Assembly: GCF_004010195.1 (NCBI RefSeq)
Contig: NC_057718.1
Span: 70,229,382 to 70,293,381, forward strand
Direction: 5' to 3'
Source of the DNA: Chiloscyllium plagiosum
Taxonomy: Eukaryota
DNA length: 64,000 nucleotides
The notes under the pieces are model-generated. The model did no database searches, was not told where the DNA came from, and was given only the letters and a program-made list of their open reading frames with translations. Within the stretch, counting starts at the first letter, position 1. Every line of letters starts with the position of its first letter. Positions 1 through 64,000 of this stretch are shown here, piece by piece. Position numbers and translations under genes: made by a program.

Positions 1-89
1 AGATGAGATTATTTAGTTTGGGATTATGTTCAGCATGGACTGGTTGGACCAAACGGTCTGTTTCCATGTTGTATGACTCTATGACTCTC
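1..89 (+). mobile_element. CR1/HER1-like LINE 3' end
   Basis: Typical 3' UTR followed by a (tatgactc)n tail. Confidence 0.7.
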
Positions 90-761
90 ACCCGATCCAA
101 CTTCATTCACTCCTTAGCTCCTACTTTCAGACACCCAAGAACTGTCCAGCCACAGGAGCCCAGGAACAAGAAAGGGACAAAATCCTAGAACAGGAGAAAA
201 GGCCCAATCACTTTGCTTTATGCCAGCAAATATCAGCTCAGACTTATACATGTTGGTGTTTGGTTAGCAATTGGGATCAGCGCATGTTAAAATGTGAGTG
301 GTAGGCCAAGGATAAAGGAGAGTTCATTTGCCAGCTTACTTGAGGGAGAAGTGGCAGGTGAGCTCTGTTGAGGGGGACTCAGGATGATTTCAGTGAGGCA
401 GCTTTGCAGGAAAGCAGTTAATGGCGATACATACTGAGATACTGGCTGCATTGAATGGCCTGCCAGACTGTCTCCCATCACTGTCAAGATCATAATTCTA
501 ATTTGCTTTCTTTGCAACCTTTGATCCTTACGCCCAGTTGTGCTGCTTTAAGAGGCACTGCCTTTGCAGCAAAACTGTCTATGTGGTTGCCATTCAACTA
601 AATTCAACAGCCGGGTTTAGGAGGACATCTTAAGACTAAGGATTCCTCTGAAGAATTATCATGTTTTCAAAAAAAAATGTCGCCACTGCTGCAAATCCTA
701 CAACAGAATGACTATAGGCATGCTCCGGTATCCACATGAGTTGGATACTGACATTAGATTA

Positions 762-1050
762 AAACAGATTCTGGATTAGAGTGGTGCTGCAAAAGCACAG
801 CAGTTCAGGAAGCATCTAAAGAGCAGGAAAATCGATGTTTTGGGCAAAAGCCCTTCATCAGGAATACAGACACCTCCTCTCATTTATCTCTCCACCCTTC
901 AGGCACTCTGTCTTTATTCCTGATGAAGGGCTTTTGCCCGAAATATCGATTTTCCTGCTCCTCGGTTGCTGCCTGAACTGCTGTGCTTTTCCAGCACCAC
1001 TCTAATCTAGAATCTGGTTTCCAGCATCTGCAGTCATTGTTTTTACCTAG
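762..1050. mobile_element. Short fold-back Penelope-like element (inverted terminal-repeat copy)
   Basis: 762-~865 is the reverse complement of ~915-1020; flanked by tt(a/g)gattaaaacag at 754-767 and 1051-1064. Confidence 0.75.
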
Positions 1051-1179
1051 TTGGATTAAAACAGGCCCCATTGGAACCCCTGTCTTCCACCAGGAGATTG
1101 CTTCCACAGGGCTCAAGACAGTTACAAATGGGCAATAATAATGTGTCTTGGCTACTGGAAACATGTCTCCCAAACAAAT

Positions 1180-1640
1180 ATTTAACAAATAGTGGCATGT
1201 GCTGCTTTCCAGGTGGTACTCATTGTAGTTGTTCACCCACTTTGCCCAGCATGGAAACATGCGGAATATTTCAGAGAACATCTCTGGGACACACACACAT
1301 GCAAGTCCTTGGCCGCCTCTACTGCCAAACTCTAGCCACCTGACAGCTTGAGGAAGAACGCCACATATTCTGCCTTTGGACCCTCCACCACATGGGATCA
1401 ATGTTGATTTCACTAGTTTCCTCATTTCCCCTGCCTCACATTAACTTGGTACCCCCTATCTTCGTTTACCTATCGCATTCCCAACTACCTCCCCCCCAGC
1501 CCCACCTCCTTCCCATTTATTTCTCAGCCCCCTAGCCCCAACCCCCCGCCCCCAACCCACACCACCACATTCCTCTCAAAGAGCTTAAGCTTGAAACTCT
1601 CCCACTTCTCGGATGCTGCCTTTTCCAGCACCACACTTGC
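1180..1640 (+). mobile_element. Degenerate Penelope-like 3' fragment (GIY-YIG region plus terminal repeat)
   Basis: Similar to 23650-24050 and 53450-54090 (LxxLGTLxPHGINVDF-like), ends in the ggatgctgcc...ttccagcaccacac repeat. Confidence 0.6.
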
Positions 1641-1756
1641 CAGCATGGAAATATGTCAATCTGCTGATTTATGCCTTGATATGCAACTTTGGTCGTGGTT
1701 TCATCTTCAAATTCATCTTCACAGGCCGAGGAAGTTGGCACTCTTTGTGTACATTG

Positions 1757-4700
1757 TCATAGAATGTTGAACATTACAGCCTATTAGCCCTTCAGCGCTC
1801 AATGTTGCGCCGATCTGTGAAATCAATCTGACGCCCATCTAACCTAAACTATTCCATTCTTATCCATATGTCTATCCAATGACTACTTAAATGTTATTAA
1901 AATTGGCAAGTCTACTACTGTTGCAGGCAGGGCATTCCGTGCCCTTACTATTCTCTGAGTAAAGAAACTACCTCTGACATCTGTCCTATATCTATCACCC
2001 CTCAATTTAAAGCTATGTCTCCTCATGCTCGCCATCACCATTTGAGAAAAAAGGCTCTCACTGTTCAAACTATCTAACCCTTTGATTATCTTACAGGTCT
2101 CAATTAAGTCACCTCTCAACATTCTTCTCTCTAACAAAAACAGTCTCAAGTCCCTCAACCTTCCCTCCATACCAGGCAACATCCTAGTAAATCTCCTCTG
2201 AAGCCTTCCAAAGCATCCACTTCCTTCCTATAATGTGGTGAACAGAACTGTATGCAATACTCCAAGTGCAGCCACACCAGACTTTTGTACAGCTGCAGCA
2301 TGACCTCATGGCTCCAAACCTCAATCCCTCTAACAATAAAAGCCGATACACCATATCCCTTGTTAACAACCCTGTCAATCTGGGTGGCAACTTTCAGGGA
2401 TCTATGCAAATGGACACTAAAGTCTCTCTGCTCATCTACACCACCAAGAATCTTACCATTAGCCCAGAACATTTTATTCCTGTTTCTCCTTCTCTCCAAC
2501 AAAAACAGCTTCAAGTCCCTCAGTCTTTCCTCATAAGACCTTCCCTCCATGCCAGGCAACATCCTAGTAAACCTCCTCTGCACCCTTTCCAAAGCTTCCA
2601 CATCCTTCTTATAATGTGGTGACCAGAACTGTACACAATACTCCAAGTGCGGCCGCACTAGAGTTTTGTACAGCTGTAGCACAACCTCATGGTTCCGGAA
2701 CTCAATCCCTCTATTAATAAAAGCTAAAACATTGTATGCCTTCTTAACAACCCTGTCAACCTGGGCGGCAACTTTCATGGATCTATGCAAATGGACACCA
2801 AAGTCTCTCTGCTCATCTATACCACCAAGAATCTTACCATTAGCCCAGTACATTGTATTCCTGTTTCTCCTTCCGAAGTGAATCACCTCACATTTTTCTG
2901 CATTAAACTCCTTTTGTCACCTCTCAGTCCATCTCTGCAGCTTATCTATGTCCCTCTGTAACCTACAATATCCTTCAGCACTATCCACAACTCCAAAGAC
3001 GTTAGTGTCATCTGCAAATTTACTAAACCCTTTATATATGCCCTCAACTTGGTCATTTATAAAAATGATAAACAACAAAACAGCAGTGGCCCCAGACAGA
3101 TCTTTGTGGTACACCACTAGTAACTGAACTTCAGGATGAATATTTCCCATCAACGACCAAACTCTGTCTTCTTTCAGCTAGCCAATTTCTGATTCAAACG
3201 GTTAAATCGCCCTCAATCCCATGCCTCCATATTTTGTACAATAGCTTACAGTGGGGAACCTTATCAAATGCCTTACTGAAATCCAAATACAGCACATCAA
3301 CCACTTTACCCTCATCCACCTGTTTGAGCACCTTCTCAAAGAAGATTTGTGAGACACGACCTACCCTTCACAAAACCATGTTGACTATCCCAATCAACTT
3401 ATTCCTCTCGAAATGATTATAAATCCTATCTGCTATAACCTCTTCCAACACTTTTCCCACAACAGAATTAAGGCTTTCTATAATTATCAGGGGTGTCTCT
3501 TCTCCCCTTCTTGAAAAGGGGACAACATCTGCTATCCTCCAGTCTTCTGGAACTATTTCTGTAGACAATGAGGACACAAAGATCAAAGCCAAAGATCCTG
3601 AAATCTCCCTGGCTTCCCAGAAAATCCTAGGATAAATCCATCTGGCCCAATGGACTTACCTATTTTCACACTTTCCAGAATTGCTAACACCCCCTCCTTG
3701 TGAACCTCAATCTCATCTAGTCTAGTAGCCTGTATCTCAGTATTTTCCTTGACAACATTGTCCTTTTCCAGTGTGAATACTGACAAAAAAAATTCAATTA
3801 GCGCTTCCCCTATGTTCTTGGACTCCATGCACAAATTCCCACTACTATCCTTGATTGGCCCTAATCTTACTCCAGTCATTCTTTTATTCCTGATACATCT
3901 ATAGAAAGCTTTAGTGTTTTCCTTGATTGTATCTGCCAATGACTTCTCATGTTCCCTCCTGGCTCTTCTTAGCTCTCTCTTTGTATCTTTCCTGGCTAAC
4001 CTGTTACTCTTAAGTACCCTAACTCAGCCTTCACGTCTCATCGTAACATAAGCCTCCTTCTTCCTCTTGACAAGAGACTCAACTTCTTTAGTAAACCATA
4101 GCTGCCTCGCTTGACCACTTCCTCCCTGCCTGACATGTACATACTTATCAAGGACATGAATAAGCTCCACATTTCAAATGTGCCCAACCCCTACAGTTTC
4201 TTTCCCCATCCAATGCATCCTAAATCTTGCCTAATTGCATTATAATTGCCTTTCCCCCAGCAATATCTCTTGTTCTGTGGCATATACCTATCTCTTTCCA
4301 TCACTAAAGTAAACATAACTGAATTGTGGTCACTATCGTTAAAGTGCTCAGCTACCTCCAAATCTATCACCTGGTTAGGTTCATTACCCAATACCAAATC
4401 CAATGTGGCCTCGTCCCTTGTTGGCTCATCTACGTACTGTGTCAGGAAGCCCTCACACACACATTGGACAAAAACTGACCCATCTAAAGTACTCAAACTA
4501 TAGTATTTCCAGTCAATATTTAGAAAGTTAAAGTCTCTCATACTGTTACTCTTGCTCCCGTTACTCTTGCTCCTATCCAGAATTAGCTTTGCTATCCTTT
4601 CCTCTATATCTCTGGAACTATTTGGAGGCCAATAGAAAACTCCCAACAGGGTGACATTTCTTTTTCTGTTTCTAACCTCAGTCCATACTGTCTCAGTAGA

Positions 4701-5203
4701 CAAGTCCTCAAAAGTCATTTCTGCCACCGTAATACTGTCCTTGACTAACAATGCTACACCTCACCCTCTTTAACAATCTTCTCTGTTCTTACTGAAATAT
4801 TTAAATCCCAGAACTTGCAACAATCATTCCTGTCCCTGCTCTATCCATTTCTGCGAAATGGCCACAGCATTGAAGTCCCAGGTACCAACCCATACTGCAA
4901 GTTCACCCACCTTACTCTGGATGCTCCTGGTGTTGGAGTAGACACACTTCAAGCCACTTTCTTGCTTGCCAGTGAACTCTTACAACCTTGAAACCTTATA
5001 TTTAACCCTACTGCTCTCAACCTCCTGGACATTGGAACTAAAATTTAATTTCCCAGCCCCCTGCTGAATTAGTTTAAACCTCTCGAAGAGCATTAACCTC
5101 CCAGGATATTGGTACCCCTCTCCTGTTTGTAGAGGTCCTACCTATCCCAGAATGATCCCCACTTATCCAGGTATCGAAACCCTCCTTCCTGCACCATCCC
5201 TGA
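1757..5203 (-). mobile_element. CR1/HER1-like LINE, long decayed copy (APE endonuclease and RT pieces)
   Basis: ORFs 4191-4751 (DFNF..IDW, LDLVLGN, SDHN), 2917-3153 (SKFADDT), 2155-2886 (LYKTLVRPHLEYCVQFWSP). Confidence 0.92.
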
Positions 5204-6592
5204 GGGTAGGGCCGATCAGTGATAGGCAGTGGAAGTCGGGAAGGTCCTTAATGAATACTTTGCTTCATTATTCACTACTGAGAGGGACTTTGACTTTTCT
5301 GAGGATGGTGTGAAACAGACTGTTATGCTAGAATAGGTTGCTGTTAGGAAGGAGGATGTGCTGAAACTTTTTAATATCATAAGGAAAGATAAATACCCTG
5401 GGCTAGATGGGATATACCCTCAGTTATTTCAGGAAGCGAGGGAAGAGATTACTGCACCTTTTGTGGTGATCTTTGTGCCCTCACTGTCCACTGGAGTAGT
5501 GCCAAATGATTGATTTAGATTTAGATTCTGTACAGTATGGAAACAGGCCCTTTGGCCCAACAAGTCCACACTGACACTCTGAAGAGTAACCCATGCAGAC
5601 CCATTCCCCTACCCTGATTAACCCCTGACTAATGCATTAACACTATGGACAATTTAGCAAGGCCAATTCAACTAACCTGCACATCTTTAGACCGTGGGAG
5701 GAAACTGGAGTACCCGGAGTAAACTTACACAGACACGGGGAGAATGTGCAAACCCCACACAGACAGTCGCCTGAAGCTAGAATCGAAACTGGGTTCCAGG
5801 CAGTGTGATGCAGCAGTGCTAACCACTGAGCCACTGTGCTGATTGGAGAGTAGCAAATGTTATTCCCTTGTTCAAGAAAGGGAATATGAATAATCCTGGC
5901 AATTACATACCAGTCAGTGTTACGTCAGTGGTGAGCAAAGTATTGGAGAGGATTCTGAGAGACAGGATTTATGATTAGTTGGAAAACTTTAGTTTGATTA
6001 GACATGGCTTTGTGAGGGGCATGTGATGCCTCAGAAACCTTATTGAATTCTTTGAGGATGTGACAAAACACACTGATGAAGGTAGAGCTGTGGATGTGGT
6101 GTACATGGATTTAGCAAGGCGTTTGATAAGGTTCCCTATGGTAGGCTTATTCAGAGGAGGTAAGGAGGCATGGGATACAAGAAAATCTGGCTTTCTGGAT
6201 ACAAAATTGGCTGGTCCATAGAAGACAGCGAGTGGTGGTAAATGGAAAGTATTCAGTCTGGAGTTCAGTGACTAACGGTGTTCTGCAGGGATCATTCTGA
6301 GACCTCTGCTTTTTGCAATTTTTATAAATGACTTGGATGAGGCAGTGGAATGCTGGGTTAGTAACAATACGAATGTTGGTGGAGTTGTGAAAAGTATGGA
6401 GGGCTGTTGTAGGTTGCAATGAGACATTGATGGAATGCAGAACTCGGCTGGGAAGTGGCAGATAGAGTTCAACCTGGGAAAGTGTGAAGTCATTCACTTT
6501 GGAAAGTCGAATTTGAATGCAGAATACAGGATTAAAGGCAGGATTCTTGGCAGTGTGGAGGAACAGAGAGATCTTGGGGTCCATGTCCATAC
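5204..6592 (+). mobile_element. CR1-like LINE fragment (RT), interrupted by a SINE
   Basis: Frameshifted PGxDGIYP, NYxPVS, LIEFFEDVT and KAFDKVP motifs; head-to-head with the preceding copy. Confidence 0.85.
5514..5840 (-). mobile_element. HE1-like tRNA-derived SINE
   Basis: Reverse complement has the tRNA-like head (gtggctcagtggttagcactgctg) and CR1-like tail. Confidence 0.88.
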
Positions 6593-7074
6593 ATCAAGAC
6601 ATAAATAAGGAAAAAATATTAAGACAAAGAACATTTTAGTTCAATCCCTGGCTCCTGGGTTTGGGTAAAGACAGTACCACTGCAAGACCACCATGTCAAG
6701 CGGCTAGGATATTGGGCTGCAAGACTCCAAAGAAGCAGCCCCAAGGACCAATCTCATCAACTATCCTGGTAAGGAAAATGTCGCAAAAGCTGCCCAAATG
6801 ATTCCCGGGCCATTGAATGCTGGGCTGAAAGCACCTCAATGCCAAAGCCGCCGCCAACCTCCACCAATGTAGAAGCTGGTTCTGGGTCCCCATGCTCACT
6901 CCTCTGCCTGCCGCCTCTTCAACTTTAGTTCCAAAGTCCTGCTCCAGTCTCACCAGGTGCCTCATCACTGTCCTCCAGATCCCATTCCAGGCTCATCAGC
7001 TGTCGTCAACTGTCAGAGTCTCACTCAGGACTCACCAGCCTCTATCATGTTCCGGACCTCAATGAAAATGGCTT

Positions 7075-7402
7075 GGGGCTCAATGGTTAGCACTTCACAG
7101 CACCAGGGGCTCAGGTTTGATTCCAGTCTCAGGTGACTATTTGTGTGGAGTTTGCACATTCTCCCTGTGTCTGCGTGGGTTTCCTCCAGGTGCTCCACTT
7201 CCTTCCCACAGTCCAAAGATGTGCAGATTAGGCGAATTGGCCATTCTAAATTACCCATAGGGATGCGTACGTTAGGTGCATTAGGCAGAGGAACTATAGA
7301 GTAATAGGGTAGGGGAATGGGTCTGGCTGGGTTACTGTTCGCAGGATTGGTGTGGACTTGTTGAGCCAAATGGCCTGTTTCCACACTATAGGGATTCTAT
7401 GA
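7075..7402 (+). mobile_element. HE1-like SINE
   Basis: tggttagcact...gtgtggagtttgcacattctcc...gcctgtttccacact consensus. Confidence 0.85.
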
Positions 7403-8064
7403 TACCAGCTTCTGCCAAAATATGATAAAATAAGATTAAAAAGAGGAAAAAAAAATTTTAAAAGACAATTTAACAAAACAGGAGAGTGGATGAGCCCTGG
7501 ATACAAGAGCCCAAACACTGCCTTGTCCACCATCACCATGACATGTGAGAATGAGAAAGAGCATGGGAAAGAGAATGAAAGACAACGATGTGTGTAATGA
7601 GTGAGATAGAGGGATCATGTGTGCGGAAATGAGAGCGGAGTGTGGGTGAGGGAGTAGGGGGAACATAGGTGAGGGAGTGAGTCAGTGAGAGAACATGAGT
7701 GTGTGAAGGATGTACACGAATACATAGGGGAGTGAAAGAGAGGGCGGAGTTGAGAGGGAGGGCGAGCATGTGTGAGGGAATCAATTTTGAAATTCACATT
7801 TAGTATTGTGCAAGACAATATATTCTGAATTGTGCTCAGATTCTTTTATTGAAAAGAATTGAAATGTGGCCTCTCACACAAAATCCTGAGTTACATGGCT
7901 AGATTGGGAAGCTGTGCTGTTCTCCTGAGTGAAGGTTGAGGATACTTTATACAGATGTTCAAAATCATGAGGAATTTGAACAGAATAAGTAAAGGTTAAA
8001 GAGTTAGGATCTAGAAGGTGCTACCTGAGATTACAAAGTTAATTCTTGTTTTCAAAACAGAATA

Positions 8065-8396
8065 GGGTGGCACAGTAGTTCAGTGGTTAGCACTGCTGCC
8101 TCACAGTGCCAGGGACCTAGTTTTGATTCCCCCCTTGGTTGACTGTGTGGAATTGCACAAACTTTTTGTGTCTGCGTGGGTTTCCTGTGGGTGTTCCGGT
8201 TTGTCCCATAGTCGAAAGATGTGCAAGTTAGGTGGATTGACCATTTCTAAATTGGCCACAGTGCCCAGGGATATACAGGCTATGTGGATTAGCCATGGGA
8301 AATACAGGGATGAAGTAGGTCTGGGTGGGATACTCTTTGGAGGATCACAGTGGTCATGATGGGCTGAATGACTTGCTTCCACACTTAGGGATTCTT
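8065..8396 (+). mobile_element. HE1-like SINE
   Basis: Same head, body and tail consensus. Confidence 0.85.
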
Positions 8397-9615
8397 TGAA
8401 ATGGATGATTTTCTGAAAATAAATTATTATAGGACTATTAAAGAAAAGGGGAGAGATGTTAGCTGAGTAATTATTGCAGAGAGCTGCATGGACATGAGGA
8501 GCCAAGTATATGCACTGCCCTGTACTTCTGTGCTATAAACATTCTATGATGCTAACCCATTTAACTCAGGGTTCTCCCTGCCACCTGTCCCATGAAATTT
8601 TCATTCCATTTATCTTGGTTAAATTTGCAAACTAATTGTCAATGGTGATCTGGTTGGTAACAGTTGTTTCAAGTTTAAGGCAATTACTTAGGTATTGAGG
8701 TAAAATCTTGCCAAATTTGGTCTACAAATTACAGTTGTATATCGATGAGAGATTAAAAAGCGCATTAAATGACAAGACTGCACCTGCATCAATGATGTGA
8801 TAAATCTTCAGTATTTGATAAATATTCAGGTTTCAGTTGTATTTATTTGTCTGCTGTAGTTTCCTACATATCTGAAATACGTTTCAGCTCAGTATGTTCA
8901 AAGGAGTTATGAAAGGATATTATTTTTCAAGACTCCTACAGCTGGCTGTGGGGTTCAGTATCTTGGTAATAGTGAAAGTCAAATGTGCCAATTTTATTGA
9001 GGTCAGTTTCATTTAATTTCTTTTATGTAACATCTGCACGTACAGGTGGTGTTTCACTGATTTTTTTTCTCAAAACACTCTCTTCATGATATATATTTAT
9101 CAGTTATATTTTGAGCAGAATGCACTGGTAGTAAGAGAATCTGCATTTAAAGCAATGTGATTTCAAGATGACTCAGCTCTATAGATAACATGTTACACAG
9201 GCAACTTTACTCTTATACCTAGATCTTCCAAGTGTTCCTATGCATGATCACTGGGCACAAATTACTTGGCGTAAAAGGAGATACATGGGTAGGCTCTTTA
9301 GAAAATATTCAGTTTACAGAAAATTAAAGGCATATACTGGTTTACTTTATTTTACAATGGATAAATGCTTCCTCTAAAAGGTTGACATAAGGAGGGAAGA
9401 TGTGTTGGATAGGCTAAATGATATTAAGGTGGACAAATCCCTAGGACCAGATGGGATCTATCCCATGTTGCTGAGGGAGGTGAGAAAGGAAATAGCTGGG
9501 ACCCTGATGGATATCTTTGTAGCAGCCTTTAACACAGGTGAGGTGCCGGAGGGCTAGAGGGTTGCTCATGTTGTCCCCCTGTACAAGAAGGGTGGTAGGG
9601 ATATTCCGGGTTACT

Positions 9616-9830
9616 GCTTAAAAATGTGCTGCTGAAAAAGCGCAGCAGGTCAGGCAGCATCAAAGGAACAGGAGAATCGACGTTTTGGGCATAAGCCCTT
9701 CTTCAGGAAGAAGGGCTTATGCCCGAAACGTCGATTCTCCTGTTCCTTTGATGCTGCCTGACCTGCTGCGCTTTTCCAGCAACACATTATTAAGCTCTGA
9801 TCTCCAGCATCTGCAGTCCTCACTTTCTCC
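9616..9830. mobile_element. Short fold-back Penelope-like insertion
   Basis: Near-perfect palindrome 9616-9795 centred at cttcttc-ag-gaagaag; TSD tattccgggt(t/a)act at 9602-9615 and 9831-9844. Confidence 0.85.
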
Positions 9831-10236
9831 TATTCCGGGTAACTACAGACCAGTGAGCCTGACGTCAGTGGTGGGAAAGTTGCTGGAGAAGGTACTGAGG
9901 GATAAAATCTATTTATATTTGGAAAAGAATGGGCTAATCAGTAACAGGCAACATGGTTTTGTGTGGAGTAGATCGTGCTTTAGCAACTTAATAGAGTTCT
10001 TTGAGGAAGTGATCAAGTTGATAGATGAAGGAAGGGATGTATGTACTGTACATGGACTTTAGTAAGGTGTTTGATAAGATTTCCCAGGGTAAACTAATGG
10101 AGAAAGTGAAGTCACATAGTGTGCACAGTGTTCTAGCTAGGTGGATAAAGAACTGATTGAGCAACAGGAGACAGAGAGTAATAGTTGAAGGCAGTTTCTC
10201 AAAATGGAGAAAGGTGACTAGTGGTGTTCCACAGAG

Positions 10237-10550
10237 ATTAGATTAGATTACTTACAGTGTGGAAACAGGCCCTTTGGCCCAACAACTCCACACCGCCCAG
10301 CTGAATCGCAACCCACCCATACCCCTATATTTACCCCTTACCTAACACTACGGGCAATCTAGCATGGCCAATTCATCTGACCTGCACATCTTTGGACTGT
10401 GGGAGGAAACCGGAGTACCCGGAGGAAACCCATGCAGACACGGGGAGAACATGCAAACTCCACACAGTCAGTCGCCTGAGGCGGGAATTGAACCCGGGTC
10501 TCTGGTGCTGTGATGCAGCAGTGCTAACCACTGTGCCACCGTGCTGCCCA
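10237..10550 (-). mobile_element. HE1-like SINE (young)
   Basis: Full-length consensus with (tctaa)n tail on the minus strand. Confidence 0.9.
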
Positions 10551-11191
10551 CTAAGTAATCTAAGTAAGTAATCAGTGCTGGGGCCAGTGTTGTTTGTCAT
10601 ATACATAAATGATCTGCAAACAACATTGTGTCAGCCCAAAAGCAACAAATATTTTCTTGACAGCTTTTTCGATTACTGGGTGTTTAACATTCATTGAGGC
10701 ACCAGATATTAAAACCTTTCAGGAATTGGCAGACGTAGTTAGGGAATAGTATGACCCCAATCCTCCTCTAATACTGAAACACTATTACTTTTACTTGGCA
10801 ATTTCAGAACTAGGGGAATCCAAATCAAGATTTTTTGACTTTGTTAAGATAAGTGGCAGAAGCCTATGACTTTGGTTTAACTCTTAATGAGATGCTTAGA
10901 GACCATTTGGTATATGGGATTAATGATGTAACTGTGCAAAAACACCTGCCAAAAGAAGCCCAAGTGGACTTCAAACAGGTGCTGTAGCTGGCTTTATCAT
11001 TGGGAAATGCAGTAAATGGAACTTACCAGTTGCAGGGTATGCCTGTGGAAGTGGACCCCGTCTCCAGTCAGACTGAGCTTGGAGAATGCCACTTGAGCAC
11101 AGGCAATTGCACTGTCTCAATCAGGACATATCCTGATCAGAGAAACTCAAGGTCAGGCCACAGCAAAATCCCAAATGAAGCTAAACCACAG

Positions 11192-11445
11192 ATTCAATCA
11201 ATAAGCACATCGACCTGGACCCAATATACTGGCCACTGCAGCGGACATCTGGAACTGACAACCGGAAGCAGCAGGTACAAATCACCATAAATGCTGGAGG
11301 AAACATCACAGAAGCGCTTCACAGGAGGTTCCCAAGCACTGAGGATGTCACCTAGACAGGGGACGAAATGTCTGCAACACAAATTTCCAGCTCGGCGAAC
11401 AGAGCCACAACAACGAGCACCCAAGCTACAAATCTTCTTCCAAAC
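11192..11445 (+). mobile_element. Penelope-like 3' fragment inserted in Gypsy gag
   Basis: SINKHIDLDPIY-type GIY-YIG C-terminus plus hammerhead-like core; similar to 47770-48350. Confidence 0.7.
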
Positions 11446-13057
11446 TCAGCCAAATGGTTAGAATTTTCTTCAGGATCCTGGACAACAAGCCATTGTTGTT
11501 GCTGTCAGTATGCAGACTTGAGACAGCAAAAGTGCCCTACTAGACCTAAATCGAGTAAGATAACTCATAGGCATGTCCAGGAGGGTATCCAGGACAGTTT
11601 ATCCTCAGGAAAGTACACCTGCATCTGGTTTGGAACAGTTAAGCTGCTTAGCCACATCCAAGTCAGAACCAATCAAAATAAACATCTGGTTAAATGGTCA
11701 TCTGGTTCTAATGGTGATTGATATTGGCGTGGCCATATCAGTGATCGTAGAACCAGTTTTCAACACAATTTGCTCTGGAAACCAGCCTTTAGGTTTGTGC
11801 AAGACCTACGTTAGGCTGAGAACCTATACCATGGGACTTTTACAGATTAAGGGTACATTTTGATTCTGGTTGCTTATGAAAAGCAACTGCCTCAGTTAAC
11901 AGTGATTTGTAGTAAAATGCTTGAGCGCAAGCTTGCTGGGGTGAAATTGTTGTAAGAGATTCACCTATACTGCGTCAACATGTTTGATTAGAAAACGGTT
12001 GCCTAAGTCCTAATTAAATACTCGGAAGTCTTCCAGGAAGGCCTAGGGACTATCAGAGAAGTCAAGGCCACCTTGAACCAGGAAGCAATTCCATGATTTT
12101 GCAAGTCCTGCCTAGTACCATTTGCTTTATGGGCAAAAGTAGAGGCGGAACTCAGAAGGCCAAAAAGTGAAGGAATCATCAAATTTACGGAATGAATTGC
12201 ATCCGATTGGATCGATTTTGAAACCTTATGGGTCAGTTCGCCTTTGTAGGGATTTTAAGCAAATGGTAAAATCATTTTTGAGCTGGATAAATAGCCAATT
12301 CTTTGGACAGAGGACTTATACACAAGTTGGCAGGGGAGCTGTTCTTCACGAAACTGGACATGAGCCACATTTACTTGCAATTACATTTCCAGAAGTATGC
12401 TACAATTAATACACATAAGGGCTTGTATCAATATACAAGACTGCCATGTGGGGTATCATCAGACTGTTCAATTTTTCAGTGGATGACAGTTTACAAGGCC
12501 AACCTCAGGTCACCATTTACATAGATGACATTCTAGTAACAGGGAAAACTAATAAGGAACACTTGGAGATCTTAGATATAGTCCTAAGGCATTTTTCCAA
12601 GGTGAGCATACACCTGAGAAGGGCAAAATGTGTCCTCTAGGCACCCCAAGTGACAAAATTGGGGTACAGAGTTGACAACATCAGGTCACACCTACTGGAA
12701 GATAAAGGGAGGGCGATCAAAGGGGCTCCAACTTCCACATGAAAAGGAGCTTAGATCAATTTTTTTGGATGGTAAATTATTACAGAAAGTTCATACATAA
12801 CCTGGCACCTATCCTGGCACTTTTGCATCAAGTCCTAAAAAGTGTCAGCCTTGGAAATGATCACATAGACAAACTCTTCCTTTCAGTGAAGTAAAGAAAT
12901 CACTATCATCTTCTAAAGTGTTAGCACACTGTGACCCCAAGAAAGATCTGGTATTTACATGCAATGCCTCCCTGTACAGCATCAGGGTGATATTAGCTCA
13001 TAGGTGGCACAAAGGAGAGTAATGCCCAATAGCATATCGACCCAGGGCTTTGGCTAA

Positions 13058-14843
13058 TAGAACATGGAACATAGAACATTACAGCACAATACAGGTTCTT
13101 CACCCATTGATGTTGTGCCAACCTGTGGAACCAATCTGAAGCCCACTACACTATTCCATTTTCATCCATAATGCCCTTTCATCCATTTAAATGCCCTTAA
13201 GGTTGGTGAGTCTACTACTGTTGTGGGCAGATTGTTCCATGTCCCTACTACTTTCTGACTAAAGAAACTACCTCTGACATTTGTCCTATATCTATCATCC
13301 CTCAATATAAAGCTATGTACCCTTGTACTGGGCCATCACCATTCCAGGAAAATGGCTCTCACCATCCACCCTATCTAACCCTATGATTATCATACAGGTC
13401 TCAATTAAGTCACCTCTCAATCTTCTTCTCTCTAACAAAAACAGCCTCAAGTCCTTCAGCCTTTCCTCATAAGACCTTCCCTCCATACTAGGCAACATCT
13501 CCTCTGAACCCTTTCCAAAGCTTCCATCCTTCCTATAAGTGGTGACCAGAACTATACAGAATACTCCAAGTGCGGCCGCACCAGAGTTTTGTACAGCTGC
13601 AACATGACCTCAGCACTCTGAAACTCAATCTCTTTACTAATAAAAGCTAATACATCGTATGCCTTCTAAGCAACCCTATCAACCTGGGTGGGAACTTTCA
13701 GGGATCTATGTAAATGGACACTGAGATCTTTCTGTTCATCTACACTACCAAGAATTTTACCATTAACCCAATACTTTGCATTCCCGTTAATCCTTCCAAA
13801 GTGAGTCACATCACACTTTTCTGCATTAAACTCCATTTGCCACCTCTCAGCCCAGCTCTGCAGCTTATCTGTGTTCCTCTGTAACCTACAATAGCCTTCG
13901 GCACTATCCACAATGCTACCCACCTTAGTGTCATCTGTAAATTTACTAACCCATCCAACTACGCTCTCATCCAGGCCACTGATAAAACGACAAACAGCAG
14001 TGGCCCCAGAACAGATCCTTGCGGTACACCACTAGTAACTGAACTCCAGGATAAACATTTCCCATCAACCCCCACCACCCTCTGTCTTCTTTCAGGAGCC
14101 AATTTCTTATCCAAACCGCTATATCACCCACAAACCCATGTCTCCATATTTTATGCAATAGCCTACCATGAAGAACCTTACCAAATGCCTTACTGAAATC
14201 CATATATACCACATCAACCGCTTTACTCTCATCCACCCTCAAAGAACTCAATAAGGTTTGTGAGGCACGATCTACCTTTCACAAAACCATGTCAATTATC
14301 CCTAATCAACGTATTCCTTTCTAGATGATTATAAATCCTATCTCTTATAACCATTTCCAACACTTTACCCACAACCGAAGTAAGGATCACTGGTTTATAA
14401 TTACCAGGGCTATCTCTACTCCCCATCTTGAACAAGGGAACAACATTTGCTATCCTCCAGTCTTCGGGCACTTTTCCTGTAGGCAATGATAACATAAAGA
14501 TCAAAGCCAAAGGCTCTGCAATTTCTTCTCTGGCTTCCCAGAGAATCCTTGGATAAATCCCATCCGGCCCAAGGGATTTATCTATTTTCACATTTTTCAA
14601 GCTTGCTAATATCTCCTCCTTGTGAACCACAATCTCATCTAGTCTAGTAGCCTGTATCTCAGTATTGTCCTTGACAGCACTGTCTTTTTCCAGTGTAAAT
14701 ACTGACAATAAAATTAATTTAGTGCTTCCCCTGTCTCCTCTGACTCCACGCACAACTTCCCACTACTACCCTTGATTGGCCCTAATTTTACTCTAGTCAC
14801 TCTTTAATCCTGATATACCTAAAGAAAGTCTTGGAGTTTTCCT
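13058..14843 (-). mobile_element. 5'-truncated CR1-like LINE nested in Gypsy pol
   Basis: ORFs 14292-14753, 13967-14251, 13666-13923; ctaat repeated at both junctions, host frame resumes (gctaatgcagaatgt). Confidence 0.9.
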
Positions 14844-16706
14844 AATGCAGAATGTAAATATGCCCAGATAGAGAAAGAAAGCTTAACGGTTACATTTGAA
14901 ATCAGGATGTTCCATCAGTATCTTTCTCGATGAAAATTTGTGACAATCAGTGACCACAAACTCTTTCTTGCTGTGCTTAAACAAGACAAGGCAGTGCCAC
15001 CCATAGCTTTGGGCCACTATCAGCAGTGGGCTGCAATGCTAAGTGCTCATAATTACAAGTTAGAACACCTTAGAAGGCCAAATAGAGAATACAGAAGCAT
15101 TGGGTCACCTTCCATCAGCAGATACACCCCCCGTGGAAGAATCTGTAATGGTATTTAAATTTTCTGGACACACTCGCAGTTACAGCTGACAGTATCAGAC
15201 TTCGGACACAGAAAGATCTAGTGCTTTCAAAACTGAAACAATTAATGGTGATGGGGGAAACCAAAGGGCTGCCACAACTAGAATTGAAACCTTTTCAGTG
15301 CAGGAGAAACCAGCTCAGTAGAAGATGGCGTATTGTTATGGAGAGCAAGAGTGATTGTCCCAAGCAATGGTCGCCATTGAATACTGGCTGAACTCCACCA
15401 GGGCCATCCAGGGATCTCCAAAATGAAAATTTTGGTGGCAAGTTATGTCTGATAGCCAGGCCTGGATACAGACATAGCCACATTGTTGGAGCAGTGCTCA
15501 GAGTACCAACAACGGCAAATATTTCTACCAGCAGCTCCTCCACATCTTTGGGAATAGCCAGGTAAACCTTGGGCTCAGGTGCATTTTAACTATGTAGTCC
15601 TTTGCTGGGTTCAATGTTCTTTGTCATTTAGATGCCTACTCAAAGTGGTTAGGCATGTATGCAGTCCATTTGTCAAACACTGGTATGACAATGGAAAAAT
15701 TATGCACATCCTTTTCAATACACGCAGTCCCAAAAGTGTTGGTCACAGATAATGGGCCATCATTTACCAGCAGGGAATTTGGGTATTTCCTAAAGTCAAA
15801 TGGGATTTGACTCCATACACACCCCACTCATCCAATGGCCTGGCAGAAAGAACATTCCAAACTTTGAAGGCTGACTTGAAGAAACAGCCTACAGCCTCAC
15901 TAGTCACCAAGCTGTCACAGTTCTTATTTGAGTCTTGGACTGTCCCACATGCAACTACAGGGAGAGCACAGGCAGAGTTACTAAAGGGTAGAAAACTCCA
16001 CACTTGGTTGAGTCTGATCTTCTCAGACTGGGAGCATCAGGAATACCAATGCTGGACAAGACTCCACCAAGTCAGAGAGACAATTTGATACAGGGACGAA
16101 GTTTGATGTTAGAATCATGGAAGTGGACCCACATGGGTAACAGGCATTGTCGATGCAAGGTCAGGACCAGTGATGTATTTGGGTAGGTGCAATGGTCCTG
16201 AACAAGAACGTGGACCAAATAAAATCTGCAAATTCACAAATGGTGCAGAAACAAGACATGCCCTGCCCTCAGAACAGTCAAAAAGACTGCCAGAACTCAT
16301 TAGTTTACTTCTCCGCCAAACATTGGTGAGTCCTCTGAATCAGAGATGGACATGATGGATGTAGCCGCTTTGATGCCTTTACCGCTAGAAGAAGAGTAAA
16401 ATTCTAGCAAGGCATGCCTGATGCAGGGATGAGCTTCCATGTAACATCAACCGTATCAGATGCAGTGTCAGAGAACTTGACCTGGTGCTAAAATGCACTT
16501 GGAGACTCTCCACGAAAAAGCTCCAGCCTATGTTCTAGGTCTCAGAGAAGGAGAGATGCAGTGACTGTAATGAGGTTGGCCAGCTGGACTTCATAGGATA
16601 TGAGTTCCCTAATTGGGGCTGTCAAATGGGTCTATTCAGGAAGCTCTGGCTGACAGATAAAAAGGAGAGTGTCCCTTTGAGAGCTGTGACTGAATGGGGC
16701 AGTTCT

Positions 16707-16967
16707 AGATTAGATTAGATTAGATTACTTACAGTGTGGAAACAGGCCCTTCGGCCCAACAAGTCCACACCGCCCCGCCGAAGCGCAACCCACCCATAAC
16801 CCTACATTTACAACACTACGAACACTACGGGCAATTTAGCATGGCCAATTCACCTGACCTGCACATCTTTGGACTGTGGGAGGAAACCGGACGCAGACAC
16901 GTGCAAACTCCACACAGTCAGTCGCCTGAGGCAGCAGTGCTAACCACTGTGCCACCGTGCTGCCCAC
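16707..16967 (-). mobile_element. HE1-like SINE inside the Gypsy 3' LTR
   Basis: Consensus with internal deletions. Confidence 0.85.
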
Positions 16968-17975
16968 TAAGTCAAGAACTCTTCATAAAGAGTGACAGGA
17001 AATTGGCCTCTGTAGAGTTACTTTCTTCTCTAGTTCTCTTGTTTTACACTCTAATTTTATGTAGCTTGTTCCTCTTTTCTATTCCTGTAATTACTTTATT
17101 CACAGTCTCTCATTAATGTAGCTTAAACCCTCCCTACTAGTGAACTTTCACATGTAGACATTAATGTTACCCATTTTTAAAAAAATATTCTTCCTGCTGC
17201 AAAACTGATCCCAATGCCCAAACATTTGAAGTCTATCTATCCTACACAATGCCTCAAGTCAAACTTTAATATTCACTATTTCAATTCTTGCTGATGCATG
17301 GCATTGGCAGCAATTCAGACGTTACTGCCTTACATTTTGCTTTCCTCCCTAGCTCCTAAAAGTCTGATCCTACATCTCAATACCTGCCTCTCTGTGTGGT
17401 AGGTACCAATATGTGTCACAACTTCGGGTACCCTCCCTTCCCCTTGCTGAATATTCTGCACCCTCTCCATAATATTTTTTACCTGGCAACAGAAACATCT
17501 GACTTTCAAATTGTGGGATCTCGGATAACAACTGCACTTCTACAATTTGTTGTTTCCACCCCATGCTGTCCTTTGCCCACTGGCACCACTGTCTAACACT
17601 TACAATCTAGAGAATTCCCATTTTCCTTAATGGTCTGCAGTAACTCTGTTTGTCTTTCAAGCCTGAAACCATTAGCTTGAGTTCAAGAAGCTACATTCTG
17701 ATGAAGTGACAAAACCAATCCACAGGAATCTACTTTTATAAAAACTAGTGGACTTCTTGAAACCATGTAGCCATAAACTTTATAACAATAGTAAATACAA
17801 CATGTTCGCGATTTTGAGCATTGTGGAAATAATTCACTGAAATAACACTGCTCTTGGTTTTTTGGTAACATCTTGTTCAATGTTTCTTTATATACGTTGT
17901 TTTGTTAAATTTAATCATCTGTTTCTATATACAGAACATAAAATATTGACTCAGATGTTCCAAAGGGCAGATGAT

Positions 17976-18300
17976 GGCGGCACGGTGGCACAGTGGTTAG
18001 CACTGCTGCCTCACAGCACCAGAGTCCCGGGTTCAATTCCTGACTCAGGCGACTGACTGTGTGGAGTTTGCACGTTCTCCCCGTGTCTGCGTGGGTTTCC
18101 TCCGGGTGCTCCGGTTTCCTCCCACAGTCCAAAGATGTGCAGGTCAGGTGAATTGGCCATGCTAAATTGCCCGTAGTGTTAGGTAAAGGGGTAAATGTAG
18201 GGGAATGGGTGGGTTACGCTTCAGCGGGTCGGTGTGGACTTGTTGGGCCGAAGGGCCTGTTTCCACACTGTAAGTTATCTAATCTATCTATCTAATCTAA
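17976..18300 (+). mobile_element. HE1-like SINE (young, full length)
   Basis: ggcggcacggtggcacagtggttagc...ggttcaattcc (A/B boxes) and tctaa tail. Confidence 0.92.
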
Positions 18301-21300
18301 TGATTGTTTCTGCAGTATGGATGGGAGTTGTGTATTGGGACTTCACAGACTCCCCTGTCTAACAGACTCTGACGAAATCACTGGGAAATTGAAGATTACA
18401 CTGAGCAGTTACCCCACACTGGAACCCTCAGAAAATATCAATTTAAATTGGACAATTCAGAGAGTTCGACTGCAATTAAATGATTAGTTATCAGGCAAGG
18501 TTAGACTATTAAATACCTTTTGTAACTCCTGATTAATTATGCAACTGACACCACCCCATCACATCTCACACATCCCCAACTATACCTCCCACAGACCCTT
18601 TAGCATCCTAGGCCTGACTCAGCACTCTACTTCTTCAACAAGATCTGACACAGCACCCTACCTCTCGAATCAAAAATCCCCTGCCATGGCACTCTCTACA
18701 CCTGCCTCTGCTCCTGGGGCTCAACATCAACACCAACCCTCAATTTCCAAGGTCCTGATACTTTCTCAGCTTGCCACTGGACCCGAACTGCACTCCCCAC
18801 CACCAGCAGGTCTACCACAACATTCCATCACTTACCTGACCATCTTTCTACTTTGCACCTGATTCCCTGCCAACCAGACATCATACATGCTCGACACCCC
18901 ATCGCGCCAGCACTCTAACCTCACACTAATCTTCTGTAACTATCTTTTCACAGAAGCTGTCAATATCTGTATTGTAAAATATTTAAATCACAGACTACGG
19001 CAACTACTGCTGGGAAAATGAAGGAATGATTTGCCGACCCCCAACTATCCTACAGTACATGAGATTTGTCAGATTTAAAGGTGCCCTCATTGGAATATTC
19101 TGCCAGAAATGTGGAACTCTTCCTTTACACAGAGAAGGAAAGAATCGTACTCAATCTGATTATGATGGCCATTCCTCAGAAAATCTAGCCCATAACAGTC
19201 CTGAGTTTCTGGGGAGTGATGAAACCAAGACAGTCAATGCTGACCTTGAATAAAACCTCACTGAAAGATCTATTGTTTCCAGTGCTATGTTATGGTAATA
19301 TAGTTGAGAGCAACATTGTTTACTGAGGAATTCCCAACATGGAGCTGGAATCATGTCATCAAACTGTTCAAACACCCAATCACAATAAAAGATTTTCAGT
19401 AACCTTGAAGTGGAAAAGCACAAGTAATTAAATAAAATTATTTACAAAGAATTTTCCACTTAACAAATTAAAAATGGTTACATACAAAAGAGGTGAAGGC
19501 AGAAGCTAGAATATTGAAAAAGCATTTTTTTTTAATGATCAATACTACTAAGTAACTTACCAGGACTCCAGAAATATGAAAATACATTTTCAAAGCCAGT
19601 TCTGCTGTTCAGCAAATGTTATAACCTTAGCATGTGTTATACCTTGAAATTGCAGTCAGTTTCACAGGGATTAGAAGGATGAACACTGACAGCTTACTGT
19701 CAACTCCTCCACTATTGCACATCCCTCACCATCACACTCATCAATATTATCCCCACCCCATACTGCTCCACAGTACATCCAGGCCAATCTGTTATTTATA
19801 TTTTATTCCATAAACCTAAGTTTAGAAAGTACAATTCTGCAATTAAATTCTTGAACGTACATTGCAAAGTAGCTCCATCTTTGTAGCCACAACAATCACA
19901 AACCTTGCAAAAATCATAATTCTGTTTGAGGTATTTTTTAAAAATATATCTTCACATCAATTTGTTTACCTTTGAGGAATAGTAGGGAGATGGTGGAAAG
20001 ATTCCCACCAGCCTGCTGAACTGTTTCATGTACAGTCCTTCAGTGGTCAACAAATCCTGGAGACTTGAACCTTCTTTAAGAAGGCACGGTTACTACTACT
20101 GCAACAAAATATCTCTTATGTTGAACTATTCAACAATAAAACAAATTCCCACAAATTCTGCACGTAAAAATCATTGATACTGTATTTTATGTTGCAAACT
20201 GCTAAATAACCTCTCTTGCTCAAGGTAGACCAACTAGGACATGCATCGACCAGCACATCCTTCAGCCATTTCTGAACAACTGAAGATTATTATGGAATGA
20301 CAAGGTTATTTAGTGAATAAGGATTATTTGCGTTACTAGGTAAATAAAGCTGGCCTGTGACAATGAAATTAAAATGCCTTTTTTGTTTATGAGACATGAT
20401 CTTCCAACATATATAAAGAACTAATGCATTTCTATATACTCTGTTTTACACATTTGAATGCAAGAATACGTTACAAATTACACTACTGGAATCAAAATCA
20501 AGTCTATAGCACTGCAGATGCATTAAACAGTGCAGTTCTGCCACAGCTCCAAATGAAATATAACAGAACACCTGGGACTCTAAACTGCCAAAACAGGGTA
20601 ATACAGTGGTATTTTCATTGGTACCTTGTTACATATAGGAACTCAGTCTGCTCTTATATGGCCCTCTGCATCAAAAAGGACAGAGCTAATGAAGACAAGG
20701 GGTTCCTGCACCTTTAGGACTTGAGCAACCTGCTGTACATACCAGGTTCCAAATGTACAGTCAGATAAAGCATACCTTCCTGAAAGGCTGAAATCTGCTT
20801 CACAAGTTGTGGTGTCCAAGCTTGCAGTCAGAACCTGGACCCTAACAACCAGTGCAATTTCTGCTTTAATAAATTTGTCGCAGAGTCCCCTGACAGACTC
20901 TATGAGAGCAAATATAGTGAAACTTTTTCCACTAATTGGAATCGTCCGTCAAAGAAGAAACTTATTTTGATTGATGGAATTCAGTCTCTCAGTCTGAAGT
21001 TACTTAGCACTCAGCAAGACTCACCAGTATAGAGTAGCGATCTTCAAAGCCATGAGAATGAGAACTACAGAATTAAAACATTCAAATAGAAGTAGTGTTC
21101 TGATTATGCAATGCTGTGCTCAGACCACACCTTGCCTGATCTGGCTGCTGATAACGATGAATGGAGGCATTGATGAAAACTGTAAGACTGATCCCTGCAG
21201 CATCAAAGGTTACGTGGAAAGGCTAGATGAATTTAAGATTTTCATTGTAATTTTATGGTAGTCTGCAAAAGGTTAATCCAAAATACTACTGAAATAAGGG

Positions 21301-21304
21301 TCGA

Positions 21305-21385
21305 GATTGTGGTGCTGGAAAAACATAGCAGGTCAGGCAGCATCCGAGGAGCAGGAGAATTGATGTTTCAGGCATGAGCCCTTTA
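21305..21385 (-). mobile_element. Penelope-like terminal repeat fragment
   Basis: gtggtgctggaaaa..agcaggtcaggcagcatccgaggagcaggag. Confidence 0.65.
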
Positions 21386-22974
21386 CTGAATTAACCATTG
21401 TTTCGTGAAAATGGACAGAGACAAACATGTAAAGGTAGATTTATTACTGATATCAGAAGGTTTATCCACAGTGATCAACAATTGAAACAGAGAATTGAGT
21501 TGAGGCAAAGACCCTAATAACTCAAAAGTGCAACTAAATATAACAAAGGGTACGGTTCCAACGGAATTAATTGAAATGGGTCAAGTGGTATTCCTTTCAG
21601 TAAATGTTTTGCGCCATTTAGAAATGAATTATGATTACTGAGGGGAGAACACTCAAGGAACATCATAAGAAGCCTGTGAAATAATGATAAAAGTGAGATA
21701 ACGAGAACTCAGGAATAGCATGTTCCTGTTAGTTTGAAGGGCACAGTTGGCAGGAGTAGGGAACACTGGATGACTTGAGATATTGAAGCTCTGGTCAAGA
21801 AAAAGGAGGTATTTGTCAGGTGGCATCAAGGGAATCCCTTGAGGAATATAGGTGATGTCAGAGTACATTTCAGAGAGAAATCAGACGGGCTAAAAGGAAC
21901 ATGAGATAGTTTTGTCACATAAGGTAAAGGAAAATACAAAGAGATTCTAAAAGCATATTAAGGGCAAAAGAGTAACTAGGGAAAGAATAGGGTCCTTTAA
22001 AGATCAACGAGACCATCTATGTGTAGAATCACAAGGGATCCACATTACAGAATAGGAGGTGCTGGAGATCTTAAAACACATATAGGTAGACAAATCCCCA
22101 GTAACAGATCAGGTTAACTCAGGACATTGTGAGAAGCTAGAGAAGAAATTGCAAGGTTCCCATCAGAAATATTTGTATCATTGATAGCCGCAGGTGACAT
22201 GTCAGAAGACTGGAGGGTGACTAATGTTATATTATTATTTAAGAAAGGCTGCAAGGAAAAGCCAGGGAACTATAGATGGGTAAGCTTGACATCAGTAGTG
22301 TATAGGTTGTTGGAGGGGATTCTGAGAGACAGGATCTACATGCAAAGAAAGGCAAGAACTGATTAGAGATAGTCAGCATGGGTTTGTGCATGGGAAATCA
22401 TGTCTTACAAACTTGGTTGAGCTTGTTTGAAGAGGTAACCATGAAGTTAGATAAAGGCAGAATGGAAGTCGTTGTCTTCAGGGACTTTATTAAGGCCTTC
22501 GACAAAGTTCCACATGGTACACTGGTTAGTAAGGTCAGGTCACACGGGGTCCAGAGAGAGCTAGCCAATTGGATACAAAATTGATGATAAGAGACAGAAG
22601 GTGTTGGTAGAGGTTGTTTTTCAGTCTGGAAACCTGTGACCAGCGATGTGCCACAAGGATCAGTGGTAGGTCCACTGTTGTTAGTCATTTATGTAAACAA
22701 TTTGGATGAGAACATAAAAAGCATGGTTAGAAAGCTTGTAGATGACACAGAAATTGGTGGCATAGTGGACAGTAAAGAAAGTTATCTAAAGATCCAATGG
22801 CATCTTGATCAATTAGGCCAGTGGACTAAGGAATGGAGTTTAATTTAGACAAATGCAACATCTGGCAAGTGAAACCAGGGCAGGACTTATACAGTTAATG
22901 GTAGGTCCCTGGGGAGCATTGTTGAACAAAGAGACCTAGGGATGCACGTACATAGTTTTTTTTTTATTTTTTTT

Positions 22975-23275
22975 TAGATTACTTACAGTGTGGAAATAGG
23001 CCCTTCGGCCCAACAAGGTCCTCACCGACCCCGCCGAAGCGCAACCCACCCATTCCCCTACATTTACCCTTTTACCTAACACTACAGGCAAATTAGCATG
23101 GCCAATTCACCTGACCTACACATCTTTGGACTGTGGGAGGAAACCGGAGCACCCGGAGGAAACCCACGCAGACACGGGGAGAATGTGCAAACTCCACACA
23201 GTCAGTCGCCTGAGTCGGGAATTGAACCTGGGTCTCTGGCACTGTGAGGCAGCAGTGCTAACCACTGTGCCGCCC
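22975..23275 (-). mobile_element. HE1-like SINE
   Basis: Full consensus on the minus strand. Confidence 0.9.
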
Positions 23276-23346
23276 AAATTCCTTGAATTTGGCTTCACAG
23301 GGTGGTGAAGAAGTTACTTGGCACACTTGATTTCATCGGTCAAAGC

Positions 23347-25465
23347 TGAAACGTGTGGTGCTGGAAAAGCACAGCAGGTCAGGCAGTATCCAAGGAGAAG
23401 AAAAGTTGACATTTCAGCATAAGCCCTTCATCAGGAATGTGGGGTGAAGGGGTCTGAGAGGTAAATAGGAGGATGGGGGTGGGGGAAAGGTACTGGGAAG
23501 ACAATAGGTAGATGCAGATGGGGTGTGATTATGATAGCTTGGTGGGGAGAGTAGAGCGGATAGATGGGAAGGAAGATGGACAGATGAGACAGGTCAAGAA
23601 AGCAGTGCCGAATTGAATGGTTGGATCTGCGATGCGGTCGTAGAGGGGAGATTTGGAAACTAGTGAAGTCGATGTTGATGCCATGTGGTTGAAGTGTCCC
23701 AAGACAAAAGATGATGTGTTCCCCCTCCAGGCGTTGGGTAGCTCGGATTTGGCAGTGGAGGAGGCCCAGGACTTGCATGACCTTGGTGGATTGGGAAGGG
23801 GAGTTGAAGCAGCTGGCCACAGGACAGTGGGGTTGTTTGGTAAATGTGTCCCAGAGATATTCCCTGAAACATTCCACAAGTTGGCATGCTGTCTCCCCAA
23901 TGTAGGGGATACTGCATTGAGGGCAATGGGCACAGTAGATGAGGTATTTGGATGTGCAGGAAAATCTCTGCTGAATGTGAAAAGATACTTTGGGGCCTTG
24001 GACTAAGGTGAGGGCAGAGGTGTGGGCAAAGTTTTACATCTCTTGCAGTGACAAGTGAAGGTGCTAAGTGTGGAGGGTGGGTCGGTCGGGACGTGGACCT
24101 AACGAGGGAGTTAAAGGTAAGCACGGTAGTGAAAGCGGCGGAAGAAAAGTTTGACGCATGGAATTAATTGACCGGAAGTGTAGTGGGATGAAGGTGAGAC
24201 CTTTACTGAGGACTGATCACTCATCATCAGTGAGATGGAGGTCCTGGGGGATGGTAAAACCTGGCAGGGCTGGGATCTGGGGGCTGGTGTAGAGCTGGAG
24301 TTGGGAGTGGGGGTGCAGACTGTCTTTGGAATGAGGGCAATTATGTTATCATTGGTAATGTCACCAGAGGAAATAACATAAATAGCAGTGGTCAGGGTGG
24401 CGAAAGTGGTGCATTTGGTGGTACCTACAGGGGCGGAAGTGGCATTCCGTGTAGCATTCACAGTAGGTGTACCTTCAGCAAAGGCTGCCAAGGTGACATG
24501 GTCAGCGGAGCTGTGGTGAGTGATGTCAGTGGGGGCAAAAGTGACACATTCCACAGCAACTGCAGGGATGTAAGTGGTAGCTACAGTGGCACAAGCAGAA
24601 GCAGTGCTTTGGCATCATGTGAGAGGGTGGGATGGTATTCGGGGCTGTTCTTGTGAGTGTTGTTGGTGGGGACGGAAGTGGCATAGGCAGCGATAACCAC
24701 AGGTGAGGATGTGACGTGGGCAGTGTTCATGGAGATTTCGGCAGCAGAGGCTGTGGCGCCGTTCATGGCGGCAGAGGTTCTGGCAGTGATCATGGAGTTG
24801 GTAGTCGTGGCAGCGATCGCAGAGGCAGCATTGTCGGCAGTGGTCATGGTCAGTAGGGCGGAAGTGACATCATCATTTTCAGGGGTAGTGGTGACTGTAG
24901 CGGCCACATGGATAATGGCATTCGACTGGTTCTGGAGGCCGGGGGAAGGTCTGGATTGGTCAAGGAATTGCGAGTTTGGAGGTAAGTATGTGAGGGTTTG
25001 GTGTACTTACATTCCTTGATGTCTGATAAGCTTGAGAAAAAGTGTTTGATGAGCGTTTTGCAGGTCTGGGAGAGTGTGGCCCTGAGCTGGGGCACAGCTG
25101 ACTGCAGGAAGATGGCAGCACATGGCTGCGAATGTGAAGTGGATAATCTGGAGGAAGAACTGTTTCTGGAGGCTTTGGGTTTGCTGTAGGTAGTGATTGT
25201 CCCGGTCCAAATTGTGATGGTCTGAATGTGGTCTGGTCCATGCGAGGTAAGTTGGTTGCATAGGTAGGTGCTGAGGAAGGAGACATGACTGTAGTAGTGG
25301 GTCTGCTTCAGGATGTGGTTGAAGAGCTTCAGGACAGAGGAGATGACCTAAGGGGTGCAATGGGAGAGGTACTCACTAAGATCCCTGTGAAGGGAGGAGA
25401 ACTTCTTCAAGGTGGGCATCCTTGGAAGAGGCTTTGTAGTAATGGTACAGTGACTAGGGAAAAGT
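23347..25465 (-). mobile_element. Internally deleted Penelope-like retroelement
   Basis: 5' region, Thr/Ala-rich tract, SVLSKGLTF..FFRR..RAY motif joined directly to GIY-YIG region (HIIFCLGTLQPHGINIDF); terminal repeat 23354-23437; tc(g/a)gtcaaagc at both ends. Confidence 0.8.
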
Positions 25466-26430
25466 TCAGTCAAAGCACTGAGTACAGGAGTTGAAACATT
25501 ATGTTACAGCTATGCAAGACATTGGTAAGGCCATATTTGGAGTACTGCATACAATTCTAGTCATCCTGCTATAGTAAAGATGTTATTAAACTAGAAAGGG
25601 TGCAAACAGATGTTAACGACAATAGAGGGTTTGAGTAATAAGAAGAGGCTGGATAGGCTGGGACATCTTTCCCTGGAGTATAAGAGGCTCAGGTGACCTT
25701 AGTGAAGTTTATAAAATCATGAGGTAAATAGCCAGGGCAGGGGAGTCCAAAATTAGAGGGCATTTGTTTAAGGTGAGTGGAGAAAGATTTAAAAAGGACT
25801 GCAGGTGCAACATTTTTACACATAGTGTGGTGCTTTTATGGAACAAGCTGCCAGTGTAAACGCGAGTACAATTACAACATTAAAAAAAATTCGGACAGGG
25901 ACATGAACAGGAAAGGTTTAGGAGGATATGGTCCAAACGCAGGCAAACGGCGTTCAACTTCGGAAACTTGGTTGACATGGTTGAGTTGGGCCAAAGGGTC
26001 TATTTCTGTGCTTTACAACTCTATGACAGATTGTTTCATCTGTCTAGCACACTTATGATTTTGGAAACCTTTTTCAGATCTCCACTTAGCCTTCTTGCCA
26101 AAGAGAATAGTTGCAACTTGTAACTGAAATTTCTCATTCCTGGAGCCATTTCTATAAGTCACTTCTGCACTCATTCTAATTTAGAGTCATAGAGTTGAAA
26201 AGGCACAACTTTAAAATGATTAACAAAAGGAGCAAATATAGAGCAAGTCAAACTTTTCACAAAGCACATCGTTAGACTATGGAATCCATTGCCTGGAACT
26301 GTGTTGGAGGCAGGTTCATTTGATACATTCAAAAAGTTATTGAATGATTATTTGGATCAAAATAATAATTGAATAAGGTTGTGAGGAAGGGGGGAACATG
26401 AGATTGGCAGAAGGCGATGGTGGTCATCTG

Positions 26431-26654
26431 TGTAATGATCGGAACGATGTCAACAAGGTGGATCTCTCATAGAATATGAATTCCCTGATTGGACCTCCTA
26501 ACCTGGTCCAATCAGGGAGTTTCAGCTGACAGGTCAAACAGGAACATCAGTGGTTCTGTTCACTCTGGGAGTTGGCTCTGTGCTAGCTGGGTGAATGATG
26601 TTTAAGTAAATGATGACATGGTGACGAGATATTGGCCTTCTTGGAGTTATTTCA
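26431..26654 (+). repeat. 5' LTR of second Gypsy element
   Basis: TG...CA ends; aligns with 30623-30740 plus 37420-37539 and with 16557-17025. Confidence 0.8.
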
Positions 26655-27203
26655 GTGATCATGAGATTAAAAAATCCCATATCAAGAATCCATATCTGGA
26701 ATTTTGACAAAGTTAAGATGACTGGCAGAGGCATTTGATTTTTGATTTAACCCAAAGTGAGATGCAAAGATACTATTTGGTATGTGCGATTAATGATGTG
26801 ACCACTCAAAAGCATTTACTAGCTGAAGCCCAATTGGGCTTCAAACAGACATTACAACTGGCTTTGCCATCAGAAAATGCGGTAAATGGAGCTTATGAAT
26901 TATAGGAGTTGCCAATTAAAGCAGATATCCTTGCCAAGCCTGCAGAGCTTGCATCACTTGAGTGAAGGCAATTGCATAGCCTCACTCAGGACATATCCTC
27001 ATAGAGGGACACTAGGGCAGCCCACTGTAAAACTCCAAATCAAAGCCAAGCCTTGGCCAAATGGTTAAAATTTTCTCAAGGGCTTGGACTGGCAGGCCAT
27101 TGTAGTTGCTGCTAGTACGCGGACTCAAGATAGCAAAAGAGTCCCACTGGTCTTGAATTGAGAAAGAAAACTCAGGCTGATATTGAAGAGAGTGCACACC
27201 CTA

Positions 27204-27424
27204 AAAAGTTAAAAATCGCACAACACCAGGTTATAGTCCAACAGGTTTAATTGGAAGCACACTAGCTTTCAGAGCGCCGTTCCTTCATCAGGTGATAATC
27301 ACCTGGTGAAGGAGCGGCTCTCCGAAAGCTAGTGTGCTTCCAATTAAACCTGTTGGACTATAACCTGGTGTTGTGTGATTTTTAACTTTGTACACCCCAT
27401 TCCAACACCGGCATATCCAAATCA
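27204..27424. mobile_element. Short fold-back Penelope-like insertion (second family)
   Basis: Palindrome ~27204-27389 centred on ggtgataatcacc; TSD cacccta(a/g)aaagtt at 27197-27210 and 27425-27438. Confidence 0.8.
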
Positions 27425-30400
27425 CACCCTAGAAAGTTCACCTACAGTTGGTTTGGAACAGTTAAATTGCTTAGCGACATCCAACAAAGAGCCAATCAAA
27501 ATAAATGACTGGTGAAATGGTTACTCGTTCTAATAGATGTCAATACTGGTGTGGTCATTGCAGAACCAGTCTTTAGCAAAATTTGCTATAGAACCCAATG
27601 CTTAAGTTTGAATAAGTCCTCAGCCAGGCTGAGAACCGAAACCAGGGAACCTTTACAGATTAAAGGTATAATTTCAGTTCCAGTCTCTGATGAGAAGCAG
27701 CTGGTTTAGTTACCACTGATTGTAGTAGAAGACTTAGGCCCAAACTCAATGGGGCAAAATTGTTTCAGAAAGATTCAACTTGACTGGCCCAATATATTTT
27801 GAAAAAGAGTGAAATCCTAATTTCTTTTTTCAGGGAGATCTGGGGACTATCAAATGGGCTAAAGCCACCTTACATGTTGACCAAGAAGTAATTCCATGAT
27901 TCTGCAGGGCCTGCGCAGTGCAATTTCTCTTGCATGCAAAAGTAGAGGCAGAAATGAGGAGGCTGGATTGGGTAGCACCATTTGTATTGATTGTAAAGCC
28001 TTTGTGGGGATTTTAAACAAATGGTGAACCACTTTTTGCAGCTAGATAAATACTCAATTGCTTGCATAGAGGATGGATACACAAAGCGAGCGAGGGGAGG
28101 AGGGCTGTCCTTCGCAAAGCTGGACTTACATTATGCGTACCTGCAAATGCAATTAAATAAGGATTCCCAGAGGTCTCCTACAAATAATACTCATAAGGGG
28201 TTGTACCAACAAATGAGCCTGCCCTTTGGGGTATCATCAGCCTGTGTCATTTTCCAGCAGATGATGGAGAACATTTCACAAGGAATACCCCAAGTTGCCA
28301 TTTATCTGTATGATGTGCCGATAACAGGGAAGACCAATAAAGAGCATTTGAAGAACTTGGTCATGGTGCTTAAACATTTCTCCAAGGTGGGTGGATGCCT
28401 TAGTTGGGAGAAATGTGTGTTCCATGTACCCCAAGTGGCTTATCTGGGCTACAGAGTCAACAAGACCAGGTTACACCCATTGGAAGATAAAGTGAGGGTG
28501 ATTAAAGGAGACCGGCTCCCATGTCTGTACTGGACCTTAGGTCTTTCCTAGAAGTAGTAAATTATCACAGAAAATTCATCTGCAATCTGACCTCCCTCCT
28601 GGCACTCTTACACTTGTTTATCGAAAAAGTTTCAGCCTTGGAAATGGTCTCATAACCAAGATATAGTGTCTAGGGAAGTGAAGAAGCAGCTTCTGTCATC
28701 TAAGGTTTTAGCAGACTATCATTCCTAGCACGATCTGGTGCTGACATGCGATTCTTGCCCGTATGGTATTGGGTTAGTGTTGACTCATTGATGGCCCAAC
28801 AAAGAAGAACGCCCAATCGTGTATGTTTCCCGGATGTTGGCTGATGCTGATTGCAAATGCCCATATAGAGAAGGAAGATTTGGGGCGGTCAGCTTTGGTG
28901 AGAGAAAGTTCCACCAATACCTTTACTGATGTAAATTTATAATAGTAATGGATGACAAACCCCTGCAAGGTCTATTTAAAGAGGACAGGGCTGCGCTGCC
29001 CATAGCTTCAGGTTGAATTCAGGGATGGGCACTTATTGTGAGCGTGTAAAATCACAAATAGGATCCAGCACCACTAATCCAAAATTTGGTTTCCAGCATC
29101 TGCAGTCATTGTTTTTACCATCCAGGAGGTCAAGTAGCAAATGCGGATGTCTTGAGCTGCCACCCACTGGTGGATAAACCACGGGTGGTCCATACACTGG
29201 AAGTTTCCATTCTGGTTTTAAACTTTCTGGATATACTTCTGGTCACCACTGACAATATCAGAATGTGGACACAAACAGATCCAGTCTTGGCAAAACTAAA
29301 ATGAGAGGGGTGACAAAAGGGCCATCATAAACAGAACTGAAACTATTCTGGACCTGGCGAGATTGTAAAGATCAGTATATTATTAGGAGGAGCAAGAGTG
29401 ATTGTCCCGATCAACAGTAGCTGCCAGACACTTGCTGAATTAAACCCGGGTAATCCAGGAGCTTCCAAAATGAAGATGTTGGTGAGAAGTTATGTCAGGT
29501 TTGGATACCGATTTAGTTGTGTAGGTGGGGCAGTGTCCAGAGTGTCAACAAGGACAGAAATTACCGCCAGCAGTTCCCCAACATTTGTGGGAATGGACTT
29601 GGTTACACATTGACTATGCCAGTCCTTTCATGGATTCTATGTTTTTAGTCAAAGTGGGCGCTCCATTCAAAATGGTTGGATGCACATAAAGTTAATTTGT
29701 CAAATACAGGAATGACAACTGAAAAGTTTCAAGCATCTTTTGCTATACAAAAATTCCCAGGGGTGTTGGTCACAGACAACGGGTCATTATCTACCAGCAG
29801 GGAATCTGAGTATTTCCGAAAGTCGAATAGCATTCAGCATGTACGGACAACTCCATACCATCTATCATTCAATGGTCTGGTAGAAACAGCAGTCCAAACT
29901 TTGAAGGCGGGTTTAAAAAAAAGCCTGAAGCTTCACTCAACACCAAACTGCCCCAGTTCCCATTTGATTATAGAACCACCCCTCATGCAACTACAGGGTT
30001 AGCTCCAGCAAAGTTGCTAATGGGGAGAAGACTCCACACCAGGTTAATTCTGATTTTCCCGCTCCTGGGGAGGGGGGATTGGAGAAATGGCATCAGGCAA
30101 GCTAATGCCGATCACGACTCTTCGAACAGAGAGAGAAAGTTTACTTCAGGGAACTAGGTTTGGTGACAAAACCTTAGGAATGGCCCTTCATGGTAAGAGT
30201 CATGATTGACGCAAGGTCAGGTCCCATGACGTACAAAGTTTGAGTTGGGGAAGTGGTCCAGAACAAGCACGTAGACCACATGAAAGCTGCAACTTCACAA
30301 ACAGTGCAGGTGCAAAACATACCTAGACCCACAGAACATCCAACAAGACTGTCAGAACCCCTGGGTTCTGCCTCTCTATCTTGTGCCAAAGAAACTTGTG

Positions 30401-33015
30401 AGGATAAGATGGACATGGCAGATATCGTAGCCTCAATGGCATTACTGCCTGAAGATAAGTTGCATCCAAGAGGCGGGCAATGTCTGGTACACATTGCCAT
30501 ATCCAAGGCAGAATCCAAGGAACAAACCGAGTGTGAAAACACACCAGGAGGAGCTACAGGAGAAAAGAATGGGCCTATGTCCCAGGACTTAGAGGGAGAA
30601 GGATGTAGTAGAGAGAGAAGTATATAGTGATCGGACCAATGTCAGCCAGGTGAGTTGATTTAGAATATAAATTCTCTGAGTGGGGCTGTTAACCATGTCC
30701 AATCAGGGAGTCCTGGCTGATAGATATAAACAGGAGTGTTAGAAGCCATTATTAAGAAAGTTATAGCAGGACAGCTGAAGAGTCAACACTCAGGGTCTGC
30801 ATAGTTTTGTGAAGGTATATCATATTTGACTAATTTGCTGGAGTTCTTCGAAGCAACAAGTGGATAATGGAGATCTGGTAGATGTAGTATAGAAGGCATT
30901 TGATAAGGAGCTGCACAAAATTTACAAGGTAAGAGTAAATCAGTTTAGTGCTAATTTATTAGCTTGGATAAAGGATTAACTGACTAACAGAAAGCAGAGA
31001 GAGTCTTTGGGCACCCGGTACGGAGGAGGGAGGGCAGGTCTGCTCCTGGGCCTGACCAAACTGCCCATCAACAGGTCAAGGCAGCGGGCCGTGGAGGGGG
31101 TCGTTATGACCAACTGCCTGCCTCTCTTCCGCGGTTACGTTAGAGCCCGGGTGTCCTTTGGAGAAGGAGCACGCGGTATCCACCAACACCCTGGAGTTGT
31201 TCAGGGAGAGGTGGGCGCCACAGGGAGTGGGGTGCATCATTTCTCCCTCCAACTCTATTTTGATTTAGTCCCTACCCTCCCCTTCACTGTTTTGATCACA
31301 CCGCACTGCCCTTTGATGTGAAGGGCAGTGCTTGTCACTGGCCACCCGGGTGTTTTCCTATCTTCCTGGTGGTGGAAATTGAATAAAGATTGGTGCACTT
31401 TGTGTCTTTCACTGTGTCTCACACCTGCACAAAAAAATAAATAAATAAATAAATACATAAACAGGAGATTTCCGCGGTTAAAAAAAAAATAAATAAACAG
31501 GAGATTTTTGATCACACAGCACATCCCTCTGATGTGAAGGGCAGTGTTTGTCACTGGCCACCCGGGTGTTTGCCTAATAAAAGAAAAGAACAGGAGATTT
31601 TCCTTTGATGTGAAGGGCAGTGTTTGTCACTGGCCACCCGGGTGTTTTCCTGTCTTCCTGGTGGTGGAAATTGAATAAAGATTCGTGCACTTTGTGTCTT
31701 TCACTGTGTCTCACACCTGCACACACTGACCATGGGTGCTGGGGATAAAATAAGCACTACCGCACTTAGGTGGTAGTGTGGGGGTTAAAGAAAAAAAGAA
31801 AGAAGAAAAAAAAAGAAACAATGCACCCACCCTCCCCTTCACTGTTTTAATCACACAGCACTGCCCTTTGATGTGAAGGGCAGTGTTTGTCACTGGCCAC
31901 CCGGGTGTTTGCCTATCTAAAAAAAAAATAAACAGGAGTGTTAGAAACCATTATTAAGAAAGTTATAGCAGGACAGCTGAAGAGTCAACACTCAGGGTCT
32001 GCATGGTTTTGTGAAGGTATATCATGTTTGACTAATTTGCTGGAGTTCTTCGAAGCAACAAGTGGATAATGGAGATCTGGTAGATGTAGTATAGAAGGCA
32101 TTTGATAAGGAGCTGCACAAAATTTACAAGGTAAGAGTAAATCAGTTTAGTGCTAATTTATTAGCTTGGATAAAGGATTAACTGACTAACAGAAAGCAGA
32201 GAGAGTCTTTGGGCACCCGGTACGGAGGAGGGAGGGCAGGTCTGAAGACCTCCTCGTGGGTCTGCTCCTGGGCCTGGCCAAACTGCCAATTAACAGGTCC
32301 AGGCAGCGGGCCATGGAGGGGGTCGTTATGGCTAACTGCCTGCCTCTTTTCCGCGGTTACGTTAGAGCCCGGGTGTCCTTTGGAGAAGGAGCACGCGGTA
32401 TCCACCAACACCCTGGAGTTGTTCAGGGAGAGGTGGGCGCCACAGGGAGTGGGGTGCATCATTTCTCCCTCCAACTCTATTTTGATTTAGTCCCTACCCT
32501 CCCCTTCACTGTTTTTGATCACACAGCCCTGCCCTATGATGTGAAGGGCAGTGTTTGTCACTGGCCACCCGGGTGTTTTCCTATCTTCCTGGTGGTGGCA
32601 TTTGAATAAAGATTGGTGCACTTTGTGTCTTTCACTGTGTCTCACACCTGCACACACACACACACCATGTGTGCTGGGGATAAAATAAGCACCACCGCAC
32701 TTAGGTGGTAGTGTGGGGGTTAAAAAAAAAGAAAAGAAAGAAAAAAAAACAACAAAAAAATTAAACAGGAGTGTCCTCCTCTGCTTTTGGTTGCACTTCA
32801 GTCCCACGCTCCTGATCTTTGGGCACCCGGTACGGAGGAGGGAGAGCAGGTCTGAAGACCTCCTCGTGAGTCTGCTCCCGGGCCTGGCCATACTGGCCAT
32901 TAACAAGTCCAGGCAGCGGGCCATGGAGGGGGTCATTAGGGCCAACTGCCTGCCTCTCTTCCGCGGTAACGTTAGAGCCCGGGTGTCCTTGGAGAAGGAG
33001 CACGCGGTGTTGACC

Positions 33016-33067
33016 NNNNNNNNNNNNNNNNNNNNNNNNNNNNNNNNNNNNNNNNNNNNNNNNNNNN
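33016..33067. other. Assembly gap
   Basis: Run of N. Confidence 1.
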
Positions 33068-33773
33068 GGCCACCCGGGTGTTTTCCTATCTTCCTGGTGG
33101 TGGAAATTGAAAAAAGATTCGTGCACTTTGTGTCTTTCACTGTGTCTCACACCTGAGCACACACACACCATGGGTGCTGGGAAAAAATATATATATAATA
33201 AGCACTACCGCACTTAGGTGGTAGTGTGGGGGTTAAAATAAAAAAATATATAAAAATAAAAAAGAACAGAAAAAGAAATAATCAAGAAATTCGCGGTGTC
33301 CACCAACACCCTGGAGTTGTTCAGGGAGAGGTGGGCGCCACAGGGAGTGGGGTGCATCATTTCTCCCTCCAACTCTATTTTGATTTAGTCCCTACCCTCC
33401 CCTTCACTGTTTTTGATCACACAGCATTGCCATTTGATGTGAAGGGCAGTGTTTGTCACTGGCCACCCTGGTGTTTTCCTGTCTTCCTGGTGGTGGAAAA
33501 AAATAAATAAATAAATAAATAAATAAACAGGAGTGTCCTTCTCTGCTTTTGGTTGCACTTCAGTCCCACGCTCCTGATCTTTGTGCACCCGGTACGGAGG
33601 AGGGAGGGCAGGTCTGAAGACCTCCTCGTGGGTCTGCTCCTGGGCCTGGCCAAACTGCCCATTAACAGGTCCAGGCAGCGGGCCATGGATGGGGTCGTTA
33701 GGGCCAACTGCCTGTCCCTCTTCCGCGGTTACGTTAGAGCCCGGGTGTCCTTGGAGAAGGAGCACGCGGTGTC

Positions 33774-34039
33774 NNNNNNNNNNNNNNNNNNNNNNNNNNN
33801 NNNNNNNNNNNNNNNNNNNNNNNNNNNNNNNNNNNNNNNNNNNNNNNNNNNNNNNNNNNNNNNNNNNNNNNNNNNNNNNNNNNNNNNNNNNNNNNNNNNN
33901 NNNNNNNNNNNNNNNNNNNNNNNNNNNNNNNNNNNNNNNNNNNNNNNNNNNNNNNNNNNNNNNNNNNNNNNNNNNNNNNNNNNNNNNNNNNNNNNNNNNN
34001 NNNNNNNNNNNNNNNNNNNNNNNNNNNNNNNNNNNNNNN
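33774..34039. other. Assembly gap
   Basis: Run of N. Confidence 1.
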
Positions 34040-36822
34040 CCTCCAACTCTATTTTGATTTAATCCCTGCCCTCCCCTTCACTGTTTAATCACACAGCATT
34101 GCCCTTTGATGTGAAGGGCAGTGTTTGTCACTGGCCACCCGGGTGTTTTCCTATTTTCTTGGTGGTGGAAATTGAATAAAGATTTGTGCACTTTGTGTCT
34201 CACACGTATACACACACACCATGGGTGCTGGGGAAACAAATAAGCACTACCGCACTTAGGTGGTAGTGTGGGGGTTAAAGGGGGGAAAAAAAAAGAAAAA
34301 GAAAAAAAAATTAAAAAAAGAAAAAAAAATATAAACAGGAGTGTGGGCGCCGCAGGGAGTGGAGTGCATCATTTCTCCCTCCAATAAAAAAGAGAAAAAA
34401 AAAATAAACAGGAGATTCACATATACACCATGGGTGCTGGGGATAAAATAAGCACTACCGCACTTAGGTGGTAGTGTGGGGGTTAAAAGAACAAAAAGAA
34501 AAAAGAAAAAAAAAGAAAAAAAACAGGTGTGCTTGCCCTTTGATGTGAAGGGCAGTGTTTGTCACTGACCACTCGGGTGTTTTCCTATCTTCCTGGTGGT
34601 GGAATTTGAATAAAAATTTGTGCACTTTGTGTCTTTCACTGTGTCTCACACGTATACACACACACCATGGGTGCTGGGGAAAAAATAAACACTACCGCAC
34701 TTAGGTGGTAGTGTGGGGGTTATTAAGAAAAAAATAAAGAAATAAAAAAATAAATAAATAAACAGGAGTGTCTTCCTCTGCTTTTGGTTGCACTTCAGTC
34801 CCACGCTCCTGATCTTTGTGCACCCGGTACGGAGGAGGGAGGGCAGATCTGAAGACCTCCTCGTGGGTCTGCTCCTGGGCCTGGCTAAACTGGCCATCAA
34901 CAGCTCCAGGCAGCGGGCCGTGGATGGGGTCGTTAGGGCCGACTGCCTGCCCCTCTTCCGGGGTTACGTTAGGGCCCGGGTGTCCTTGGAGAAGGAGCAC
35001 GCGGTGTCCACCACACCCTGGAGTTGTTCAGGGAGAGGTGGGCGCCGCAGGGAGTGGAGTGCATTATTTCTCCCTCCAACTCTATTTTGATTTAGTCCCT
35101 ACCCTCCCCTTCACTGTTTTTGATCACACAGCACTGCCCTTTGATGTGAAGGGCAGTGTTTGTCACTGGCCACTCGGGTGTTTTCCTATCTTCCTGGTGG
35201 TGGAATTTGAATAAAGATTCGTGCACTTTGTGTCTTTCACTGTGTCTCACTCTGCAAAAAGAATAAATAAAAATAAACAGGAGATTACCCTGGAGCTGTT
35301 CAGGGAGAGGTAGGCGCCGCAGGGAGTGGAGTGCATCATTTCTCCCTCCAACTGTATTTTGATTTAGTCCCTACCCTCCCCTTCACTGTTTTGATCACAC
35401 AGCACTGCCCTTTGATGTGAAGGGCAGTGTTTGTCACTGGCCACCTGGGTGTTTTCCTATCTTCCCCTGGTGGTGGAAATTGAGTAAAGATTTGTACACC
35501 TTGTGTCTCTCACTGTGTCTCACAACTGCACACACACACCATGGTGCTGGGGATAAAATAAGCACTACCGCACTTAGGCGGTAGTGTGGAGAAAAAATAA
35601 ATAAATAAACAGGGGATTCACTTAGGTGGTAGTGTGGGGGTTTAAAAAAAAACAGGAGTTAATCCGCACCTCCGTACTAAAAAAAAATAAACAGGAAGCA
35701 CAGCCCGGGCGTCCTTGGAAAAAAAAATAAACAGGAGTGTCCTCCTCTGCTTTTGGTTGCACTTCAGTCCCACGCTCCTGATCTTTGGGCACCCGATATG
35801 GAGAAGGGAGGGCAAGTCTGAAGACCTCCTCGTGGTTCTGCTCCTGGGCCTGGCCAAACTGGCCATCAATAGGTCGAGGCAGCGGGCCGTGGAGGGGGTC
35901 GTTAGGGCCGACTGCCTGCCCCTCTTCCGCGGTTACGTTAGAGCCCAGGTGTCCTTGGAGAAGGAGCACGCGGTGTCCACCAACACCCTGGAGTTGTTCA
36001 GGGAGAGATGGGCGCCGCAGGGAGCGGAGTGCATCATTTCTCCCTCCAACTCTATTTTGATTTAGTCCCTACCCTCCCCTTCACTGTTTTGATCACACAG
36101 CACTGCCCTTTGATGTGAAGGGCAGTGTTTGTCACTGGCCACCTGGGTATTTTCCTATCTTCCTGGTGGTGGAAACTGAATAAAGATTCGTGCGCTTTGT
36201 GCCTTTCACTGTGTCTCACACCTGCACACACACACCATGGGTGCTGGGAAAAAAATAAGCACTACCGCACTTAGGTGGTAGTGTGGGGGTTTAAAGAAAT
36301 AAAAAAAATAATAAATAAATAAATAAATAAATAAACAGGAGTGTCATCCTCTGCTTTTGGTTGCACTTCAGTCCCACGCTACTGATCTTTGGGCACCCGG
36401 TACGGAGGAGGGAGGGCAGGTCTGAAGACCTCCTTGTGGGTCTGCTCCTGGGCCTGGCCAAACTAGCCATTAACAGGCCCAGGCAGCGGGCCGTGGAGTG
36501 GGTCGTTAGGGCCGACTGCCTGCCCCTCTTCCGCGGTTACGTTAAGAGCCCGGGTGTCCTTGGAGAAGGAGCACACGGTGTCCACCAACACCCTGCAGTT
36601 GTTCAGGGAGAGGTGGGCGCCACAGAGAGTGGAGTGCATCATTCCTCCCTCCAACTCTATTTTGATTTAGTCCCTACACTCCCCTTCACTGTTTTGATCA
36701 CTCAGCACTGCCCTTTGATGTGAAGGGCAGTGCTTGTCACTGGCCACCCGGGTGTTTTCCTATCTTCCTGGTGGTGGGAATTGAATAAAGATTCAAAAAA
36801 ATAAATAAAAAATAACCAGGAG

Positions 36823-37420
36823 TGAGTACGGAGGGTACTGAAGAAGGGCTTATGCCCGAAACGTCGATTCTCCTGTTCCCTGGATGCTGCCTGACCTGCT
36901 GCGCTTTTCCAGCAACACATTTCCAGCTGAGTACGGAGGGTGGCTGGAGACTGGAAGGCCGACAACCAGCTCATAGAAAGGTGGCCTGGGGTAGTCTGGT
37001 TAGTATGTGGGGCAACTGGAGTTGGGTGGTCGATAACCAGCCTGGAGGAAAGTGGGCCTGGGGAAAGTCGGTTAGTACACAGGGAAGCTGGAGACCAGAA
37101 GCAGTTGACTGTTCTGAAGGAAGACTAGCCAAGGACGATCCGAATAGTATGCAGCATGAACTGGTGTTAGTGTCTTTTCCCAGCTATATTGGGTCTGTGT
37201 TCTATGCACTGTTTCTCATTTGGTTGCAGTGTCTTGTCTGTGTTTGTTACTATTACCTTTGACTGAAAGTGGGATTTGAGGTTTGTCCTCATCTCTCTGA
37301 AAACTGGATGTACAGTGAGGTTTGGCTTTGTGGCCCTTTCTCTTGTATAATGCTTTTTCTTTGTGAACTGCTGCTTTCTGTTCATTAACTGTATTTTGTA
37401 CTGTTTAATAAAATAAAAAA
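36823..37420 (+). mobile_element. Unidentified retroposed 3' end with AATAAA and A-tail
   Basis: Follows an ATAACCAGGAG target copy; T-rich 3' UTR-like end, then aataaaataaaaaaa, then the LTR resumes. Confidence 0.5.
36837..36927 (+). mobile_element. Minimal Penelope-like insertion with hammerhead-like core
   Basis: Perfect 14-bp TSD tgagtacggagggt at 36823-36836 and 36928-36941. Confidence 0.8.
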
Positions 37421-37659
37421 AGGTGCGTCAGGGGTTCTGTGTACTGTAGGAGCTAGCTGTGTCAGTGTCTTCTGCTATGCCTAAATAAATAATGGGTGGC
37501 GGGGGGAGATAAAATGTTGGCCTTTGTAGAGTTATTTCATTTTGTAACAAAATTCATACACTCACGATGGACCGAATGGCTGCCTTCTGCGCCCGAGCAA
37601 CTCTATGATCCTCTAAAACAGTGGACTTTAGCTTCTCAATGATAGGGACCGGAGATGGG

Positions 37660-38010
37660 TCACAACCAATATAACTGTTACCAGGGGCAACCTTTCAATT
37701 TTCACCTCCAATCCGTGCTCCAACAGTGAGAGGAGCAGGCAAGGAAATCGGCGTCAGTCAGAAAAAAAAACCACTGGACGTGAAAGAGGAGCGAGGGAGC
37801 ACTTCTTAAGTCGCCAGGGAATTAAAACAGAAACAGGGAAATTACGTCTATGGAACAGGGAACTTCCTTTTGTCATTGGGAGGCTCGCTCCCGGAAATGA
37901 CGCGAAGTTTGCATTAGTAACCGTTGCCAAGGCAGTGGTTGTTGGGACTGTAGGGGTACTGCATCACCTAAGTTTTACTCTCGGTTCCAGTTATTAGCTA
38001 AGCTGTAGCA
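37660..38010 (+). promoter_or_regulatory. RSPH3 proximal promoter: RFX X-boxes, CCAAT, ETS-CRE-like and ZNF143-like motifs
   Basis: GTTACCAGGGGCAAC 37677-37691; GTTGCCAAGGCAGT 37923-37936; CCAAT 37666-37670; CCGGAAATGACGC 37891-37903; TGGGACTGTAG 37943-37953; local CpG enrichment. Confidence 0.7.
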
Positions 38011-38114
38011 ATGGCGACTGTCTTGCCACAACAGGACAATAGCAACACGTACACATTCTCGAGCCGCCCGAGAGCGCTGCAGGAAAGGAGGAAATATCGG
38101 CAGGAGCAGCAGCA
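38011..38114 (+). CDS. RSPH3: Radial spoke head protein 3, coding exon 1
   Basis: MATVLPQQDNSNTYTFSSRPRALQERRKYRQEQQ; YTFSSRPR..RKYR resembles the RSPH3 N-terminus; gcaATGg Kozak context; GTGAGT donor, phase 2. Confidence 0.85.
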
Positions 38115-38354
38115 GTGAGTAACGGGGAAAGAGACAAATGGAAAGTAGGAGTCGGGCAGAGAGCAGCACTGAGGAATGGGGTAAAAAGAGGACATCGGAG
38201 GGTAGCATTGAGGGGGAAGGGCAGGCCAGAGGATGACATTCGGGAGAGGGGTGGAACACCCGGGTAAAGGGTGGCATTAAGGGAGTGAAATTGAAGGGTA
38301 AGAGAGATGGGCTGAAGGATAGTAAGTGAGGCAAAGAAGTGCATTGTTGAGTGA

Positions 38355-38520
38355 AGTTATCATCAGCATAGGACTGCTGTCTAATTAAGCCACCATTCAT
38401 GTAGTGGTTTAACCTGAGGGTCACCATGCCTCAGGTGAGAGAAGGTGAGTTCTTCATGGTAACCTCAGCTGGTATGGAATTTAACTTATGTTGTTGCCAT
38501 TGCAAGCTAGTCACCGAGCC
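38355..38520 (-). mobile_element. Old tRNA-SINE-like fragment
   Basis: cctgagggtcaccatgcctcagg hairpin core and degenerate B-box on the minus strand. Confidence 0.4.
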
Positions 38521-39314
38521 TGATTTCTCCAATTTATAGCTTTCATTCCCTGTTGGCATAAAATGTCACCTGCATGATGCAGCTTCTCCACGTCCTGGTG
38601 GTTATGGGGATGGACCAGGTGATGGAGGAATTTAAAAGTTTAAAAATTAGGGTTGCTAAACTGAAGTGTTGTCAGATCAGGAGTCATGCAAATTCAACAA
38701 ACTTGAGTGGGCAGTGAACAGGATATGCAGCAAATTAAGATATAACTGTGCTTTGAATGAGCAAATGTTGTGTATGTGAATGACTTGTCAGATGGGCATG
38801 AAATAGTTAAGTGTGATGATAACATTGGCATGGATGAAGTCTTAGTGATATTTCTGCTTGATGGCAGTGATATGCAGGAGGATGCAAGTAGTTTTAGTGA
38901 TGGTAAGAATAAGTGGTTATGTGTTAATTACCGTTTGAAACATCGGTTATTCTGGCCTTGTTCTGCTTAAAATAATTGTAAGGAATTGAAGCAGTGTTCA
39001 AGGAGAAGTGCTTGTGGTATGGACAAAAGTGAGTTCCATTTTCTCAATATTTCCTTGGAAAACATTTCCCTTCATTCAATATTGAATGTTCAATCATCAA
39101 TGTGACAAATCAGCCTGTAGAGAGTTTTGAAGCAAGGGCGGTGAGGTAGAAGTAAGAATCAAGCTCAGATCTGGAATAAGATATTTTTGGACGCTATACC
39201 AAAGGATTAGATGTTATGGATTCAAGAATATATTCTTGGACTCCAGAGCTTAAAGTGAATAATTGAGAGAAAAACCATTTCAGATGAATCGTTGCCCATG
39301 ATTCCATAGATAAG

Positions 39315-39542
39315 AATAGAAGTTCCCCTCCAAGCCACTCACCATCCTGACTTGGAAATATGTCATTTCAGTGTCATTGGGTTAATATGCTGGAACTCCT
39401 TCCTTCATGGCATTATAGGTATACCTACACAAAATGGATTGCGTGGTTCAAGACAGCTCACTACCACCTTCTATGGGGCAACTTAGGTGGGCAATAAATG
39501 CTGGCCCAGCCAGTCTCAGCATATCCCATGAATGAATTTAAA
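39315..39542 (+). mobile_element. Old CR1/L2-group LINE 3' end
   Basis: ccactcaccatcctgacttggaaata...ggcaataaatgctggcc...atgaatgaat tail. Confidence 0.6.
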
Positions 39543-40299
39543 AACAAACTGACTACAACTCCACATAGCTGGACAATAAAGGAGTCTTTAGGGTAGGGTG
39601 TAATAGTCAATTGTGTTGAAGACTATGGATAGGTTAAGAAGGAAGAGGTTGAGAGAATTTACAGGGATAAAGATAATCTGAACATTCCACAGTATGGAAG
39701 GAAGGTGGGAGTTGGGTCCTGGTGCCTGTGTGAGGAGGGAGTAGGGCTAGGTGGGCACGAATGGAGTCAGGCAGAGGCACCAGGAGCTGGGGTGGAGGTG
39801 GGAGTACTTGGACAAGGTCTGGGAAGGGAGTGAAGCCAGTACAGCTAGGGGTGAAAGCAGAAGAACAATTGAGACCTGGGGAGTGTAGAGCAGAAGCAAG
39901 TGTCGTAAGGGAATAAAGGTGTTATTTTCAGGAGCACAGTTGAACTCTGGGATATGATGAGATGGGGCCAAAGTTGATGGGAGTTAGGCCAAACCCTGGA
40001 GAGGGAAGTTGTCCCTGAGATGAGAGATGTGTGAGCTTTTATTAAGGAGGCGAAACTGACAAAATATGGGTGGAGCAGAGATGGTCGAGATCATGAGTGG
40101 GGTAAAATTTGATGGAAAGAGTATACTGGAAAATTGGGCTGTGCTTAGTATATGGGTTGCCTGATTTGGATGGCTTGCAAAGTGCAGAGGGAAGTGGATA
40201 TTAAGATGGTGGAAGTGTTCTCTGTAATCTTCCAAATGTTCCCGAGATATGGGGGGTGGTGTGCCAAAGTTGGCACATAACAAATGTGACATCCTTCTT

Positions 40300-41450
40300 C
40301 AAGAAAAGTTACAAGGACATTCCTGATTACTCAAATGTTGCTTAATATTAATAGTGGGTAGGTTCCAGAAACAATCAGATGGAAAAAAACATTCAGACAA
40401 TTGAAGAGGTTTCAGTTAATTGAGGAAATCCAGTAATGATTTGTAGAAGATGGATCATGCCTAACTAATCTAATTGAGTTCTTTAGATGAATTAAATGAG
40501 AGGAGAATTCAATGAATGCACTCTGAATGGATTTTAAGAAAACATTTGACAACATGCCGCGTAAAAGTGGCAAACAAAACTGAGGTTTATGAAGAAGTAA
40601 ATTTATAGTATTGTTTTAATCTTTCAATTCCAAAATCTCTTCACAATTGAAGAGAAGTGAAAAGGGAATGAGCTTTGTGTCGAAAAAGATGGGGTGGAGG
40701 AGCAATTGGAAATGGAACAGAAGGAAATATCAGGAAAACGTGCTGTCAAAATCATATTGAAGAAGGATGTAGTTGAGACTTTGGGTTGGCTAAAAACTGT
40801 GAAAGAAGCCAATGGATAGGCTATCTATCTGTACTTGGTAGCAAGAAGCACTGACTATCCTTCTGACCCTCCTTAGATGCACGTGCTTGAGATCTGAAAA
40901 TTGCCCCATTATTTACATCATATAGAAGGATAAACCTAATGTCTACAGTCCTGTCAGCTTAATTTTTGGAGTGCAAGTGATTTTATAAGTGATAATCTGG
41001 GACAAAATTGACACCCTTGGACAAATGTGGCTTGATTTAAGGAAAACCAGAAAGAATTTTTTTAAACATGGATGAGATTTAACTTCTGTTTAACATTTTT
41101 GTGGTAGTGCAGTTAATATGGCTGTGTATATTTCTAAGAAGTTTTTGCTAAGTACAACAAACAAGTTTGTGAGCCAAATAAAATCCATGAAATATAGGTG
41201 ACAGTGACAGTATGGAGGCAAAGTTAGCTGTGTCAGGAAACTGTAGTTGTAAGCCATTGTTTCTCTGACAGGAGTTAGGAATGCTCATCATTCATAGTGT
41301 TTTACTTTTGTCTTTACAATGGTGTTTCATAGGGACCAGTAGTAGAACTACTGATTTTCTTGATCCATATTGGTGACTTAGACTTGAATATACTGGGCAC
41401 AACTTCAACATTTGTGAATGACCTCCAGAATGAGAAAAGTTTATGAACTA
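40300..41450 (+). mobile_element. Highly decayed CR1-like RT fragments
   Basis: SCLTNLIEFF, MDFKKTFD and NYSPVSL-like remnants. Confidence 0.5.
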
Positions 41451-41544
41451 TGGGGCAAGGCTTTTTAAGATGCTTTTCCTTTTCAACACAATTTGAGGCC
41501 GCCAATCCAAAAATTCTAAGCAACAGGTGAAGCTAACTGGTATA

Positions 41545-43776
41545 TGTGAGACTAGATAAGAGGAAAAAGGATGAGTACATAAGGTCTAGGCGACTGAAGA
41601 CAGACAAAGCTTTGGAAGAATATCAGGAATGTAGGACCAATGAGATATCCTTAGCGAGCAGGGTTAAGGAAAACCCCAAAGCCTTTTTTTCATATATAAG
41701 GAGCAAGAGGGTAATCAGGGAAAGGGTTGGCCCACTTGAGGACAAAGGAGGACAGATATGCGTGGAGTCAGAGAAAATGGGTGAGATTCTTAATGAGTAC
41801 TTTGCATTGATATTCACTGAGGAGAGGGACATGGCGGATGTTGAGGTTAGGGATAGATTTTTGATTACTCTACGTTAGGTCGGCATAAGGAGGGAGAAAG
41901 TGTTGTGTATTCTAAAAGGCATTAAGGTGAACGAGTCCCCAGGTCAGGATGGGATCTATCCCAGGTTACTGAAGGAAGTGAGAGAGGAAATAGCTGGGGC
42001 TTTAATAGCTATCTTTGCGGCATCCTTGAAAACGGGAGAGGTCACAGAGGGTGTGGGGCAGTCCAGAACGAGAGAGCATAAATTTAAGGTGAGAGGGGAA
42101 AGATATAAAAGAGACCCAAGGGGCAACCTTTTCATGCAGAAGGTGGTACGTGTATGGAATAAGCTGCCAGAGGAACTGGTGGAGGCTGGTACAATTGCAA
42201 CATTTAAAAGGCATTTGGATGGGTATATGAATAGGTAGGGTTTGGAGGGGTCGGGTGCTGGCAGGTGGGACTAGATTGGGTTGGGATATCTGGTTGGCGT
42301 GGATGGGTTGAACCCGACGGTCTGTTTCAATGCTGTACATCTCTATGACTGTATGACTAGAGAATTGCTAATGTTGTCCCCTTGTTTAAGAAGGGTAGCA
42401 GGAATAATCCAGGTAATTGCAGACTGTCAACTTGCCGACAGTGGTAGGGAAGCTACTAGAGAAGATACTAAGAGATAGGATATATACCCACTTGGAAGAA
42501 AATGGGCTTATCAGTGATAGACAGCATGGTTTTGTGTAGGGAAGGTTATGTCTTACAAACCTAATAGAATTCTTTGAAGAGGTGACAAAGTTGATTGAGG
42601 AAAGGGATGTAGATGTCATACACATGGACCTGAGTAAGGCGTTTGATAAGGTTCCCCATGGTAGGCTGATGAAGAAGGTAAGGCTGCTTGAGGTCCAGAG
42701 TGTTCTAGCTAGATGGCTAGAGAACTGGTTGAGTAACAGGAGACAGTAGTAGTGGAATAGTGCTTCTCAAAATGGAGGTCTGTGATCAATGGTGTTCCAC
42801 AGAGATCCGTGCTGGGACCACTATTTTTTGTGATATATGTAAATGATTTGGAGGAAGGTGTAGATTGCCTCGTTAACAAGTTTGCAGATGACACTAAGAT
42901 TGGTGGAGTAGTAGACAGTGAAGGCGACTGTCAGAGAATACAGCAGAATATAGATAGATTGGAGAGTTGGGCAGAGAAATGGCAGACGAAGTGCAATCCA
43001 GACAAATGCGAGGTGATATGTTTTGGAAGATGCAATTCCAGAGCAAACTATACAGTAAATGGAAAATTGATGTACAGAGAGATTTGGATGTTCAGGTCCA
43101 TTGTGAAGGTGGCAATGCAGGTCAGTAGAGTGGTCAAGAAGGCATAAGGCATGCTTTCCTCATCAGACAGGGTATTGAGTACAAGAGTTGGCAGTTCATG
43201 TTACAGTTGGATAAGACTTTGGGTCGGCCTCATTTGGAATACTGCAGACAGTTCTGGTTGCGACATTACCAAAAGGATGTGGATGCTTTGGAGAGGGTGC
43301 AGAGGAGGTTCGCCGGGATGTTGCCTGGTAGTGGGGGGGTGCTAGGTATGAGGAGAGATTGGAGTTGATTAGGATTGTTTTCATTGGAAAGAAGGAGGAT
43401 GAGGGGGGGACCTCATACAAAATCATGAGGTGTAGCCAGGATGGATAGCAAGAAACTTTTTTTCCCAAAGTGGAGGACTCACATACTAGGGGTCACAAGT
43501 TCAAAGTGAAAAGAGAAAAGTTTAGGGGAGTTATATGTGGAAATTTCTTCACGCAGAGGGTGGTGGGTATCTGGAATGCATTGCCAGCAGAGATGGTAGG
43601 GACAGGAATAATAGTGTCATTTAAGATACATCTAGACAGATACATGAATGGGCAGGGAGCAAAGAGATACAGAACCTTACAAAATAGGCAACAGGTTTAG
43701 ATAGAGGATCTGGCTCGGCACAGGCTTGGAAGGCCAAAGTGTTCTTATGCTGTAATGTTCTTTGTTCTTTGTTCTA
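41545..43776 (+). mobile_element. CR1-like LINE with a nested CR1 3' end (~42050-42357)
   Basis: ORFs 41546-41878, 42782-43147 (NKFADDTK), 43470-43700; (tctttgt)n tail. Confidence 0.88.
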
Positions 43777-44199
43777 TTCTGCAGTAGCACCATAACTGAT
43801 ATTTGTCACAGACTGGATGCTGCCATCGATCCAAAAGATGTTCTGCATTTCTCTCATGAATAATTTGTATATAAATTTCAGAGCATTACCAGCATAAAGC
43901 CCAAGTTTCCCAGTGATGGTCCAATCATTAGACAAAGGAGCAGAAATATGGCATTCAGCCCATCAAGGTTGCTCAGCAATTGAAGAAGATCATGGCTCAT
44001 CTGATGATCCTCCATGCCTATATAATAAAATAATACAAATGCTAGAAATCTGAAACAGAAAATGCTAGAGAACCTCAACAGGACTAGCAGAGTAGCAAGA
44101 GAAAGTAGAGTAGCAAGAGAAAAACAGTGTTCTTGTTTGAAATCAGTTATGATTCTTCAGAACTGAGAGGTGTTGTATAATAGGATTTTTTAAATACTT

Positions 44200-45200
44200 C
44201 TGACAAACACAGAGGAGGAGCAAGAAGGCAGGTGGTGTAGAGGCCCAGGGCAAAAGACAAAGAAATGCTAACAGCAGAGAAATAAAAAAATGAGTTGTAA
44301 AATGGGTGTAAATTTGCAGTGTGAAAGGGAAAGCGTTAGTCCCAGTCAAATGGCGCTGGAAAAGTACAACAACATCCAAGGAGCAGGAGAGTTGATGTTT
44401 TGGGCATAAGCCCTTCATCCCATCTATTAAGTGCAGAGTAAACAAGACATGGCTATGTTTTACTGGGTGTGGGGATAGGCAGTGTTCTCTTTCTTAAACA
44501 AAAGACACAAAGTAGTCAGTTTCTGAGGGAGTGTCACTGAACCTGAAACATTAAGACCAACTGAGTTTCTCCAGCAGTTAATTTTTGTTTGATTTCCAGC
44601 ATCCACAGTTCTTTGTTTCAGTTTTTGAAGTTATTGAATTCAATATTGAGACTGTAAAGTGCCTAAGTGGGAAATGAGGTGTTGTTCGGTGAACTTGCAT
44701 TGTACTTCATTATAACGTTGCAGCACACCAAGGACAGAAATATAAACATGAGGACAAGGTGATTGATTAAAATAGCAAGCAATGGGAGATCTAGATCATT
44801 CCTACATTCAAAACTGTTGTTGTGCAAAGCAGTCACCTGGTGTTTGGTCTCATTTGAAGACTGTGGAGTTGGAAAAACACAACTGGCCAGGCAGCATACA
44901 GGATACAGGAGAATTGAGATTTTGAGCATAAGCCCTTCATCAGGACGGTGTTTGGTCTCAGCAGTGTAAAGGAGACTGCATTGTGAGCATTAAATGGAGT
45001 ACACCAGCTTGAACTGCTTCACCTGGAAGATGTGTTTGGTGCCTTGGACAGTGAGGAGGGAAGAAGTGCATAGATAAGTTTTATCTCTTTTTACAATTGT
45101 GTTGGAAAGTGCTGTGGGCAATGAGAGTCTTGGGGATATGGAGCAGGGTGTCAGAGAGGGAGCACTCCTTGTGGAATGTTGACAGTGGAAGGAAGTGGAG
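44200..45200 (-). mobile_element. Old Penelope-like fragments with nested terminal-repeat pieces
   Basis: GIY-YIG-like antisense remnants; aagcccttcatc repeat pieces at ~44355-44420 and ~44865-44945. Confidence 0.5.
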
Positions 45201-46504
45201 GAAATGGCAGAGATTGGTCTTTTGAATACAGAGACTCATGAATGCCTTAGATTTCTAAGTATTAAGCATTCTATATTTTGCAGCCTTGAGTATATTTAAT
45301 GACCTAGCATCAACAGCATTCTGAGGTAAACCATTCCATTGATTCATTAACCTCATATGTCTTGAATGTGCAACCCTTTTTCTGAGATCATACCCTCTGC
45401 TCCTCGACTCTCTCATAAGAGAAACAAACTTTATTAAACAGTACATTCCTTAAGCTGTTCCCAATAGGCAAAATTCTGAGTGCATTTAATCAGTCTGTGC
45501 TTGCAAAACTCTGAACATAGTGTTACATGTGATTCCATGATTGGATAGCATTTGCTGAACAATCCTAAGTTTGTGATGAATTACATTAACAATCAATTTA
45601 AGATCCAGTCGTGCTTGCAAATTATCCCTCTCATGCTTGCTAGAAGCCAGATATGCATGTCCTCAGCAGAAAAAATGTCCCCACATTACACCTTGTTTTG
45701 AATCAAATGAAAGCTTGAGAGATAATAGTTCTCTGCATTCTGCATGTCAATGTTTTGTACAATAAATGTCAACTTTCCATCCAGTCAGCACTTCATTCTC
45801 AGGCAGTATAAATTGTTGCACTGTTTGATACTTGACATTCTTGTCTAGATGTGTGTAACAGGAAATCTTCAACATTGCTTTTTTTTTCAGCAATATTCGA
45901 GTTCTGTATTGTATGATGAATAGCATGATGCTTAATTGGCAGCCAAACATCCATTTATCTAACATTAAAAAGATTATACTGTAATTAATAAAAATATTGG
46001 AAGACAATAGAAAAATAACATTTTAACAAAAACATCCCTGATGACTTTTATCCTGGGTTGCTTGTAGTAGTCTGGGAGATTAATGTTTTATTCCAAGAAA
46101 CTCTAAGATAATCCTGAAGAATTGGTAAATTTTACGTGAAGGGGGACAAGGGCTGAGAGAGATTTCAGAAAGTGGATTAACAAAAAAACCTGGCTATTTT
46201 GGCATTCTGAAATCAAACATGAATATTGAGTTGTTTTGCAAGAGGCTTAATGCAGTCCAGCTGAATCTTTGCTAACTTAAAGTTGCTGTGCACTCAAATT
46301 TGCAACATTCAAAAACTCAAGTGTTTGGACCATTGGCAGAGTATTGACATTTCTTATACAGGATAACAAACTCTGCTTTGATGTCACAGCTACTTAGTAA
46401 AATAGATTTGGACCTTACTTAACTCTAAAGAGATTAATGGAACAGGCAAAGCCAGCAAATTAAATTACGGCACTGTGGTAACAGCTCATTCCTTTGTATT
46501 TCAG

Positions 46505-46589
46505 ATGTCCAGCAGGATATTATGGAAACATCATGTATGACAGAAGGGTAGTACGAGGAAATACATATGCACAGCATACCCTCCCAGCG
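46505..46589 (+). CDS. RSPH3: Radial spoke head protein 3, coding exon 2
   Basis: (Q)CPAGYYGNIMYDRRVVRGNTYAQHTLPA with the conserved RSP3 motif YGNIMYDRRVVRGNTY; tttcag acceptor and gtatgt donor; phase fits exon 1. Confidence 0.93.
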
Positions 46590-46718
46590 GTATGTGTACT
46601 GAAACTTATTTCCAGTTTTACTAAGTTAGATAATTTAGCAAAATGATGTGTGCTGATTTCTTAAACTGGCAATGCACTGGATTCAAAGGAGAATAAATTC
46701 TGTTCACAGTTGAAGACT

Positions 46719-46934
46719 TAGATACAAAAATATGATAGATGCTGGAATCCAAGGTAGACAAGCAGGAGGCTGGGAGAACGCAGCAAGCCAGGCAGCATGA
46801 AGAGGTTGAGAAGTCAATGGTTCAGTTGTAACCCTTCTTCAGGCCTGAAGAAGGATTACACCTGAAACATCGACTTCTCCACCTCCTGATGCTGCCTGGC
46901 TTGCTGTGTTCTTTCAGCCACCTGCTTGTCTACC
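46719..46934. mobile_element. Short fold-back Penelope-like insertion (third variant)
   Basis: Palindrome 46753-46934 centred on cttcaggcctgaag; TSD cacag(t/c)tgaaga(c/t)t at 46705-46718 and 46934-46947. Confidence 0.78.
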
Positions 46935-47769
46935 ACAGCTGAAGATTGGCAATTTCAGATTTAGTAGGTTCACACTTAAATTCATAGTTGTGTTCATAAA
47001 TGTTGTGACTTTAAGTAAATTATAGGTTCACAAAGAGATCTATGTTAAAACTGGAATAAAAGCAAAATTCTGGAAATCTGAACCAAAAGCAGAGAATGAA
47101 ATAAAATGATGATTGCTATTTCAGTTGACCAACTTGCTCACACACTAACATTTCTGTCCTACCCTGGCCTTGCTCTGATATTGCAACAAAGCAAAACACA
47201 AGCTCAAGTAACAACAACTCATCTTCTGCTTGGGCACTTTACATCCTTGTTGTCTCAGTACTGAATTAATTAACTTTAGAAACCAGATTATGTCTGTTCT
47301 CCATTTTTCTTATTCTCCCCCTCCTGTCCCCACAGTCATGTTGTATTTGTGTCTTGTTTAATTTCAGTTTAGTAGCAAGGACCAATTGTTTCCATTTCAC
47401 AGCTTAATTTACACTTTTTTTCCCCTTTCTCCACTATTAACCCCTTTGTCATTTGCAGTGGACCCCAATACTATCTGCCAGTCTGCTCCTCCTCAGCCTG
47501 TCAAAGTAAAAGAGAGAAGCTATTTTCCAACACCTTTCAGCTCTGAAGAAGATTCACACCAGACTTGAAACATCAATTCTCTTTCTCTTCACAACTTGAG
47601 TTTCTTCAGCATTCTGTTTGTTGAAGTTAAAATTGGTGCTGTGTTCCTTTGGTTGCACCCACAGATGCGATATGTCAATTGTACAAGCTGAAATATTGTT
47701 CTGTATTCTTATATGAAATAATATGTACAGTTTTTCAAAAATCACAATTAAATAAACACATTCTATAAA

Positions 47770-48345
47770 TGGAGGTAAGTTTGTTCCCTGTGATGGAAGG
47801 TTCATTTTTAGATGTTTCATCACCATACTAGGTAACATCAGCAGCACTGGTGGTATGGCCCACCTTTTATTTTTGTTGGTGATGCCATTTCCTGTGGTGA
47901 TGTCATTTCCTGTTCTATTTCTCAGGGGGTGGTAAATGGGATCCAAGTCAAGTGTTTGTTGATAGAGTTCCGTTTGGAGTGCCATGCTTCTAGGAATTCT
48001 CATGTGTCTCTGTTTGGCTTGACCTAGGATAGGTGTGTTGTCCCAGTCGAAGTGGTGTCCTTCCTCATCTGTATGTAAAGATACTAGTGAGTCTTTTCAA
48101 TGTCTTTTTGTGGCTAGTTGATGTTAATGTATCCTGGTGGCTAGTTTTCTGCCTTTGTCCAATTTAATGTTGGTTAAAGTTCTTGCAAGATATTTTGTAA
48201 ATTACATTAGTTTTGCTTGTTTTTGTATAGGTTCTTTCAAGTTCATTGGCCGCTGTTTTAGTGTGTAGGTGAGTTTGTGGGCTACCATGATGCCAAGAGG
48301 TCTGACTTGTCTAGCACTCATTTCCAAGATATCTTAAATGTAGGG
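47770..48345 (-). mobile_element. Penelope-like 3' fragment
   Basis: Antisense EFLEAWH..SINKHLDLDPIY-type GIY-YIG end and degenerate hammerhead core. Confidence 0.65.
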
Positions 48346-48560
48346 GAGTCCTTGGGCTATTCACCTTATCTGTGCCCCTCATGATTTTATAAACCTCTAT
48401 AAGATCACTCCTCAGCCTCTGCCATTATAGGGAAGAAAGTCCCAGCCTATCCAGCCTCTTCTTATAACTCAAACTCTCCAATCGCAGCAATATCCTTGTA
48501 TAATTTTTTTCTGTACCTTTTCCAGTTTAAGCAAGGCAACTACAATGTTACACAGTGAGG
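48345..48560 (-). mobile_element. CR1-like 3' fragment
   Basis: Antisense RLDRLGLF..RGDLIEVYKIMRG. Confidence 0.65.
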
Positions 48561-49127
48561 GGAATATTATAATTTTACAATGTTTTTAAACTTAAGACAA
48601 TTAAAAAGGAAATAATATTTAACGTGGAAGCATTCTATCGGTACCTAGTTATAGAATTAGTTTGGGCTGAAGAGCACTAAGAGATGAGCAAAATAAGCTC
48701 AGTGGATTATGATAAAATGACTCCTTATTTTTGGTAAGGAGTCTGAATAAGCTAATTGCAATGGTGGAAGTCATCAAGAGGGATATTATAATAATTGAGA
48801 GCAAAAAAAATGTACAAGATAAACTAGATAATTAAAACCACAGATACTTGAGAAACTTGCAGGACAAAAACACTGGTATTTATTTATAAAAATTCAACAC
48901 AAAATAAGTAATTTTTGAAGATGACTGCGTATCAGGTGTAATTCCAATTTTAAAAGAAAAATTGAAATAACTGAGGAAGTACTAGGTAAGTATCAGTGAC
49001 AAGAAAGATATTGGAATTCCAGCTTAAAAAATATCCAGTGACAGAGCATTTAGGTGTGGAGAATGCAATGTGGGGGAGAAGCATGGATTTCTAAAAGGTC
49101 AGTTTTGTTGAATAATTAATTGAAGGA

Positions 49128-49632
49128 ATTCAAGATGGTGGCAGAGTACGCAACATCTGGATTCCTCAGCCTGGGGATCGTCCATTCCATCTATTTTCTT
49201 TCTCTTTTCCTGTTCTTCTCTTTTTTAAAAAGACTGAAAGAAAACTTACCTTGGTGCAGCTGAGGGCCAGAGTAGAGGGGGCTTGGAGGCTGGCGTGGGA
49301 ATAGTCACCAGGCCCTGACTAGAGTGGGGATAGTTGTTGGACTGGGGGCCAGTGCGAGGGTCAGCACCTTGCGAGCCCAGTCAGACCATGTCTGCATGCC
49401 TACATTGATCTGTTGCAGGCCCTTTATGAAAGGACTATAATATTAATCTTTTTAAAGTTATTTCTTAATTTTCTAACTTATACTATGAATACTGTAAGGT
49501 AATATAAGTTTTTCATTTCTCTAGTTTATATCTACGATTTGTACCTTGGTACTTTGTACCTAAGATGACATTGTAAACTGTTCACGGTGTACTTTTGTAC
49601 TTGAGTACATGTGATAATAAATCTAATTCTGA
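49128..49632 (+). mobile_element. Non-autonomous retroposon-like repeat (family unassigned)
   Basis: Starts ttcaagatgg; ends tgtacttgagtacatgtgataataaatctaattct (LINE-like tail). Confidence 0.4.
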
Positions 49633-50497
49633 ATAACTGATTTAGACAAGAACAGTGCAGTTCTGCTAAACATTGACTTTCAAAGCCACTTTAAAATGGT
49701 ATGTATGAAATTAAATAAAAGATCCCATTTTGTCTAGGGGCAATGATTAGATTCTCTTATTGGAGAGGGTCACTGCATGGCATTTGTGTGATATGAACGG
49801 TACTTGTGTAATGTTAAAATATTAAATTGGACTATCTCCCTGTAATTAAAGGGTTAAACTGTACTGTTTTCTTCCAGAAACTGAACATTCTGGAAGTGGG
49901 TGGGGACAACATTCATGCAGGAATGCGGATTTAGACAGCCATTTACTACTACTCTCCTACTATTATCAAATTAAACTCATTCAGTCCCTTCCATTCAGAA
50001 ATACTTTCATAGTCATCCCCTAGCCAATCAGGTTCACTTGCATGATCATCCCCGATACTGAAGTATATCACACCTACATTTTCTGTGGAAGTAGAGGAAC
50101 CAGAACTCATTTGCAAGGCAGCCCTGAAACTAGGACATATGACACCTATATTGTCTTGGGTAATCATGGAGTCAAGAAATCGTCTGCATAATGATTTCCC
50201 AGGATTAGGGCATTTACATTTACATTATCTCCAAGGATGACCTCATCCTACCACTGTACTGGGTAGCATGTGGTTATGGCCGGGGAGTGGCCAGATTACC
50301 TGTAAACATTACTAGTTGACCTGTATAACAGGAATGTGTTTTTCTTGTTCAGGGCCTCATTTTGACTCAACTTTACATGATCAGCAAAGAGTGCCAGAAG
50401 GGGTCACCAAGCTTGTACAAGCTTTAATAAACTTTAACTGTTTGCAGAAGGTGGTATGTGCAAATCACATCTCGTGTGTGAAATCTCGGGAAAAGAA

Positions 50498-50840
50498 CGG
50501 CACGGTGGCTCAGTGGTTTGCACTGCTGCCTCACAGCACCAGGAACCTCTTTTCGATTCTAGCCTCGGGTGACTGTCTGTCTGTGTGGAATTTGCGCATT
50601 CTCACTGTGTCTGTGGGTTTCTTCCGGGTGCTCCGGTTTCCTCCCACAGTCTAAAGATGTCCAGGTCAGGTGAATTGGACATGCTAAATTCTCCATATTC
50701 AGGGATGTGTAGGTCCGATGCATTAATCAGGGGTAGATATAGGGTAGGGGGAGTGGGTCTGGGTAGTTTACTCTTCGGAGGATTGGTGTGGACTTGGTGG
50801 GCTGAAGGGTCAATTTCCACACTGTAGAGATTCTATGATT
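50498..50840 (+). mobile_element. HE1-like SINE
   Basis: Full consensus. Confidence 0.88.
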
Positions 50841-50913
50841 CCACTTGTCAGCTAAAACCTGGTATTGTCCATGTTTAGTTGCATTTGGTCATGGAATGCT
50901 TCACTATCTGAGG

Positions 50914-51260
50914 TAGAATCCCTACAGTACAGAAACAGGCCCTTCGGCCCAACAAATCCGCACCGACCTTCCAAAGAGTGACCCACGCAGACCAGTTCCC
51001 CTCTCACCTATTGTCCTATATTTACCCCTGACTAATGCAACTAACCTACACATCCCTGAACACTATGGGCAATTTAACGTGGCCAATTAACCTAACCTGC
51101 ACATCTTTTGCTTGTGGGAGGAAGCCAGAGCACCCAGAGAAAACTCACACAGACACAAGGAGAATGTGTAAACTCGACACTGACAGTTGCCTGAAGTTGG
51201 AATCAAACCCAGCCCCTGGCGATGTGAGGCAGTAGTGCTAACCACAGCCACCATGCCACC
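50914..51260 (-). mobile_element. HE1-like SINE
   Basis: Full consensus on the minus strand. Confidence 0.88.
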
Positions 51261-51264
51261 CATG

Positions 51265-51630
51265 TCGTGAATGGTGTTGAGCATTGCTCAATTATTAGCG
51301 AACATCCACACTTCTGACCTTATCTGTTGGAAGGAAGGTCATTGAAGCAGTTGAAGAGAGTTGGTCCTAGGGTACTAGAAATGTCCCAGAACTGACATAA
51401 CTGATTTTCAACAAATGCAATTAACCTCCTAGATGCCATGTCTGACTCCAACTGGTGAAGACTTTGCCCCCTGATTTCCATCAATTCTAGTTTTGCTAGG
51501 GCTCCTTGATGCCACACTAAGTCAAATGTGACCTTGATGTCACTCTTGTGTCATCTGTGGAATTCAACTGTTTTTGTCCATGTGTGAACTAAAGCTATAA
51601 TGAGGTCAGGAGCTGAGTGTCCCCCTGGCA
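51265..51630 (-). mobile_element. Old CR1/L2-group LINE RT fragment
   Basis: Antisense VWHQGALAKL..LGPTLFNCF.NDLP; related pieces on + at ~54100-54840 and ~60555-60900. Confidence 0.65.
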
Positions 51631-52160
51631 GATGAGAGATTTGGAGCTCTCTTCTACAAACAGCAGTTGATCCACAGTTAGGCCACAGATCAGTCATGAT
51701 CTTCCCATTGAGGTTGCAGGGGCTGAATGGCCTACTATTGTTCCCATGTTCCTAAATTTTTCTTCTGTTGTTTAAGAATTTTTTAGTTTTGTCTCAATGT
51801 TGCTGTAAATGAATACCATATTGACTAAATTTTAAAACCTGATCTATCAAGCCAGGTTTTATACTGGGATCTGATTTGTCCAGCAGAAGCATCAGATGGT
51901 ATCATAATGAGTGTAAATACTGGAAAAGGACAAGTCTCTTGTATTCCTAAATTGTGTTTAGAAGATCTTTACTACAGAATTGTGTCCAATTTAATGATGA
52001 AGGAACCTCGACCTGGCTCTTAGAATAGAGGTAGGCCAAGTTGATCAAGTGTCAGTTGGGAGCATTTGGGACAGTGGAAAAGAACAACGAACAATCAGGA
52101 GTAAGCATAATCAACTAACTTCAATGGGGCAAAAAGAAAAGCTGAGCTAGATAGACTAGA

Positions 52161-52268
52161 GTTGAAACTTTATTGCTGGAACAGCACAGCAGGTCAGGCA
52201 GCATCCAGGGAACAGGAGATTCGACGTTTCGGGCACAGGCCCTTCTTCAGGAATGGCCTGTCTATCTT
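52161..52268 (-). mobile_element. Minimal Penelope-like insertion with hammerhead motif
   Basis: 14-bp TSD ctagatagactaga at 52147-52160 and 52269-52282. Confidence 0.8.
52219..52254 (-). ncRNA. Minimal hammerhead ribozyme motif (Penelope type)
   Basis: Minus strand reads AUUC-CUGAAGA-A-GGGC-CUGU-GCCC-GAAA-CGUC-GAAU: stem I, catalytic core, stem II, palindromic ACGU stem III, GUC site. Confidence 0.7.
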
Positions 52269-52567
52269 CTAGATAGACTAGAACCAAAGACGGCTAGGAA
52301 AATCTGTAGCTGAATAAATGGCTTAACTTCAAAGAAAACATTTGTTTGGGGTCTTAAAGTGCATTTACATGTGGAAGGAGGATTGTGGCTCATGTATTAG
52401 ACAAGCACTTTGCATTTGTACCTAGAAAGCACATGCTACCCATACCATGGTGACAGGGAAGGGAATTTAGTCAGCAGAAGAGTTCAAAATTGATAACGGG
52501 AGATATAGCATAAAGTGTCAGCACTTGTGTTGACATTGTATTAGGACCAGTTGAGATGTATTTAAGC

Positions 52568-52787
52568 ACACAGATCATTTTGCTATAGTGTGCATTTTTG
52601 TTAATGTGAATTCGCTGTAATGCAATTGAATTGGGGACACTGTTTCTAAATTGCGAACTTCTAAAACATGTATTGGCAGTACTGTGAATACATCACCAAC
52701 ACTTTATGCACTTTTTGTAAAGCATGATTTTTCTATAATGCGGGGTTGCACAAGCATTCATCCATCGTTACAAAAGAACTACTTGTA
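52568..52787. mobile_element. Possible Tc1/mariner-type MITE relic inside old CR1 remnants
   Basis: Imperfect terminal inverted repeats (cagatcattttgctatag / cgttacaaaagaactacttgta). Confidence 0.4.
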
Positions 52788-53274
52788 CTAAAGAAAATTA
52801 GTGGGAATTGTGAAGCCAATGACCATAATTTTTCACCCTTAGCTTTAGGTGGTGCCAGAAAATCAGAGAATTGCAAACATTTCACCCTCGTTCAAAAAGG
52901 TGCAGGGACAAGCCTTGCAATTACTAATACAGACTAGTCAGTTTAACTCAGTGGTTGGGAATCTTCCAGAAATTGTTCAGGATAGAATTAAGAGTCATGT
53001 GGACAAAACAAAAGGCAAATAGTGTTTACTAAGTTGCTGGATTTTTTTTGAGGAGATTACTGAAGGTAATGCTGTTGTTGAGGTGTATGTAGACTTTGAA
53101 AAGTGACAGGTTTGTGGACACATTTAGAGCCGCATCAAATAAAAGGGACAGCAGCAGCAGCATGAAAAGAACATTGGCTGAGGTAATGGATATTTTCTGA
53201 GCTGTAGGAAGGCTTGAAGTGAAGGTCCCTAGAAATCAATATTGGGTTCTTTTTTGCTTTTCCTGATAGGATCT

Positions 53275-54090
53275 AATTATCTACACCTACATGTACCACC
53301 AGGGATAAATTTCCCTCCTCACCCCTATTAGTGAATCCCGTGTCAGACCCAACCCTCCCCTTCACCCAAGCCCTCACCCCACTCCTGGCAGCTTCCCCTG
53401 CCACCGCAGGAAGTGCAAAACCTGTACCAACACCTCCCTCCTCACCTCCATCCAAGGCCCCAAAAGATCCCTTCACTCAGACAGAAATTTACCTGTACTT
53501 CCACAAAGGTCATCTGCTGTATCCTTTGCACCTGAGGTGGTCTCCTCTACATTGGGGAGACAGGACGCGAACTTGCAGAATCGTTTCAGAGAACTTATCT
53601 GGGATACCTGCACCAACTAATGCCACCAACCCATAGCTGAACAGTTCAACTCCCCCTCCCACTCCACCAAGGATATGCAGGCTTCCTTCATCACCAAACC
53701 CTAACCTGTGGGAAGAGCTTCTCATCTTCCATCTTGGGATCCTGCAACCACACAACTAATGTGGTTTTCTCCAGTTTCTTTTCCCCTTTTCCCCCCCCCA
53801 CACCCCCATCTTATCCCAGTCCAAGCCTCCAACTCAGCACCGCCCTCTTGACCTGTCAATCATCTTTCCTATCTATCTGCTCCACCCTCCTCCCTGACTT
53901 TTCCCCCCACCTTCATCTACCTATTGCATTCTCACCTCCCACTCCCCCACCCACACTCCCATCCCACTTATCTCTCAGCCTCCCGGCCCACAAGCCTCAT
54001 TCCTGATGAAGGGCCTATGCCCAAAATATCGATTCTCCTGCTCCTCGGATGCTGTCTGACCTGCTGTTCTTTTCCAGCACCATACTCTCG
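53275..54090 (+). mobile_element. Penelope-like 3' fragment (GIY-YIG plus terminal repeat)
   Basis: FPCHRRKCKTC..LLYIGETGRxL..RFRE and LIFHLGILQP remnants. Confidence 0.75.
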
Positions 54091-54204
54091 ACCACATGTA
54101 ACAGAGACAATTCCAATTGTGGACTATACAGATAAAGCTGAAGCATTGGTAACAATCTTCAGCCAAAAGTGTCAAATAGATAATCCATCTCAACCCCCTC
54201 CATT

Positions 54205-54477
54205 GAATCATAGAAACCCTATAACATGGAGGCAGGCCATTCAGCCCATTGAGTCCACCACACCTTCTGAAGAGCATTCCTCGCAGACCACTCCCTCCCC
54301 TCGCCCTGTAACCCTGCATTTCCCATGGCCAAAGCACCTAGTCTGCACATCTTTGGACTGTGGGAGGAAATCCACGCAGACCCATGGAGTGAATGTGCAA
54401 ACACCACACAGCCACCTGAGGGTGGAATTGAACCCCGGTCCCCAGTACTGTGAGGCAGTAGTGCTAACCACTGTGCA
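54205..54477 (-). mobile_element. HE1-like SINE
   Basis: Consensus on the minus strand. Confidence 0.8.
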
Positions 54478-54889
54478 TCCCTACATGTCCCCTTTATCAC
54501 ATACCAATCTTTGGCCAATCAATTCACTTCATGTTGGTGGCATTGGATATTGCACAAGCTAAGGAAACTGACAACATTGCAGCTGTATTGTTGAAGACTA
54601 GAAATTTCTGTGCTCCTAGTCAAGCTGTTCCAATATAGCTACAACAGAGTATAAAATTGTCCAGTATGTCTCGTACACAAACAGGAAAACTCCAACCTGG
54701 CAATTACCACTCCATCGGTCTACTCTTGATGATCAGTAAAGTGATAGAAGGTATCAATCACAGTGCTATCATGTGCCACTTAGTTAGCAATAACCTGCTC
54801 ACTGGCATTCTTTTTGAATTCTGCAAGGGCCACTGAATTCCAGAGATGAGACGCAGAGTTTCCTTGTGGCTATCTCCCTTTTTAACAGA

Positions 54890-57800
54890 TAAATGGTTTT
54901 TGGTACAGATGGGGGAGATGGCTGTGCAGGGAAACCAGTGGCAGCCAACTTTATGTCACCAGGGCTATGCCTGTTCTACAAGAGAAGAGGAAGAAGAACA
55001 GCAGGGCTATAGTGGTAGGGGATTCAGGTGTAAGAGGAACAGTTGGGTGTTTCTGCATCTGCAAAAGAGACTCCAGGATGATATGTTGCCTCCCTGATGC
55101 CAATGTCAGGGATGTCACTGGCTGCAGGGCATTCTGAAAGGGAGGGGCAAAAAGACAGATCATGGTTCATACTGATATCAACAACATAGGAAAAGGGATG
55201 AGGTTCTCTAAGCAGAATTTAGTGAACTAGAAAGCATATTTAGTGAACTAGAGCAGGACCCAAAATGTAGTAATTTCTGGATTAATTCCAGTGCCACAAG
55301 CGAGTGAGTGTAGGAATAGGAGGTTACTCCAGATGATTGCATGGCTGCAGGAGGGAGAGATTTCAATTTCTGGGACTTCGGGATGTTTTTTATAGGTGTG
55401 GCACCTGAACCTAAATGGGAACACCATCCTCATGGGTCAGGTTTGCTAGTATTGTCGGGCAGGTTTTAAACTAACTTGGCAGGGGTGGGTGGGATCCACA
55501 GAATGTTCAGCAGGAGAAGCCAAAATTAGAAGTGTCAACAAGTAAGTCAGGAAGGCATAGATATTATAGACCAGTTAAGACACAAGGTATTTATCTTTAA
55601 TGCATGGAGTCTGACAAACAAGGCCGATGAGTTGAGGGCCCAAATTAAAATATGGGAGTATGATATCATTGCTGTCACTGTAACATGCTTGAGAGAGGGG
55701 CAGGACTGGCAGCTAAACATTCCAGGATACAGGATCATGAGGTAAGATAGGGAAGAAGACAAAGGAGGGAGTGTTACAGTTTTGATCAGGGTATCTATTA
55801 CAGTAATAAAGAAGGATGAGATCTTCAGCTCCTCAAGTGAAGCCATATATGTAGTGGACAATGAAGAAAGTTATCTCCGAGTACAGCAGGATCTTGATCA
55901 GATGGGCCCGTGGACCGAGGAGTGGCAGATGGAAGTTAATTTAGACAAATTAATTTATCTAAATTAAAGGCGATTCCAGCCTTTAATAGTCGACTGTTTG
56001 AGTGGAGTTTGCACATTCTCCCCATGTCTGCTTGGGTTTCCTCTGGGTGCTCTGGTTTCCTCCCACAATCCAAAAATGAGCAGGTTAGATGAATTGGCAA
56101 TGTTAAATTGCCCATAGTGTTCAGGGATGTGTAGGTTAGCTGCATTGGTCATGGGTAAATGTAGAATAATAAGGTAGGGGAATGGGTCTGGGTGAGTTGC
56201 TCTTCAGAGAGTCAGTGTGGACTTGTTGGACCAAATGGCCTGTTTCCACACTGTAGGGATTCTATGATTCTATAAAATGTGAGGTGCTGCATTTTGGAGA
56301 GGCAAATCAGGGAAAAGGATTTATACGCTCAATGGTAAGGTCCTCAATGGGGATTGTTGCTGAACAAAGAGTGCAGGTTCATAGTTCCTTGAAAGTGGAG
56401 TTGCAGGTAGAAAGGATAGTGAAGAAGGTATTTAGTATGCTTTTCTTTATTTGTCAGAGCTTTGAGTATAGGAGTTAGGAGGTCATGTTGCAGCTGTACA
56501 AGACATTGGTTAGGCCACTTTTAAAATACTGTGTGCAATTGTGGTTTCCTGCTATAGGAAGGATATTGTGAAACTTGAAAGCGTTCAATAAAGATTTACA
56601 AGGATGTTGCAGAATTGGAGGGCTTGAGCTATAGGGAGAGGCTCAATAGGCTGGCTCTATTTTCCCTGGACCATTGGAGGTTGAGGGGTGACCTTTAGAG
56701 GTTTATAAAATCATGAGGTGGATGGATAGCGTAAATAGACAAGGCTTTTTCCCTGGGTTGGGGGAGTCCAGAATTAGAGGGCGAAGGTTTGGGGTGAAAA
56801 GGGAAGGATTTAAAAGGGACCTAAGGGTCAACTTTTTCACGCAGAGGGTGGTACGTGTATGGAATGAGCTGCCAGAGGAAGTGGTGGAGGATGATACCCA
56901 TCCAGATGCCTTTTGAATAGTGTAATTGTATGTGAATAAGAAGGATATGGATCAAGTGCTGACAAATGAGACTAGATTAATTTAGGATATCTGGTCAGCA
57001 TTGACAAGTTGGACAGTAACGTCTGTTTCCATGCTGTACATCTGAGTAGAACTTAAAAATCAAAATGAAGCATCCACACTGCTGGGAGCATGCAATTGGT
57101 CCACTAATAGTCCAAGAGAAATAGAAAGAATTTTGGGAAAATGTAAAGATAATAGGGTAGTGATTGGGGATTTTAACCAGGTTAGTCATTGATTAGAGGT
57201 AGTAGAATTTTAAATGCATCCAGCACAGCTTTTTAAGCCAGCACATAGAAGATCCTACAAGCGAGGGGGTGGTCCTGGACTTCATTTTAGGTAACGAAGC
57301 TGGGCAAGTAGTTGACTTATCAGTGAGAACATTTTGCAAACAGGGATCATAACTCAGTTAGAGTCAAAACTACCCCAGCAAAGGGCAAGAATGGGCCTGA
57401 AATCCAAATTCTCAACTGGGGGAGGGCTGATTTTAGTACAGTCACATGATTTAGCCAGAGTGGATTGGGAGCAGATATTTTCAGATGAGTCTGTCTCAGA
57501 ACAGTGGGATGCATTCAAGGAGGAAATATGGAGAGAATAGCCAACACGTTCCAACAAAAAAAAATGGTGTAACAATCAAATCACATGAACCCTGAATATC
57601 AAAGGTTATACAGGTTAAGAAAAAAAACAGATCCTCATAGCAGATACTAAGGCTCAAAATTGCAGAAGCCCTATAGGAGTATAGAATGTGCAAAAAAGAG
57701 CTTAAAAGGGAAATTGAGAGAGCTGAAAGGGGATATGAAAGGATAATAAAGGAAAATTCTAGGTTATTTTACAGGTACCATAAAGGTAAAACAATAATGT

Positions 57801-58000
57801 GGGAATGAGTGCAGCACATTAAGGATCACAGCAGTAATTTGTTGGAGCTAGAGGACATAGTTGGGGTTCTAAGTGAGTACTTTATGTCAGTGTTCACAGG
57901 TGAGAGGGATGATATAGATATAGAATTCAGGTGTTTGATATATTTAAAAGAAAGGCATTGAGTAATCTGGCAATCTTAAAAGTAAATATCCCTAATTGTC
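54890..58000 (+). mobile_element. Cluster of CR1-like fragments (ORF1 esterase-like, APE, RT, 3' end) with SINE at ~55975-56272
   Basis: IVVGDS..CCLP.A, FNAxSLTNKADEL, NFFTQRVVRVWNELP motifs. Confidence 0.75.
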
Positions 58001-58009
58001 CAGGATGCA

Positions 58010-58220
58010 GAAAAGGGTCACCCTGGAGGGTCCAGAGTCACATGTAAGCCAGACCAGGTAAGGATGGCAGTTTTCTTTTCTAAAGGACATTTGTGAACAA
58101 TGTGGGGTTTTTTCAGCAATCAACAGTGCATTTTTTTCTTCATTAAACTCTTAATTCCAGATATTTATTGAATTAAAATTCCACCATCTGCTGTGGTGGG
58201 ATATGAACCCAAGTCCACCA
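58010..58220 (-). mobile_element. Second tRNA-SINE family fragment
   Basis: gtcacatgtaagccagaccaggtaaggatggcag...ttccaccatctgc...gaaccc. Confidence 0.5.
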
Positions 58221-58339
58221 TTAGAGGGAATGTGAGGAAAAGCTTTCTCACCCAGAGGTTGGTGGGAATCTGGAATTCACTAAGAGTGGTAGAGACAGAA
58301 ACCCAAAACATTCATGAAGTATATATTTAGAAGAGCACT

Positions 58340-60440
58340 AGTGAGATAGAATAGCGCCAGAAGATTGGAGGAAAGCAAATGTTCCCTTATTCAAGAAGGG
58401 GAGTAAAGACAACCTGTAATTATAGACCAGTGAACCTTACTTCGGTTGTGAGTAAAGTATTGGAAAAGGTTATAAGAGATAGGATTTATAATCAGTAAAA
58501 GAATAAGCTGATTAGGGATAGTCAACACGGTTTTGTGAAGGGTAGGTCATGCCTCCCAAACCTTACTGAGTTCTTTGAGAAGGTGCCAAACAGGTGGATG
58601 GAGGTAAAGCAGTTGATGTGATGTGTATGGATTTCAGTGAGGCATTTGATAAGGTTCTGCATGGTAGGCTATAGCACAAAATATAGAGGCATGGGACTGA
58701 GGGTGATATAGCGGTTTGGATCAGAAATTGGCTAGCTGAAAGAAGACAGAGGGTGGTGGTTGATGGGAAATGTTCATCCTGGAGTTCAGTTACTCGTGGT
58801 GTACTGCAAAGATCTGTTTTGGGTCCACTACTATTAGTCATTTTAGACTGGATGAGGGATTAGAGGATGGATTAGTAAATTTGCAGATGACATTAAGGTC
58901 AGTAGAGTTGTACGTAGTGTCGAAGGATGTTATAGGTTACAGAGGAACAAAGATAAGCTGCAGAGCTGGGCTGAGAGGTGGCAAATGCATTTTAATGTGG
59001 AAAAGTGTGAGGTGATTCATTTGGGAAGGAGCAACAGGAATGCAGAATACTGAGCTAACAGTAAGATTCTTTGTGGTGTAGATGAGCAGAGGTATCTCTG
59101 TGTCCGTATAGATAGATCTCTGAAAGTTGCCACCCAAACAGAAGGCATATGGTGTGTTAGCTTTGGTTGGTAGAGGGATCGAGTTTCAGAACCATGAGGT
59201 CATGCTGTAGCTCTACAAAACTGGTGCGGCCACACTTAGAGTGTTGTGTACAGTTCAGGTCACCGCATTATAAAAGGATAGAACATACAAGATTACAGCA
59301 CAGTACAGGCCCTACAACCCTTGATGTTGTGCCGATCTGTGAAACCAATCTGAAGCCCATCACACATACACAATGTGTGGAAGCTTTGATTAGATTACTC
59401 AGTGTGGAAACAGGCCCTTCGGCCCAACAAGTCCACACTGACCCACCGAAGAGCAACCCACACAGACCCATTCCCCTACACCTAACACTACGGACAATTT
59501 AGCATGGCCAATTCACCTAACCTGCACGTTTTTGGACTGTGGGAGGGGTTAAACCGGAGCACCCGGAGGCGGCACGGTGGCCCAGTGGTTAGCACTGCTG
59601 CCTCACAGCGCCAGAGACCCAGGTTCAATTCCCGCCTCAGGCGACTGACTGGAGTTTGCACATTCTCCCAGTGTCTGCGTGGGTTTCCTCCCACAGTCCA
59701 AAGTCCTCCCACAGTCCAAAGATGTGCAGGTCAGGTGAATTGGCCATACTAAATTGCCCGTAGTGTTAGGTAAGGGGTAAATGAAGGGGTATGGGTGGGT
59801 TGCGCTTCGGAGGATCGGTGTGGATTTGTTGGGCTGAAGGGCCTGTTTCCACACTGTAATGTAATCTAATCTAAAGAAACCCACGCAGACTTAGGGAGAA
59901 TGTGCAAACTCCACACAGACAGTTGCCTGAGGTGAGAATTGAACCCGGGTCTCTGGTGCTGTGAGGCAGCACTGCTAACCACTGTGCCTTTGGAAAGGGT
60001 CAGAGGATATTTACTATGATGTTGCCTGGTATGGAGGGAAGTTCTTATGAGGAAAGGCTGAGGGACTTGAGGCTGTTTTCGTTAGAATGAAGAAGGTTGA
60101 GAGGTGACTTAATTGAGACATAAATCATAAGGTTAGATAGGGTGCACAGTAGAGCCTTTTTCCTCCGATGATGATGGCTAGCATGAGGGGGCATAGCTTG
60201 AAATTGAGGCGTGATGGATATAGGACAGATTTCTTTACTCATACAGTAGTAGGGGCATGGAAAGCTTTGCCTGCAACTGTAGCAGACTCATCAACTTTAA
60301 GGGCATTTAAACAGTAATTGGATGGACGTTTGGATGAAAATGGAATAATGTAGATTACATTGGCTTCAGATTGGTTTCACAGGTCGGTGCAACATCAAGG
60401 GCTGAAGGGCCTGCACTGCGCTGTAATGTTCTATGTTCCA
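58340..60440 (+). mobile_element. CR1-like LINE RT and 3' end with nested insertions at 59279-59987
   Basis: NYRPVNLTSVV, QHGFVKGRSC, KFADD, LVRPHLE; atgttct tail. Confidence 0.85.
59388..59987 (-). mobile_element. HE1-like SINE with a second SINE nested in opposite orientation (59568-59873, +)
   Basis: Outer copy split at acccggag|gaaacccacgcag. Confidence 0.85.
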
Positions 60441-61550
60441 TAGGGCTATGGAGGAGGTGCTGTAAAATGAGATTCAACAGTTAAGTTGTTGATTTTGAAA
60501 GGCACAGACATGATGGGTTGAAGGGCCTCTCTGTGCTGTCGATCTCTGACTGAGGTGGATATGAATGCCCTTGACATCAAGGAACTCTAGCAAAACTGGA
60601 GCCAGTAGGAATTGATTCTGCATTAGTTGAATCATACTTCGCACAAAAGAAAATGTGATGTTTGGATGGTCAGTCATCTTTGCTGTAGAACATCTCTGCA
60701 GGAGTCCCTCAGGGTAATTTCCTTGGCTGAATCATTTTCAACTGCTTCACCAATGATGTTCTGTCCATGATAATGTCAGAAGTAGGGATGTGCAATCAGC
60801 AACAAACTGTTCAGCACCATTCATTACTCCTCAGATATTAAAGAATCTCATGCTTAATGGTAATAAGATCTGGTCAGTATCTGTGTTTGACTGACAAGTA
60901 TGTTTGAACCTCCAATGATTTTTCATTATTTTTACTTTATTGATTAATCAATTTTTGGTTTGGAGCTGTGAACTGACCTTTGGACTGTGGGCTGTGAGCA
61001 GCAGCTAGTGGTGGTGGTTGGGGGGAGTAGGTGGGGAGCGGCCATGCTAAATTGCATAGTGTCCGGGGATGTGTAGACGAGGTAGGTTAGTCCTCAAAAA
61101 TGCAGGGTTGCAGAGATAAGGGTCTTGGTCTGGGTGGCATGCTCATGAGTATTGCTGAAACCTCCTCAGTGAACTGAAAATCTGGTCTTTATTGACATCT
61201 CCAGAAAATCAGTCAAGAAGCAATAATATATACCTTGAAACAATGCAAAATAAAAGCCACTTAAGTAATTTGACCAATTTGATTATTTTCTTTAATTGTT
61301 CCTTAACTATTTGGTTGTGTGCCTTTTGTATGAATGAGACTGAAAACAAAAGTTATAAGTTTAAATCAGACATCAGTTAGATTACTTTGGGGTGAGCTAC
61401 TGACTGGAATCTAATCAAGGGGTTTGGGGTGGTTCATGTTTGGAATAATAGATAAATGGAAGTTAGTCGCAGATTGGAATTTTATCGATGGGCTTGGAGT
61501 ATTTATTTACAGAAGAACAGTTACTCATGAATGAGGTACAGACTGGAATG

Positions 61551-61860
61551 TAGATTAGATTAGATTACTTAGTGTGGAAACAGGCCCTTCGGCCCAACAA
61601 GTCCACACCGACCCGCCGAAGTGCAACCCACCCAGACCCATTCCCCTACATTTACCCCTTCACCTAACACTACGGACAATTTAACTTGGCCAATTCACTT
61701 AACCTGCATGTGGGAGGAAACCGGAGCACCCGGAGGAAACCCACGCAGACACGGGGAGAACATGCAAACTCCACACAGAGAGTCGCCTGAGGCGGGAATT
61801 GAACCCGGGTCTCTGGCGCTGTGAGGCAGCAGTGCTAACCACTGTGCCACTGTGCTGCCC
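61551..61860 (-). mobile_element. HE1-like SINE (young)
   Basis: Full consensus on the minus strand. Confidence 0.9.
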
Positions 61861-62039
61861 TTTTTTTTTTGTTCCCTGTTACAGAATGTAATTGAGGTGC
61901 TTTTTATATAGAATAACTGATAACTCAATACTCTCTCTCTCTCTCCTGCAAAATCTCAGTATTTCTCTCTCTGTGTCCTGTAAAATCTCTCAATTTCTCT
62001 CTCCCTCCCGTGTACAATCTCACTATCTCCCTCTCTATA

Positions 62040-64000
62040 CAGGAAGGGAAAAGGATGAGATTCTGATGGGAGAATATAGAAAGGTAGGCAGGAATTTAAA
62101 AAGGAGGTCGTCAAGGGTAGTAATATCTGGATTACTCCCAGTGCTACGAGCTAGTGAGGGTAGGAATAGGAGGATAGAGCAGATGAATGCGTGACTGAGG
62201 AGCTGGTGCAGGGGAGAAGGGTTCACAGTTTCGGATCATTGGAATCTCTCTTCTGGGGTGGAAGTGACATGTACAGGAAGGACGAATTGTACCTGAATTG
62301 GAAGGCGACTCAAAATCTGGCAGGGAGGTTTGCTAGAGCTGCTCGAAGGATTTAAACTAGTAAGGTGGAGGGGTGGGACCCAGTTGAGAGCGAGTCAAAC
62401 AGTCAGGGCAGGCAGAAACAAAGCAGAGAACAAGGTAGGACTGATAAACTAAACTGCATTTACTTCAATGCAAGAGGTCTAACAGGGAAGGCAGGCGAAC
62501 TCAGAGCATGATTAGGAACATGGGACTGGGATATCATAGCAATTACAAAAACATGGCTCAGGGATGGACAGGACTGGCGGCTTAAATGTTCCAGGGCACA
62601 AATGCTATAGGAAAGATAGAAAGGGGGTCAAGAGAAGAGGGAGAGTAGCATTTTGATAGCATTACTGCTGTACGTAGGATATCCCTAGGAATACCTCCGG
62701 GAAAGTAATTTGGCTAGAACTGAGAAATAAGAAAGGGATGATCACCTTATTGAGATTGTATTTTAGATCCCATAATAGTCAATGGGAAATTGAGAAACAA
62801 ATTTGTAAGGAGATTTCAGTTATCGCAAGAATAATAGGGTGGTTATGGTAGGGGATTTTAACTTTTCAAATATAGACTGAGACTGTTATATTGTTAAGGG
62901 TTTAGATTAGATTCCCTACAGTATGGAAACAGGCCCTTTGGCCCAACAAGTCCACACCAACCCTCCAAAGAGTAACCCACCCAGACTCATTCCCCATATT
63001 TACCCCTGACTAATGCACCTAACACTATTCACCTGACCTGCACATCTTTGGATTGTGGGAGGAAACCGGAGCAAACCCACACAGACACGGGGAGAATGTG
63101 CAAACTCCACACGGTCACCCCAGGCGAAAATTGAACCCGAGTCCCTGGTGCTGTGAGGCAGCAGTCCAAACCACTGAGCCACCGTGCTGCCCCAGATGGA
63201 GAGGAATTTGTGAATTATGTAAAAGAAATTTACTAATTCTGTGTATGTACCTACTAGAGAAAGGGCAAAACTGGTGCAACTGGACCTATTTTTGGGAATT
63301 AAGGCAGGGCAGGTGACTGAGGTATCAGCGGGGTAACATTTTGGGGCCAATGACCGTGATTCTGTTAGTTTTAAGATAGTGATGGAAAAAGAGAAACCAG
63401 ATCTAAAATTGTAGGAAGGCTAATTTTGACATTATAGACAGGTATAGACAGGAGAGATTGAGTGAATCCTTAGAGTATAAAGGCAGTAGGAGTGTATTTA
63501 AATGGGAAATCAGGAGGGTGCAAAGGGGACATGAGATAGCTTTGACAAATAGGGTTATGGTGAATCCAAAGGATTTTTATAAATGCATTAAGGGCAAAAG
63601 GGTAACTACGGAGAGAATAGAGCCCCTCAAAGATCAGCAAGGTAGCCCAAGTATGAAGCTATAGGAGATGTTGGTGTTAATAAATGAGTATTTTGCATCA
63701 ATGTTTACTGTGGAAAAGGACATGGAAGATATAGGATGTGGAGAAATAGCTGGTCACATCTTGAAAGATGTCCATATTACGGAGGAGGTAGTACTGGATG
63801 TCTTGAAATGCATAAAAGTGGATAAATCCCCAGGACCTGATCAGGTATACCCTAGAACTCTGTGAGAAGCTAGAAAAGTGATTGCTGGGCCTCTTGCTGA
63901 GATATTTATATCATCGATAGTCACAGGTGAGATGCTGAAAGACTGGAAGTTGGCTAATGTGGTACCACTATTTAAGGAAGGTGGTAAGGAAAAGCCAAGG
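62040..64000 (+). mobile_element. CR1-like LINE (ORF1 end, APE, linker) with SINE at 62903-63192 (-)
   Basis: RVVISGLLPV..RNRRIEQMNA, CIYFNAR, MVGDFNF, DKSPGPD motifs. Confidence 0.85.

Follow-up and report, generated by a model that had tools for sequence, protein, structure and literature searches.

The question raised by this locus is how the 3' LTR of a retrotransposon came to hold, within its TATA box, a long series of A-tailed units of one orientation, and what these units are. The window (the whole stretch of DNA that was analysed, 64,000 nucleotides) contains the host LTR retrotransposon at 26431-37539, and its 3' LTR is interrupted at the TATA box (Table 1). A reading made from the letters alone (the sequence-only reading) had the LTR break off and resume beyond the array, and both halves bear this out: the left part agrees with the 5' LTR (26431-26654) at 84 of 115 aligned bases, the aligned segment including the PPT, and the right part at 77 of 104, with a score of 95.5 against a shuffle maximum of 56. 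We take the host to be a Gypsy element, RVT_1 being the only domain tested. A further LTR left half, with the variant target ATAAAAAGGAG at 16657, lies at about 16600-16700 of the window; a standard R half was not detected there.

We believe, with a probability of roughly 0.75, that the units stem from a LINE of the Tx1L lineage with a relaxed preference for the LTR TATA box, that its arrays grow on the TATA side with copying of the neighbouring unit, that its RNAs read through into adjacent sequence, and that its master copies are transcribed from the LTR promoter.

The presence of about 20 A-tailed same-strand units within the TATA box was claimed earlier and is confirmed. Placed by eye, 21 spacer positions give 20 units of a single orientation; since two N gaps (33016-33067 and 33774-34039) fall inside units, the count is approximate. 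Sixteen of the window's 20 matches to ATAAACAGGAG (at most one mismatch) fall in 30726-36822, all on the plus strand, with 1.75 matches expected window-wide. The assignment of the units to a Tx1 element holds for most of them; two start with a captured CR1-like piece of 264 bp, and the last is a member of another, older family. Truncation affects the 3' end of many units in addition to the 5' end. The five units with a shared 5' junction (at 32772, 33534, 34769, 35738 and 36342) belong to the main array, whose units each carry sequence from the 3' UTR of a longer element, from the end of its ORF2, or from both.

Table 1. Features of the interrupted LTR retrotransposon and of the array in its 3' LTR (positions in the window)
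Feature	Positions	Strand	Basis or source
5' LTR of the host element, TATA site unoccupied	26431-26654	+	LTR comparison
Decayed internal region of the host element; RT remnant 27997-28551; purine tract precedes the 3' LTR	26655-30603	+	
Left (U3) part of the 3' LTR; CCAAT box 30699-30703, cut 27 nt later	30604-30725	+	
Target / left target-site duplication ATAAACAGGAGTGT, overlaps TATAAA at 30725-30730	30726-30739	+	
Captured CR1-like piece, 264 bp, copy 1	30740-31003	+	Single source ~440 kb off, same contig
Tx1 piece with a 22-bp deletion, then four short A-tailed pieces behind non-local spacers	31004-31927	+	
Captured CR1-like piece, copy 2; 3 differences from copy 1	31942-32205	+	
Tx1 3' piece, 3' end complete, A tail	32206-32760	+	
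Main array: five units of one locus-specific 5' junction and interleaved shorter pieces; two N gaps	32761-36811	+	
Two ~20-nt internal Tx1 fragments, each A-tailed, behind a variant spacer	35648-35726	+	
Older A-tailed retroposon of another family, SINE-interrupted	36823-37418	+	
Degenerate right duplication and R-U5 part of the 3' LTR	37419-37539	+	Alignment to 5' LTR

The source of the captured piece is L190 (G000:C9:70701514-70701777, minus strand), from which the two copies differ at 2 and 4 positions. The LINE acquired this unique sequence in cis at its 5' end, where three bases match at the left join. Organism B also has a relative of the source. The 22-bp deletion in the first window unit lies between short direct repeats.

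The proposed affiliation with the Tx1 clade is upheld. The RT of the copy at L091 is 61% identical to Xenopus Tx1L (YTX2_XENLA) over 292 aa (E 1.4e-107), compared with E 1.7e-30 for human L1. In an RT tree of 21 proteins, hand-picked from the search matches without an L1 outgroup and without named Keno or Tx1-Mar, the LINE falls into a 100/100 group with Tx1L, turtle, sturgeon and stingray proteins and two unnamed proteins; the sole alligator protein is placed in the other half of the tree. An APE domain lies N-terminal to the RT in ORF2 (PF03372 match in L094), and the Tx1L endonuclease matches seven of the nine long copies examined. Several of these nine are about 7 kb long, and the reading frames are broken in all. 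Frames in the ORF1 position occur in several copies, with no Pfam match for ORF1. Insertions have an A-rich tail and a target-site duplication. Judged by these features, the LINE would be a non-LTR retrotransposon of the Tx1L lineage of about 7 kb, with a putative ORF1 and an ORF2 predicted to encode APE, RT and a zinc knuckle. A non-autonomous element of fixed length was ruled out, since the genome copies reach further 5' and their truncations are scattered. The 5' UTR (L091:2158-2690) consists of a GA-rich tract followed by GC-rich internal repeats, which vary in number among copies.

How general is the association with the LTR? The genome searched comprises 3.56 Gb, and the counts come from pattern searches and sampled loci. 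Its SINEs and a close stingray protein suggest that it is probably that of a cartilaginous fish. There are 2693 exact matches to the LINE 3' end and 1552 uninterrupted LTR target sites; the target motif is therefore native LTR sequence. The first 100 3'-end matches listed, all on contig C1, were grouped into 68 consecutive loci. An LTR half adjoins the array in sense at 37 of these (both halves at 20) and in reverse at one, against a background of 58 in 5288 (1.1%); the figure of 37 is a lower bound, because diverged LTRs and arrays longer than the sampled stretch are missed. Fragments within a locus share their orientation in 271 cases and oppose it in 3, and number 3.8 per LTR locus versus 1.7 per non-LTR locus. 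In contigs from public runs of two organisms, the LTR left half is joined to about ten different truncation points. A bias towards the TATA site of these LTRs is thus borne out. Strict sequence specificity, which had also been suggested, is not: 31 of the 68 loci are ordinary insertions with short target duplications and no detectable LTR flank, and the exact 11-mer is found at the cut in 7 of 62 LTR left halves without a following R half. Duplications at non-LTR sites are mostly 13-17 bp and start at T/AA. By the rule of Kojima (2015), under which over 20% of flanks must be of a single sequence type, 37 of 68 makes the LINE target-specific; it differs from Keno and R1, which have nearly all copies at one conserved sequence, in its 31 loci off the LTR and its variable site sequence. 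Although relaxed, the preference for the LTR TATA position is strong; insertions there lie in sense and have duplications of about 13-17 bp.

Two of the 68 loci (L106:3500-4200 and L153:3500-4100) are insertions into a single other repeat, within a few bases of each other. Judged by eye, this repeat matches the reversed sequence that follows the R-like segments in L209 and L210, and is possibly a second preferred site. At L116:3870-4950 the LTR R-U5 half in its entirety, plus some flank, is duplicated on both sides of the array.

The position of the cut, about 27 nt past the CCAAT box, is better conserved than the sequence ATAAACAGGAG. Of 26 LTR sites, 13 are cut exactly 27 nt past CCAAT and 18 at a distance of 26-28 nt; the duplicated bases vary widely between LTR copies, and the cut position is fixed. 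Targeting could therefore be guided by placement relative to the CCAAT-TATA promoter, through contacts with upstream DNA or a host factor, the cut bases being minor beyond T/AA. Such guidance, which we consider possible but doubtful and treat as a lead rather than a result, would account for a constant position on variable sequence as well as for growth on the TATA side. Among non-family sites, CCAAT stands at -25 to -28 in 6 of 26 versus 273 of 16629 A-rich control sites (1.6%); however, 5 of the 26 sites, 3 positives among them, were placed by hand once the pattern had been noticed (with the 21 sites placed by script, the count is 3), three positives seem to come from a single other repeat family, and the box is absent from 20. 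Exact CCAAT occurs in 3 of 8 empty LTR halves versus 48 of 62 others, a comparison with a tiny empty sample and biased queries. A degenerate endonuclease motif could yield an identical fixed position. Local duplications are also repeated at the non-LTR sites L108, L114, L119, L140 and L155, mostly without CCAAT, so that upstream recognition alone is insufficient; this observation also counts against our main account. The insertions at L108, L132 and L159 lie at a TATA-like site of a different repeat family, at equal CCAAT spacing.

Concerning the growth of the arrays, we presume that the LINE would insert at the LTR TATA box by target-primed reverse transcription, and that the left duplication, which retains the upstream LTR sequence, would be cut again, the array thus extending mainly on the TATA side. 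To finish, the new cDNA would often anneal to the resident copy immediately downstream and take the first 40-80 bases of that copy as its template, back through the duplication, a process resembled by the cDNA-resident chimeras of L1; as a consequence, one 5' junction would be repeated on bodies from different templates.

The units of the window are 91-97% alike and no nearer to each other than to distant or unlinked copies. Of 59 loci with several units, 44 have the greater divergence in the downstream half and 14 the smaller; this agrees with entry on the TATA side, which has been described for R1. Among the window's 14 young fragments no age gradient was found (0.020 vs 0.018). The shared 5' junction occurs five times in the array and once elsewhere in the genome, and 3 of 19 window junctions have a match at other sampled loci. 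In 26 loci there are 104 junction-sharing pairs, not independent of each other, that differ at 3.1% of their first 40 nt versus 7.9% in the control and reach the control level beyond 80 nt; by locus, the proximal similarity is seen in 18 and contradicted in 5 of 24 (two were dropped as short). In L135 and L120 one private 5' part is joined to 3' ends of different subfamilies, and the first window unit, with its repeated 264-bp piece and subsequent 22-bp deletion, fits the copying of a neighbour. The proposal of growth by repeated insertion is supported by the divergence of the units, by the gradient and by the restriction of similarity to the 5' end. As a rule, a new copy goes in on the TATA side; in many cases it bears the 5' junction of the neighbour, presumably by copying it. 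Several points count against our account: the 31 loci without an LTR flank, the flat age profile of the window's young fragments and the five loci that contradict the proximal similarity. In addition, the gradient could also stem from young elements carrying older 3' flanks, and the units of L157 share many rare variants along their whole length, as plain duplication would give.

Could several templates have been inserted in succession at one unresolved site, in a single burst? The equal ages within the window and the duplications repeated at arbitrary non-LTR sites would agree with this, and such a process may supplement serial insertion instead of replacing it. As the main source of arrays we find it unlikely, in view of the age gradients in most loci and of the older family, of about 79% identity, at the far end of arrays. 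Tandem duplication or unequal exchange at the DNA level after one or two insertions would explain a junction nearly confined to the window, the twofold captured piece and L157; yet the units that share a junction are unlike each other at common subfamily positions, in tails and in 3' ends, they are as distant as unlinked copies, and their similarity ends after 40-80 nt, so that this origin is already largely disfavoured and, in our opinion, very unlikely. An assembly artefact, to which the two N gaps and the want of a contig or long read across the array might point, is hardly credible given that the units differ by 3-9%, that many loci have an equal architecture, and that a contig from an independent sample crosses the first junction, though with just 25 letters on the left.

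Serial insertion leaves the origin of the spacers to be considered. The sequence-only reading had every spacer regenerated as a local duplication, and this proved too simple. Of 21 non-LTR insertions, 8 have short pieces and spacers of LTR type between the tail and the local duplication, and 13 have none; some spacers must therefore have been carried in on RNA. These foreign spacers show that many spacers are target sites of the donor imported by 3' read-through. Transcripts continue past the A tail into the donor target and the next units, and the RNA thereby carries copies of the target along with short fragments. The possibility that the motif belongs to the 3' end of the element itself is correct insofar as the motif is often on the RNA, but it is not a fixed part, as the 13 insertions demonstrate. 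Region 31004-31927 is probably one insertion with a transduced 3' part, and the two short fragments at 35648-35726 are likely to represent donor-unit starts moved by transduction. In several spacers of the window the ending is ATT, whereas the local duplication has TGT; these are the two commonest endings overall (20 and 45, respectively), and ATT follows the motif in a second LTR type. The tail together with the target creates AATAAA, which could serve as an end signal for read-through transcripts; the lengths of the pieces after spacers have no sharp peak at a poly(A) distance. The order of the terminal variants was 10 versus 1 of 12 loci, and a divergence test did not rank the ages of the variants.

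The 5' ends of the long elements bear on their transcription. Among 20 of 59 head matches examined, eight start with LTR R, ten with a piece of the LINE's own 3' UTR followed by a shorter R, and two are truncated. Three heads tested align to LTR R with scores of 65-104 against a shuffle maximum of 42; for a distal head from the second LTR subtype, the alignment was not above shuffles. In L178 and L095 no LTR left half was seen upstream, and the head begins about 30 nt past the would-be TATA, near an initiator-like motif; about 30 nt is the distance from TATA to the start of transcription. Full-length elements that begin with LTR R suggest transcription from the LTR promoter, and such transcription is probable as far as sequence can tell. 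The masters would be transcribed from the LTR promoter that houses them, in some cases through upstream units of the array. The earlier idea of a parasitised promoter thus receives indirect support from the R-derived heads and the start geometry. The head as a second insertion site within the LTR is disfavoured: the array of L096 still ends in a complete R half, and some heads have no LTR left half seen upstream.

To what extent is this new? Tx1L of Xenopus laevis, the closest named protein, targets another transposon, Tx1D (PMC4494074, in the passages available); that target is a piggyBac-type DNA transposon, whereas the present LINE favours an LTR TATA box, and does so in a relaxed manner. 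The sequence-only reading knew of no Tx1 family that targets LTRs, and this novelty has to be given up: Kojima (2015, PMC4494074) reports, in the main-text passages, that two crocodilian families, Tx1-8_Crp and Tx1-4_AMi, prefer LTR retrotransposons. The same passages describe tandem SINEU-3 copies that sandwich the target duplication (in the study of crocodilian Tx1-Mar/SINEU-3) and heads captured from other transcripts, with transcription from the host transposon suggested. In LTR preference, tandem copies around a duplication and captured heads, these families are like the present LINE; they group with Keno and carry snRNA heads, whereas the heads here are LTR-derived, and those passages state no position within the LTR. 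Arrays of Drosophila R1 grow by insertion into the duplication at the resident 5' end (Stage and Eickbush 2009, PMC2718515, in part), as the present array does; R1 belongs to the R1 clade, has a strict 28S rDNA target and averages two to three copies, and the sections concerned describe no copying of a neighbour's junction. McGurk and Barbash (bioRxiv 10.1101/158386, in the portions at hand) note that an insertion preserves its target and creates a new one, giving tandem dimers; their arrays are mostly dimers with later unequal exchange, and here there are up to ~20 heterogeneous units. With LTR-preferring Tx1 families and R1 arrays at 5' duplications published, the basic habit is already known, and several details of this array look undescribed. 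The literature searched (including the parts available of PMC3747384 and PMC4640811, with subscription journals and Repbase outside its scope) contains no description of this family or of targeting of a TATA position.

How a LINE joins its 5' end is still a poorly understood step, and thousands of natural insertions (the exact 3' ends counted above) offer material on it and on site choice by APE-type LINEs. If the CCAAT-TATA geometry guides placement, this would be a mode of LINE targeting not found in the literature searched. A LINE sited by promoter geometry at a fixed CCAAT distance, with its own promoter replaced by a captured LTR R head and its 5' end copied from a neighbour, is a combination that we regard as rather unlikely; if true, the R head would rebuild a TATA-initiator unit on insertion, and the target would supply promoter, polyadenylation signal and primer homology, that is, a closed loop.

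The last unit of the array extends the relation back in time. Copies of the older retroposon family are about 79% alike, and LTR R-like sequence follows 19 of the 20 best-scoring copies examined by a loose criterion, which 15% of control windows also satisfy; by a strict one, the number is 8 of the 20. The older family uses the identical LTR site. One transposon thus disrupts, and probably uses, the promoters of another over at least two family generations. In L196, L199, L202 and L210, R-like segments are followed by sequence resembling the head of the young family, and by this resemblance the older family may also have an LTR-derived head. The old unit has taken up a SINE (about 36838-36928) close to its 5' end, an insertion accompanied by a duplication; the SINE has at least 10 further matches in the window.
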